DNA from: Ascoidea asiatica JCM 7603
Taxonomy: Eukaryota; Fungi; Ascomycota
Direction of reading: 5' to 3'
Length of the DNA stretch: 64,000 nucleotides
Assembly (NCBI GenBank): GCA_001600695.1
Contig: BCKQ01000001.1
Coordinates: 590,717-654,716, forward strand
Shown piece after piece: positions 1 through 64,000 of this stretch. The notes below the pieces were generated by a model. The model was not told the origin of the DNA, made no database searches, and was given only the letters and a program-made list of their open reading frames with translations. The stretch's first letter is position 1, and each line of letters starts with the position of its first letter. A program made the translations under genes and the position numbers.

Positions 1-95
1 AAGTAGATGAAGTAGATGAAGTAGATGAAGTAGATGAAGTAGATGAAGTAGATGAAGTAGATGAAGTAGATGAAGTAGATGAAGTAGATGAAGTA
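1..95. repeat. 9-bp tandem repeat (AAGTAGATG)x~10, encoding (Thr-Ser-Ser)n on the minus strand
   Basis: Directly visible perfect repeat at the window start. Confidence 0.95.
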
Positions 96-649
96 TATGT
101 AGAAGAGGTAGAAGAGGTAGACACGGATAAAGTGGAGGTGGATGAAGTAGATGAAGAAGTAGTTGATGGATTAGTAGTAGTACTTGTAGAAGAAGTAATG
201 GAGGAACTAATAGAATCAATAATTGGAGAATTAGTAGAAGACTCACTAATACCAGTAGATGAAGTAAACGTTATAGATGAGACTAAAGGAAAAGTGGAAG
301 AAACAGAAGAGACTGAATAAATAAAGGATTCATAAACAGAACTTGAGCTTTTAGGAGATAAAGTGAGAGTTGTTCTAGTTGAATCTGAAGTAGATTCCAA
401 AGTAGATTCCAAAGAAAACTTTAAAGAAGATTCTAACGAAGATTCAGTTGAAGATTCAGTTGAAGATTCAGTTGAAGATTCTATTGAAGTTAAAGTCTCT
501 ATTGAAGAGGTAGTTTGTTCTACACCAGCAGTATAAGTTATAGTTTTAATAAGTTCAACAGTTCTGGTTATTTTTATAGTTGCTCCATAAGTTAAAGAAA
601 AGAGAACAGTTTGTAATACAATTGGATAAATCAGAGCAAAAAACTTCAT
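1..649 (-). CDS. Secreted Ser/Thr-rich protein, paralog of the PRY/CAP gene at 5815 (5' part only; runs off the window)
   Basis: Manual translation from ATG at 649: MKFFALIYPIVLQTVLFSLTYGATIKITRTVELIKTITYTAGVEQTTSSIETLTS...TTLTLSPKSSSS aligns to MKLFVPIYAVILQSILLSSAYAATIKVTKTVHIVTT...EQTTSSIEIST...TTITLSPKISSS. Frame is open to base 1; any CAP domain would lie outside the window. Confidence 0.88.
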   Translation of the reverse strand, partial: MKFFALIYPIVLQTVLFSLTYGATIKITRTVELIKTITYTAGVEQTTSSIETLTSIESSTESSTESSTESSLESSLKFSLESTLESTSDSTRTTLTLSPKSSSSVYESFIYSVSSVSSTFPLVSSITFTSSTGISESSTNSPIIDSISSSITSSTSTTTNPSTTSSSTSSTSTLSVSTSSTSSTYTSSTSSTSSTSSTSSTSSTSSTSSTSSTSST

Positions 650-1390
650 TTTATAAATTGGGTAATAGAAGTAATAGAAGTAATGAAAAGTTAAGAGATT
701 AAAAAAAAATTTATTATATTTAATTGTTTCACATTATTATAATTCAAAAAACTGAGAAAAAAGTATCTTTAAATACAATTAAATTTTCAAATTGGTTGAA
801 TATATTATAGAATAGCAGAAAATATGATAAATCATTCTAGAAATATCATAAATCATATTTCTTAACTATTATTTCCATTACAATATATGTCAGAATATCA
901 TACTAATTCTTGAATCTCTTTGTTTAAAAATTTGGAATGCAGCTTGTTTGTTAAACCAGAAATATATTAAAAAAATTTCAAATAAACATTTATACCAGTT
1001 AGTAGTTAAAATTAATTCATTTACATTTATTATATTACTGAATCAGTTACCATTTTTGTATTGAGAGTTAAATTACGTAATTGGAAGTGTTAGAGTCCAG
1101 CAAAAATATTTAAATAATAAATAAATAAAACAGTAATAATTTTAGAAGACCAAAGATACATAATTGAGGAAATTGAAGATCTCTTACACAATTTTGGTAA
1201 GATCTATAGGCTTATTTACGAATACTTTCAAAAATTCAAATCGATTCAATTCTTTTTCAAATAAAATTGGATATAATAATTTTTTCCCAATTTTTGATAG
1301 ATCATATATTGTGATTTAAAAACCTCGATTTGGAAAAATTGAAGAAAAAAATGTCGAAAGCTGTGGATTATTACAGTATTTCACCAGCAT
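650..1390 (-). repeat. Left arm of inverted duplication (upstream region of PRY paralog)
   Basis: Reverse complement gives collinear matches to 4920-5814: ttaccaaaattgtgtaagagatcttcaatttcctcaatt vs ttgctaaaattctgtaagggatcttcgctttccttaatt; agctgcattccaaatttttaaacaaagag vs agctgcatttccaaaatattgaacaaaggg; gtgaaatactgtaataatccacagctttcgacat vs gtgaaactactttaacaaccatttttcgacat. Confidence 0.8.
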
Positions 1391-1680
1391 CTTAGTCATG
1401 CCAGCACCAGCAGAACAATATTTGTTTGCAACTTTAAATCATTTTACTTCCAGCATTCAGTAAACCTGTGGCAGGTTGAGCAATCTCGATTACCAAACGT
1501 AAGTTTCCAAGCTCGTTTACGAACCTAAAGGACTCTTTGCAAGCAAATAAATAAATAGATAAATAAATTGGGGAGCTGTAACAAAAGTAATAGCAAAATT
1601 ATATTTCAGTTTGAATTACTCGAATTTAGCACAGCACAGTCGACAACAACAACAGCAGCACCGACCGTCTAGTTTAGCCG

Positions 1681-1728
1681 GTTTTGTGGTTTTGTGGTTT
1701 TGCGGTTTTGCGGTTTTGCGGTTTTGCG
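1681..1728. repeat. 8-bp tandem repeat GTTTTGYG x6 (reverse complement CRCAAAAC, matching the Ndt80/MSE core CRCAAAW)
   Basis: gttttgtg x2 followed by gttttgcg x4. Confidence 0.85.
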
Positions 1729-2623
1729 GTTTTTGTTGTTTTTGTATTGGTTTTGCGTCTCCTGCATCAGGGATGGCTGGATACGGTGATATTTGTCCAA
1801 TTGGTGCTTCGGACACGTGACTTGTTTTATTTTAATAATTGTTGGCAGTGGATGAATGAGGAAATAATTCTGAAAGAAGAAGAATCAGTTTTTGATTGAA
1901 TTTATTTTAATGGTTACATATTAAATCAACAGGAGGTAATATCGGGCCAGCAAGAGCTAATTGGATATTGAAAGAGAAAAATAGAGTATAGAGTATGCTT
2001 ATCTTGAGTTTTATAGTATAGAAAGGAGAATTTATATATTCTATTGATATCTTCTTATCAGTTTAAGGGATTAGGTATTTAAAGCAGGAGCTGAGTTTGG
2101 TTAATATTGATAGGTTTAAACCCCTTTCAGATCTTGAAAATCTCGTTGAAGAGATGAGCTCCTGAAAGAGATTAATAGTAATAATTTATACTGTTATCGT
2201 TATGGAGAGTAAATATTGCACATTGTTGAAATTTATTGAATAGCATAGTTTTTCAATCTTCCAATACAGTAGATTACTAATATTTCAGGTGAAATTTTTA
2301 GTTCCGATTTATATTATTATGGTTCTTTGTTCTCCTTTAAGGTCTTATAAAAGTAAAAAGGAGATTTTTTTCCACGAGAAACACTAAAAGTAGCAATAAG
2401 AGTTGTTATTGAATGAACTTGTAAATATGTATGACGTTAAATTAGTTCAATCTGCTGGTAATAGTTTCATTATTTTAGCTAATTATTTCATGCATTTTGT
2501 TTTTTCAAAAAAATCTTTTAGGTTCTTTTTTTATTTGAAAAGCTACGTTCATTGAAATAAAATCATGTTAAAAACGGGTTATAATTTTTAATTTATTCAA
2601 TGTTTTTTTGCATTTAAAAAGGT

Positions 2624-2750
2624 CTAAGCGAATAAAAATATTAATCCGATATAAATGTTTATCCGATAAAAATGTTAATCCGATTAAATATAAAAAAATC
2701 GGGGTTGGATATCCAACGGAAAAACTTTTAATAAAAATGTTATCTGAAAA
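2624..2750. repeat. 17-bp tandem array (TTAATCCGATAWAAATG-like, 3-4 copies) followed by 14-bp palindrome GTTGGATATCCAAC
   Basis: Units start at 2641, 2658 and 2675, with a degenerate copy at 2624; perfect palindrome at 2704-2717. Confidence 0.75.
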
Positions 2751-3454
2751 ATATCATCAAATTATCTCAAAGTCTTTGACTGATGCTATATATTCGATAA
2801 ATTGATTAATGTACTTGCGGTATAAATTCATTATTATAATTATAGGCGTAAATGAAATAAATTACTGAAATGGATCTAAAATAATGATTGGCGATAATAA
2901 AAGCATTAATGTTGGTTGCTAATAAACTATAAGGATTCCGGCTAAAAGAACTGATATTTATTATTATTATAAACTATTCTCAAAACTTATAACTAATCTT
3001 AAGTGATTGAAAATACATAAGCTTTGTTTCATAGAAAACAATATTATTTGATTTTAAAAAAAAATTAATATAATATTTTAGATTTTTATAATTAAAAATG
3101 AAAAAATTTTAGCCTATTGCAAATGTAGATTAATGTTTGTTTTTTGCATAATAAAATTCATATTTTGTAAACATAACAAATATTGGAAAATTTTTTGAAA
3201 AAACATTTTGTGAAACAGTAAAAAGTGCAAATAAATAAACCTTCTTATAAATATATATCAAACAGTTACGTTTTTTCTGCGTAAATCGACTTGCGAGATA
3301 CCCTATTCCATTATAAACTTATAAGTTTTATGATGATGGTTGTATTTAGGTTTAAAGTTGCACTACTAAAAACTTACAAATGTAACCTTAAACTTTGTTT
3401 TGAAGACTTTGCTTTTTTTGCTAATTATGTTAAGATATTAGGCTTTAAGGGGCA

Positions 3455-3682
3455 TGTCACTCATTCTGTCACACAATGTATGACATTACCCTCTTAGAGC
3501 GCCACATCTTATTCGTCATTTCACCAAGGTTGAGTCGTAAACTCTCCCTTGATTCTTGATATATAAATACACGAAAATACCTTTCTTTTCTCTTCCTCGA
3601 GGAAAAGAGATCAAGGACTTCTTTGATCTGAGCTTATAAATTGGCCTTAAAACTTAATTCGCATTGGTCGAAAAATGCAACA
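3455..3682. mobile_element. Possible degenerate solo LTR
   Basis: GC-richer ~230-bp island starting TGTCAC and ending GCAACA, with internal TATATAAATA and a pyrimidine tract; no matching target-site duplication found. Confidence 0.3.
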
Positions 3683-4647
3683 TATACGGTAGTCTAGGTT
3701 ACCTTCAAATTGCTACAATAAAATCTAGACCATTTCAAAATGCGATATAATCTTTTAGAAAAAAACCATTTGAAAAAATATGAATGCAGTCTACTTGGCA
3801 CACAAGTATATTCTTTTGGATATAATAATATTCTATAGTTACTTTATTTCAGGATTAAATTTTTTAAAATTTCTATATAAGTATTTTCATTTTAATAATA
3901 AGTAAGATTTTTGAAAATAGTTTATAGTCGAAATTAAAATTCACAAAAACTAAATTTTCAATTAAATTTTCCAATATTTTTTTTTTTAGTTTTTTAATAA
4001 ATTCTTTCAATCACCGGCTAATATTACTAGGAAAAATACTAATATTAAATTATCCAATTTTTATAATTAAGGCGACACCTTTTTAATTCTCTTTTTTGAA
4101 TAACTTTACCGATGGTATATTGGTATCGGAATATACTAAAAACGAATATTAGCTCAAAATTTTTAATTATCTTTAGCGAATAAAAAGCTATAATTTTAAG
4201 TAAGGTGATATCTTATATATTACCTCGAGGTTGCTTTATTGTTTTTTTTCAAATTATTATTCACTTAAGAATCCAACAAAAATAGGTTCAAAAGTCTTGG
4301 AAATTACCAAAATCGAATAAAAATTCTTCAAAATTTTAAATACGTAAATGAACTAGCTTATTATTTTATTCTACGACTGCAGAAGTATATTTAAAAGAAA
4401 TAATTGAAAAAACAACCAAAAAATCATAATTTTTTTAGCTTGATTAACTTAACCTTTTAAGAGACTATATTGTTTTATTCAACTTTTTTCTAAACGTTTT
4501 ATGGACTATTGTTGTTATTTCATTTAGTTCAATTTTGAATAAGAACTAACAATAAGTTTGTTACAAGATTTACAACGCAAATGTTTTCTTCTTTTTAATT
4601 CTAAGATATCTTTTCAACTACTATTTATCATTCTGAATTCACGAGCT

Positions 4648-4889
4648 TGTCGAACCGAGGGAATCCCAGCTCCCACCAAGACCTTCACAGCACATTCAAT
4701 GACTTTAATAAAAATCCAGCTCCGATTTCGCTTGGGTGGAGTTGTCTGTGATGTTACTCATGGAGTTATTGGCAACATTATTTGTGCCAGAGTAACGTTG
4801 CAGTAACGTTATAAGAAAATAAAGGAAATAAAATGTCTGCCTTGATGTTTTTTGTATTGAACTTTTGAAAGTCTTTGTTCTGATCGACA
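4648..4889. mobile_element. Possible solo LTR or short TIR-bounded element
   Basis: 242-bp GC-richer island bounded by TGTCGA...TCGACA inverted termini (7/8 match) with AATAAA near the right end; flanks gagct/ctcga are not a TSD. Confidence 0.4.
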
Positions 4890-4919
4890 CTCGATACTCC
4901 ATAATTTCGAGATTCAGTA

Positions 4920-5814
4920 AAATGAAATCAGTGAAACTACTTTAACAACCATTTTTCGACATACAATTTATATGCCTATATTTGTATAAGCATTTTGAAA
5001 AATGGAATTTCGATTTAAGATTTTGCAAACGCCAAAAAAAAATGTTCTTCTGCTTTTTTTAGCATGGAGCGTGCTTTTTTGAAGCTTTCATGTGCAGCAT
5101 GAAACTTTTGTTTTTTAACCTAAAAACTGTAGATTTCAAGTGTGGTGGCTCAATTTAGAAAAAAAAAATACATAATCAAGCACAAAAAAATACATAATCA
5201 AGCACCCTTAATTGTTTAATCCTTTTATAAATCCAATTTCGTCTTGAAGTATCCAAAATTTTGCTAAAATTCTGTAAGGGATCTTCGCTTTCCTTAATTC
5301 AGTGATGTATGTCATCAAAGGTAATTGCTGTATTTGGTGTCAAATTACCTTTACTGGAGCTTTTTACTCCAAGTTAAGTTACTTTATATCTCAACTATGG
5401 AATCCAATTCACCAATATGAAATACAAACGAATTATATTCGTTAATAGGTATTAATCATTATTTTAAATATTCTTTTCTATTATCAAATTAGCTGCATTT
5501 CCAAAATATTGAACAAAGGGTACTAAAAATTAGTATCATATTTTGATATAATGGTTGTACTAATTTCATTATAATTTATGGGGACTTCTAAGTGATTAAT
5601 CATATTTTCTCATATTCTTTATTTTTCAACCAACTTTGTTTTTAAATTATATTTAAAGGTGCTTCTTTCCCTCTTTTTATAAGTCAAATAATTAATAAAA
5701 TCTATAAAATAATAAAATAATACATCTCAGTCTATTTTAATTATTCATATCTTATAATCTTAAAAATATCCATACTTTATCAAACTGTTATTATTTTATT
5801 ACTCGATCTACAAA
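4920..5814 (+). repeat. Right arm of inverted duplication (upstream region of PRY gene)
   Basis: Collinear similarity to the reverse complement of 650-1390; also contains a 22-bp tandem duplication (aaaaaaatacataatcaagcac) near 5162-5205. Confidence 0.8.
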
Positions 5815-6519
5815 ATGAAATTATTTGTTCCAATCTATGCAGTTATTTTGCAAAGTATTCTTCTTTCTTCAGCTTATGCTGCTACAATAAAAGTAACTAA
5901 AACCGTTCATATTGTCACAACTATTATTAATCCTACTAATACAGAACAGACTACATCTTCAATAGAAATTTCAACTTCATCAGAATCTTCAATTAAAACA
6001 ACTATTACTTTATCTCCAAAAATTTCAAGTTCAAGTTCAAGTTCTTCATCTATTTCTTCTACTATTTCTACTTCTACATCTTCAACTACACTTTCTACTT
6101 TCCAACAAGATATTCTTGATGAAACTAATACCAAAAGAGCTTTACATAGTGCAGATGCATTAGTTTGGAATGATGAACTTGCTACATATGCTCAATCTTA
6201 TGCTGATGCTTTCACTTGTCCAAGTGATGGAACTATAGCTCATTCTGATGGTGATTATGGTGAAAATTTAGCTTTAGGATATCCTACTGGACCTGAAGCT
6301 GTTGATGCATGGTATGATGAAGCTAGTGATTATGATTTTAATAATCCTGGATTTTCTGAAACAACTGGTCATTTTACTCAACTCGTATGGAAAGCAACTT
6401 CTGAATTAGGATGCGGTTATAAAGTATGTGATAATATTTGGGGAACTTATATTGTCTGTGAATATAATTCACCAGGAAATGTTGCTGGAGGTTATGTTGA
6501 TAATGTTAGCAGCTCCTAA
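5815..6519 (+). CDS. PRY1: Secreted CAP/SCP (PR-1-like) sterol-binding protein, Pry1/Pry2 family
   Basis: Signal peptide, S/T-rich linker, CAP motifs YGENLA, AWYDE, GHFTQLVWK, LGCG and IVCEY..PGN. Confidence 0.93.
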   Translation: MKLFVPIYAVILQSILLSSAYAATIKVTKTVHIVTTIINPTNTEQTTSSIEISTSSESSIKTTITLSPKISSSSSSSSSISSTISTSTSSTTLSTFQQDILDETNTKRALHSADALVWNDELATYAQSYADAFTCPSDGTIAHSDGDYGENLALGYPTGPEAVDAWYDEASDYDFNNPGFSETTGHFTQLVWKATSELGCGYKVCDNIWGTYIVCEYNSPGNVAGGYVDNVSSS

Positions 6520-7491
6520 TCTCTGACTTAAAAAAAAATTTAATTTCAATTCTTATTTCAATTCCAATTTCTATTCAATTTTTTTTCAAACTGATACATC
6601 TTTTTTTCTGAAAAAAGCTTTCAATTCTGCAACTTATTTTTGTTTCAAGTTTTTTTTTTTTAACTTTTATTTTATTATTTATTTTATGGTCTAAATTTAT
6701 GTTCTCTATAAATAGTTATTTTGGGTTTATTCTTTTTTTTTTTAACTTTATATGATGTTTTCTTTGGCTGTTTATTTTAAATCTTTATACCTTTTTATTT
6801 TATATAAAATTCAATGAATACAAAAATATTATTACAATAATAAAGACACTGTAGTAAATATTCTGATTGATCAAATAACTTCATTTAATTATCTATCATT
6901 TATTGAAAGGTGTTAGTTTTTTACATTTTCTAGTTGACGCCGAATCTACGGGTCACCTATTAATAAATCTTACTGGTTGAAGTTCAAAAGAAAACAAAAA
7001 ATGCAGAAATTTCACACTCTGAATGAATGAATTGCAAATAAATCCAATCAACAAGATATACTATCTTCTAATAGAAAAAAAATCTACCTAGATTATTTGA
7101 TAATATATTATATTATAATAAGTTACACATTATTAACCTTATTATTATATTCTATATTCTACCACATAAAATATATTGATACATTGCCAGCTTTAATAAG
7201 AAGTATAACACCCAGCATTCACTGGTTTTACTCTTTTTCTTGAGACCCGCAATAGTGGTTCAATACAGTAGGTGCTTTGTCTGGCGGTTGCCTTCCTGAG
7301 ATTAACTATGGTGAGAAAATGAAGGTAGCGAGCGAGCGTTAAGAATATAATTCATCCAGTTATTGTAGATTAGAGGTTGAAGAATATTTCTAAAGTAAGA
7401 AGGATATAGATTGAATAGTTCAATAGAAGAAGTAGAAGAAGTTAGTAATAACAATAATAATAATAATACAAATAATAATTTAATATTCACA

Positions 7492-8253
7492 ATGTCTCAA
7501 GATCCAAGTTCAATTAATGGTATGTTTTTTTATCAATTGTATTTTCTCATTAAAAGTTAAAAATTGGCATATATATATTTAAATTGCCACTAAAGGTTAA
7601 TAATGATTAATAATGATTAATAACTAACAATTAAAAATTTTTGATTAATAAAAATAGGTGGTTCAGCAGTAGCAATGGTTGGTAAAGACTGTATAGCAAT
7701 AGCAGCAGATTTACGTCTTGGTAATCAATCATTAGGAGTTTCAAATAATTTTGAAAAAATATTTCATTATGGACCAAATGTATTTTTAGGTTTAACAGGT
7801 TTAGGATCAGATCTAATTACATTAAATGAAGTTTTTAGATATAAAACCAATTTATATAAAATGAAAGAAGAAAGATCAATTGAACCTGAAGTTTTTGCAA
7901 ATTTAGTTTCTTCAACATTATATGAAAAAAGATTTGGACCATATTTTGTAAGTCCAATTGTTGTTGGATTGAATTCAAAAACTAATAAACCATTTATTTG
8001 TGGATTTGATTTAATTGGATGTATTGATTTTTGTAAAGATTTTGCAGTTTCTGGTACTGCAACTGATCAATTATATGGTATGTGTGAAAGTTTATATGAA
8101 CCAAATTTAGAACCAGAAGATTTATTTGAAACTATTTCTCAAGCTTTATTAAATGCTAATGATAGAGATTGTTTAAGTGGTTGGGGTGGAGTTGTTTATA
8201 TTATAACAAAAGATAAAATTGTGAAAAGACTATTGAAAACTCGTCAAGATTAA
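7492..8253 (+). CDS. PUP3: 20S proteasome beta-3 subunit; join(7492..7519,7658..8253)
   Basis: Spliced N-terminus MSQDPSSINGGSAVAMVGKDCIAIAADLRLG; intron 7520-7657 GTATGT...AACTAAC...TAG restores frame; C-terminus LKTRQD. Confidence 0.97.
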
Positions 8254-8400
8254 ATTAAGTATTTTTTATTTATTATTTTACAAAGATATCTATATAAATA
8301 TAATTGAAATAGAATTAATATAAAATATTTATTTCCTTATTAATTATTTAATTATTTAATTATTTACATGATTTATATATAACATTATTTCATAACTTTT

Positions 8401-8841
8401 TTATGAATGATTAGTAGCATTATTTTGTATTTGTTCTTGTTGTTGTTGTTGTTGTTTTAATTTTAATTGAATCAATTTCTTAAGTCTTTCATCTTTACCA
8501 TATTCTTCTTCTCTCATTTCTTTCCATTGAGAATTGATTTTTTCTTTTTTTAAACGTTTCTGCCTTAAATTTTCAACACTTTTATCAATTCTAACACTAT
8601 GTAAACATTTAGATAAAGCATCTTTTGGTTCATTACATAAACCTAACATTTTTTGAAGATATTCCGATTTATGACATTCATTTAATGCTTTTATATAAGC
8701 AGCACAAGCTATAATTATTAAAATTATTATAAAAATTATAAGTTAGTAACAATAATGATTATCATTTTTAGTCTGAATAATCCTCAGTAGATTTCTTTTA
8801 AACTTACGCTCGAATCTTTGATCTTCCAACAATGGATGCAT
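8401..8841 (-). CDS. CMC2: Twin CX9C cytochrome c oxidase assembly factor; exons 8808..8841 and 8401..8708
   Basis: Spliced protein MHPLLEDQRFEPCAAYIKALNECHKSEYLQKMLGLCNEPKDALSKCL; intron 8709-8807 GTAAGT...TACTAAC...TAG. Confidence 0.95.
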
Positions 8842-9045
8842 TTTTGTATTATTTTATATATATGTGTTTTGAAGATTAATTTTGATTATTTTAAGTAAAT
8901 AATTTATGAAAAGCTCTAGAAATTTAAATCAGTAAAGTAATAAATTAGTTTCATCCTCTGTTTTCAAATCCCATGAAATCACCTTCTTTTTCTCTAAGTA
9001 TGTTAAGATGGCTATTTAATTAGCTTCGGCGTTTAAATCTCCTCT

Positions 9046-9146
9046 GCTGACTAAGAAAATAAGCTATTCTGACTAATCTTGATCATACTTTGAGACCGTA
9101 TTTAAGGAACTACTGCTGACTCAGCATGGCACCAGGCTGACTAAGC
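9046..9146. promoter_or_regulatory. Cluster of four AP-1/Yap-type sites in the CMC2-BIM1 divergent promoter
   Basis: GCTGACTAA 9046, TGACTAA 9070, pseudo-palindromic TGCTGACTCAGCA 9114-9126, GCTGACTAAGC 9136. Confidence 0.6.
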
Positions 9147-9752
9147 TCGAGTTTTTTTGGTGTGTGTTTACGTTTTGAGTTTCAGTGTTTGTTTCTGTTT
9201 TTACTCTGAATCTAAGATTTCACCTCAATTAAAGGGAATTCTCATAATTCTTCACATTGCTCTGAAACTTGCACCAGTTTTATTCCTTTTAATTCTAAAT
9301 CAAAATCAAAATCATTTCATTTTGAATTTGAACTCGAATTGGATTTCATCACTCCTAAAGAATTAAATCTCCTCTGCTTTGATTAGTACTGTATTATAAT
9401 CATTTCACCTACAGTTTATAATATTCAACAATAATCAGTTCATAATACCCCTTCGCTTTTCTTAATTATATCTCTGGAATTAAGTACTATATTTATTTTA
9501 TAACCTTATCCTTTCGTTATCCTTTCTTTGGTAATTGATAAAAGTTTTGATCTGTCACTTTATTATCTTTTCTTTTCTTTTCTTTTTTCCTTTTTTCTAT
9601 TAAGTGAGCCTCTTTAAGGATATACAAGAAACACTTAAAGAACATTTAAAGAACATTATTTATTGATATTCAAAAAATAAAGAAAATACTTTAGTTTTTT
9701 TTCTTAGTTTTTTCTATTTTTGCACTCAATACTTTTTCACATTTTCATCAAA

Positions 9753-10919
9753 ATGGCAGCAAATTTAGGTGAATCTCGTTCAGATCTATTAAATTGGTTA
9801 AATTCAACATTAAACTTAAATTATACAAAAGTTGAACAATGTGGTACAGGTGCAGCTTTTTGTCAAATTATGGATTCAATTTTTGAAGATATACCAATGT
9901 CAAAAGTTAAATTTGAAACAAAAGCAAATTATGAATATATGAATAATTTCAAAATCTTACAACAATCTTTTACAAAACATAAAATTTCAAAACCTATTAA
10001 TGTTGAAAAATTAGTTAAATGTAAATTTCAAGATAATTTAGAATTTTTACAATGGATTAAAAAATTTTGGATGGATAATAAATATGATTCAAATAATTAT
10101 AATCCAAATTCAAGAAGAAATTTAAATTCAAGTAATAATATATCGTCTAATAATAATAATAGTAATAGTAATAATAATAGTATAGGAAATTCAAGAAATT
10201 CAAGATTTAATAATTCTTCAACTTCTTCTTTATCAAATAGACCTTCAAGTTCTACAACTCGTCGTCCTATAAGTGCTTCTGCTAGAAAACCAATATCTTC
10301 TTCAATAAATACTAATAATACAACTCCAAATGGTATAAATTCTCGTCAGACAATGTCTAGGCGACCTACAAGTACTACAAAAAGTAGATTTGGTGGTTCA
10401 ATACCAAATAATAATAATGGTGCTTCAAACGGTACTAATATTTTAAATAATAGTAGTAATAATAACAGTAATAATTCATCATCTTCATCTATAATAGCTT
10501 TAAATAATGAAATAGCACAATTAAAACAAGAAAATTCCAAATTAGTAGTTGATTTAAATGAATCAAATGAAGAAATAAAATCATATTCTTTAGAATTAAA
10601 TAGATTTAAAGATGCTGCAAATGGATTGGAAAAAGAAAGAGATTTTTATTTTGAAAAATTAAGAGATATTGAAGTTTTAGCACAAGAATATGTTGATATT
10701 TTATCTGAAAAAGTACAACAGTTAGATTTACAACAACAACAAAATTCTTCTGTACCAATTAATAATAATGAAATTTTAAGTGATGTTAAAATTGAAGATT
10801 TATTAGAAAAAATTCAAGAAATTTTATATTCAACTACAGAAGGTTTTTCATCTCCCGCTGATGAACCACCAATGGATGATTCAATTGATAATCAAATACT
10901 GATTGGTGAAACTTTTTAA
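9753..10919 (+). CDS. BIM1: EB1-family microtubule plus-end binding protein
   Basis: CH domain (GESRSDLLNWLN, VEQCGTGAAFCQIMDSIF, KFQDNLEFLQW), EBH motif LEKERDFYFEKLRDIE, C-terminal ETF; first ATG at 9753. Confidence 0.97.
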   Translation: MAANLGESRSDLLNWLNSTLNLNYTKVEQCGTGAAFCQIMDSIFEDIPMSKVKFETKANYEYMNNFKILQQSFTKHKISKPINVEKLVKCKFQDNLEFLQWIKKFWMDNKYDSNNYNPNSRRNLNSSNNISSNNNNSNSNNNSIGNSRNSRFNNSSTSSLSNRPSSSTTRRPISASARKPISSSINTNNTTPNGINSRQTMSRRPTSTTKSRFGGSIPNNNNGASNGTNILNNSSNNNSNNSSSSSIIALNNEIAQLKQENSKLVVDLNESNEEIKSYSLELNRFKDAANGLEKERDFYFEKLRDIEVLAQEYVDILSEKVQQLDLQQQQNSSVPINNNEILSDVKIEDLLEKIQEILYSTTEGFSSPADEPPMDDSIDNQILIGETF

Positions 10920-11103
10920 TTTAATAAAAATATGCATACATTTATATATAATATTTAGTATCTATAATATTACACATGTATATGTATTTATTTACAAGTT
11001 ATACAGTATATAATTTTTTATAATTTTCCACTATTAATATTTAACCTTTGATATTTCATTATTTTTTGACAAAAATCAAATCAAAAAAAAAAACTTTAAT
11101 AAA

Positions 11104-11640
11104 TTAATACCATGTTTTAACACTTTTTGTTCTTTTTTCTAATAATTTTTTATATTTATTACCTTTAACTCCAATAATTTTATCATCCATAGATTTTAAT
11201 TTCTTATTAATTTCATTAATCTTCTCAGGTTTCTTTAAATCATATTTATGACCTTTTGGATTCAAAACACCTTTCATGAAAACTTTTGAATCATATTTTT
11301 CTTCAAAAAATAATTTATTACCATATAATGGTGGTAATAAATCTTGAATACCATATTTATAAGCTTCTTTAAATAAAACTGATTGCCTTCTTAAAGAATA
11401 TTTTGGTTGATGATATTTCTTAGTAACTGGATGTTTATTTGGTAAAAATGGATTTGCATTTGGTTTATTTGTAAATGTAATTTTATTTGAATAATTTTTA
11501 AAATTTGCTGGTGGATATTTATTAAAAAAATCTTTTAATATCACTGGTAATTCTTCATAAAAATCTATTGGAGTCTTTGGTTTAACAAATATCTCACTTG
11601 CATATAATGCTTTATGTAATCCACAAGTTGTAATTCTCAT
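11104..11640 (-). CDS. MRPL25: Mitochondrial ribosomal protein mL59
   Basis: Motifs FFNKYPP, NPFLPNKHPVTKKYHQPKYSLRRQS, LLPP, PKGHK. Confidence 0.92.
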   Translation of the reverse strand: MRITTCGLHKALYASEIFVKPKTPIDFYEELPVILKDFFNKYPPANFKNYSNKITFTNKPNANPFLPNKHPVTKKYHQPKYSLRRQSVLFKEAYKYGIQDLLPPLYGNKLFFEEKYDSKVFMKGVLNPKGHKYDLKKPEKINEINKKLKSMDDKIIGVKGNKYKKLLEKRTKSVKTWY

Positions 11641-12156
11641 TTTGATATATCTTATACAATCGTATGTAATTACAGATAATTATTCAATCTTCAATCAATA
11701 ATTTATCAATAATCTGTTTAAAACTACCATTAAATAATAGCTTTTACTGAAATGAAATAAATAAATCTCAGTCGAAATGAACATCACGTGCCACGTTCTC
11801 TTTCTTTGAATTTCAGTTTTTGCCGTTGAGCTAAAATTGATATTATCTAAGTGAAGTGGTGAGTGAGTGGGATTTGAAGTTTTATTAAAAAGATTGGTTT
11901 GGTGATTTGATATTGAAAAGAACTTGAGAAGATCATCATTAAAGATAACTTTCACAATCATTTGGAAACTGCTGCAGAAGCTTTTATTCAAGAGGTCTAT
12001 TCTGTTTTCAACAGTAAGTGATTGATTTTTTCATTGGTGAATTTCTGCTGGAGTTAATTCCGGTTAAGCTCAAAGCCCATAAATATTTTAGATTATTTAG
12101 TGAATTATAAACTAACAATTAAATCTGTTATATTATTTGAAGAAATTGTTTATGGA

Positions 12157-14499
12157 ATGTCGTCTCGACTCCCAATAAAAAATATTCATCGATTGAGGAG
12201 TATAAATTTATGTACAAAGTTCAAATCAAATTCTATAAAGAATTTTAATAACTTTAAAAGCTTTTCAACTTTCAATGGTAATTCAGTGAAAATAAATTTA
12301 ACTCCATATGGAATAAAGAAAAATGATAGGATATTTTCAGTTCAAAATAAAACTTTTAATAGATTGTTCTCAAATAACTCTTCTGTGATTTATTTTCAAT
12401 ATTCTCATAAATCTCAGAACCAAAATAATGATAATAAGAACGAAAACAAAAAAGATGAAAAAAATGAAAAAAATGAAAAAGATAATAATGATAATAATAA
12501 AAAGCCACCACCAATTAATAAAGATTATTTTAAATCAAAAGAATTTTATCAAAGTTTATATATTTCTGCAGGTTTAACATTTTTATTTTATTTAATTTCA
12601 CCATCAACTAATCAAACAGATGTTTTATCATTTCAAGAATTCAAAACTAAATATCTTGAAAAAGGTTTAGTTAAAAAATTATATGTTGTAAATAAATATT
12701 ATGTTGAAGTTGAATTAATTAATCCTATTCAAACACCATATGGTTCATCAAAATTTGTTTCATTTACAATTGGTTCAATTGACAATTTTGAAGAACAAAT
12801 TGATAAAATTCAAGATAAATTAAATATTGATCAAAATGAAAGAATTCCAATAATATATACTGAAAGACAATCTATTTTAAATTATTTAATACCTTTTATA
12901 CCAACTGTATTATTATTAGGTGGTTTATATTGGTTAAGTAAAAGAATGTCTTCAGGTTCTGGAGGTATTGGAGGTTCTGGTGGTATATTTAGTGTTGGAA
13001 AATCAAAAGCAAAATTATTTAATCAAGAAAGTGATATAAAAATAAAATTTAAAGATGTTGCAGGTTGTGAAGAAGCGAAAGAAGAAATTATGGAATTTGT
13101 TCAATTTTTAAAAAATCCTTCAAAATATGAAAAATTAGGTGCAAAAATTCCAAGAGGTGCAATTTTATCAGGACCACCAGGTACAGGTAAAACATTATTA
13201 GCAAAAGCAACAGCAGGAGAAGCAGGTGTACCATTTTTATCAGTTAGTGGATCAGAATTTGTTGAAATGTTTGTTGGAGTTGGAGCTTCAAGAGTTAGAG
13301 ATTTATTTAAAAATGCAAGAAAAATGGCACCAGCAATAATTTTTGTTGATGAAATTGATGCAATTGGTAAAGAAAGAGGTGGTAAAAATAGTATGGGAGG
13401 AAATGATGAAAGAGAAGCAACATTAAATCAATTATTAGTTGAAATGGATGGATTTGAAAGTTCAGATCATGTTGTTGTTTTAGCAGGTACAAATAGACCA
13501 GATGTTTTAGATAAAGCATTATTAAGACCAGGTAGATTTGATAGACATGTTTCAATTGAAAGACCAGATATTGAAGGTAGAAAAGCAATTTATTTAGTTC
13601 ATTTATCTAAAATTACTTTAGGGTTTGAAAAAAATAATGTAAATGATCAAATTAAATTAGAAAATTTAGCTGGAAAATTAGCTGCATTAACACCAGGATT
13701 TGCAGGAGCAGATATTGCAAATTGTTGTAATGAAGCAGCATTAATTGCAGCAAGAACAGATAGTAAAAAAGTTGAATTAAAACATTTTGAACAAGCTATT
13801 GAAAGAGTTATTGCAGGATTAGAAAAAAAGAGTAGAGTTTTATCACCAGATGAAAAAAAGACAGTTGCATATCATGAAGCAGGACACGCAATTTGTGGAT
13901 GGTTTTTAAAATATGCAGATCCATTAATTAAAGTTAGTATTATTCCAAGAGGTCAAGGAGCATTAGGGTATGCACAATATTTACCACCTGATCAATATTT
14001 AATTTCAGAAGAACAATTTATGGATAGAATGACAATGGCACTTGGTGGTAGAGTTAGTGAAGAATTACATTTTGAATCAGTTACATCTGGAGCTTCAGAT
14101 GATTTTAAAAAAGTTACCCAAATGGCACAAGCTATGGTTACAGAACTTGGAATGTCTAAAAAATTAGGTGAAATTACTTATGAACAAGAAAATCAAGGTG
14201 GTCAAGGATTAAAAATTCATAAAAATTTTTCTGAAAAGACTTCAAGATTAATTGATTTAGAAGTTAAATCAATTGTTGATAAAGCTTTAATAAAATGTAG
14301 AAATTTATTAAAAGAAAAAATTACATTTGTTGATTTAATTGCAGAAGAATTATTAAGAAAAGAAGTTTTAACAAGAGATGATATGTTAAGAATTGTTGGG
14401 CCAAGACCATTTGAAGAAAGAAATGATGCATTTGAAAAATATTTAATGGGAAATGAAAAAACAGAAAATAATAATAAAGATAATGAAATTTCAAATTAA
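12157..14499 (+). CDS. AFG3: Mitochondrial m-AAA protease subunit
   Basis: Basic presequence, two TM segments, Walker A GPPGTGKT, Walker [27 protein letters not shown] Zn motif; DYFKSKEF and [14 protein letters not shown] are Afg3-like; near BIM1 as in S. cerevisiae; first in-frame ATG 12157. Confidence 0.93.
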
Positions 14500-16641
14500 A
14501 AAAATTGATTATAAACTGAAAATTGAAAATTGGAAATTAGTAAGGACAGAGTTTTAAATACGTGTTGTAAATAGAAACCATGTAAATATAATTTCAAATT
14601 TATAAATTAAAAAAAAAAAGTTTAAAAAAAAATAGCTAATATTTAGTTTTGTAATATAAATTGATTATTTGGTAAGAAAAAAGTCAATTGTTTATATCCA
14701 AAGTCACATTCGAGGGTAAAAGTTCACTTTGACCTTTCTGGGAAGTTTTTGGAGTGTGCTCAGTAAGCACGAGGAGGTTTAATTGGCCAAACAGCCACAA
14801 AAACATAAAAATGGAAAAGGAAGTTCCGAGGGTTACCTAAAACTTACCCGAAACAGAAATAATCATCATTGCAATAATAAAAAGAAGATGAAGAAGATGA
14901 TGATGAAGATGATAATGAAGGAATGAATGAATTAAAGAGAAAAGAAGAGAAAACAATTGTTGAAGTGAAGAAGTCAAAAGAAATAGGACATGGTTAAGGT
15001 AACAGAATATATTCAGAAAAAGATTTACTGAATAACTCAAACACCAGTTGTGATTTGTAAAGTGTGGTAGAGAGTGAGTAGTTCGTAAACCAAATGCAAA
15101 TAGAAACCGTTTGTTAAGGAATAAATTCTCCAAATGTTACTCTTTTATAATTTGACAAACAATTGAAAAACAATTGAATATTCAATAAATAACAAATAAG
15201 TAATTGATTGAACAATGGACGAATCAAATCAAATTTTGCTTTTCAATTGAAATTCTTTGAATTGAGTTGAAATGAACTCGATCACAAATAGCTTCAGACG
15301 AGATCTCAGTGTAAAAAGTGAGCAGTAAATAATTCTGAAATTATACCAAAATCTGGATGAATTCAACAATTGAAACCCAGGAATAATCATAATATTACTT
15401 CAATACGTAATGATACTTCGTTTGAATTATTTATTTTATTTTTTTCTCAACTTTGAATTTGAATTTGATTTTGATTTCTTTCATTCCTTTGCAAAATTAA
15501 AAAGTCAAGAAGTGCTGGTATGATGATTCTCACTTACAGAATAAAATTAAAGAATCATTATCCTGTAACTACAAACAAAGTGACATATAAATCTAATGAG
15601 AAATTAAATATTTCATATTTCATAGAACAATAAATAAACTAACATTGTTGTTTACTTTAAAAATTTTATTGAACTTCATTCAACTTTTATAAAAAGTTAA
15701 ATTTTCTCAGATTTCCTTTTGAGATTTTGAATTAAAATTTGAGATCGGTGCTTAAAAATAAAGAAGAAAAAACTAAAAAAAAAAGCAAAAACACTAAAAA
15801 AACTAAAAAACCTTAGAAAAATAAAAACTTTTGTACTAATTCTTTAAAAATTTTTAACTGAAATAATATTAAATATATATTAAATATATATTAAAAATAA
15901 TAAATATATTAAAAATAATAAATACATTAAATATATAAAATACTTCAAATATAATATATCTTATTATATACATTAAGTATATTTTGCATCAAATACAGCT
16001 AAACAACTTACTCTATCTGGTCTTATAAATCAATTATTCAGTATTATATTAATTATTATAATTCTTAGCTATTCGATTGCAACACTAAATCCTCTCGATT
16101 TTAATCAAAAAAATTATTAACTTTATATCTATTAGCTATTAGCTATAAATTTTCACTTGGCTAATTCAACACTTATTATTATAGGTTGCAAATTTTGATT
16201 ATTACAAATTATTTTCTATCATCCTTCAAACTAATCTGTTTATTAAGCTAACTAAAACTCCTCAATTAAATTTTAGCTTATTGTATCAAAGTTATACCAT
16301 TTTATTCATATTCAAAGTTTTTTTTGAATAAAGAAAACTTACTCGATTCAATTCAAACTATCATCGAACTTATTATTATTCAAAACCCATTAATGGTTAT
16401 AAAAGAAATTAAAACTATTCATTCAATTCAAAGTAATACACTACTATATTATTATTACGATTTTATAATATTCATATAAGCTTTATTTATATTTGTATTT
16501 TTACTTTTTATATTATATTATATATATATTCCTTATTCTCCTCCTCCCCTTATAAAAAAAAACATTCAAAATCTATTCAAGCTGATTACCATATAACTTT
16601 ATAATCTTTCTTTTTTTTTTCTCAAAAATTCAAAATTCATA

Positions 16642-19200
16642 ATGAATCAAAGAAAGCTACAGCAAGAAGTAGATCGATTGAATAAAAAAGTCAAAGATGG
16701 TTTAGATTCTTTTGATAATTTTTATAAAAGACATGAAAATGCTTCAAATACTTCTCAAAGAGATAAATTAGAAAATGATTTAAAAAAAGAAGTTAAAAAA
16801 TTACAAAAACAAAGAGAAACTATAAAAAATTGGCAAAATTCAAATGAAATTAAAGAAAAAAAAAATATTTTAAATTTAAGAAAAGAAATTGAATCAAGAA
16901 TGGAAATTTATAAAATTATTGAAAAAGGTTCAAAAACTAAAGCTTTTTCTAAAGTTGGTTTAGCAATACCTGAAAAAATTAATCCAAAAGATAAAAAAAA
17001 ATATGATTGTATAAATTTTATACAAAAATATCTTGATGAATTTGAAAGAAATATTGAAAAACATAATTTTGAATTAGATCAATTAAATCAACAATTAATT
17101 AATTCTTCTTCAAGTAGAAAGAAAAAAAATTCAAATCATTCAAAAATTGATGATGAAAGAAAAAATGATTTAGAAAAATTTATTGAACAATGTAAATTTC
17201 ATCAAAATCGTTTAGAAATTGCTTTAAGATTAGTTCAAAATAGTGATTTAAAACCTGAACCTGTTAAAGATTTAAAAGATGATTTAGATTATTTTGTTCA
17301 AAATTATCAAGATGATGATTTTTATGAAAATGATGAAATGTATAATGATTTAAATTTAGATCAATTTGAAGATTTAGTTACAGATATAACTGCTCAAAAT
17401 CAAGATTCTGAATTTGATAATGATAGTATAGGTAAAGATAATGATAATGATATGGATTCAATAACGAGTGGTAATTTTTCAATCAAAAATAAATCAACTA
17501 CACCTTCAAGTATAAATACTCATTCAAGGATAAAAAGACATTCTTCTTCAATTTCAAGTAATAGAAATTCAAAAATAAAAGCTTCAACAATATCTTCTTC
17601 AAATCCTTCAACTTTTGTGATAAGTGGTAATTCAAGTATACATCGTCGAACAAGTAGTAGTCATAGTATACATAATAGTAATCACAGTAATAATAATAGT
17701 ATATCCACAAATATATCTAGTCCAAGTATAGGTAATAATAGTTTTGTCAATGAAAATAGTAATAATAATATAAATAATAATAGTATACCTATAAATCCTT
17801 CAATATCTTCTGGTTCTATAATAAGTACATATTCTAATAAGTCTAATTCATCAACTGCAACTCCCAAAAAAACACATATATCAACAGCATTTGTGGTGAA
17901 TTCAAATCCAACGGGTCCAATAGCTTTAAAACCATCGACTGCACCAGCTAGACCTACAGGCGAAAAAAAATGGTCAGCAGTTGCAGTTGCTGCAAATTCT
18001 AATAGTGGTAATGGCAATGGTAATGGTAATGATAATAATAATAGTAGTAATAATAGTAGTAGCAGTAGTCTGAATCGTATACTTAGTAGTAATCCAAATA
18101 ATGAGAATATAAATAAAATGGTTACACTATCAATGTCTTCCTCCAAATTGAATAATAATAATAATAATATAGGTAATAAAACATTGATAGGGAAAAAATC
18201 AAGCTCAAATTTGAGTAATATAATCAAATCTACAAATGAATTTGAATCTCCAGTAGTGATAGGCTCAATATCCAAAAAAGATGATAATATACCCATAAAT
18301 TCTATAAATTCAAATAATAATATAATAATAGGGAATTTAAATACACCAATAAATGATAATAAAGTTCAAATTGATAATAAAAATGGTATTAAAAGTGTTA
18401 ATATTAACAATGATAAAGTGATAGATAGAAATGTTAAAAAAATTGAAGAAATTAAAGAACTTAAAGATAAAATACAAGAAAATGGTAATACAAACTTAAG
18501 TTTGAATTTAAATTTGAATATGAATATGAATATGAATAAGAAAATGAATATGAATATGAATGAGAGTATGAATAAAATTGGTAATGAAGATAATAAAATC
18601 GATGAAAATATAATACTTTTACCACCAGGAATTCAATATGCAATTGAAGATATGAAAAATAAAGGAAATAATTATAATATAATAAATTGTGATAATGGAT
18701 TAAGAAATTATTATAATAGAGATACAAATAGAATTTTATCAAGTTTAATTGAAATTGAACCAATTTTTAATTCAATTAGAGGTAGTTGTTCAAATAAATT
18801 AGAATTAAAAGATAAATTTTTAAAAGAAAGTTTTAGAAATCCAAGTTTATTATTTTTTGGATATTATTTTAGTATAAATTTTAATGAAAAATTTTTTTTT
18901 AAAAATTTATTAAATATTTGTAATTGGAGAAATAATAAAAATTTAAATTTTTCAAACTATTGGTATTTTAAACTTAATTCTAAAAAAATTAATAAAAAAG
19001 ATTTAAAATTATCAATTGAGGAGAAAAAATTACAAGAGGAAGATTTAAATTTAAATAGAAATAAGAATGAAACTTTAGAGAAGAATATGATTATTGAATT
19101 TGGAAATTTTGAAATATTCGATTTAAATGAATGGTCATTTAATACAATTAATAACTATTCATTAGATGTGGATGATTTAGAGTTTGAATTCAATGAGTGA
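16642..19200 (+). CDS. NOT3: CCR4-NOT subunit (Not3 N-terminal coiled coil, S/N-rich linker, divergent NOT box)
   Basis: RKLQQEVDR, QRDKLENDLKKEVKKLQKQRE, SKTKAFS; C-terminal LLFFGYYF...W NOT-box-like segment; neighbour of CST6 as in S. cerevisiae. Confidence 0.88.
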   Translation: MNQRKLQQEVDRLNKKVKDGLDSFDNFYKRHENASNTSQRDKLENDLKKEVKKLQKQRETIKNWQNSNEIKEKKNILNLRKEIESRMEIYKIIEKGSKTKAFSKVGLAIPEKINPKDKKKYDCINFIQKYLDEFERNIEKHNFELDQLNQQLINSSSSRKKKNSNHSKIDDERKNDLEKFIEQCKFHQNRLEIALRLVQNSDLKPEPVKDLKDDLDYFVQNYQDDDFYENDEMYNDLNLDQFEDLVTDITAQNQDSEFDNDSIGKDNDNDMDSITSGNFSIKNKSTTPSSINTHSRIKRHSSSISSNRNSKIKASTISSSNPSTFVISGNSSIHRRTSSSHSIHNSNHSNNNSISTNISSPSIGNNSFVNENSNNNINNNSIPINPSISSGSIISTYSNKSNSSTATPKKTHISTAFVVNSNPTGPIALKPSTAPARPTGEKKWSAVAVAANSNSGNGNGNGNDNNNSSNNSSSSSLNRILSSNPNNENINKMVTLSMSSSKLNNNNNNIGNKTLIGKKSSSNLSNIIKSTNEFESPVVIGSISKKDDNIPINSINSNNNIIIGNLNTPINDNKVQIDNKNGIKSVNINNDKVIDRNVKKIEEIKELKDKIQENGNTNLSLNLNLNMNMNMNKKMNMNMNESMNKIGNEDNKIDENIILLPPGIQYAIEDMKNKGNNYNIINCDNGLRNYYNRDTNRILSSLIEIEPIFNSIRGSCSNKLELKDKFLKESFRNPSLLFFGYYFSINFNEKFFFKNLLNICNWRNNKNLNFSNYWYFKLNSKKINKKDLKLSIEEKKLQEEDLNLNRNKNETLEKNMIIEFGNFEIFDLNEWSFNTINNYSLDVDDLEFEFNE

Positions 19201-20115
19201 AATCAAAATAATAAGAAAAAGAAAAAGAAAAGGAAGAAAGATTATGATTGATTAGATTTTTGAATATTCAAAAGTGTGAAATTGAATATTCAATTCACTT
19301 TATCATATTTCCTTTATCAGTTTGGTTTTTTTTTACATTATTTTCACCAGTAAAATTATTTTAATTTTTATTTTTCTTTTAATTTTTATTATTATTATTA
19401 TTATTATTACTATTATTATTATCCTTATTATTTATTACTTTGACTTTTTTCACAAAAATGATATTTATTTAATTTTATTTATTCTCATTTCTAAATAACT
19501 TTTTTTTTATTAAAATGAGTTCATTCAACTGAATTTTTAAAAACTTCAAGGATGTTAACTTTTGTTATCCAATTATCAATTTCAACAATTTAATTTAGCT
19601 AATCAGAAATGATTTTAACAATTATTCAAGTACTCAAACTTCAACAATTAAAATCAAAGCTGAAACTACAAACATTAAGCATTATTACTCAAAATCATTT
19701 AAAATAAAGTCAAAATTCTCGAAGCTTGAGTGGTATTTGATAAAAATGAAATACTAGGACAATTCTTGCACAAAAATGATGATGGATTTGTCCTAAGTAA
19801 AATCAAGATTTAGATCCTAGATTCTCTGAATATCACGTGAATTTACAAACTTGAAATGTTTTTTCAATGATTTACGTGCACATGATCAAAAAAAAAATTA
19901 CCGGAAACTAATGGGAAAAATACTTAATAGAGAAAAAAACAATATTCTCTTCAGTCCGAGGCAATTACCTATCTCGTAAAACAAATATTCAGTAATAACA
20001 AAAGAGCTTTTTTTTGTTACAAAAAGACAGGGATTATTTTTAGACATAGTAACGCTGCAAAACAGCTGATAAAAATTAAGGAGCTGTTAAAATGATTTAA
20101 TTTTTTCAATATTCA

Positions 20116-20190
20116 TCGGATTAATTATTATCTCTTTCGGATTAATCATCTGATATCTTAGAGCTTCGGATTAACAGATGAATTCGGAAC
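20116..20190 (+). promoter_or_regulatory. Array of TCGGATTAA sites (x3 plus one variant) upstream of CST6
   Basis: Exact TCGGATTAA at 20116, 20137 and 20166; TCGGAAC at 20184; fits the CGGANNA Zn2Cys6 (Rgt1-type) consensus. Confidence 0.5.
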
Positions 20191-21530
20191 TTAAAACGCT
20201 CACACGTGCTCTGAACCACCTTCTTCGAAGACCTAAAAAACTCTCCAATCACAAAATCAGGCAATTTCATTGGGCAGTAAAAAGGTCATGTGACCGTGCC
20301 ATTTTTATGGATGCTCGTTATTAAAGAGCAGCATCGAAAGTTTCGTAAATGCTGCTCCCCAAGTTAAAATAGTAAGGATAAAGCTCATTTGCAGCGCATT
20401 TGCTGCGTGATGGATTACGTCGACACTGGCCGGAACTGGTAGTAACTCTGAGGGGCGAGAAAAAGAGAGGGCTTTGTTTTGATATGTGCCATTTTAAGCA
20501 GGGAGCCTCACAGTTTGAATTCCGGTCTGAGTGTTTTTTTTTTCTCTCTCTTTTCTCTTTCTTTTCACTCTCCTTACACTCCTCCCGCAAAGTCTCACAC
20601 TTTCACTCAAAATTGACTAAAGACTGTGAAAAGGCTTTCATCACCATGATCCTTATCTTTTGCATATAACTGAAGAAGATTCTGTTTGCTTTTCATTTTT
20701 TTAACTTCTTTATTTCTATATTTTCTATTATTTCCACTTCTTTCATCATTTCTAAAATTTATCAAACCTATAATTATAATTTATAATTTATTTTTTATCA
20801 ATTCTAAATTCTATTCTAATTCACCCTAGAATAATTTATTCAAATAATCTCTCAAAAAATAAAATTATATAACTTTTTAACTTCTTTTTAAGATCTCATT
20901 TTTTTAAAGATCTCAATTTCAAAGATCTTACTCTTACTTCAATACAATTAACTGGAACAACTATAACAAATAAAATAATTAAAACAATAAACCCTTTGAG
21001 TAAGACTGAAATTCATTTCTATTGTTTTGAATTCTTCACCCACATTTCATCATAATTTTGTTTTTATTATAATTATTATTATTATTATTATTATTACTCC
21101 AATCATAGTTAACCATTTTCAAAGATTCAAATACCAACTATTTCTCACATCATAACTAAATTAAAGCCTTTTAGGTTCCATTGTTGTCTGTTTCTATCGG
21201 AATAATTTCTTGCAATCAATCTTTCAATTCAATCTTCTCAAAAATAATTATTATCTATATATTTTGACAGTCAATTAATTTAATTAAACTTTTCAATCAA
21301 TAATCATTTTTATAATTTTAACCTCATACAGAATTTCATATTTCATATTTCATATTTCATATTTCATATTTCGTATTTCATTTATTACCTAACAATAATT
21401 ATTCATCTATTAAAATCTTTATACATTAAATAAGGAATATATTCAAAATTTTATCAAAAAATCAATTATACTAATATAAATATTAATATTCTATAATTGC
21501 ATTAATTGAGTTTTTCAAGTTTTTAAAAAA

Positions 21531-23450
21531 ATGAGTTCATTTGATAATTTCTTCAATCAAATTCCTCAAAATTCTTCAAATAATCAGTCAACACCATCTC
21601 AAATTAATACAAATAATATTAATAATATAGACAATAATACTAATAATAATAACAATAATAATCAATTAAATAATCAGTTAAATAATCAGTTGAATAACCA
21701 GTTAAACAATCAATTAAATAATCAATTAAATAATCAATTAAATAATCCTTTAATTAATTCTTTAAGTAATCAATTAAATATTCCTATAAATACTCACTTA
21801 AATCCTTCATTAAACGCTCAATTAAACCCTTCTTTAAATAATCCTTTAAATAATCCTTTGAATAATCAATTAACAGCAGCTCAAATCCAAAATCATATTC
21901 AATCCCAAATTCAATCTCAATCCTTAAATTTAGCAAATCAACCACTAAATAATTACATTCATTTTCAACAATTAAATAATCAAAATCAAAATCAAAATCA
22001 AATGGATTCAAATCAATCAAATAAAAATTTAAATATAGCGAATTCTTCATTAATTAAAAATGATTCTAATAGTCCAAGTAATCCAAATAATTTAGATATC
22101 AGTAATCATAATGATTATCATAATTTAAGTAATATTGATCAAGAAAAGCTGTTTTATAATAATAGTTTAGGTATTTTAAATAATGATAGATATCCTTCTG
22201 TACCTCATTTTCCATTAACTTCTCCTCCAATATTTGATCCAACAATGAGTGTTGGTAAAAAAAGAAGAATTTCAATTTCAAATGGTCAAATTGGTCAAAT
22301 TCTTGAAACTCATGATTTCGATTTATATAATAATGAAGTTAATTTATTAGATTCAATGTTATCAACACCTTCTGATCAACAAAATAGTCCTCAGATTTTA
22401 ATTAATGAAAATGGTACAATCAAAAATACAAATTCTGATAATCTTCAAAATTCAAATTCAAATTCTAATATAAATCCTACTACTGCAAATGAAGCTTTTT
22501 TCATTCAACAACAAAATCAACAAAATCAACAACATCAACAACATCAACAACATCAACAAAATTTACATCATCATAATCCTAATCCACAGTTACCAACTTA
22601 TCCATTACTAGTACAACATCCTCAATCAACTCCTTTATATTCTAATAATAATCCTACTATTGATCCTTTAAATGGTAATATAAATAATCAAAAAATGGCT
22701 TTAATTAATTTAGGTCCACCACATCAAAATAATTTTAATTCAAGATCAGAAAATTCAAGAAATATTAATCTTAGTCCTCTTTCTGTGATTCCAACAAATA
22801 ATAATAATAGTAATAATGGCAATAACAATAATCGCAGCAATAATCACCACAATAATCATCGCAATAATCATAACAATAACAATAATCATAATAATAATTT
22901 ATTGCCTCATAATAATATGGGTAACCCTTCAAATATTCCAAATAATAGAGACGTATTCAGTTTAATGAATTCTAATGGTGAACCACATCATGGTACTTCT
23001 GCTTGGAAAAAACAAAGACTTTTAGAAAGAAATAGAATTGCAGCTTCTAAATGTAGACAGAAAAAGAAAAAAGCTCAAGCTAAATTACAAGAAAATTTTG
23101 ATCAATGTTATAAAGAAAATCAAATGTTATCATCAAAAGTTAAAGAATTAGAAAAAAATTTATCCCAAATTAAAAAAGTTATGAAAGATCATTTTGCAAA
23201 ACATCATGAAAATAGTATTGAAATGTTTGAAGATTTTTTACAATTAATTGAATTAAACAATGATATCAAAAAAGAAAGTAAAACTGATAATGATAATAAA
23301 AAAATTTCAAGTAAACTTAAAAATGATACTCCAAGTTCTAATTTAAGTTTCACTAATGATTTTGATCCTGATACTCAAAGTATTAACTCAATTAATAGTC
23401 CAGAGAATTATGACCTCAATGAAATTAATCAAAACTTAGATAATAAATAA
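21531..23450 (+). CDS. CST6: ATF/CREB-family bZIP transcription factor (Cst6/Aca1)
   Basis: KKRRISISNGQIGQI motif and bZIP GTSAWKKQRLLERNRIAASKCRQKKK; N/Q-rich with (NNQL)n repeats. Confidence 0.9.
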   Translation: MSSFDNFFNQIPQNSSNNQSTPSQINTNNINNIDNNTNNNNNNNQLNNQLNNQLNNQLNNQLNNQLNNQLNNPLINSLSNQLNIPINTHLNPSLNAQLNPSLNNPLNNPLNNQLTAAQIQNHIQSQIQSQSLNLANQPLNNYIHFQQLNNQNQNQNQMDSNQSNKNLNIANSSLIKNDSNSPSNPNNLDISNHNDYHNLSNIDQEKLFYNNSLGILNNDRYPSVPHFPLTSPPIFDPTMSVGKKRRISISNGQIGQILETHDFDLYNNEVNLLDSMLSTPSDQQNSPQILINENGTIKNTNSDNLQNSNSNSNINPTTANEAFFIQQQNQQNQQHQQHQQHQQNLHHHNPNPQLPTYPLLVQHPQSTPLYSNNNPTIDPLNGNINNQKMALINLGPPHQNNFNSRSENSRNINLSPLSVIPTNNNNSNNGNNNNRSNNHHNNHRNNHNNNNNHNNNLLPHNNMGNPSNIPNNRDVFSLMNSNGEPHHGTSAWKKQRLLERNRIAASKCRQKKKKAQAKLQENFDQCYKENQMLSSKVKELEKNLSQIKKVMKDHFAKHHENSIEMFEDFLQLIELNNDIKKESKTDNDNKKISSKLKNDTPSSNLSFTNDFDPDTQSINSINSPENYDLNEINQNLDNK

Positions 23451-24331
23451 AATCCATCGATGAAATTGAATAGTAAACATATTCTTCTTTAGTTAATGTA
23501 TTATACAGGTATGATTCTAATTTAGTCAATTTTTATTTTGTTGCAAAATTTTACTCTAAAATCTTGGAAAATTTTTTTAATCTTTATTTTGTTTTTTATT
23601 ATATGTGATTCTTTTTATTTCTTTTCATCCCTAAATTTTCTGGTCTTTTTTATTTGTTATTTATTACACTTTTAATTGTTTATTTAATCTAATTTTTCTT
23701 TTAAAATCTATATAAACACTTCATTCTCATCATAAAAATCATTGGATCTCTCACGATATTCGAAGTATGTTTTTCATAATGCTTTTGTAAATGTAGAAGT
23801 TTCGATTATTAATGAAGTACTAAGAAGATCCATAAACCTGGTTTCAACTTGAACGCTGTTTAACGTTTAAATATGTATTTTGCACATATAAATACAGAAG
23901 CAAGCCTGATTCGGCTGTATGTACCTAAATTTGCACAGCGCGTAATCTTAACTGACTAAACTTATTGGCACGTGCTTGCGCACGTGGCTCTCTTTGTTTG
24001 ATTTTGTTGTTCTTTTGATGGTGACATGAAACTATTTTTGTATTTTGGAGAATTTCAATCATTTTATTGTTATGTACTTAAATAGTCAAACCTTCAATGT
24101 TTATTGAGGGACTTTCTATTGTTTTTTTTTTCGATCTTGAAGTTTTATTTTTATATAATTATTAATAAAGTGAAAGTGATTAGTTTTTAATACTGTTCTT
24201 ATTTGGTGTTTCATTCTATTTGTATTTATGACAACTTTAACTATTTGTTTGAATTAGATGGAAAACAGGTTTAGTTAATCAAATTTTTTTTTTATAACAC
24301 AGCAATAATACAGGTACTCCATAAATCACAG

Positions 24332-24358
<27 letters not shown>
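24332..24358. repeat. (AT)n microsatellite just upstream of the MNN9 ATG
   Basis: Perfect dinucleotide run. Confidence 0.9.
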
Positions 24359-25496
<1,138 letters not shown>

Positions 25497-25646
25497 ATTA
25501 TGTGATTTATTTTATAATCGAATAAATATTAATAAAAGATATCCTATACAATTTATAATAGGTTTCAAAGATATATGAATTAAGCTCAACTGAACAAAAA
25601 TCGAAGTTACTAAATTTATTTTTCTATATCAATTACTATATATTAA

Positions 25647-27353
25647 TTAATTAGCAATATTTAACAAAATACTTGCATTTCGCAAACCTAATTCTTCAAT
25701 AGTTTTCTCTAATGAACTAATTAAATTAATCACTAAACCCTTATCATTTTTATAGTTTAGTGTAAATAATTTACCATCTTTAACATCAGGAACTATAAAT
25801 TTTAAAATTTCAAAAATCTCTTGTATTGTTGAATCAAGATAAAATCTTCTAACAATTGGTCTACCTTTACCAGTTCTAATTTGAATTCTTGTAGTTGGTT
25901 TTGAATCAGAAGATTTTGGTTCGGGTATATCTTTTGGAAGTATACTTGCAAATATTTCATCTTCTGTTAAATCTTCATCTTCCGATGATAAAGATTCTGT
26001 ATCAGGTTTAGATTTACTATCATTGCTATTATTATTGGATTTAGAGTCATCTGAATTATCATCACTATCTGAATCAAGTGATATTGGATTAGCTATAGTT
26101 GAATGTGAATTATTAATTTTAGAGTCCGGTTTAAATTTTGAATCTAAAATTGGAGTAGAATTTGAAGCAATATTTGCAGCAAAATTTGGGGGAATATTTG
26201 AAGTCGAAGGTATCGGGTTTTTAGAACCTTTTTCTAAAGAATATCTTGATAAGAAATCAAAAACATCTTGAATCCAAGATTGAATATTTGGTACTTTACC
26301 ATCTTGGCCCCAGCTTTTATATCTTTCACCACTAAAAGGATCTAAAATAGCTAAATGAGGATAAATATCATTAAAATTATTGAAACTTATATAATCTGTA
26401 CCATTTGGATCACTTGCATTATAATTTAAGAATATAAAATTTTGTTTGATGATTTGTTTAACTTCATTATTTGAGAAAAAATCTCTATACATGCATAAAC
26501 ATTGAAATTCTTTTGAATCATGAATATTAATTAAAATCCATTTTTTTTGTGATCTTGCTTTTTGTTTTGCAAAATCTAAAGGTACATTTAAAATCAATTC
26601 CCATGGAGGACGAAATAACTTTGCTAATCTTTTTGCATGTTCATTTTCTGCTATTTGAGCTTGAGATAAATTTGAATTATTATTTGCAGCAGCTCTACTA
26701 GTAGTAGCTCTAGTAATGTTAGGATTATTATTAATTTCATCAATATTTCTGTTGATATTATTAAGAGTGATCATATTATTATTATTGTCATCCTCGTCAT
26801 CTTCATCGAATTCTGGATTATTGTCTTCGTCATCATAATCAGGATCAAGAATTTCATCGTCATCGTCATTATCATTATGATTGTTATTATTATGATTACC
26901 ATTATTCGAGAAAATATTATCAATTTCATCGAAATCTAAAGGAGTAGTTTGATTGAAAACATCTGGAATTCCAGATGGTCTTGGAATTTGAGCTCTATTA
27001 TTTAAGTTATTCAAATGATTGTTCATACGATCATTTAAACTTGAACTATTTGGAAAAAAACTAAAATTTGAAGGAGAATCAACTAAAACTTCAGTTCTTG
27101 ATTGAATAGGAGCTCTTGGTTCGTCCTCATTAGAAAATAAATCATTTTGTAAATTCCTTGCTACTTCTTCATCATTATTTGAAGCATTTAAACCAGAAGA
27201 AGAAGGACGATTACCAGTTAACGAACCTCCTGATTCAAAGAATAAAGAGACAGCATTTTCGATATTACTATCGGCTACTTGAAGAAACTGTTTTGCTACT
27301 TCTCTGTCTTCGGTTCCAGTAAAAGCCAAAAAGGTATCTATATGTTCATCCAT
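25647..27353 (-). CDS. UBX5: Cdc48 cofactor with UBA-like, UIM, UAS and UBX domains
   Basis: FLAFTG...AVSLFF, DEEVARNLQ, RLAKLFRPPW, KWILINI..EFQC, TRIQIRTGKG..VRRF. Confidence 0.9.
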   Translation of the reverse strand: MDEHIDTFLAFTGTEDREVAKQFLQVADSNIENAVSLFFESGGSLTGNRPSSSGLNASNNDEEVARNLQNDLFSNEDEPRAPIQSRTEVLVDSPSNFSFFPNSSSLNDRMNNHLNNLNNRAQIPRPSGIPDVFNQTTPLDFDEIDNIFSNNGNHNNNNHNDNDDDDEILDPDYDDEDNNPEFDEDDEDDNNNNMITLNNINRNIDEINNNPNITRATTSRAAANNNSNLSQAQIAENEHAKRLAKLFRPPWELILNVPLDFAKQKARSQKKWILINIHDSKEFQCLCMYRDFFSNNEVKQIIKQNFIFLNYNASDPNGTDYISFNNFNDIYPHLAILDPFSGERYKSWGQDGKVPNIQSWIQDVFDFLSRYSLEKGSKNPIPSTSNIPPNFAANIASNSTPILDSKFKPDSKINNSHSTIANPISLDSDSDDNSDDSKSNNNSNDSKSKPDTESLSSEDEDLTEDEIFASILPKDIPEPKSSDSKPTTRIQIRTGKGRPIVRRFYLDSTIQEIFEILKFIVPDVKDGKLFTLNYKNDKGLVINLISSLEKTIEELGLRNASILLNIAN

Positions 27354-27668
27354 TGAAAACTAAAATAAAAAGTATTTTGAAGATATTTTGTGAATATTGA
27401 TTAAGTAATGATCGGTCTTGAAAAGAACTACTAAAAGATGATTCAGGATGCCCAACAAGTAACAAAAAAAAATCGGATGATTAATAAAAAGAGCAGTATA
27501 TGAATAAAATGATTAATCAGAATTGCATATACATTTCATTGATTTCTTGTGATATTAATGAATTAAAATATAATAATAAAATAATAGTTATGGGTTTGCT
27601 ACTCTTTTGCTCAGTAACAAAAAGTCTAGTTTTGCCTCTACGATAATAGTTACCTTGAACTACAGCAC

Positions 27669-27770
27669 CACGGATATATTCACGGATATACACACCGAAA
27701 CATTTATGGATATTGCTCAGAAATATGAAACGAAGCAATGCACGGATCTGATTTCAAGCAACGGAAATAG
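27669..27770 (+). promoter_or_regulatory. Repeated CGG half-sites in the UBX5/permease divergent promoter
   Basis: CACGGATATA at 27669 and 27681, CACGGATC at 27741, AACGGAAATA at 27760. Confidence 0.5.
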
Positions 27771-28807
27771 ACCCCGTGATATGAAATATTTCAACTCTCA
27801 TTTTTCAAAATGCAATATCAGCCATTCACACGTGATATAACAAGTTCCTTATAATTGGTCTCGGAGTACAAATCTTCAATATGCAAGTCAGTGCATAGTC
27901 TGCATCTTGGAGATATCTGTAATTCTATTTCCGAAGTTTCAAAAAATTATATAAAATTAGCTGAAAGATAAAATAATCTTTTGATATTCTTTTTTTTATT
28001 TTCCCTTAAATTTCTAATCTTTGTTTAAAATCTTATTATTTCTTGTTCTAATTGCACTTATCTTTATTTCTTATTGTTGTAAGTGTATATCTGGTATCTA
28101 ACTACTTCTTTAATAATCACGCATTTTGCCTTAGGGTCTATTTTTCAACTGCTCTCATTTGAGTAATTTTCATATCTAATCAGCTAAATAAATTTCAGCT
28201 CCAATTACCATATTTATCAAATTCATAAATAACATCATTAGATAAAGACGTTTAGTATCCCCATAACCTTATTCATATTTCTTACTTAATATATCCAAAA
28301 ACTGTACACTCTTTACTGCGCTATGTAACTAATTTGTTATTTTCTAATCTCCGAAACTTACTGATAACAAAATAATGCTTGAAGTTTTATCTCAATATCA
28401 AAAAAAAACTTAGTTTCATTAAAAGCTTTTTAAATTTGATTTAAGCTTTAGTAAATTTACATTACAATTCAAAAACTTATCAATTTTTCCTTATTTCCTT
28501 TTCTTATTGAATATTCAGTTTCAACCTCAGCTATTAATATCCTAATCTGAATTTTTTGAAAGAACCTAAATAATACTTTAAGAGGTATTCTTTTGTGTCG
28601 CCATGCTGATCTGAACTCATTATTTTTTTTGTTATTTTTTATTCTTTGGTATTCAATACCCATCCAGGATACTTTTAAAACAGGGTATATATAATATGTT
28701 TCAAATGCTGTTTTTTTTTTGATTTTATTTTCCAAAATGGAAAAATTCAATCAAAATTCAAAAGAAAACTAATAATAATTCTTTGAAAATACAAGAATAA
28801 AGAAATC

Positions 28808-30367
28808 ATGGATGCTGAAAAAACCAATCAAAATGATGAAACCTCAAGTGTCACTTCTGATACTAAAAAAAATGGAAAGATTATAGAGACTGTAATTTCT
28901 CCATCTGGTGAAGAAATTGTACTAGACGATCCTGATATTGCAATGGATTTTATCAAAAATAAACCAAGATTAGTTATTGACCAAAAAATGAATGATATGG
29001 TATTAAGAAAAACAGATTTTTATCTTATGCCTTTATGTTGTTTTTTATATTCTGTTCAATTTATGGATAAAGTTACAAATTCTTATGCTTCAATTATGGG
29101 TTTGAAAACAGATTTGAATATGACTGGTGATAAATATACTTGGGTTGGTTCTGCTTTTTATTTAGGTTATTTATTTTTTGAATTACCTGCAAGTAGATTA
29201 TTACAAAAGTTTCCCTTAGCTAAATGTACTTCAATTTTTATTATTATTTGGGGTGCTATTTTATGTCTTCATGCAACTCCAAATTATGCTGGTTTTATTT
29301 TTTTAAGAACATTTTTGGGTATGATGGAAAGTGCAATAACTCCTGCAATGGTTTTAATCACTTCTCAATGGTATAAACAGGAAGAACAATTTATTAGAAC
29401 TTCAATTTGGTTTTGTTTTAATGGTTGGGGTACAATTATGGGCTCTTCAATTGCTTATGGTTTAGCTACTCATAATTATTCCGGAATTGAATCTTGGAAA
29501 ATTTTATTTATTATAACTGGTTTAATGACTATTTTAGTAGGTATCATATTTGGTATTCATATTCCAAATTCTCCTGCAGAAGCTTGGTTTTTAAATGAAA
29601 ATGAAAAACAAATAGTAATTGAAAGAATTAGAACAAATAATCAAGGATTTGGTAATAAACATTTTAAATTAAATCAACTTAAAGAAGCTTTATTAGATCA
29701 TAGAACTTGGATTTTTTTTGTAATTGCCATTGCAACTGATATTCCAAATGGTGGATTAACTAATTTTGGTTCAATTTTATTATCAGAAGATTTCGGTTAT
29801 GATAAATTAGAAGCTTTATTGATGGGTATGCCAGCTGGTGCTGTTGAAATCGTTGGATGTTGGGGTATGGGTTATGCAAATAAATGGATAAAACATAGAT
29901 TATCAATTGCAACTTTTTCAGCTGTACTAGCTGTAGTTGCTAGTTGTATGTTAGCATTTGCAGATAATTCCAAAAATACAAGATTAGCTGGTTATTATTT
30001 AACATTCTTAGCACCAACTTGTATGATATGTTGTTTGAGTTGTTTTAGTTCTAATTGTGCTGGTCATACTAAAAAAATTGTTGTCAATGCAATTTATTTA
30101 ATTGGTTATTGTGTAGGTAATATTGTTGGTCCACAAACATTTAGAAGCAATGAATCTCCTCATTATACTTCTGCAAAAGTTGCAATAGTTGTTTGTTATG
30201 CTGTTGCTTTAGCAGCAATTGTTGCTCTATATTTCTCTTATTGGATTGATAACAAAAGAAGAGATAAGAGAGATGAAGAGATGTTACCTAATGAAAAGCA
30301 CATTGATAATCAGGAATTTGCCGACTTAACTGATATGCAAAATCCAAGGTTTAGATACGCCTTATGA
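28808..30367 (+). CDS. DAL5: MFS anion:cation symporter, allantoate/ureidosuccinate permease (Dal5) family
   Basis: LYSVQFMDK, IMGLKTDL..TGDKYTWVGSAFYLGYL, IRTNNQGFGNKHFK, AGHTKK, VGPQTF, FADLTD.QNPRFRY; exact substrate and orthology within the family uncertain. Confidence 0.8.
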   Translation: MDAEKTNQNDETSSVTSDTKKNGKIIETVISPSGEEIVLDDPDIAMDFIKNKPRLVIDQKMNDMVLRKTDFYLMPLCCFLYSVQFMDKVTNSYASIMGLKTDLNMTGDKYTWVGSAFYLGYLFFELPASRLLQKFPLAKCTSIFIIIWGAILCLHATPNYAGFIFLRTFLGMMESAITPAMVLITSQWYKQEEQFIRTSIWFCFNGWGTIMGSSIAYGLATHNYSGIESWKILFIITGLMTILVGIIFGIHIPNSPAEAWFLNENEKQIVIERIRTNNQGFGNKHFKLNQLKEALLDHRTWIFFVIAIATDIPNGGLTNFGSILLSEDFGYDKLEALLMGMPAGAVEIVGCWGMGYANKWIKHRLSIATFSAVLAVVASCMLAFADNSKNTRLAGYYLTFLAPTCMICCLSCFSSNCAGHTKKIVVNAIYLIGYCVGNIVGPQTFRSNESPHYTSAKVAIVVCYAVALAAIVALYFSYWIDNKRRDKRDEEMLPNEKHIDNQEFADLTDMQNPRFRYAL

Positions 30368-31137
30368 ATATTCTCTTACACAGTTAACACACTTTTTTTC
30401 TATTAATTTTTTACTTTTCTTTACAATCTATTTCCTAAATGTTTTTTTTTTTTTAATAAAAGAATTTGTTACTTTTAAATTATTTTCGACTTACAATAGC
30501 AATTAACTAATAGTTTTATTAAAAACGTCAAAAGAAATGAAAAATCTTTCAAATCATTCAATGTGTTCCACCAAGCTTTAGTTTGGGAGAATTGAAATTT
30601 CACAAAAAAACAGAGGCGTAACAGTTTAATATCATATGATATTGATATAGAATTGTGTAATTGCAATATTGGATTAGAGCACAATTTTGTAAGAAATTGT
30701 GTGGTGCACTTTTCATGGTTTAGAATAGAATAAATTTGAAAAGAGTTTTTTTTCATTCAATTAGACTTTCGGAGAAAATCGCCTAAAAAGGTCCAAACAT
30801 TATTAGATAATTTAGTATAAAAATGTTTTTCTTTTTTTGAAAATTGCAAAAAAAGGTTCAGTTGTAGAAAGTACAAATAGGTTTGATCCGAAGTATTCTG
30901 AGTGACAAAACAAAGATTTTTAGTCTCGAGATTTTCATTCGCCGAAATTCAAATTTAGATTTCCGCTTAAATTTATAAAATAGTTTAAGTAAAATTAGTT
31001 CCCTTCAAAGAAGTAATTTGTGGAAAAAAATAAAAAGAAAAAAATCTATATATATTAGTAAGGCATTGATTTTTCTAATTAATAAAATAATATACAGAGT
31101 TTAAAGTTCAAGTTCAAAAACAGAAAAATGATTGGAT

Positions 31138-34100
31138 TTACAGTTTTTCATCTTCAAGACCAGTTGTTGTTTCAAAAAGTTCAAGATGTTTAAACTTTTT
31201 AGTAACATCTCTTTTATAAGCTTCAGGGCTTCGATCCATCAATTCAGCAATTTCTTCTTCACTTAACACATTGTCATCAAAATCTTCAGATCCACCAAAC
31301 TGATTTCCAACAACTAAAGCTTTCAAATCCTTTATAATATTGGAATTTACATTAGCTGCTTTTTCACTAGAATTTGCCAATTTTTTTAAACTTTCAAATT
31401 TACCCATTTGAATAACTAATTTTTCTAATTTTCTTTTAGAATCAGCTCTGATTAACAATATTTGTTCGATTGTTTTGATTGTAGCAAACCTATAAATAAC
31501 AACAGGCTTGGTTTGACCAATTCTATGAACTCTATCCATTGCTTGCAAATCAACTTGTGGATTCCAATCACTATCAAATAATATAACAGTATCTGCTGCA
31601 GTTAAATTAATTCCTAGTCCACCAGCTCTTGTACTCAATAAAAATATATTATAATCACTATTTATATTCCCAAAATCATTTATCTGATCTTGTCTATCAA
31701 CCTGTTTTGTGTTTCCATCAATTCTACAACTTTTATATTCTTGTATATCACACCAATCTTGAATCAAATCCAACATTTTGGTAAATTGAGAGAAAATCAA
31801 AACTTTATGTTTTTCTTTAAGTAATCTTGGAACCAATTGGTTTAACATTTGCATTTTGCCTGATCTACTTATTAGTCTATCATCTATTAATCGATCATCT
31901 TCCCAAGGAAAATAAAATAGAAAAGGAGAACCGCAAACCAATCTCAATTGCATCATCAAATTGTTTAATTTCTTAGCTCTCACTTCCTGACTAGTTTGAT
32001 TCCATATCTCATCCATTGAAAGTATTTTTTCTTGGACGATTTCTTCATCTATACTTTCAACTTTCTCAATTTCAGAATCAGAAATTGTATGATCCTCAAT
32101 CTCTTCATCATCAGAAACTTCTACCGTCTCTATATTTTTTTTGTTGCTACCTTTTTTGAAAATTTTACTCAATGCCAAACTTTTTTTTACTTCGGAATCA
32201 GAAGTAATGCCATTATCACCAGTGCTTTTTTCAGATTTAATGTCCTCTTCCGTATCTTCAGGATCGTCTAAAAGCTCACAGAATTCAACTGCTTTACCAT
32301 TAACTTCAAGCTGGCTGATATTGAAGCCATCAATATCTTCAGTTTTTGCCTTTCGTTGAGAAGTATTATGTTCTGTTACAATTTTATTCGACAATTTATT
32401 TTCTTTATCATTGCCTGAATCAACTTTCTTCTTCACCATGCTATCTTCTTCAATCACTTCAGGAATCTCGACGACAGGAACATGAAGTTTGTTTTTTTGA
32501 AGTTTGAAAACTTCTTGAATAGAGAATTTATTTTCCACCTTAGAAGACTCAGCTATTCTTTTCTTGTCTTCTTCTTCTTTTAACCACTTATTATATTCCA
32601 TAAGATCATTTTGATATTTTTTCTCTAAGTAATCTTTGTATACATTACTTGATTTTAAATAAACAAATAATCTTTGAATATTCTCATATAGTAATCCACG
32701 ATCATCCGGCTTAATATTATTCATTGTGTTAAACTTATCAATCAATGTATTTAAATTATTTATTAATAATTGATAAGTTTGCATACTTATTTGAAATGTG
32801 CTAGAAACGACTATAGGTCTTAATGGTATAGCTCTAATTTCCCTTGGTTTTATTGGGGCAAATACTTCAATATACACATCCAACAGACCAGGCATTAATC
32901 TTTTTTCCTTTAACAACTGTATTTCTTCTGCTGTTTTACCGACAAATTCTTTGATACCGGAATCAGTGCAATAATTCTCATTAGGAATTCCATTAGGTTG
33001 ACCATTTACTTTATTTTCATATTTTTCTTTGCTTTCAACATTTTCTTGGCTATTTAAAATTCCCAAAATTTGCGTTTTTTTTGGGTTCTTTTCTTGGACA
33101 TCCTCAATCATCAAATCATCAAGTAAATCATCAAAAGGATTGACTTTGTTTGACTTATTAATACTTTCAATGACTGTTTTACTCAACCCTTCTTTTTGAA
33201 GTTGAACTAATCCTTGAAATTTTTTTTTTTGTTGATTAGATAATTTGCTAGACTCTTGAATAGTTTCTAAAGAAAATTTCTTTAGGTAGTCTTTAGGACC
33301 AGTAGTATTATCTTCAGGTGTTGAAAAACTGTCAGAGCTTTCTCCTTCAGTTCGGTCCGAATATGCATCTTCACTTTCAGAATCAGGATATTCAAAATTG
33401 GATTCTTTGTAGTCAATTCTCATTTCTTCTTTCTCGTATCTTAGTCTACGTTTTCGCGGAGATTTTTTATGAGTCCCATTTAAAAAGTATTTCGACTTTA
33501 CTGACTTGCCTTCATCGTCTGATATAGCGGTAAACCCTTGATCATCACTCCAATCAGAAGGTTTGATTGTCAATTTATCATCAATAAACTTATCAACATT
33601 TTCCTTCGTATAATTTTCTTTAGCACCCCAGTAGTTATTACAGTCAAAATAATCAATGAAAGATGATCTTAGTAAAAAATTCTTTAAATTTTTATTCAAT
33701 ACAGCATGATATAAATCCCATTGAGAAGAAGAAAGTGATGAATAAACAATATATTCTCTTTTTGGAGGCAAATGTTTGGTTACAGTTTTTTTTAAACGTC
33801 TTAATAAAAAAGGTTTTAAAATAGCATGCAAATTTGTAATTAAACCTTTCTGAATTTCTGCATTAATCATTTCAGAATTTTCATCTTTTGAAGAATTATC
33901 AAAACTTGAAAAATCAAACCATTGTTGAAATAATTCTAAATCATGAAAAATGTGAGGTAATATAAAATTTAATAAGGACCATAATTCATTTAAATTATTT
34001 TGCAAAGGAGTACCAGTTAATAATAATCTATTTTCAGTTTTTAATTTTTTTAATTCAGTTATTAATTTACAATTGGCATTTTTTAATCGATGACCTTCGT

Positions 34101-35646
34101 CAACAACTAAATATTTCCATTTCATTTTATTGAGAAAAGCTTTATCGTTAATTATGGTTTCATAACTTGTTAAGAGAACTGAAATTTTACGACTTTTTAA
34201 TAAATGAAATTTTTTTTTTCTGAGAATTACTCTTTCTTCTTTTGTTCCAAGATATTTCAAAATTGGTATATCAGGTGTAAATCTTTGAAATTCATTTGCC
34301 CAATTTCCTACTGTAGATAATGGCCCAACAACTAAAAATGGACCTTTATTACCATCTTCATAAAGATAAGCTAGTAAAGAAATAGTTTGAATTGTTTTAC
34401 CAAGACCCATCTCATCAGCTAATATACCATTTAAACCTTGTTGATATAAAGCTATTAACCATGCCATACCATCAATTTGATAATCTCTTAAAGTTGCACC
34501 ACTTAATATTTTGGGTTGTTCAGTTATTCTATTAACTTTAACTTCAAGTGCTCTAGCTTTTTTTGGTGCAACATCTTTTTTTTCTTCCTTTTCCTCTTTT
34601 TCTTTTTTCTCAGTCATTAATGTTAATAAATCTTTTTTCTTTTGAACAGTTTTTCTAGGTCTTAATCTAGAAGATCTAGAGATGGATGCAGAATTGACAG
34701 GAATATCATCATCATCTGATTCAATCAATGTAAATTCTTCCGAATCGAAATCCTCTTGCATTTTAGTTTTTTTGGAATCTTTATTTATATCAGTACTTTC
34801 ATCTTTAGGTTCTTCTTTACCATTTTCCTTGACTTTATCCTCGTTAACTTCATCATCTAAATCTTTAGGTTGATTTACAGCTTGTTCAGTAGCCTGTTCA
34901 AGTAAAGAAGAAGAAATACTTTCTACATATTCTTTTGATAAAGCAATTAATCTTTGAACTCTTTCCAATTTTTGTTGATCAGTCAATTCATTGAATTTTT
35001 CTTGTTCTTCAGTTACAACATCATCTCCTAGTAATCTATTTACTCTAGAATCTTCTTCATTATCAGAATTGTCATCGTCTTCACTGTCAGTATCATCTTG
35101 TTGATTTTTTTTACCTTTTTTACCTTTCTTATTTTTTGCAGATTTCTTTCTATTATTTCTTTTACCTTTTGTTAGTTTTTGCTTTTTAACATTCCTTCTA
35201 CTGTTAGATTTAGAAACTTTTCGTTTCCGTTTTGAATTTCCTAAATCTAAATCTGAATCTGAATCTGAATCTGAATCTGAATCTGAATCTGAGTCCGACT
35301 CTGAGTCTGAATTGGAATCAGAATCTGATGAGTTTTCATTATCTGAAATATGAAAATCTGCACTTCGACCATCATCTGATTCCTCAGCAGATTGTTGCTC
35401 TTCGGAACTACTAGATTCATATAAACCAGGAGGAACAGTTGAATCGTTATAATCAACTTTTTTTTGTCTTGATCTTAAAGTCCTTCTCGAATCATCTTTT
35501 TCATCTTCTGATTCTGAATTATCAGAAATCTCGTTAGTTAAATCTATAGTTGGAATAAGTTCAGATGAATCGTGTTGTAGCTGAATAGATTTTCCTCTCA
35601 GAGAAGAAGATCTTACACTTCTTAATGTTCTTGTTCTAGCTGTCAT
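31138..35646 (-). CDS. IRC5: Snf2-family LSH/HELLS-type chromatin remodeller with a large internal insertion
   Basis: GILADEMGLGKT, VDEGHRLKN, LLTGTPLQNNL, FLLSTRAGGLGINL, QAMDRVHRIGQ; divergent from RSC8 as in S. cerevisiae; first ATG at 35646. Confidence 0.92.
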   Translation of the reverse strand: MTARTRTLRSVRSSSLRGKSIQLQHDSSELIPTIDLTNEISDNSESEDEKDDSRRTLRSRQKKVDYNDSTVPPGLYESSSSEEQQSAEESDDGRSADFHISDNENSSDSDSNSDSESDSDSDSDSDSDSDSDLDLGNSKRKRKVSKSNSRRNVKKQKLTKGKRNNRKKSAKNKKGKKGKKNQQDDTDSEDDDNSDNEEDSRVNRLLGDDVVTEEQEKFNELTDQQKLERVQRLIALSKEYVESISSSLLEQATEQAVNQPKDLDDEVNEDKVKENGKEEPKDESTDINKDSKKTKMQEDFDSEEFTLIESDDDDIPVNSASISRSSRLRPRKTVQKKKDLLTLMTEKKEKEEKEEKKDVAPKKARALEVKVNRITEQPKILSGATLRDYQIDGMAWLIALYQQGLNGILADEMGLGKTIQTISLLAYLYEDGNKGPFLVVGPLSTVGNWANEFQRFTPDIPILKYLGTKEERVILRKKKFHLLKSRKISVLLTSYETIINDKAFLNKMKWKYLVVDEGHRLKNANCKLITELKKLKTENRLLLTGTPLQNNLNELWSLLNFILPHIFHDLELFQQWFDFSSFDNSSKDENSEMINAEIQKGLITNLHAILKPFLLRRLKKTVTKHLPPKREYIVYSSLSSSQWDLYHAVLNKNLKNFLLRSSFIDYFDCNNYWGAKENYTKENVDKFIDDKLTIKPSDWSDDQGFTAISDDEGKSVKSKYFLNGTHKKSPRKRRLRYEKEEMRIDYKESNFEYPDSESEDAYSDRTEGESSDSFSTPEDNTTGPKDYLKKFSLETIQESSKLSNQQKKKFQGLVQLQKEGLSKTVIESINKSNKVNPFDDLLDDLMIEDVQEKNPKKTQILGILNSQENVESKEKYENKVNGQPNGIPNENYCTDSGIKEFVGKTAEEIQLLKEKRLMPGLLDVYIEVFAPIKPREIRAIPLRPIVVSSTFQISMQTYQLLINNLNTLIDKFNTMNNIKPDDRGLLYENIQRLFVYLKSSNVYKDYLEKKYQNDLMEYNKWLKEEEDKKRIAESSKVENKFSIQEVFKLQKNKLHVPVVEIPEVIEEDSMVKKKVDSGNDKENKLSNKIVTEHNTSQRKAKTEDIDGFNISQLEVNGKAVEFCELLDDPEDTEEDIKSEKSTGDNGITSDSEVKKSLALSKIFKKGSNKKNIETVEVSDDEEIEDHTISDSEIEKVESIDEEIVQEKILSMDEIWNQTSQEVRAKKLNNLMMQLRLVCGSPFLFYFPWEDDRLIDDRLISRSGKMQMLNQLVPRLLKEKHKVLIFSQFTKMLDLIQDWCDIQEYKSCRIDGNTKQVDRQDQINDFGNINSDYNIFLLSTRAGGLGINLTAADTVILFDSDWNPQVDLQAMDRVHRIGQTKPVVIYRFATIKTIEQILLIRADSKRKLEKLVIQMGKFESLKKLANSSEKAANVNSNIIKDLKALVVGNQFGGSEDFDDNVLSEEEIAELMDRSPEAYKRDVTKKFKHLELFETTTGLEDEKL

Positions 35647-36016
35647 TTGAGTACATATTCTTGACAAACTTGCTAAATTTGAATGAAAAAAAAAAAAAAT
35701 AAAAAAGAAAGAGAAACTTTTAAATTATTGGTAAATATATTTTTCAATAATTTACTAAATACTATGATATACTCAAATATATATTTTTCAAAAGTAAAAA
35801 AGAAAAGTTAATATTTTCTGGTTTTCCAATCTATTACAAGTAATCTAACCACACAAGTCATCTCTATGTTCCATTTTCTTTAGATATATTTCGGGTTGTA
35901 TTACGATCAATCCAACAAGTAACAATAACCTAAAGTGAAATTTACCATTTACTACAAGGATGAAAATGGAATTAGTGACATAACAAACAAAAACAAAACG
36001 AGAAAAAAAAGTAAAA

Positions 36017-36047
36017 ACGCGAATAGAATTCACGCGTCTGTCACGTG
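36017..36047. promoter_or_regulatory. MCB-type sites plus Cbf1-type E-box in the IRC5-RSC8 divergent promoter
   Basis: ACGCGAA 36017, ACGCGT 36032, GTCACGTG 36040. Confidence 0.6.
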
Positions 36048-36263
36048 GACACGGTCATATGACTAGTTTTGGTTTTTGTTGTTTTTTTTTGGGTTCGTTT
36101 CAATTATTGTAAACTATGGTAAAGTATGTGAGGTTTAAAATATCAATAGAAGTTCTGCTAATTAGTGTGTTTTGGTTTCGTGGTTTAATAAGAAATAAAG
36201 TGGAAAACTGTAACAAGAAAAATAAAGAAGAAGACGTCTTTTATTTTTCAATTTAGCTGAGCA

Positions 36264-38642
36264 ATGTCAACACCAGAAAAGAATATTGGTCAAGAAGATA
36301 ATGACACACCTGTAAATTCACTCTCAGAAAATCCATTGGTTATAGAAGATCAGATTTCAAAAAGTGAAGATAATAAATCTGAGATTGATTCAAAAATAAC
36401 AAATGAAGAAGATCAAGATAAAGATGAAATTCTAGATGAAAAGGATGTTAGTATGAACGATGTATCTGAACCAGCAGAAGCAGTGGTTGATAATAATGAA
36501 ATCATAGATTCAAATAATGATAATGCTCAAGATGAAGAACTTGAGAAAATGGATAATGAAGTTGAAGAAAACATAGATGAAAGTCTAGAAGAAAGTGATG
36601 ATGATATGGGTCCTAAATTATTAGAAGTTAGATTATCAAATGAACAACAATTGGCAGAAGAAAGGGCAAAATTATATCTTGCTAAACAAACCTATCCAGT
36701 AATAATTCCATCATTTTCATCATGGTTTAATATGAATGAGATTAACGATATTGAAAAAAAAGCATTACCAGAATTTTTTACAGAAAATTCAAGATTTAAA
36801 AGTCCAAAAGTTTATAAAGATTATAGAGATTTTATGATTAATGTATTTAGAATCAATCCAATTGAATATTTAACATTTACAGCAATTAGAAGAAATTTGG
36901 CAGGTGATGTTGGTTCTCTTTATAGAGTTTATAATTTCTTATCAAAATGGGGTCTTATTAATTATCAAATTGATCCAAGAACAAAACCATTTATTTATAC
37001 TCCTCAATATACTGGACATTTTCAAATTTGTTTGGATACTCCAGAAGGAATTCAACCATATATTCCACAGGATATTAGAAAAAAACTTTCAAAATCTAGA
37101 TTTAAATTAAAATCAAAGTTGAAATCAAAGAGTGCTAATAATTCTAAAATAACGAAAAAATCGCGTTCAATTCGTATTCAAGAAAGTGATAATGAAAATA
37201 ATGAAGATGACGTAGATTTTGATAACGATGATGATAATGAAAGTACATCAAGTTCAATCACTGAAGATTTGGGAATTCCACTAAACTTAGAAATCCGAAG
37301 AAATATTTATGATTCTGTTCAAAATGCAATATTTACAGATGATTCTTCTTTACAGACATCTCATAATACTAATAATAATAATATCAATAATAATAGTCAT
37401 AATAATATTAATAATAAAAAGAAAAATAATGATTTTTTGAAAAAAGCATATATATGTAATATTTGTGGTAATAATTCAACAGAAATTAGATATCATTCAT
37501 TAAAAAATCCATCATCATTATTATTATGTAAATCATGTTTTAAACAAGGATTTTTTCCACAAAATTTCACATCTTCAGATTTTATTGAAATCAGTAATGA
37601 TAATAAAATTGATAATAATAAAAGTGATAAAAATTTTGAATCTTGGAATGAAAATGAAATTTTATTATTATTAGAAGGAATTGAAATTTTTAATGATGAT
37701 TGGAATAAAATTGCAGATCATGTTGGTACAAGAAATAAAGTTCAATGTTTAGAAAAATTTATTAAATTACCAATTGAAGATAGATATCTATATAAAGTTA
37801 TGGATGATAATGATAATGATACTATCATTAGTAATAGTAATATAGGTAAAAATAAAGAAAATAATAATAAAATTGAAAATGAAGAAACTAAAAATAAAAA
37901 ACAAATTGAAAAAAATGAAAATGCAATGATTGATGTTATAAAATTTTTAAGTAAAAATATCAAAAATGAATTACCGAAAAAAATTAATGAAAATAATGAA
38001 AATAATGATATAAGTAAAAAGTTTTCAGATTTATTGAAAATTAATTCCGAAAATGAAAAATTCAAAGAAGATAAAAAATCATTGAATACATTGATTCAAT
38101 TAGTTGAATTATCACTTAAAAAAGTTGAATTGAAATTAAATAATTTAACAAATATTGAAAAAAATTTAATAATTGAAAAAAATTTTATTGAATTAGAGAA
38201 AAAAAAAATATTATTAGATAGAATTGGATTAAGAAAACAAACATTATTAGTTAAAGATAAAATGATAAATGCAACAAAATTAATGTCTATGAATTTAATG
38301 GAAAATAATAATAATCAAGAAAATAATAAAAAAAGTAATAATAATTTCCAAGAAGCTAAAGATATAATGGAAGAAGCAATAAAAGAATCTAAGAAGCCAA
38401 TTAGAGTTTTCATGATTGATAAAAGTAAAAAAAAAAGTAACGAAAATAGTTTAGAAGATGATAAAATAATCATGGATAATAGTGAAATCAATAAAGGAGA
38501 AAATGAAGAAGATTTTATTATGGATGATGGAGATAATGATAGTAATTCAAATACTCCAGAACCAAACTCTAATATTTCTTCAAATGAAATCATGCCATTA
38601 TCTTTAGAAGAAGAAAAAGTATATCAACCTTGGAAAGGTTAA
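36264..38642 (+). CDS. RSC8: RSC complex subunit (SWIRM, ZZ finger, SANT, coiled coil)
   Basis: LAKQTYPVIIPSFSSWF, WGLINYQIDPRTKP, CNICG...CKSCF ZZ finger, SANT WNENEILLLLEGIE, C-terminal YQPW. Confidence 0.93.
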   Translation: MSTPEKNIGQEDNDTPVNSLSENPLVIEDQISKSEDNKSEIDSKITNEEDQDKDEILDEKDVSMNDVSEPAEAVVDNNEIIDSNNDNAQDEELEKMDNEVEENIDESLEESDDDMGPKLLEVRLSNEQQLAEERAKLYLAKQTYPVIIPSFSSWFNMNEINDIEKKALPEFFTENSRFKSPKVYKDYRDFMINVFRINPIEYLTFTAIRRNLAGDVGSLYRVYNFLSKWGLINYQIDPRTKPFIYTPQYTGHFQICLDTPEGIQPYIPQDIRKKLSKSRFKLKSKLKSKSANNSKITKKSRSIRIQESDNENNEDDVDFDNDDDNESTSSSITEDLGIPLNLEIRRNIYDSVQNAIFTDDSSLQTSHNTNNNNINNNSHNNINNKKKNNDFLKKAYICNICGNNSTEIRYHSLKNPSSLLLCKSCFKQGFFPQNFTSSDFIEISNDNKIDNNKSDKNFESWNENEILLLLEGIEIFNDDWNKIADHVGTRNKVQCLEKFIKLPIEDRYLYKVMDDNDNDTIISNSNIGKNKENNNKIENEETKNKKQIEKNENAMIDVIKFLSKNIKNELPKKINENNENNDISKKFSDLLKINSENEKFKEDKKSLNTLIQLVELSLKKVELKLNNLTNIEKNLIIEKNFIELEKKKILLDRIGLRKQTLLVKDKMINATKLMSMNLMENNNNQENNKKSNNNFQEAKDIMEEAIKESKKPIRVFMIDKSKKKSNENSLEDDKIIMDNSEINKGENEEDFIMDDGDNDSNSNTPEPNSNISSNEIMPLSLEEEKVYQPWKG

Positions 38643-40148
38643 TTTCTTTCTCTCAGTTTTTTCTGGTAGATTTTTTCTTTTCTTTCATTGTAATTTTGTA
38701 ATTCTGTAATTTTGTTATTTTGTTATGTTCTTTTTTTCTTATATTTTTTTATAAATTGTGTTCTTACTTTCTTTGAACATCTTAAAAGGTTTCTCAAAGC
38801 TTTTAGTCTCTTTTATTTCCTTTCAACCCTTTCTTTCAAGTTCATGTATAGTGTGTATTAATTTATTATATTACTACTGAATATAATCTTTCAGTTTCAT
38901 ATAAGAAATAAATATAATTTTTTTGTTTAATTCCAACCTTTTTCTTTTTTTTTCACTAAGATTGAGTCAAAACTATTGAGTAGAAAACGAGACCCAAGGT
39001 AATGGCGTGAGCCACATATATGGATTTATGGTGGAGATACGTACCAACAGGCAATTGTAGAAATGATTGAGATAAGATAAGAACCTCTTAAAGTGACTCT
39101 ACGAATATTCTGGTAATAAACAGGTGTGTTGAGTTACATACTGTAGCCTAAAGTCAGAATTTCTAAAATTTATTTTGTCTAAGAACAATTCTGTTTCGAG
39201 AAATTTAGCTTAAAAAGTTTAGATATAAAGGATTTGATAGGTAATATTTAGGAGATAACAAATAAGGTTACATTAGTACTACGGTAGAACTTGTAGTTAA
39301 ACATTGGCGAGATAACAATATTTTGAATATAATAAATGAATTTGATCCCTTAATAGTGAGAAAATAATTGGGTCATTGGAAACTCGAACTAGGTAAAGAA
39401 GATGAGATCTAATCAACGATAAATCAAAAATCAGCAGTGATTTCAGGTTCAAATTGTTTAAATTGGCGAAACTGCACTTTTTGGAGCTGAGAATATTTGG
39501 TAAGCAAACAGAGCGAGTGCAGTAGCGTTTGCAGCGTTAATAAACCACTCTCGCTTCAAATCTCAAATCTTTTCAAATCTTTGTCCTTTGTTTGACAGGC
39601 AATTTTGAATGGGCTTCAAATTATCGACGAACGCATAATCCACTTCCAATCCACTTCCAATTCACTTCTCAGTTACTATGGAATTGTATGGATTCTGATC
39701 TGCTGGGTATTTCACTCAATTTCAGCTTCGTCTGGTTATAACAATATCATTATATATCAATAACTTGATATATATTAATATATTAATCAGTTTGTTTATT
39801 TGTTTGTTTGTTTGTTTGAATCTTGTTTTGCTGTTGATTATTTCCCTAGAAAAGAAGTAAATAATCTGCCTTTAATTCATCAATAATTATAACAGTTATT
39901 TTAATTATTTCGATTAATTCTTGTTTCTGACTGAAATATGCTCAGTTTTTGGTTATATTAACAGTTACAATCATTAAATTAAACTATAGCTTATATTACA
40001 TTCCACAAAACTTTCAGGAATTATTCTTTTATCCTTGAATTTTAATATATATAAAAATATATAATTCAAAGTCAAATTATAGATAATAAATTGTAAATAC
40101 AATAATCAAGAAATAATTATATAATAAAAATAAAATTAAGAAATAAAA

Positions 40149-41800
40149 ATGACTTCTGCAGAAACAACTTCTTTTTTATTTGAATGGTATGTCATGTTTT
40201 TAATTCATTTTAATTTAATCAATAATATACCTTTTGAGTTATTTATTATATATATATTTTTTATATTATTAACCGCCGATACATTTTTACTAACATTAAA
40301 TATAATTTTTTTTTTTAAAAATAAATCAGGCCTGATTTAAATTCAGATTCTGTTATAGTTACTGGAACTTTTGATAATTGGTCAAAATCTATTTTTTTAG
40401 AAAAAGATTTAATTTCAAATTCTTTTAAAATCAAAATTGATAATTTAAATTTAAATGAAAAAATTTTATTCAAATTTATTATAATTCAAAATAATAATGA
40501 AATTTGGTTAGTTAATTCTTCTTTTAAAATTGAAAGGGATGAATATGGTAATGAAAATAATGTTTTATATCCATCTGATTTATTATCTTATAAAGAAAAA
40601 CATCAACCAAATAATATTAATAATACAAATCTGAATTCAAGTGTTAATTTATTTGAAGAAGATTGTACTAATTCTTCTGCAACTTCAACTAATAATGAAA
40701 CTATTAATGAACTTTCAATTCATGATTTAAAAGATATAATTAAAACTGATGATTCTAATCAATTAAATTCTCCAGAAGATTCAACTCAAATTTCTGTTGA
40801 AACAATTAAAAAAGATACAACCATTGAAAATAATGATAAAATTACTGAAAAAGATATTAATGAATCAAATCAAACTAAAGATTTAAAAATTAATCCTTCA
40901 ATTCCATCTCAACCTCAATCTCCATCTCACCCACAATCTCAATCTAATGTTACGGATTCTGTTTTAATTGATTATATTAATGAAAAAATTGATAATTTAG
41001 ATAATAGTAATTCGAATTTATCAAAAATTCCAACCACTACAACTACAACTATTACTACAAATAGAAATGAAAAATCAACTTTAAATTCAATTGATTTAAA
41101 TCATTCAACTTCAATTAATTTAAATCAAAATGATGATAAAACTTTTGATTCAGAGTCTGAAATTGATAATGATAATGATAATGAAAATGATGATAAAATC
41201 AATAGCATTAATAATAAATCTAATTCTTCTCAATATCCTGAATCTCAAAATCAATTAAAAAAAATTTATTCTCCTGCTAAATCTCAATCACTGACTACAT
41301 CTAACTCCAAATCTAACTCGAACTCTAAAGCTCAGTCAAAACTTAATTTTAAACCTAAACCTAAAATTGAATCTGAAAATGATCAACAATCTTCTCCTTC
41401 TCCTAAAAATCTTTCACCACCAATTCAAAGTCCAAAATCTGATACTGAAAGTAGTGCTTTTACAAATATATCTTTACCTGATAATGAAGGTGATATTAAA
41501 GAAAGTGATAATGGTTTAAATCATATTGCAGGTAATTTAAATAATAATGAAATTGGTATGAAAAGCTTACATTTAGATGATTTAGAATCAAATGCAAGTT
41601 TTAAAAGTATTAGTGATGATGATTCTGATTTATTTCAAAGTACTCATGATACTTTAACAATTAATGATCCTTCAACTCCAACAATAAGACCAACAACTAA
41701 TACAACTTTAAATCATACTCCAAATTTAGATTGTGTTACTTCTTTTAATCATCATCATAATTCTTCTATTTTTTCAAAATTTAGAAAATTTTTTAGATAA
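40149..41800 (+). CDS. Crp1/Mdg1-family protein with N-terminal CBM48 (AMPK glycogen-binding-like) domain; join(40149..40186,40330..41800)
   Basis: Intron 40187-40329 GTATGT...TACTAAC...CAG; spliced FLFEWPDLNSDSVIVTGTFDNWSKS...FKFII...W...DEYGNENN; amphipathic C-terminus IFSKFRKFFR. Confidence 0.87.
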
Positions 41801-42467
41801 TTTATAAAATTCTTTAGATTTTTAATATAATCTTTAGTTAATTTCTAAACTTTCTTTCTACCTTTTTTGTTTTTGAATCATTCTTTTCTCTCTTTGATTA
41901 TTTATTGTATTTTCTTTTCCATTTTTTAAATAATTTTATATGGATTTGGGTTTTAGGTAACCTTCATAATTTTCCTATTTTAAATTAAATTTTAAACTAA
42001 GTTGTAATCGATTTTATTTCGTGTTCTACTATTTAACAAAAATAATGTGATTGCTAGGAATGGTGGGCGGTGGTAATTTTTTTTTTTTTGGCTTAATTTA
42101 CATATATACACACATATATATTACTTTTTTTTTTTCAACTAAATCTCATGGAAAACATCTTCATTCTTGATTTTTTTTTCATCTATTTTTCTCAAATCTC
42201 TCATTTTGATGAATTTAGGTCATGTTTCTAAGGTTATTTCTATTTCTTTTATTTCAATCAATCAAAGATCTCTGTTTTTTCAAGCCTTGAAGCTCTCCTT
42301 TATTTGAATAAAAGCTTGTTTTTTTTTGTTTTCTATGTTTTTCTTATAATGGTTGATCTATTACTACATTTTACTTATTAATAATATATAATAATTTTTT
42401 AAATATAATTGATTAATTGATATATTTTGCCTAAAGATTGTAAGAATAATATATTATTAATATATAC

Positions 42468-42986
42468 TTAGTTTTTTTCTTTATTTGATTCTTCTATAAC
42501 CCAATCATTATATTCTTTTCTTCTTGCTAATATATCTATAAAAGCAGGTCTTGCTTCAAGTTCTTCAAATGGACATATACCAATTAATTCATCTTCAATA
42601 CAAGCTTTTCTCATTTTAATTGGTTTAAAAAATTCGGAATTTTCTTGACTATTAATTAATTTAAATTCATCATCATCTAATAAAGATAATTTAGGTTCCA
42701 CTAAACTTGAACAAAAAGCACCAATTGTAAAAAAAACTAATCCAACTATTGCTTCAATTTTAATCTTTTAAAAAAATAAATAAAAATAAAAACTTTGTTA
42801 ATTCTAATTTCTTCTTATTAATATTTCTTATTGTTGTTCTTATTTCATACTTACATCTAGTGGTAAATCTATATTTGAATTTGAATGTATTTGTTTAAAA
42901 TATTGAGTAAATTCATAAGATGAAAATCCTGAATGTATTAGACAAAAAGTACCTAAAGTATAACATATTATTGAAGCAAATCCCAT
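42468..42986 (-). CDS. EMC5: ER membrane protein complex subunit 5; exons 42855..42986 and 42468..42764
   Basis: Spliced MGFASIICYTLGTFCLIHSGFSSYEF...LPLD|IKIEAIVGL...RPAFIDILARRKEY; intron 42765-42854 GTAAGT...AAG. Confidence 0.92.
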
Positions 42987-43627
42987 CTTTATTCTTTATT
43001 TCTTTAAATTGTTATCCTAAATATTTTTTGAAATACATAACTTATAAGTTGTTTATTACTTTGCTTAATTTGATTACATTTTCAATATTAATTCAAGAAA
43101 TAAATTCAAGTTTTCTGATAAAAAGAACTTAACTATCAAAAACGGTAAAATAAACCTTTTAAAACTAGGATATTTTATGGTATATATTAAAATATAATAA
43201 AATTAACCATGTGTATTATTATATAAGCCCCCTGTTTCAATAGGAATATAAATAATATTTGAATAAATATTAACAAAGCTCCAACTGAGGTTAAATATGG
43301 TTTAAATGTGAAGTATGTCAAAGATTAATAATATTAACTGTAATGATAATAATTATTAGTTATTTACAACTTATTTAATATTTTAAAATTTTTTTATTTT
43401 CTATAATTATATACGTTTATCTATAAAGTTTTGATTTTTTAAATTTATATAAGTGATTATTTTGTGATTATTTTGTTGTTATAAGAATTAGCAAATAAGT
43501 AAGTAAGTAAATAAATAAATAATATAATTAGCAAATTAAATATTAGTCAATAAATACATTAAACAAAATAGAAATGAAAATTTTCAAATTTTTTAATTTA
43601 TTTATAAATTTTTTGCTTTTTTTAAAA

Positions 43628-45193
43628 TTAATCCCAAGAAGATAATTTCATTGTACCATTTTTTTCAAAATTAGTATGCATTTTAAATACATCAGATAAA
43701 ATTTGTGGTTCATGAAGACATTTCTTTTTAGCAGCATAAAATTCAGCTCTTTTTAAATATTCTAATAATTGATCTTTATAATCAGGATGAGAACATTTAT
43801 TTATAATTACTCTTGCTCTTTCTTTTGGAGATAAACCTCTTAAATCAGCTAAACCTTGTTCAGTTACAATAATATCTAAATCATGTTCAGTTTGATCAAC
43901 ATGAGTTGCCATTGGTACAATACAAGATATACCAGTTTTATCAATTTTAGATTTTCTTGCAGAAGGAGTATGCATTATTGATAATTTTGCATTTCTTAAG
44001 AAATCTGCAGAACCACCAATACCATGTAACATTTTTGAACCTGAGACATTAGTTGAATTTGCATGAGCATACATATCAACTTCAACAGGAGTATTCATAG
44101 CTATAACACCTAATCTTCTAATAATTTCTGGAGAATTTGAAACAACTTGAGATCTTAAACATAATTTTTTTGAAAATAAATCCCAATTATTAAAAAATCT
44201 TTCAAAACCTTTTTCAGTTAATCTTATAGAAGTTGAAGTTGCATAATCTAAAGCACCATTTTCGAAAAAATCTAAAAATGAATCTTGTAAAACTTCAGTC
44301 CAAACATTTAAATTTTTAAAAGAAGCAGTTGCTAAACCTTCAATGACAGCATTTGCAATATTACCAATACCAGATTGTAAAGGATGTAAATTTGGAGGTA
44401 ATCTACCTAATTTAACTTCATCTTCAAAAAAATTAATTAAATGAGAAGCAATAGCTCTTGACATTTCATCAGAAGGAGTATTTGGTGGAACTTTATCAGC
44501 TTCAGTTGATTCAACAATAGCTACAACTTTATTTGGATCAATTGGAATTGCAGTTAAACCAGATTTATCATCAACTCTTTTATAAGGATATGGAGGTCTA
44601 AAAGGAGGATTTATTGGCATATCAATATCATGTAAACCTTCAAAAGAAGGAGTTTTTGTATTTAATTCAATTATAACTTTATCAGAAACAGAAATCATTT
44701 CTGGAGAACCACCAACAGCAGGACCAGGAACTATAGCACCAGATTCAGTTATTGCAGTTGCTTCAATAATAGTAAAATCTAATAAATCATTATCTTTTTT
44801 AAATCTTGTATAATAACCATAAGTTAAATCTTGTGGAAACATTGAAAGATGTTTATCAAAGAATTGAGTTCTACCATCATTTATAGCATTTGCAATTGGT
44901 TTACCAACTTGATGAGGAGCTCTTCTTAATAACATATTATTATCAGCCCATCTTGATTCTTCAGGACCTGCAGAAGCTCCAACAAATAAATTAAAAGCTA
45001 ATTTACCTTGTAAATTATTTTTTTCAACATGATTTGCTAAAGCAGTTGGTATAACTTTTGGAGCACCAACACCAGTAAAACCAGACCAACCTAAATATTG
45101 ACCATGTTTAAATAGAGGTATACATTCTTCAGCAGTTCTTAATTTTGAAAGATATGGAGCATATCTTACTCTTTGTTTTAAAATTGCAGACAT
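43628..45193 (-). CDS. ACH1: Acetyl-CoA hydrolase / succinyl-CoA:acetate CoA-transferase
   Basis: [58 protein letters not shown]. Confidence 0.98.
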
Positions 45194-45424
45194 ATTAAAG
45201 TATTAATTATTATTGAGGTTTAAATAGTAATAAGATGTATGAAAAAAATGAAAGTTCCTTTGATCCAGGGGGTAATGAAAATTGAGTAAATGAATTGACA
45301 CTAAAACCGAGATAAAAAAAGGGTTAAATATTAACAATCAAAATTATTATTATTTAGTTGATGAATAAATGATTATCAATTGATGAACAATAATTGAAAA
45401 ATATATGGAATAAAGGATATGTAT

Positions 45425-45488
45425 TTATATTATATTATATTATATTATATTGAATTGAATTGAATTGAATTGAATTGAATTGAATTGA
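45425..45488. repeat. Compound pentanucleotide microsatellite (TTATA)n(TTGAA)n in the ACH1 leader
   Basis: Directly visible. Confidence 0.85.
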
Positions 45489-47876
45489 TATAAATACAAA
45501 TGGAATTGACTTTGATTGAAATGTATTTTTATTACTATCTTTTTGATATGATAATATAATGTAATATTAGATACCTAATTGATAAGATATTAATAATAAA
45601 AAGCAATAATTTGTTGGCTATAATGATTATAATGAATAAAATTACAAATCTAAGATGTTTCTAATCTATCGGCTATAAAAAAATCCAAAGTTTTTTAATA
45701 GAAACAATGTAAGTAATATTTTTGATTAAGATTTGATACTCTATTTTTTTTTTTATTTTTTTTGACGTTTGAGATTCAAAAAATGTTGGTAATTTGATGG
45801 TAATTGTTGACAAATTGTTGATTTTTGATTGTTTGTTGTTGTTGTTGATGATGGAGGAGAGTGGATAAAGCAGTGGAATATGCAATAAGAACTGGAACTG
45901 GAACTAGAACCTGAGGTAGAACAGAGGTAGAAATGACAGCAGAAGAAGCAGATAAAAATAAAAATAGTTAAATTCTCAATGAGGGCTCAGAGTGAGTGAG
46001 GGAAGAGAAGCAAAACAATAGCCGCAGTGAGTAGTAGCAGTAGTAGTATTATTATTATTATTATTATTACTATTAATCAGTAGTACAATTACAGTAAATA
46101 CAGTAAATACAGTTAATACAGTAAAGACAATAATAGAAAACAAAGAAAAGAAGGGGAGGGAAAAGAAGCAAAGTGAGGGGAGTCTGAAGCTTTATATAGC
46201 TAGTAGTTGATAGTTGATAGTTGATAGATTGTATTGGTCTTGGTATTGTTTAATATACTTTTACAGGTACTTTTACAGGACTTTTGGATAATCTGATAAT
46301 GTTTAAACTGGAGAAGTGCCGATGGCCATTGGTTATCATTGGGACTGGGAAGTTTTCAAATTGGTTCTGGTTCTGGTTGATCATTTATTCATTCATCTGG
46401 GTCTGGGTCTGGGTCACACACAGCTTCACAGCTTCACAGCTTCAAAGCTTCATAGGATAAAGTCAGTAAAGCAAGTTGTGCTGCGTGCCATTCACCTCTA
46501 AGATCCAAGATAATCCAAATTAACTCAAAAAACTATGGTTGATAATCAGTGCTTCAGTGCTTAAGTGCTTTAAAGACTACAAAGTTACCAGATCTCAAGG
46601 ACTCGCTGTTTTCTAATTTTTGGCGGCTGCGAGCCCGGTTCAACCACCAGCCAAAACAGCGGGGAAAAGGAACCGCCTGTTTTTTGGCGTCGTTTTTGGA
46701 GAAGACTCTGTTTACTTTTCCTTTCACCAATTTTTTCATATCAATTTAACTTAAGTCACGTTTAAGACTTGTAAAAATGAGATATTTGGTTTGTTTATTT
46801 CTGCAACAATCGGATCATGGTTTTACTTGAAAGTAACTCAAAACTCGAATGAAATTTCCCGATATTAAATAGAATTAGAAAATTGAGGTACCCCTTAAAT
46901 TCCTCTTTTGGAACCCATGAATCACGGGTCACTTATCTGCATGTAAATTTATATTGAAAATATCACTTTTGATCTTGAATTGAATTTTTCAAATTTATCT
47001 TTCTATAAAAACTGGTTGGGGTTAATATAAAATACAATTTTATTTTATTCATTAAATACATCAAGAGATGGCTTCGTATTTTACTATTCATTTTTCAATC
47101 ACCTTTTTTTATGAATTGAAATACAATACCAGTTCTTTAAAGAATCCTAACCTCATAAATTTTTTTAAAGGATTAAACATACTCCTCTTTTAAAATTTAT
47201 ATGGTTATATTCCCTTAGATATTAACTTTAACCCTAATTATTACATTATTTATCACATTTTTTGATTCATTTATTTTTATTATAATTTTTCCGTAAATGT
47301 ATTAATTTTGTGGATTATTATAAGTTAATCTATGATGAATAAAAACTGAAACCATAAGAGTAATCGAAAATAATTGAAAAAAGTATGTGAAATATTCAAT
47401 ATTAAATTATCAATAGATAAGTGATAAATGGTATGGCTAAAATTCCCATTAATTTCTAAAAAGTTTCCCAATTTCAAAATTATAATTCCCAATATATTCA
47501 TTTCAAGTTACCCGATGTTCCCGATGTTCCTGATATTTTTAATTTTTTAAATTTTTCTTTTAATTAAATCACTCAATTTTGAAAAATTTCACTGTCTTTT
47601 TTGAAATTTTTCAAAGAAATTAAAAACATAGAAATGAATATAATTTTATAATCTAATAATTGTAATCATTTCAAAAACCTGGGGAAATTTATTTATTTTT
47701 TAAAAGTTCAAATTATTTTGTTCAATTTTCATTTTTTAAAGCCAAAAATCGTATATTTTCACCTTTTATCCGAATGTTTTTAACAATATTGCAATCCACC
47801 CATTCAGTTGGTTTTAATTTTCCAGTTTTAGATATTCCAGTATATCCGAGGGTATTATCACATGGTCAAAGTATTT

Positions 47877-48136
47877 GTCACGTTTTTTTTAATTTCCTTA
47901 CTACAGATAGAAGTTTCTAAGTGCACCTAAATACTGTGCACTGCATCTAAGACCTAAACCAGTTTAGTGGAACCGTTACTCAAAGCCGACTTGCCGAGCA
48001 TCTTTTTTTGTTTACGGTTCTAAACGGTAACCTCGTAATAGCAACCAAGTCACGTTACAGCCTAGTTATTGTGGTGGTCTACTTGTAAACGCCAGACCTC
48101 AAAATTGCACGTATTGTTAAACGGTGTCGTCACGTT
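47877..48136. promoter_or_regulatory. GC-richer regulatory block with three GTCACGTT sites upstream of Lon-N protein 1
   Basis: GTCACGTT at 47877, 48049 and 48129 (a fourth at 46755); Reb1-type TTACCCG at 47508. Confidence 0.45.
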
Positions 48137-49072
48137 TGACTCGTCTGTTTTCTCAATCTCAACAATCAAAACTGAATTTGAATCAGAATAGTCTTTTCCG
48201 GCTCTATTAATTATCCTATTTAGTAAAGAGACAAACAAACAAACGAATAACTAAATAAATAAAGCATTAAATATACAGTATAATTAATAAATATATCAAT
48301 AGTCTCAATAAATTCAATAAATTCAATAAATTCAATTGATTAATTGACTTCAATTGATTTATCTTCAATTCAATTAATCATTGCGTATCAAACAGTGACA
48401 ATCTTTTAAAGACAATGACAAAAATAAGTATTATATTATTATCATTACCACATCTTTTATACTTAATAATATTTATCAACTTTTTATTTTTTTCTTTAAC
48501 CGAGTAAATGTCTTGATATTATTAATAATTTCTTATATTCACATATTTTTTAAAAAATAAACATTTAAATTATGAAATTTATTTACTCGAGCCTAATTCA
48601 ATACATTACAATACAATAAATTATTATGTATTAACATATTAACATATTTCAATATTCTAATATTTTAATCTTTTAATGTTTACTCAAATCATTAACATAT
48701 TATATTCTACACATAATTCAGTAATATAATAGAATTAATAAAATTATGAATATTTACTTAATTTTTGGAATTTGAAATTTATATTTCTATATTTTTTTTC
48801 AATTTATTCAATTTACTCTCGATTAAGATTATTAATATAATTAAATAAATCTCATTTGAATAATACTTCTTATTCTCTTTTATTTCAATCTTTCTAATAA
48901 AAAAAAAAGAGTCTATTTTATCTTATCTACAACTTTTTCATACAATCAATTCCAATAATCTAATATAATATATTAATACATTCCCTATTATATAATTAAC
49001 AAATAATTCAATCAATAAATCAAACTTATAATATAACAATTGATTAATTATTGAAAATATATATAATTAAAA

Positions 49073-52000
49073 ATGGATATAAATTCATTTTTATTAAATC
49101 AACATCAACAACAACAAAATTTAAATAATAATATTGATTTAAATTCAAATCAACAAAATGAACAATTTTTATTACAACAACAACTTTTAAAACAACAAAA
49201 TGAACAAAATGAACAATTTAAAAAATTAAATTTACAAAAAAATCAAAATAATCAAAATAATCAAAATAATCAAAATAATCAAAATAATCAAAATAATTTT
49301 AAAAAAAATGATGAAAAAACTAAACATTCTTTTAATTTCTCATATACAAAATCAAAAGAAAATAATGAAAATTTAAATAATAATGAAAATATTGAAGATC
49401 CTACTCTATTACAACAACAACAGTTACTTCAACAACAACAACTCCAACAGCAACAACAAATGATGATGATGCAACAACAACAGCAACAACAACCTTCAAA
49501 TAATATGAATGTTCAAATTCCTCAAAATGAAGACTTTATGGATGATGATGAAGAAGATGACGATGATGAAGATGATTTTTCTGATAATCCAACTAATCAA
49601 ATCAATCAATCTCCTATAAATGATGGAAATATAAATCATAATAATAATAATAACAATAATAACAATAACAATAATAAAATCTCAGATCCTGATTTTCCAA
49701 CTTATTTATATCCATCTTCTTTAATTAATGAAAATTCAAATTCTTTAATGGATAGAAAAAAATATAAAGATTATCCAACTGGTTTTATTTCTTATCAACC
49801 AAATAATTCTTTATATAAATTAAATCAAAATGCTAATAATCATTTATCAAATAAAATTGATGAATATTTTAAAAAAAAATATATTATAAAAAATTTTAAT
49901 AAAAATAATAATAATAATAATGATATTTTAAATAATTCTAATTTTCAACAAACTGAAAATAATTTAAATTTATATAAACAATTAATTAAAAAATCTTTAA
50001 ATGATATTAATGGTATAAAATTAAATCCTACAAATAACAATAACAATAATAATAAAAAAAATAAAAATAATAAATTAGATAAAAATTTATTTAAAAATTA
50101 TTATAATAAAGAAATTGATAATTTATTATTAGAAAATTTATCAAATTTAGATGATTTAAATTATGATGAACAATTAAATAAATTCTTATCAATAACTAAT
50201 GATTCAAAAGATAATGATGCAGATAATGACGAAGATGATGATTATGAAGACTATGATGACGAAGATGATGACCTTGACAAAGATATCACCGATAATAAAC
50301 ATAATAATAATAATAATAATAAAGGTTTAAAAAAAAAATTGAAAGAAAATGATAATAAATTAATTGATTATTTTAATGATTTAAAAAAATTAGGTTATTT
50401 AAATGATAATGATATTAATCTTGAAGATTTAAAAGTTTTATCACAATTAGAAAATGAAAAATTATTAAATTTTCAAAATAATTTAAATGATCAACAAATT
50501 CTATTAAGTCAAAATGCTCAACTTAATCCATTATTAAATAAATCAAATCAACAATTTCAAATACCTGAAATTATACCTTCAAAACCAAGACAACTGAAAA
50601 TTAATCAAGATTCATTAAGTCTGATTAATAATTCTTCAATTTCTTTATCTTCTTCAAATAAATTCTCAATTTCAAATCCAAATCCAAATTTGAATCCAAA
50701 TCCAATTTCAAATAAAAATATTTTATTGATTATAATTTTACCAATTACTGAACCTTTATTTCCAGATTTAATTATTCCAGATTTAAGAATTATTAATCCA
50801 ATTCAAAAACAAGCTATAATTCAAATGTCAAATAATAAACAATTAATTGGTTTATTTTTTATTAAAAATCAAAATTTTAAAGCTTTTGATATTATTCATG
50901 ATTCAAATGATATTCATGAATTTGGTATTTTGGCAAAAATTTTAAAATATTCTTCTTATGATGATAAAAAAACTGGTTTAAAACCATTAATTGTTAAAAT
51001 TAAAACTTTAAAAATTATTAGAATTGAAAAGTTTATACCACCTGAAAAAAAAACTGAAGTTTCAAATGATTTAATTTCAAGAAAAAATTCTAGATTAGAA
51101 TTTAAAACTTATGAAGGTATAAATTTAAAAAAATTAGTTTCTTTGGCAAATGTTTCTGTATTAAATTTCAAATATAATGTTAAAAATTTACCTGAAATTA
51201 AATCAAATTTAGAAAAAATTTTAGCTAATGTTTCAAAAATTTATCATTTTAGTAATATTAAAAATTCAAAAACTTTTAAATCGAAATATGATGAATCATT
51301 TTTGAGTTTTTTTAAAGATTCAAAATACATTGTAAAGAACAACACATTTCATAAAAACAATAAACCACATAATTTATTATTTGAAGATGAATTTGATTCT
51401 AATTTTGAATCAAATCCTGATTTTGATAGTGATTCAAGTTTTACTTCAGAAACAGAAGATTTTTATAATAAAAAAAGAAATAAAAATAAAAAACTTACAA
51501 GAGAAAATAGCTTTACTGAAAAAGTAACTTATAAAGCTAGTCCTGATTTTTATTCAACTTCTAATGATACTATTGATGAAATTATTAAAAAACTTTTATT
51601 TGTTATTGATATTTTGAAACTTTATTATAAATTAAAACATATTAGGGATTTTGATTTAAATTATCATTTGAAATTGAAGTTTCAAGATATTTTAAAAACT
51701 TTGAAAGTTAAAATTATTTCAATAAAAGTATTATCAATGCTTAATGAAGAAGTTGCTGAAATTGATGATGAAATTCCAAATGCTTTAGTTCCTAAAATAG
51801 TACCAAATTTTCCAATAGAGAAAAATATTACTTCAAATGGACCTTTAGATCCTCAGATCACTCAAATGTCCGAGATTGGTAGTGAGCTGGTTTCTAATGC
51901 ACAAATCCCAGAAACTAAAATTGAATTACCAAAATCAATAGCTGAATTAAAGAAGAAAAAAAGAGATGTATCACTGGGTTCTGATAGTCCAGAAATTAAA

Positions 52001-52858
52001 GCTTCTGGTGGTACTAATGTTAATTATAAAGGTACAACTGTGACATATACGGGAAATCCTGTATTTAATATAAATTATGCCGCTAAGCCTGAAGATGTAT
52101 CTAATCTTCAAAATACAATGACAAATCCAGCTCAAATTCAAAACCAATTAGGTGCTCAAGTTGGAACTCAACTTATGAATTCTATGGAAATGGGAATGAA
52201 TGGAGAAATGAATTTATTACAAAATCAACAACCTAATGAATTAAATGGTTTAATAAGTAATAATCAAATGAATCCATTTTTGGCAGCTCAGCAAATGAAT
52301 CAAGAACAACAATTAGATCCTAATATAATGGCTGCTATTGGAATGAATAATATGCAAAATGATGGACAGTTAATACAGCAAGCATTGTTACAAAATGCTC
52401 AACAAGGAATGCCTCAAGGTATACCACAAGGTATGGGCCAAGGTATACCACAAAGTATGGGCCAAGGTATACCACAGGGTATGGCTCAAGGAATACCTCA
52501 GGGAATGGAGCAAAATATAGGAGCAATGAATCAGCAATTACAATTTCAAATGATGCAAGATTCATCTAATGTACAAAATCAAATAAATGTTCCTTTAGCT
52601 GGTGGTGGACAAATGGTTGCAAATGAGAACATAGATGCTCAAATCGAAGCATTTAAAATGCAACAAGCCATGCCTTTAGGTCCTTCAAATACTGGAACAA
52701 TTGGTAATCCACAAGGAATGATGATGCAACAAAATTTCAATCCTCAAAGTCAAAATCAAGGTCAAAATCTTCCACCATTTTTACAACAACAATTAGGACA
52801 ACAGCAATTAGCTCAACAACATTTGATGCAACAGAACATACATAATTTGGTAGCCTAA
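49073..52858 (+). CDS. Q/N-rich protein with stand-alone Pim1/Lon N-terminal substrate-binding domain (Lon-N protein 1)
   Basis: 1261-aa intact ORF; segment ~50711-51760 (LPITEPLFP...LIGLFFIKN...DIIHDSNDIHEFGILAKI...DKKTG...IRIEKFIPP...VSLANV...FQDILKTL...VLSMLNEE) parallels the yeast Pim1 N-domain; no Walker motifs or Lon protease motif. Confidence 0.85.
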   Translation: MDINSFLLNQHQQQQNLNNNIDLNSNQQNEQFLLQQQLLKQQNEQNEQFKKLNLQKNQNNQNNQNNQNNQNNQNNFKKNDEKTKHSFNFSYTKSKENNENLNNNENIEDPTLLQQQQLLQQQQLQQQQQMMMMQQQQQQQPSNNMNVQIPQNEDFMDDDEEDDDDEDDFSDNPTNQINQSPINDGNINHNNNNNNNNNNNNKISDPDFPTYLYPSSLINENSNSLMDRKKYKDYPTGFISYQPNNSLYKLNQNANNHLSNKIDEYFKKKYIIKNFNKNNNNNNDILNNSNFQQTENNLNLYKQLIKKSLNDINGIKLNPTNNNNNNNKKNKNNKLDKNLFKNYYNKEIDNLLLENLSNLDDLNYDEQLNKFLSITNDSKDNDADNDEDDDYEDYDDEDDDLDKDITDNKHNNNNNNKGLKKKLKENDNKLIDYFNDLKKLGYLNDNDINLEDLKVLSQLENEKLLNFQNNLNDQQILLSQNAQLNPLLNKSNQQFQIPEIIPSKPRQLKINQDSLSLINNSSISLSSSNKFSISNPNPNLNPNPISNKNILLIIILPITEPLFPDLIIPDLRIINPIQKQAIIQMSNNKQLIGLFFIKNQNFKAFDIIHDSNDIHEFGILAKILKYSSYDDKKTGLKPLIVKIKTLKIIRIEKFIPPEKKTEVSNDLISRKNSRLEFKTYEGINLKKLVSLANVSVLNFKYNVKNLPEIKSNLEKILANVSKIYHFSNIKNSKTFKSKYDESFLSFFKDSKYIVKNNTFHKNNKPHNLLFEDEFDSNFESNPDFDSDSSFTSETEDFYNKKRNKNKKLTRENSFTEKVTYKASPDFYSTSNDTIDEIIKKLLFVIDILKLYYKLKHIRDFDLNYHLKLKFQDILKTLKVKIISIKVLSMLNEEVAEIDDEIPNALVPKIVPNFPIEKNITSNGPLDPQITQMSEIGSELVSNAQIPETKIELPKSIAELKKKKRDVSLGSDSPEIKASGGTNVNYKGTTVTYTGNPVFNINYAAKPEDVSNLQNTMTNPAQIQNQLGAQVGTQLMNSMEMGMNGEMNLLQNQQPNELNGLISNNQMNPFLAAQQMNQEQQLDPNIMAAIGMNNMQNDGQLIQQALLQNAQQGMPQGIPQGMGQGIPQSMGQGIPQGMAQGIPQGMEQNIGAMNQQLQFQMMQDSSNVQNQINVPLAGGGQMVANENIDAQIEAFKMQQAMPLGPSNTGTIGNPQGMMMQQNFNPQSQNQGQNLPPFLQQQLGQQQLAQQHLMQQNIHNLVA
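52403..52513 (+). repeat. Oligopeptide repeat (Q-G-I/M-P-Q-G-M-x) in the Lon-N protein 1 C-terminus
   Basis: QGMPQGIPQGMGQGIPQSMGQGIPQGMAQGIPQGMEQ; 24-nt unit caaggtataccacaaggtatgggc. Confidence 0.9.
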
Positions 52859-53153
52859 ATAATTATTAGGTATCAACTATTAATCTTTAATAATTTCTTT
52901 TTCAAATTTTCTTTATTATAAAGAAAAGACATTTTGCTTTCAGAACCTTTTTTTGTATCCAAGTAACTTTTATATTATAGTATACCGATAAGGCTATGTT
53001 TATGCAGTATATACAGAGAGTAGTATATTTCTTTACATTTTTCATATCTCATTTTTATCTATTTTTTTTTTTCATATTTATCTTTATCATTATCATTTTC
53101 TTATTAATTTCAGTTTTGTTCTTTATAGTTAAGATAGTTTAATGAAAATTTAG

Positions 53154-54275
53154 TTAAAATTTATCTATTTTAGATATAATTAAATAATATGAAATATTGT
53201 AATTATTATCCATATTATAAGTAAATCCACCAATTTTCTTCAAGCATTTTAAATTTGGACAATAAAATTTTCCAGAATTTGGCAAAGAATATGAGTTTTG
53301 AAAAAATTGAGTTAATTGTGGTTTCATGAACTCTAGAAGCAAACTAGAAGAATATAAAAAAGGAGAAGATGACAATATTTTATATGTTGAAGCTAAATTA
53401 AAAATATCATTTTGTTTTGAAGATAAATTTATTCTACAATATTTACATTTGAATGATGTTAGATTTATAGGATTAATTTCAATTTTTAAATTCAATAAAA
53501 ATGGATTATTTTTTATTTTTAAATTGAATTGAAATAACCATAATTGATATAATGGATTATCTATGATAATTGAATTCAAATTATCTAAAGAAGGATGATT
53601 ATTATTGTTTTTGATTGAATATAAATCTAAAAGTTTTTGAAATAATAATAATTGAAATTTGAATGAAATATTTGGATAAGGAATATTTTTATTAATTCTT
53701 TTTCTTTTAATTGAATATAAAGCAATTTTATAAGATAATTTGAATTTCCAAATAAGATAAGATATGATTATTGAAACACTTCTGGAAACTCCAGCAGAAC
53801 AATGAATTAAAATTTTTTCTTTATTTGATAAAGCTAAATTTATTAAAGAAATTGAATTAGTAAAAATTTCCAAAATATTTTGAAAATATTCATCTTTGAT
53901 TTGAAATTGATTACAATTATAATTAGAATCATTTAAATAAAAAGATGGAATTGATTCACCATTTAAAATACTTAATATATTAGTTATTTTATAAATTTTC
54001 TTCAAATCAATTTGTGATTGTAATGGCTTATAAGAACTTAAATATATTCCGGAAATTATTCTATCGATATCAATTTCCTTCTGTGAAATTATATCTTTTG
54101 CTTGAGTAGTTGAATTTAGACTTGAATCTAGATTCAAATCTAAGTTTGAATTTGATTCAGAATGTGAAATTTGAGTGTTATTAATATTAGATTCTTGTTG
54201 AATAGAAGTTTTTTCAATATTGAATAATACATTTTTAATAGGAGTAAGATTTATATCTGAATCTTTTTTTGGCAT
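53154..54275 (-). CDS. Yvh1/DUSP12-like dual-specificity phosphatase with a degenerate C-terminal Zn-binding domain
   Basis: DRIISGIYLSS, ILIHCSAGVSRS (HCx5R), IKRKR..PN.SF..QL.LF; C-terminal FKCKYCR...GKFYCPNLKCLKKIGGF...SKIDKF. Confidence 0.85.
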   Translation of the reverse strand: MPKKDSDINLTPIKNVLFNIEKTSIQQESNINNTQISHSESNSNLDLNLDSSLNSTTQAKDIISQKEIDIDRIISGIYLSSYKPLQSQIDLKKIYKITNILSILNGESIPSFYLNDSNYNCNQFQIKDEYFQNILEIFTNSISLINLALSNKEKILIHCSAGVSRSVSIIISYLIWKFKLSYKIALYSIKRKRINKNIPYPNISFKFQLLLFQKLLDLYSIKNNNNHPSLDNLNSIIIDNPLYQLWLFQFNLKIKNNPFLLNLKIEINPINLTSFKCKYCRINLSSKQNDIFNLASTYKILSSSPFLYSSSLLLEFMKPQLTQFFQNSYSLPNSGKFYCPNLKCLKKIGGFTYNMDNNYNISYYLIISKIDKF

Positions 54276-56528
54276 ATCTATAATTATTCCTCAAAAGAAA
54301 AAGAATATCTAAATAATAAAAATTAAAATCTTCTATAGAATTATTGGAAAAGAAATTATGAAAAGAGTAAATTTAGAAATATAAAAAACATTTCGGAAAT
54401 GATTAAAAAATTGATTATTTAACTTTTAAAAATATTAACGACTTTTAAATCGTAAAATTTCCAGTTCACCAAATATTTGTGATTTAAATTAAGTTTTCAG
54501 TATGCATATAGAAGTAGAAAAAACAGTAGGAAACATAAACTTTTTTTTGGGGGTTCGTGCACAAAAACAAAAACACCGAATAATAATGCTTTTGTGTTTG
54601 TGATTTTGGTCAAAAAGGTGATCTATTTGAGGGTTTAAACTATCAAATAAAGAAATAACTATATGTCTACTCCATTTATACATATTAAATAAAAATTATA
54701 ACAGGAAGGCAAGTTACCCAAAACAAAAAATTACCCGAAAATTATTTAGAAAAGACGCCGTGAAAACACCCAGCACCGATTTCTGCAGGCGTGAGCATTT
54801 AAAACGGCGCTTTCAGCGGTACTAAAGAAAACAAAGTTTTTTAAAAAGGCTCAGTGTGGTCAAAACCGGTCCGGAAAAATCAAAAAAAGTGTATAAAAAA
54901 AGACACTCGCCACAATTGTTTTTGGCTGCTGCAAGAAAGCCTGCAGCTTCCGGTTCCGAAGGAAAGTCTATATTTTTATTTTGCAACTTTAATAATTGGA
55001 AGACTGGCTCTGTCTAAATTTAGAAGCAAGTGGACAATGGAAAAATATTTTTTTCACAAAACTGCAAAAGATCACAACAAAGAAACAAAATTGCCAATGA
55101 GAAAAGCTTTTGCCGGCAGAGTTTTTACTGCTGCTGTAGTAAATAATACAAAATATTTAAGAATTGTGATGATGATAGCGATAGATGATGAGGATTTACC
55201 TCTAAGCGAAGTTCTAATGACTCTTCAAAAGGAGCATTTACAATGATGTTATGATATCATTTCTTTAAAAAACATATAATCAAAAGAAATTAGAATGATA
55301 GTATTTTTTTATCTTTAGTAAAAACTGCTTTAAACAGTGATCATAATTAGCTAATGTTTTTATATCCTTATGGAAATCATGAATTCAAAAAAAAAAAAAG
55401 AATTATTGTAATTATTTTTATTTCATTTGTGTATGTGTATTGATATCAGTTGGTGAGATAGATAATTATGTTCTAATAAAAGATAATACAGTATACTCTT
55501 AAATATTCTTAAACTAAATTTAAACAACAGACATTATAATTTATCGAGATTTACTTCCCAGGTGAGAAATATATAAGACATTGATAAGTTCCTTAAATTT
55601 TATTGTTCTTCATTATTCAAACTATCTAATTACACAAATACTTGAATATATTCAATATAATTATTACTCACTTCACTTAAGAGTAAATAATATCCTATCA
55701 GCATATTCATTCATATCTTATCAACAATAAACTAAATCACCTCATTAATAAACTAAAATATTTTATCCTGGTAGCCTTTTCCTACCAACCACTCTATTTA
55801 GCTTATCTTTACTATTATTATATTTTATATCATCAAATCATTTATTTATCAATCAAATATCGATAATATTAACACAAATCCAAAATTACTATAATCCTTT
55901 CAAAATTTTAGAAATTAAAATAAAAGGCTCTTCATAAAATATTGAAAGACATATTAATCATTATCAAACTATTTATCCTAATCATATAAATCATTCAATT
56001 TACTTCAATATATTTACTCCAATAATCCGATCTTATTAGTTTGTTGCCTTGAAATAAAACAATAACTTATTGCTGGTTATACTTTGATTGTATCTTCACT
56101 TTACTTTATTTCACATCAAATAAGACATATCTCAATCAAATTTAACTGAAATCATTCAAGATCACCAATTATCAATTAAATATCAATTAAATATATTAAC
56201 AAATAACTCCCCCTTTCAATTTAAATAATCTCAAATTATTATAAATCAATCTAATTCAATCTAATTCACTTCAATTCACTCTAATTTACTTAAATTTAAG
56301 ATATTTTGAAAATTCGTATACCTATAATTAATTTTACTGGTCAATAAAACTCACTAGTTCAAAATAATTTTATATTTTAATATTATAATATTATAATATC
56401 TTATAAACTATATTTAACCTGAAACTGGAAATATAATTAAATCTAAATATTGTCATTATTATTAAGTATAGTGGTAATTAATAAGTTTACCATTCAAAGA
56501 GTAAAAACTTTCATCAAAATTTATTAAA

Positions 56529-58601
56529 ATGTCTTCCTCAACAAATAATAATAATTCTGATCATTCTGATCATTCGAATAACTCCAATAATTCAGATAAT
56601 TCAAATAATTCTAAGAAAGAATCTGATAATTCAAGGGATAGAATATTCATACCTTTATCTAAATATCAAAGCTTTATAACTCCAGGTAATATAAATTTCT
56701 TAACAAATTTAAAATTGTCAAATTCTTATTTAAAATCATTATTAACTGCTTTTACTTCAAATACTTTAATCGCTGTAAATATATCAAATCCTTTTAATTC
56801 AAATATTCATATATCAAAAAATTCAAATAATAATACTACTGGTTATTTAATTAAAATTCTTAATTTAAATTATATCCCTTTAGATTCTTCTTATTCTTTT
56901 TTATCTTTTTTACAGTTTCAAACCATACAAAAAATTAATATTGATTTTATAAAAAGTAATTCTTTTCCTTCTATTCAAGTTCAAAACGATTTTACTTTTA
57001 ATAATCAAGATCAATCAAGTTCAACTTCTCAATCTCAAGAACCAAAAATTATTGAATTAAACGAAGCTTTTTTTAACAAAATGAAAGAATCTGCTTCAAA
57101 TACTTCTTCCAATACTAGTAGTAACAAGGTTAATAATAATAATATCAATCAAAATAATAACTCCAATACAAACTTTAATAATGATATTACTGAAATTAAA
57201 ACAAGTTTAATGCTTGTAATTCCAACTAATATATGTCTATTCCCAGGAATGGAAATTAATGATATTAAAATAACAAATCCAATTCAAAAACAAGCAATTA
57301 TTGAAATTTCAAAACATAATTCTGAATCTGTTAATCATAGAATTGCATTTTTTTTAATTAAAAATAAAAATAATTTATCTAAAAATGATATTGTTACAAA
57401 TATGAATGATATTTATACTATTGGTGTTTCTGCAATCATTTCTTCTTTTAGAATTTATATTGACCCAATTTCAAATTTAGAATGTTTAAGTTTAAATATA
57501 ATTACAAAAAATGTTATTCAATTAGTTCAAATTATTTATCCTGTAACAATTAAACAAAAAAATGATGATTTTGAACAATATGAAGGAATCAATTTAAATA
57601 AATTGGTTTGTTTATCAAATGTTCAAAAATTAAAATATAACTTTGATCTTTCAATACCTTCTAATATCACTATTTTACAACAAGTTATGAATTTAAATAT
57701 GAACAATTTAGTTTCATTAATAAATTTAACTCAATCTGAGGCTTTTATAATTTCTCCATTAAAAAATTTTAAAAAATATTTCAAAGCATTATTCAAAATT
57801 TATAAAAATGATTTTATTTTTTATTATTCGGAAATGATAACTTTAAATAAAGATCTGGAAGAAGATGAAGAAGAAGAAAGCTTGAGTTTAAATAAAAAAA
57901 TCAATTATACTCTTCAAAATTTATATGATTGTTCAGTTGATTCAATTGATTTGATAATAGAAAAACAAACTTTTTTGGTGGAACTTTTAAAAATATATTT
58001 CAAATTATCCACACCAAGAACTTCGAATTCTGATAATGATCTAAATCATGAATATAATATCAAACTTCAATCAATTTTAGAATCATTGAATCTTTTTGAT
58101 AGATCAAAAATATTGTCAAATATTTTTAACAAGGAAGGTTTAAAACTTAAATTTAAATTGGTTATTAATGATCAAAATGTCACTGAAAAAGTTGAAAACA
58201 ATGCAACTCCTAAAGAGATAAATAATGAAAATGAACAATCAAGTAAACAAAAGTCAATGAAAAAATCGAAGTCTGATATTCAATTATCTCAAAATGCATT
58301 TTCCAAATCAGAAGATAATCTCAATGAAGTTCCTAATAATTTTGATATACCTCTAGCTCCAGAAGAACCAAGTTCACCAATAAGAACTCCAATTTCTCCT
58401 CCAGCAAGTTCACCAATTATTTCAAGAGTTCCTCTTACTCCAAAATCAACTATTGTGAATGAATCAGTTTTTATCAATAAAAATCCTGATAATAGATTTT
58501 CTTCATCAACATGGCCACCAATGTCAAAGACCAAAACAGAAGAAGAAAGAAATTTTTACTTTCCATACGTAGCATATAATACTACTCCTCCTTTAGCTTA
58601 A
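56529..58601 (+). CDS. Stand-alone Pim1/Lon N-domain protein (Lon-N protein 2), paralog of 49073..52858
   Basis: Shares NPIQKQAII, YEGINL.KLV.L.NV and ID.II.K..F...LK.Y.KL with protein 1; CLFPG, IAFFLIKN, DIYTIGVSA.I and LQSILESLNLFDR parallel the Pim1 N-domain; P/S-rich tail; no AAA+ or protease domain. Confidence 0.85.
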   Translation: MSSSTNNNNSDHSDHSNNSNNSDNSNNSKKESDNSRDRIFIPLSKYQSFITPGNINFLTNLKLSNSYLKSLLTAFTSNTLIAVNISNPFNSNIHISKNSNNNTTGYLIKILNLNYIPLDSSYSFLSFLQFQTIQKINIDFIKSNSFPSIQVQNDFTFNNQDQSSSTSQSQEPKIIELNEAFFNKMKESASNTSSNTSSNKVNNNNINQNNNSNTNFNNDITEIKTSLMLVIPTNICLFPGMEINDIKITNPIQKQAIIEISKHNSESVNHRIAFFLIKNKNNLSKNDIVTNMNDIYTIGVSAIISSFRIYIDPISNLECLSLNIITKNVIQLVQIIYPVTIKQKNDDFEQYEGINLNKLVCLSNVQKLKYNFDLSIPSNITILQQVMNLNMNNLVSLINLTQSEAFIISPLKNFKKYFKALFKIYKNDFIFYYSEMITLNKDLEEDEEEESLSLNKKINYTLQNLYDCSVDSIDLIIEKQTFLVELLKIYFKLSTPRTSNSDNDLNHEYNIKLQSILESLNLFDRSKILSNIFNKEGLKLKFKLVINDQNVTEKVENNATPKEINNENEQSSKQKSMKKSKSDIQLSQNAFSKSEDNLNEVPNNFDIPLAPEEPSSPIRTPISPPASSPIISRVPLTPKSTIVNESVFINKNPDNRFSSSTWPPMSKTKTEEERNFYFPYVAYNTTPPLA

Positions 58602-59043
58602 TCTATAAAATCTACTGAATAAAAAAGGAATTTAATCTGTCAATTATTTTTAAATTTCTTAGTTTGTATAATCACTCTCGCTTGTCTGTTTTTTTTTCAT
58701 TTCTCTTTTAAAATCTGCATTACTTTTTCAATCTTATTTATTATTGTTTATCTCTTTGTTTTTGTTAATTATTCATTGTTTTTCTTCTGAAGTCATAAGT
58801 CATTATTTATTATGTTTTTTTTGTTTCATTTTTTTTTTTCTTGCTTTTCATTACTTCTACTTCATTAAATCATTTCACTTTCAAAATTCTTATTCTTACA
58901 TATATAATCAATAAATTAAAATAATAAAAATTAAAAAAAAAAAAATTAAAACCAAATTGTATCGAATTAAATAAAGTAAAAAGGATTTGATTAAAGTAGC
59001 ATTTAAAAAAAAATAAAAACTTAAAAGATCATTCAAATTCAAT

Positions 59044-60669
59044 TTAGAATCCCATTCTTTCGATAACATAATTTTGAGCTAGTAAACCTATTGATAAGCT
59101 TAAACCTTCTCTTATCCAATCTTTAACCCATTCAGAAGGATCAATATATTCTTCAATATTATCATCATCTGTATAATTATTTTTATTTTGATTTATAGTT
59201 GTATTGTTTGTATCGTCATTTTTATTTTTAATATCTTTTTCTTTTTCATTTTCTTGATCTTTAATATCTAAAGATTTTTCAGATAACCATTTAGCCCATT
59301 TTACTGGAAAAGATTGACTTTTAAGTTCAATGGATATATCATGTTCTAAATCTTTTAAAATAAATAAAAATTGAAAATTATTATTATTTTCTTCTTTAAT
59401 TTTTAAAAAATTTGATTGATTATTATTGTTGCTACTATTTAAACCTGAAATTAAAGGTATAACAGAAATTAAAATATGAGAAGTTCTTGAACTTAATTCT
59501 TTTAATTGTATTTTTTCAACAGTTGAATAATTTTTATTTATTGTTGCTAAAGTTTTTATACCATTATCAATATTTGCTAATAATAATTTTTCTGCATTAA
59601 TATCATTACCAATAAAAAAATCTAAGAATTTTGATTTGGATAAATCAGATAAATCATTATCATTATCATTATATAATTTAGTCATTTCTAAAAGTGAAAT
59701 TAATTTAAAATAATTTTGATTATCATTTATTGTAGTTGTAGTTGTAGTTGTGGTTTTTGTTGCACTTTTTTGATTATTTTTAATAATTTTTTTGTTAAAA
59801 TTATTTATTTCAATTAATATATTACCTTGAACTTGAGATAAAACTTTATTAAAATTTTTATAAATTAAATAATTTAAATAATTAAAATTAATTAATTGAT
59901 CATTAATTATATAAATTTTTAAAATTTCATTATATGAATTATATTTTCTTAAAATACTATTATTTGAATTATGTAATTGAGATTGTTGTATTGAATTTGT
60001 AGTTGTTTTAATTTGATCAGAAACTGTTGAAACAAAAGAAGATAAAAATCCACCAACATTTTTAGTTGAAGATTCTAATTTTTTTGAAATATTATTTTGA
60101 TTTGAATTTTCTTTAACAGATGAAGAAATATCTTCAACTACATGAGAAGCAGAATCAAATAAAGAATTTACAGTTTTAGAACCAGAAGAACCCCACCAAT
60201 TTGAAAAAGAAGTGATTGGATCATTGATTGGAGTATCATCATAATCATTATCATTATTAGATGAATTTAATGGATTTGAATTTTCGACTGATTGTTTTTC
60301 ATTTTCATTATCATTTTGAGTAATATTTTCCTTTTCTTTACCTTTACTATTTTCGGATTTTAAATTTTGATTAGTTGAGATAAATTCTTGATTATTAGTC
60401 TTAGTTGCAGTTGAGGTTGTAGTTATAGCAGATGATGATGATGTTGGTAAAGAATTTGCAGGTTTTAAAGATTTATTTTTATCTGAAGCATTTTGAGTTA
60501 ATTCATCTAAGAAATCTAAAATATCATTATCATCATCATTATTTGAATTATCATTATTTAAATTATTATTAATATCATTTGATTGAGAATTTGATTTTTT
60601 ATCATCTGGTAATGAATCTAAAAATTGAAGAACATCATCTTCTTCAGTTGAATCTTTAGAATTTGACAT
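59044..60669 (-). CDS. MTC1: Maintenance of telomere capping protein 1 family
   Basis: DDVLQFLDSLP, DILDFLDEL, DPITSFSNWWGSSG, SQSFPVKWAKWL, IDPSEWVKDWIREGLSLSIGLLAQNYVIERMGF. Confidence 0.9.
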   Translation of the reverse strand: MSNSKDSTEEDDVLQFLDSLPDDKKSNSQSNDINNNLNNDNSNNDDDNDILDFLDELTQNASDKNKSLKPANSLPTSSSSAITTTSTATKTNNQEFISTNQNLKSENSKGKEKENITQNDNENEKQSVENSNPLNSSNNDNDYDDTPINDPITSFSNWWGSSGSKTVNSLFDSASHVVEDISSSVKENSNQNNISKKLESSTKNVGGFLSSFVSTVSDQIKTTTNSIQQSQLHNSNNSILRKYNSYNEILKIYIINDQLINFNYLNYLIYKNFNKVLSQVQGNILIEINNFNKKIIKNNQKSATKTTTTTTTTINDNQNYFKLISLLEMTKLYNDNDNDLSDLSKSKFLDFFIGNDINAEKLLLANIDNGIKTLATINKNYSTVEKIQLKELSSRTSHILISVIPLISGLNSSNNNNQSNFLKIKEENNNNFQFLFILKDLEHDISIELKSQSFPVKWAKWLSEKSLDIKDQENEKEKDIKNKNDDTNNTTINQNKNNYTDDDNIEEYIDPSEWVKDWIREGLSLSIGLLAQNYVIERMGF

Positions 60670-61431
60670 TATTTAGTTATTTATAATATGTTATATTATG
60701 TGGAAATCGAAATTGATATTAAAATTGAGGAATGAAGAAAGACAAGCAATGAATTATATTGATCAATTGTCTTTGGAAAAAAAGAACAAAGCAGTTTGTA
60801 TTTTGTAGTTTGTAGTTATTAATGGGTTTCTGCTTGTATTGATTAAATAAATACCTTTTACTATCCAATTCCTTAAATGGCCAGTTTACTTCACTAACTT
60901 TAATACCATGAATACATCACCATAAATAAATAAGTAAATAAATAAATAGATAAAAGTGCAACAAACAGCAAAACAGAAGCTGAGAGACAGACCCACAGAA
61001 ATGGTACTACCATGAAAGAGGGTCATGTAAAGTAGAGTGGTTAAATGTATAATCTTTAAAATCCAGAACCACGGATCTACCACTTGTAAGGAACTACCAC
61101 CCAAACGGATCTACCAATGGGACGGCTTATTTGGAGTTTCTGTTTCTGATTGTGTCTTGTGCTCACGTGCCATACACGAACTGTCAGCCAGGGACAAAAC
61201 GGCGCTGGAGACACAGCTCCTCCGCTGCCTCTGCAACGCTGATGAAACCTTTCCTTCTGCTGGATCAACATCTGAAATATTCCAAAAAGTACTTCAATTG
61301 CAATAAATAATTCAATATATCAATGCAAACAAATAAATATATAAATAAATAATAACTAGATATTGAAATTTGATCCAAAGTAAAAATTTGGTTAACAATC
61401 AAAAAGCTATAAATGCGATTGAAATTATGAA

Positions 61432-64000
61432 ATGGAAGGTACATCTACTTCTACTTCTATAAAAGACAATTCCAATTCCAATTCAAATACAAATAACATT
61501 TTAAATACTTCATCTTCAGTCCTTTCTGATTCAATAAATTCAAATATATCCAATGATCAGAATAATATTGGGAATAATACGAACAATAATATAAATAATG
61601 GAAATAATACTAACAATGACTTACCTTCAATTGATTCAAATGTAGTGCTACCTTTATATCCTTTACTTGATACTCTTGCAATAACTTTACTATTCATTTG
61701 CTTTCCACCTTCTTTAAGTTGTATTCTTCTTGGTTTATATGCTTTATCTGCTTCTTCAAGTGCAATGATTGCAAAACTATTAGGTTCCTCTTTGAAATTT
61801 TCATCATACTCTTCAGCATCTTCAACATCCACAACATCATCTTCAATTTCAAATAATAATGATAATATTGGTCTATTCTCATATTTAACTTCATTATTAA
61901 TTCCAACTTGTATTGCATTATTAGTAGATATATCAATATCTTTATTACTTCATTCTTTTTTCTCTGTTTCAACTTTACAATTCATTCAATTATTAGCAAA
62001 AGCAACTCTTGCTTCAAATCTTTCTGGTAATAATAAAAATTTATTTAATAGAGCTTTTTTTTCAACTTTAATTATAATTTTATTAATTTATTTAAAAAAA
62101 TTCTTAACTAATTTAATCATAATTAATTTAAATTTAATTGATTTTGATTCAAATAATTATTTAGAAAATTCAGAAGAAATTTTAAATAATTTTTTATATA
62201 AAAATTTTCCAAATTTAATATCAAGCTCTAACTCTAACTCAAATTCAAATTCAAATTCAATTTTTTCTTTAGTATTTAATTTAATTAATGTTATTTTGAA
62301 TTTTTTTAATTTCATTTCAAATTTTTTAAAAATTTTACATCCTTCTTCAATTTATCAATTTAATATACCAAATATAAATAGTAATATAGACAATTTAAAC
62401 GATATAAATGATATAAATGATAATATAGATAATTTTGATAATATTTCAATAATTTCAAATTCTAATTATTCTATTTTTTTACATTATCTTTATTTATTCT
62501 ATTTATATTATTCAAAAATTTTTGATTTTTTTATCATTCATTTTTATTCTGGTTTATCTTTTCATGTTTTATTCTTAGGTATTTCTCCAACTATAAAAAA
62601 TTTTTTTCTTTTTAAATCTTATTCAAAATCTTTAGATCAATTATCTTCAATATCTCCTCTTTATAATTCTTTTACAAAATCAATTAATTTAGATTCTCAA
62701 AGTGATGATAAATCTGAAATTCAAATTCAAAATATTCCTTTAAATCCAAATCAATCACAAAATATATCCCAAAATCAAAATCAAAATCAAAATCAAAGTC
62801 AAAATCAAAATCAAAACCAAAATCAATCTCAAGTTCAATCTCAATCTCAATCTCAAACAATACCTTCAAATTCAAATTTTAATAATAACAATAACAATAA
62901 CAATATTCCTTTAGAGAATAATATAAATTTATCTCAAAATCAAAACCCTTTATTGCCTTCAAATATAAATACAAATTTAGTAAATGATTCAAATCTTAAT
63001 GATACTAATACTATCAATACTTTTATAACTAAAACTCCATCTGATTCAAATTATGCAATTGAAGTAATTGTACCTCAAGAAATTTCTTTAATAACTTTAC
63101 CTTATGATAATGAATTAAATAATGATATAAATAATAATGATGTAAATATAAATATAAATTCTAGTTTTAATAATATAAATAATGATGAAACTCAAGCTCC
63201 TGCAACTTTTCCTCAAACTTCAAAAAATGAAATTAATGATTATCAATTAAATACATTATCTTCTTCAATTTCTGTAGTTGCAAATAATTTTGAAAATTTT
63301 TGTATATTACCATTTAATTCTTCAATTTCAATTAAAAAATCAAATAGAAAATTAGCTCTGGTTAAAGAAAATCAACCATTATGGTCTTTAATTGCTGCAA
63401 TTAGATCTATGTTTCTAAAAACTGATTATTATTCTGGTAATACAAATATTAATATTGATGATATTAATAATAATAATGGTACTGGTAATAATAATAATAA
63501 TAGTGAAAATAATAATGGTGATGAAAATCATTTACAATTAACTTTATATGATAGATATGTTAAATCAGAAAATCCAATTAGATCATTTATTTGTTTTATA
63601 AGTGAAACAACAATTGCTGTACAAATTGAAAATGTTGAAATTAATGATTTAGTTGTAGTTGTAAATGATGTACCATGGTATCAAGTTTCAAGTGGATCAT
63701 CATATAATAATGAAATGATAATTATTGGTGGTTTAAGTCCAAATTTTAGATATGTTTTGAAATTTTTTAATATTATTAAAAGTTTTAAAAAAACTAATAT
63801 TAATAGTTTAGATGATGATAATGATGATTCAATTAAAGTTTTATTATCAGAGCATATTGTTACAACCATTTCGGGACCTTATGATATTAATAAATTAGAT
63901 AATGAGAATGATAATGATAGTAAAGATAATGATATTATCAAAGAAGAAATTAAAGATAAAAATTCATTATCAGATTCAACAGCACAATCAGTTAGAACTA
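61432..64000 (+). CDS. AcrB/Nnf2 (YEL043W-like) family membrane protein, 5' part (runs off the window)
   Basis: Manual translation: frame open from ATG 61432 to the end; LYPLLDTLAITLLFICFP TM region, NNFENFC, ENQPLWSLIAAIRSMF, then FnIII-like FISETTIAVQI...VVVNDVPWYQV...IIGGLSPNFRYVLKF. Confidence 0.75.
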   Translation, partial: MEGTSTSTSIKDNSNSNSNTNNILNTSSSVLSDSINSNISNDQNNIGNNTNNNINNGNNTNNDLPSIDSNVVLPLYPLLDTLAITLLFICFPPSLSCILLGLYALSASSSAMIAKLLGSSLKFSSYSSASSTSTTSSSISNNNDNIGLFSYLTSLLIPTCIALLVDISISLLLHSFFSVSTLQFIQLLAKATLASNLSGNNKNLFNRAFFSTLIIILLIYLKKFLTNLIIINLNLIDFDSNNYLENSEEILNNFLYKNFPNLISSSNSNSNSNSNSIFSLVFNLINVILNFFNFISNFLKILHPSSIYQFNIPNINSNIDNLNDINDINDNIDNFDNISIISNSNYSIFLHYLYLFYLYYSKIFDFFIIHFYSGLSFHVLFLGISPTIKNFFLFKSYSKSLDQLSSISPLYNSFTKSINLDSQSDDKSEIQIQNIPLNPNQSQNISQNQNQNQNQSQNQNQNQNQSQVQSQSQSQTIPSNSNFNNNNNNNNIPLENNINLSQNQNPLLPSNINTNLVNDSNLNDTNTINTFITKTPSDSNYAIEVIVPQEISLITLPYDNELNNDINNNDVNININSSFNNINNDETQAPATFPQTSKNEINDYQLNTLSSSISVVANNFENFCILPFNSSISIKKSNRKLALVKENQPLWSLIAAIRSMFLKTDYYSGNTNINIDDINNNNGTGNNNNNSENNNGDENHLQLTLYDRYVKSENPIRSFICFISETTIAVQIENVEINDLVVVVNDVPWYQVSSGSSYNNEMIIIGGLSPNFRYVLKFFNIIKSFKKTNINSLDDDNDDSIKVLLSEHIVTTISGPYDINKLDNENDNDSKDNDIIKEEIKDKNSLSDSTAQSVRT

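What the first reader, a model, noticed from the sequence alone, without database searches (positions are those of the whole stretch)
49073..58601. Candidate novel system: two protease-less, ATPase-less Lon/Pim1 N-domain proteins flanking a rewired Yvh1-like phosphatase
Seen: two intact same-strand ORFs share a ~300-350-aa domain with conserved blocks (NPIQKQAII; YEGINLxKLVxLxNV). Established: these blocks align by eye with the N-terminal substrate-binding domain of yeast mitochondrial Lon (Pim1, recalled as LALPIARRPLFPG...YIGAFMLKN...DVITDKNDVYDVGVLAQI...DEKTG...IKIDELFPP...VSLVNV...LQDILSSLNIEHRLEKSLLVLKKE). Seen: both proteins drop the similarity at about that point and have no Walker A/B or Lon protease motif. 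Their N-termini are Q/N/S/D-rich, not basic presequences. In eukaryotes, Lon-N domains outside Lon are mainly known from cereblon and LONRF RING ligases, and neither architecture is present here. Inference: a lineage-specific family that moved the Lon substrate-recognition module to the cytosol or nucleus as an adaptor, holdase or aggregate sensor. It may be linked to the divergent phosphatase that shares a promoter region with protein 2.
Basis: partly seen in the sequence, partly recalled or inferred. Interest (0 to 1): 0.9.

Follow-up and report, generated by a model that had tools for sequence, protein, structure and literature searches.

The report
Yeast proteins built on Lon's N-domain
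Two neighbouring genes in this Ascoidea-like yeast encode long, mostly disordered proteins whose only recognisable fold is a copy of the substrate-binding N-domain of the mitochondrial Lon protease Pim1, without its motor or protease parts; the family is real and confined to one yeast order, but the phosphatase gene between them is the ordinary YVH1 and there is no three-gene system.

Summary
ORF P1 (49073-52858, 1261 aa) and ORF P2 (56529-58601, 690 aa) share a ~340-aa domain (30% identity, E 4e-25).

- **Homology to Pim1.** A 9-sequence family profile hits yeast Pim1 (PDB 7sxo) at E 3.5e-12. In the window's own genome it finds only P1, P2 and PIM1.
- **Fold.** An AlphaFold model of the P2 domain superposes on LonA N-terminal fragments at Z 17.9, 2.8 Å over 204 residues.
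- **What is missing.** Neither protein has an AAA+ or Lon_C domain. The genome holds a separate full-length PIM1 and a second Lon gene taken to be the peroxisomal Lon.
- **Distribution.** An exhaustive search of 1.84 billion representatives found only 8 relatives. All named ones are uncharacterised proteins of Saccharomycopsis crataegensis and Ascoidea rubescens. The sequences fall into groups matching two paralogue types, apparently older than the split of the two genera.
- **Selection.** Against A. rubescens, dN/dS is 0.04-0.31 in the domain.

The "system" reading fails. The middle gene is the single-copy YVH1 orthologue. The P1-YVH1-P2 order exists only in Ascoidea; in Saccharomycopsis the paralogues lie on different contigs with no phosphatase nearby.

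Best reading: an order-specific partial duplication of PIM1, now a non-catalytic peptide-binding module in non-mitochondrial disordered proteins. That function is inferred, and expression could not be tested. This is a new variant of a known kind (stand-alone Lon-N proteins).

The parts
49073..52858 (+). P1, type-1 family member (1261 aa). Contains ~540 aa of N/Q/D-rich low-complexity N-terminus, the Lon-N domain, and a Q/M/G-rich C-terminal tail.
   Evidence: Intact ORF. Orthologue of 1346 aa in A. rubescens at the syntenic place. Closest to Saccharomycopsis P0001-P0003 at 32-40% identity in the domain. No other Pfam domain.
50705..51772 (+). Lon/Pim1-type N-domain of P1 (aa 545-900): beta-rich lobe plus helical lobe, ending at the start of Lon's long helix. 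A low-complexity insert lies at about aa 745-830.
   Evidence: PDB 7sxo (yeast Pim1) E 2.2e-8. PF02190 29.4 bits at window 50735-51127. Own PIM1 31% identity, E 4e-8. DNA-level conservation with A. rubescens is confined to this stretch. dN/dS 0.25 in the beta lobe and 0.31 over the domain.
53154..54275 (-). Intervening gene: YVH1 orthologue (dual-specificity phosphatase, 60S-biogenesis factor). Not part of the family and not a demonstrable partner.
   Evidence: PF00782 DSPc E 3.6e-22. Best PDB match is S. cerevisiae Yvh1, E 4.7e-19 over aa 68-353. Single copy in the genome. Adjacent to the family only in Ascoidea.
56529..58601 (+). P2, type-2 family member (690 aa). Contains a short N/S-rich start, a conserved N-terminal domain, a linker, the Lon-N domain, and an S/T-P-rich tail.
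   Evidence: Intact ORF. A 664-aa orthologous ORF in A. rubescens is 52% identical. Groups with P0004, P0005 and P0007 by tree clade, N-terminal domain and C-terminal motif.
56622..57008 (+). Conserved N-terminal domain of type-2 members (P2 aa 32-160); fold unknown.
   Evidence: Aligns with the N-termini of P0004, P0005 and P0007. dN/dS 0.08 against A. rubescens. Profile comparison with the Lon-N beta lobe is not significant: hhalign probability 2.5%. No hit in the ESM Atlas.
57180..58160 (+). Lon/Pim1-type N-domain of P2 (aa 218-544).
   Evidence: AlphaFold2 with a 9-sequence alignment: pLDDT 72, pTM 0.73. Foldseek top hits are LonA N-terminal fragments at E 1e-9. VIA-align Z 17.9, rmsd 2.8 Å, 204 of 206 residues of 7cr9. 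Atlas nearest models all carry PF02190, with TM 0.80 to a 226-aa stand-alone bacterial Lon-N protein. Own PIM1 32% identity, E 6e-5. dN/dS 0.04 in the beta lobe and 0.12 over the domain.

Best explanation
P1 and P2 are the two paralogue types of a small gene family that appears confined to the yeast order Ascoideales (Ascoidea plus Saccharomycopsis). The family most likely arose when the part of PIM1 encoding the globular N-terminal domain (beta-barrel lobe plus helical lobe) was duplicated. The long helix, the AAA+ motor and the protease were left out. The copy then duplicated again, apparently before the two genera split. The domain is kept under purifying selection, while the flanks became long, fast-evolving, low-complexity segments. 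Shown here: the homology, the fold, the missing catalytic parts, the distribution, the selection, and the lack of a conserved link to YVH1. Inferred (about 45% likely): the proteins work outside mitochondria, since they have no presequence. The Lon-N module would act as a non-catalytic reader that binds short peptide motifs or unfolded segments. Binding would use the same surfaces Pim1 uses for substrates and for Pet20-domain adaptors. The glutamate equivalent to Pim1 E479 in that acidic cavity is retained, in register, in 8 of 9 members. The disordered arms would tether partners, making the proteins scaffolds or adaptors rather than enzymes. The close spacing of P1 and P2 in Ascoidea is best read as a relic of the original local duplication, not as an operon-like unit.
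For: - Paralogy: E 4e-25.
- Family profile against PDB: yeast Pim1 E 3.5e-12; human LONP1 only 0.05-1; no bacterial Lon or cereblon by sequence.
- Profile in the own genome: only P1, P2 and PIM1 (E 9.6e-10).
- PF02190 is above cut-off on P1 and matches 7 of 9 members at E <= 0.1.
- Fold: Z 17.9 to LonA residues 1-206, Foldseek E 1e-9, Atlas TM 0.80.
- No AAA or Lon_C domain. Separate PIM1 and a second Lon gene lie on other contigs.
- Only 8 relatives among 1.84 billion representatives. Named ones are Saccharomycopsis crataegensis (two paralogues) and Ascoidea rubescens.
- The tree gives four well-supported clades that match two types.
- dN/dS is 0.04-0.31 in the domains and 0.6-0.9 in the P2 tail and the P1 domain insert.
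- N-termini are non-basic, whereas own PIM1 has a basic presequence.
- Pim1 numbering was fixed from the 7sxo alignment (chain index + 165; T253/S254, V448 and E479 all fit). The E lies 22 residues after the invariant Q of the LQDIL-type motif in P1, P2 and most members.
- Pim1's N-domain binds adaptor motifs in that cavity (PMC12802967).
Against: - No expression data: no RNA run holds this DNA.
- Localisation is inferred only from N-terminal composition.
- No binding partner is known.
- P2 alone does not reach any Pfam or PDB sequence match.
- The deep nodes of the tree are weak (69/42) and PIM1 sits on a very long branch. The direction 'derived from fungal Pim1' therefore rests on relative HMM scores and shared motifs, not on a rooted phylogeny.
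- Five of the eight relatives come from unnamed assemblies, so restriction to Ascoideales is not proven.
- The word-indexed searches were swamped by low-complexity words and add nothing.
Confidence: 0.65

Rival explanations
1. One reading: a functional three-gene system in which the two Lon-N proteins work with the divergently transcribed Yvh1-like phosphatase.
For: P1, YVH1 and P2 lie within 9.5 kb. YVH1 and P2 are divergent across a 2.25-kb spacer. The same order is kept in A. rubescens.
Against: The phosphatase is the single-copy orthologue of a housekeeping ribosome-biogenesis factor. Synteny is absent in S. crataegensis, where the paralogues are on different contigs with no DSPc nearby, and on two further member contigs. 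The spacer is not conserved at the DNA level between the two Ascoidea genomes. Gene neighbourhood has little predictive value in yeasts.
Confidence: 0.04
2. The proteins are regulators of Pim1 itself: decoys that soak up substrates or adaptors, or subunits that mix into the N-domain ring, acting inside mitochondria.
For: The domain is a close copy of Pim1's own substrate and adaptor platform and keeps the E479-equivalent glutamate. Stand-alone Lon-N proteins in plastids co-purify with the CLPC chaperone (PMC8889267).
Against: No member has a basic, acid-free N-terminal presequence like own PIM1. The long helix that forms the interlocked N-domain triangle of Lon hexamers is not retained, since similarity ends at its start. 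Sizes of 650-1350 aa with Q/N-rich tracts are atypical of matrix proteins.
Confidence: 0.1
3. The family is not a Pim1 derivative. It is an old eukaryotic or fungal stand-alone Lon-N lineage that survived only in Ascoideales, or has diverged beyond detection elsewhere.
For: Stand-alone PF02190 clusters exist in fungi (Basidiomycota) and animals, according to the Atlas feature search. PIM1's branch in the tree is very long.
Against: By sequence the only significant solved relative is yeast Pim1, then human LONP1, with nothing else. Shared Pim1-type motifs include FxxKN, D-x-Y/H-x-x-GV, the I/F-PP-E/K turn and the Q-x-IL helix. No other relative turned up in 1.84 billion representatives.
Confidence: 0.12
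4. Decaying relics of a partial PIM1 duplication with no function, or mis-called ORFs in AT-rich DNA.
For: No expression evidence. Very low-complexity flanks. The A. rubescens annotation calls only the last 228 aa of the P2 orthologue.
Against: Long intact ORFs are kept in two divergent Ascoidea genomes with synonymous sites saturated, and dN/dS is 0.04-0.31 in the domain. Both paralogue types are retained in Saccharomycopsis.
Confidence: 0.03

Closest known systems
Mitochondrial Lon protease Pim1 (S. cerevisiae; PDB 7sxo) and the window genome's own PIM1
   Same: The globular N-terminal domain is shared: beta-barrel lobe plus helical lobe, 31-32% identity. Shared motifs include the LFP start, FxxKN, GVLA-I, the PP turn, the V-L-NV strand, the Q-x-IL helix and the E479-equivalent glutamate.
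   Different: No presequence, no long helix, no AAA+ module, no Ser-Lys protease domain. Flanked instead by hundreds of residues of low-complexity sequence. Cannot unfold or degrade anything by itself.
Bacterial stand-alone Lon N-domain proteins (e.g. Xanthomonas 7cay, Bordetella BPP1347 1zbo) and plant plastid LON-like/iLON proteins (PMC8889267)
   Same: The Lon-N fold is the only recognisable domain and there is no catalytic part. Structural match Z 12-14; Atlas TM 0.80 to a 226-aa bacterial one.
   Different: Those are ~200-aa single-domain proteins that are bacterial or organellar. These are 650-1350-aa proteins with long disordered arms and apparently no targeting peptide. They appear to have arisen independently from fungal Pim1.
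Cereblon (CRBN) and LONRF RING ligases
   Same: Eukaryotic, non-mitochondrial reuse of a Lon-N-like domain. Structural match to CRBN's Lon-like domain is Z ~12-13.6.
   Different: No CULT/thalidomide-binding domain, no DDB1-binding insertion recognisable, no RING or TPR. No sequence-level match to CRBN.

Membership tests
Lon protease (LonA / Pim1) | N-terminal substrate-binding domain of Lon type | tested here: met
   7sxo E 2.2e-8 and 3.5e-12. Z 17.9 to LonA residues 1-206.
Lon protease (LonA / Pim1) | AAA+ ATPase module (Walker A/B) | tested here: not met
   No PF00004 or other AAA match in P1 or P2 at E <= 1. Similarity to PIM1 ends before the long helix.
Lon protease (LonA / Pim1) | Lon_C protease domain with Ser-Lys dyad | tested here: not met
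   PF05362 matches only contigs C9 and C4 of the genome, not the window. None in P1 or P2.
Pfam PF02190 LON_substr_bdg domain family | HMM score at or above the gathering cut-off (28.7 bits) | tested here: inconclusive
   P1 scores 29.4 bits in the six-frame search, but there is no hit when the whole protein is scanned. 7 of 9 family members match at E <= 0.1, best 7.8e-6. P2 has no hit. The fold criterion is met for P2.
Cereblon | C-terminal CULT (thalidomide-binding, Zn-Cys4) domain after the Lon-like domain | tested here: not met
   No such Pfam match in any member. The tails are low-complexity.
LONRF E3 ligases | RING finger(s) and TPR before the Lon-N domain | tested here: not met
   No RING or TPR Pfam match.
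Stand-alone Lon-N proteins (bacterial, plant iLON) | Lon-N is the sole folded domain; short single-domain protein | tested here: inconclusive
   Lon-N is the only assignable domain. However, type-2 members carry a second conserved N-terminal domain of unknown fold, and all members are 3-6 times longer.
Conserved gene cluster ('system') with YVH1 | Neighbourhood conserved across genera | tested here: not met
   Conserved in A. rubescens only. Absent in S. crataegensis and on two other member contigs.

The most novel reading that the evidence does not exclude
A budding-yeast order has taken the substrate- and adaptor-recognition platform of a mitochondrial AAA+ protease and rebuilt it, twice, into cytosolic or nuclear disordered scaffold proteins. 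These would read Pim1-type degron or Pet20-like motifs without degrading their targets. That would be a new class of non-proteolytic 'Lon-N reader' proteins, possibly acting in Q/N-rich condensates.
Probability: 0.3. Interest if true: 0.6.

Novelty: new variant of a known kind. Interest (0 to 1): 0.4.

Why it matters
It is a clean natural example of domain exaptation. The recognition module of an essential mitochondrial protease was separated from its motor and protease, kept under selection since before the split of two yeast genera, and embedded in proteins that do not look mitochondrial.

If the module still binds the kinds of motif that Pim1's N-domain binds, the family offers two things. 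It is a catalytically silent probe of what a Lon N-domain recognises. It may also be an unrecognised piece of proteostasis or signalling in Ascoideales, including the genetically tractable predator yeast Saccharomycopsis schoenii.

The finding also corrects annotation. The A. rubescens gene model for the P2 orthologue is truncated to 228 aa, and the named Saccharomycopsis and Ascoidea members are labelled hypothetical or uncharacterised. It does not open a long-standing question, and stand-alone Lon-N proteins are already known in bacteria, plastids and animals.

Tried and rejected
- Whole-protein hmmscan against Pfam gave nothing for P1 or P2. The six-frame and domain-only scans were needed.
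- phmmer of the P2 domain against PDB gave nothing.
- All three word-indexed searches of the 5.8-billion-protein set were unproductive. Low-complexity words filled the candidate lists, and the searches returned nothing or only a query member. They say nothing about absence.
- The first AlphaFold run with a 2-sequence alignment was unusable (pLDDT 36). The 9-sequence run was used instead.
The aligned register looks plausible by eye, but hhalign probability is 2.5% (E 0.018), so it is not shown.
- A type-2-only profile of that N-terminal domain reaches Saccharomycopsis type-1 member P0001 only marginally (E 0.007 in 24 sequences) and does not reach P1.
- Expression: no RNA run holds this DNA.
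- Taxa of the unnamed members could not be determined.
- The 130-aa GTG ORF in the YVH1-P2 spacer was considered as a hidden gene and rejected. It has no Rfam or tRNA hit and is not conserved in A. rubescens.
Full report
**What is there**

The stretch 49073-58601 holds three genes:
- P1: 49073-52858, + strand, 1261 aa.
- A phosphatase gene: 53154-54275, - strand, 373 aa.
- P2: 56529-58601, + strand, 690 aa.

Next downstream is a DUF5427 (MTC1-like) gene on the - strand. The window is about 25% G+C. It carries ordinary budding-yeast genes, including ACH1-like, a SWIRM/Myb subunit, a SNF2 ATPase, Anp1, Not3/5 and an m-AAA protease.

**The observation**

P1 and P2 share a domain of about 340 residues. 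BLASTP gives 30% identity and E 4e-25, aligning P1 aa 552-877 with P2 aa 227-520.

Neither protein has any AAA+, Lon_C or other Pfam domain. Their open frames extend only 2 and 8 codons upstream of the ATG, so no in-frame upstream extension is hidden.

**Is it a Lon N-domain?**

Sequence evidence:
- The P1 domain hits exactly one significant solved structure, S. cerevisiae Pim1 (7sxo), at E 2.2e-8.
- A profile of nine family members raises that to E 3.5e-12 over profile positions 5-211. Human LONP1 follows at 0.05-1, and nothing else appears.
- PF02190 scores 29.4 bits on P1 (cut-off 28.7) in the six-frame genome search. It matches 7 of 9 family members at E <= 0.1.
- P2 alone has no PDB or Pfam sequence match. 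It does match the genome's own PIM1 at E 6e-5, and P1 matches it at E 4e-8.

Structure evidence:
- An AlphaFold2 model of P2 aa 218-544, built on the nine-sequence alignment without any Lon sequence, reached pLDDT 72 and pTM 0.73.
- Foldseek's top hits are LonA N-terminal fragments at E 1e-9 and TM 0.70-0.75 by target, followed by cereblon's Lon-like domain.
- VIA-align gives Z 17.9, rmsd 2.8 Å, 204 of 206 residues for 7cr9. It gives Z 17.7 for E. coli Lon N-domain 3ljc.
- All nearest ESM-Atlas models carry PF02190.

Both lobes of the Lon N-domain are therefore present.

**Where the similarity stops**

I aligned own PIM1 to 7sxo. Three residues named in PMC12802967 (T253/S254, V448, E479) fix the numbering at chain index + 165.

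The family keeps the Q-x-IL helix and, 22 residues further on, a glutamate in register with Pim1 E479. This holds in P1, P2 and six of seven relatives. E479 lines the acidic cavity that, according to that paper's models and mutants, receives Pet20-domain adaptor motifs.

Immediately after this glutamate, where Lon's long helix runs into the ATPase, the family loses all similarity. So the globular N-domain was copied, without the helix that interlocks Lon hexamers.

**The genome still has its Lons**

PF05362 finds two loci on other contigs:
- A 1339-aa PIM1 with a basic presequence, N-domain, Walker A and protease.
- A second Lon gene with a 1207-aa open frame. I take it for the peroxisomal Lon; this was not checked further.

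The family's beta-lobe profile finds only P1, P2 and PIM1 in the 20.3-Mb genome.

**Distribution**

An exhaustive HMMER search of 1.84 billion representatives with the two-sequence profile found eight proteins and no more.
- The named ones are two hypothetical proteins of Saccharomycopsis crataegensis (P0001 913 aa, P0004 983 aa) and a 228-aa fragment model from Ascoidea rubescens.
- The other five come from unnamed Logan assemblies, and I could not name their taxa.

The A. rubescens locus shows the same gene order as the window: P1 orthologue, DSPc, P2 orthologue, DUF5427. There the P2 orthologue is really a 664-aa ORF. Orthologues are 52% (P2) and about 40% (P1) identical. The window is therefore an Ascoidea-like genome distinct from A. 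rubescens DSM 1968.

A tree gives four well-supported clades: the P1 pair, P0001-3 with P0008, the P2 pair, and P0004/5/7. The deep joins are weak. The clades and their extra features fit two paralogue types that predate the Ascoidea-Saccharomycopsis split. One such feature is the N-terminal domain shared by P2 and P0004/5/7. Another is the tail motifs.

**Selection**

Against A. rubescens, synonymous sites are saturated (dS at or above 1).

| Region | dN/dS |
|---|---|
| P2 beta lobe | 0.04 |
| P2 N-terminal domain | 0.08 |
| P2 domain | 0.12 |
| P1 beta lobe | 0.25 |
| P1 domain | 0.31 |
| P2 tail and P1 domain insert | 0.6-0.9 |

DNA-level similarity between the two genomes is confined to the coding regions, mainly the two Lon-N domain stretches, part of YVH1 and the DUF5427 gene. 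These are functional genes, not relics.

CTG codons are read as Ser, or as Ser/Leu, in this clade (PMC11342251 and PMC6041473, seen). There are four in P1 (aa 508, 517, 939, 968) and one in P2 (aa 443). All lie outside the conserved cores, so the table-11 translation used here does not affect the conclusions.

**The phosphatase and the "system"**

The middle gene's best solved relative is S. cerevisiae Yvh1, E 4.7e-19, aligned over aa 68-353. The alignment includes the C-terminal CxxC and C-x-C-GG blocks. It is the only such gene in the genome. It is the YVH1 orthologue, a ribosome-biogenesis factor.

In S. crataegensis the two paralogues are on different contigs and neither has a DSPc neighbour. 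The contigs of P0007 and P0008 have none either. The 2.25-kb YVH1-P2 spacer is not conserved between the two Ascoidea genomes.

The neighbourhood is thus genus-level synteny. The nearness of P1 and P2 is most simply a remnant of the original local duplication.

**Likely function (inference)**

No member has a presequence-like N-terminus. Most have 0-2 K/R and several D/E in the first 30 residues, whereas own PIM1 has 7 K/R and 0 D/E. With Q/N-rich and S/T-P-rich arms, a cytosolic or nuclear location is the most likely.

The retained fold, the conserved core residues shared with Pim1 and the retained cavity glutamate all point one way. I take the domain to be a non-catalytic binder of peptide motifs or unfolded segments within a scaffold, with about 45% confidence.

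A role as a Pim1 decoy or regulator in mitochondria is possible but disfavoured. Nothing here tests binding or expression, because no RNA run holds this DNA.

**Comparison with what is known**

Stand-alone Lon-N proteins are known in several settings:
- In bacteria (7cay and 1zbo appear among the structural matches).
- In plant plastids, the LON-like/iLON proteins (PMC8889267).
- In animals, as parts of cereblon and the LONRF ligases.

This family differs in three ways. Its apparent origin is fungal mitochondrial Pim1. Its members are large and mostly disordered. It is restricted to one yeast order. I found no paper describing it.

**Verdict**

The "system" with the phosphatase is not supported. 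This is a new variant of a known kind, of moderate interest.

Noticed in passing
L008:8693-10687 (A. rubescens KV454476.1): The public A. rubescens gene model for the P2 orthologue covers only the last 228 aa (P0006). The intact ORF is 664 aa and aligns end to end with P2 (52% identity).
   Followed up: yes
window 56622-57008 (P2 aa 32-160): Type-2 members share a second conserved domain of ~125 aa at the N-terminus, with dN/dS 0.08 against A. rubescens. Its fold is unknown. The suggestion that it is a degenerate Lon-N lobe is not supported statistically (hhalign probability 2.5%). Saccharomycopsis type-1 P0001 matches it only marginally, and P1 does not.
   Followed up: partly
window 52390-52520 (P1 aa ~1108-1146) and L008:1286-5326: P1's tail carries imperfect G-I/M-P-Q-G-M-type short repeats. 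The A. rubescens orthologue has a longer, different run (QGMNQ-type), so the repeat evolves fast. A short N-V-N-Y-K-G ... T-G-N-P-V block just upstream (P1 aa ~980-1000) is conserved between the two species.
   Followed up: no
window 53154-54275 (-): In the alignment with S. cerevisiae Yvh1, the CxxC and the C-x-C-GG blocks of the C-terminal zinc region are kept. The middle Cys/His-containing block (Sc 'C-S-H-F-F') aligns with residues lacking Cys or His.
   Followed up: partly
window 54700-55250: A G+C-richer island sits in the YVH1-P2 spacer and contains a 130-aa GTG-started ORF (54854-55246). It has no Rfam or tRNA match and no DNA similarity at the syntenic A. rubescens spacer. It is probably not a gene and remains unexplained.
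   Followed up: partly
L007:12953-22760 (S. crataegensis BTFZ01000004.1): About 10 kb downstream of P0004 has no called gene in the record. Not examined.
   Followed up: no
window 12100-14499 (+): An m-AAA protease gene (FtsH_ext + AAA + Peptidase_M41; AFG3/YTA12-like) lies in the same window. It is unrelated to the finding.
   Followed up: no
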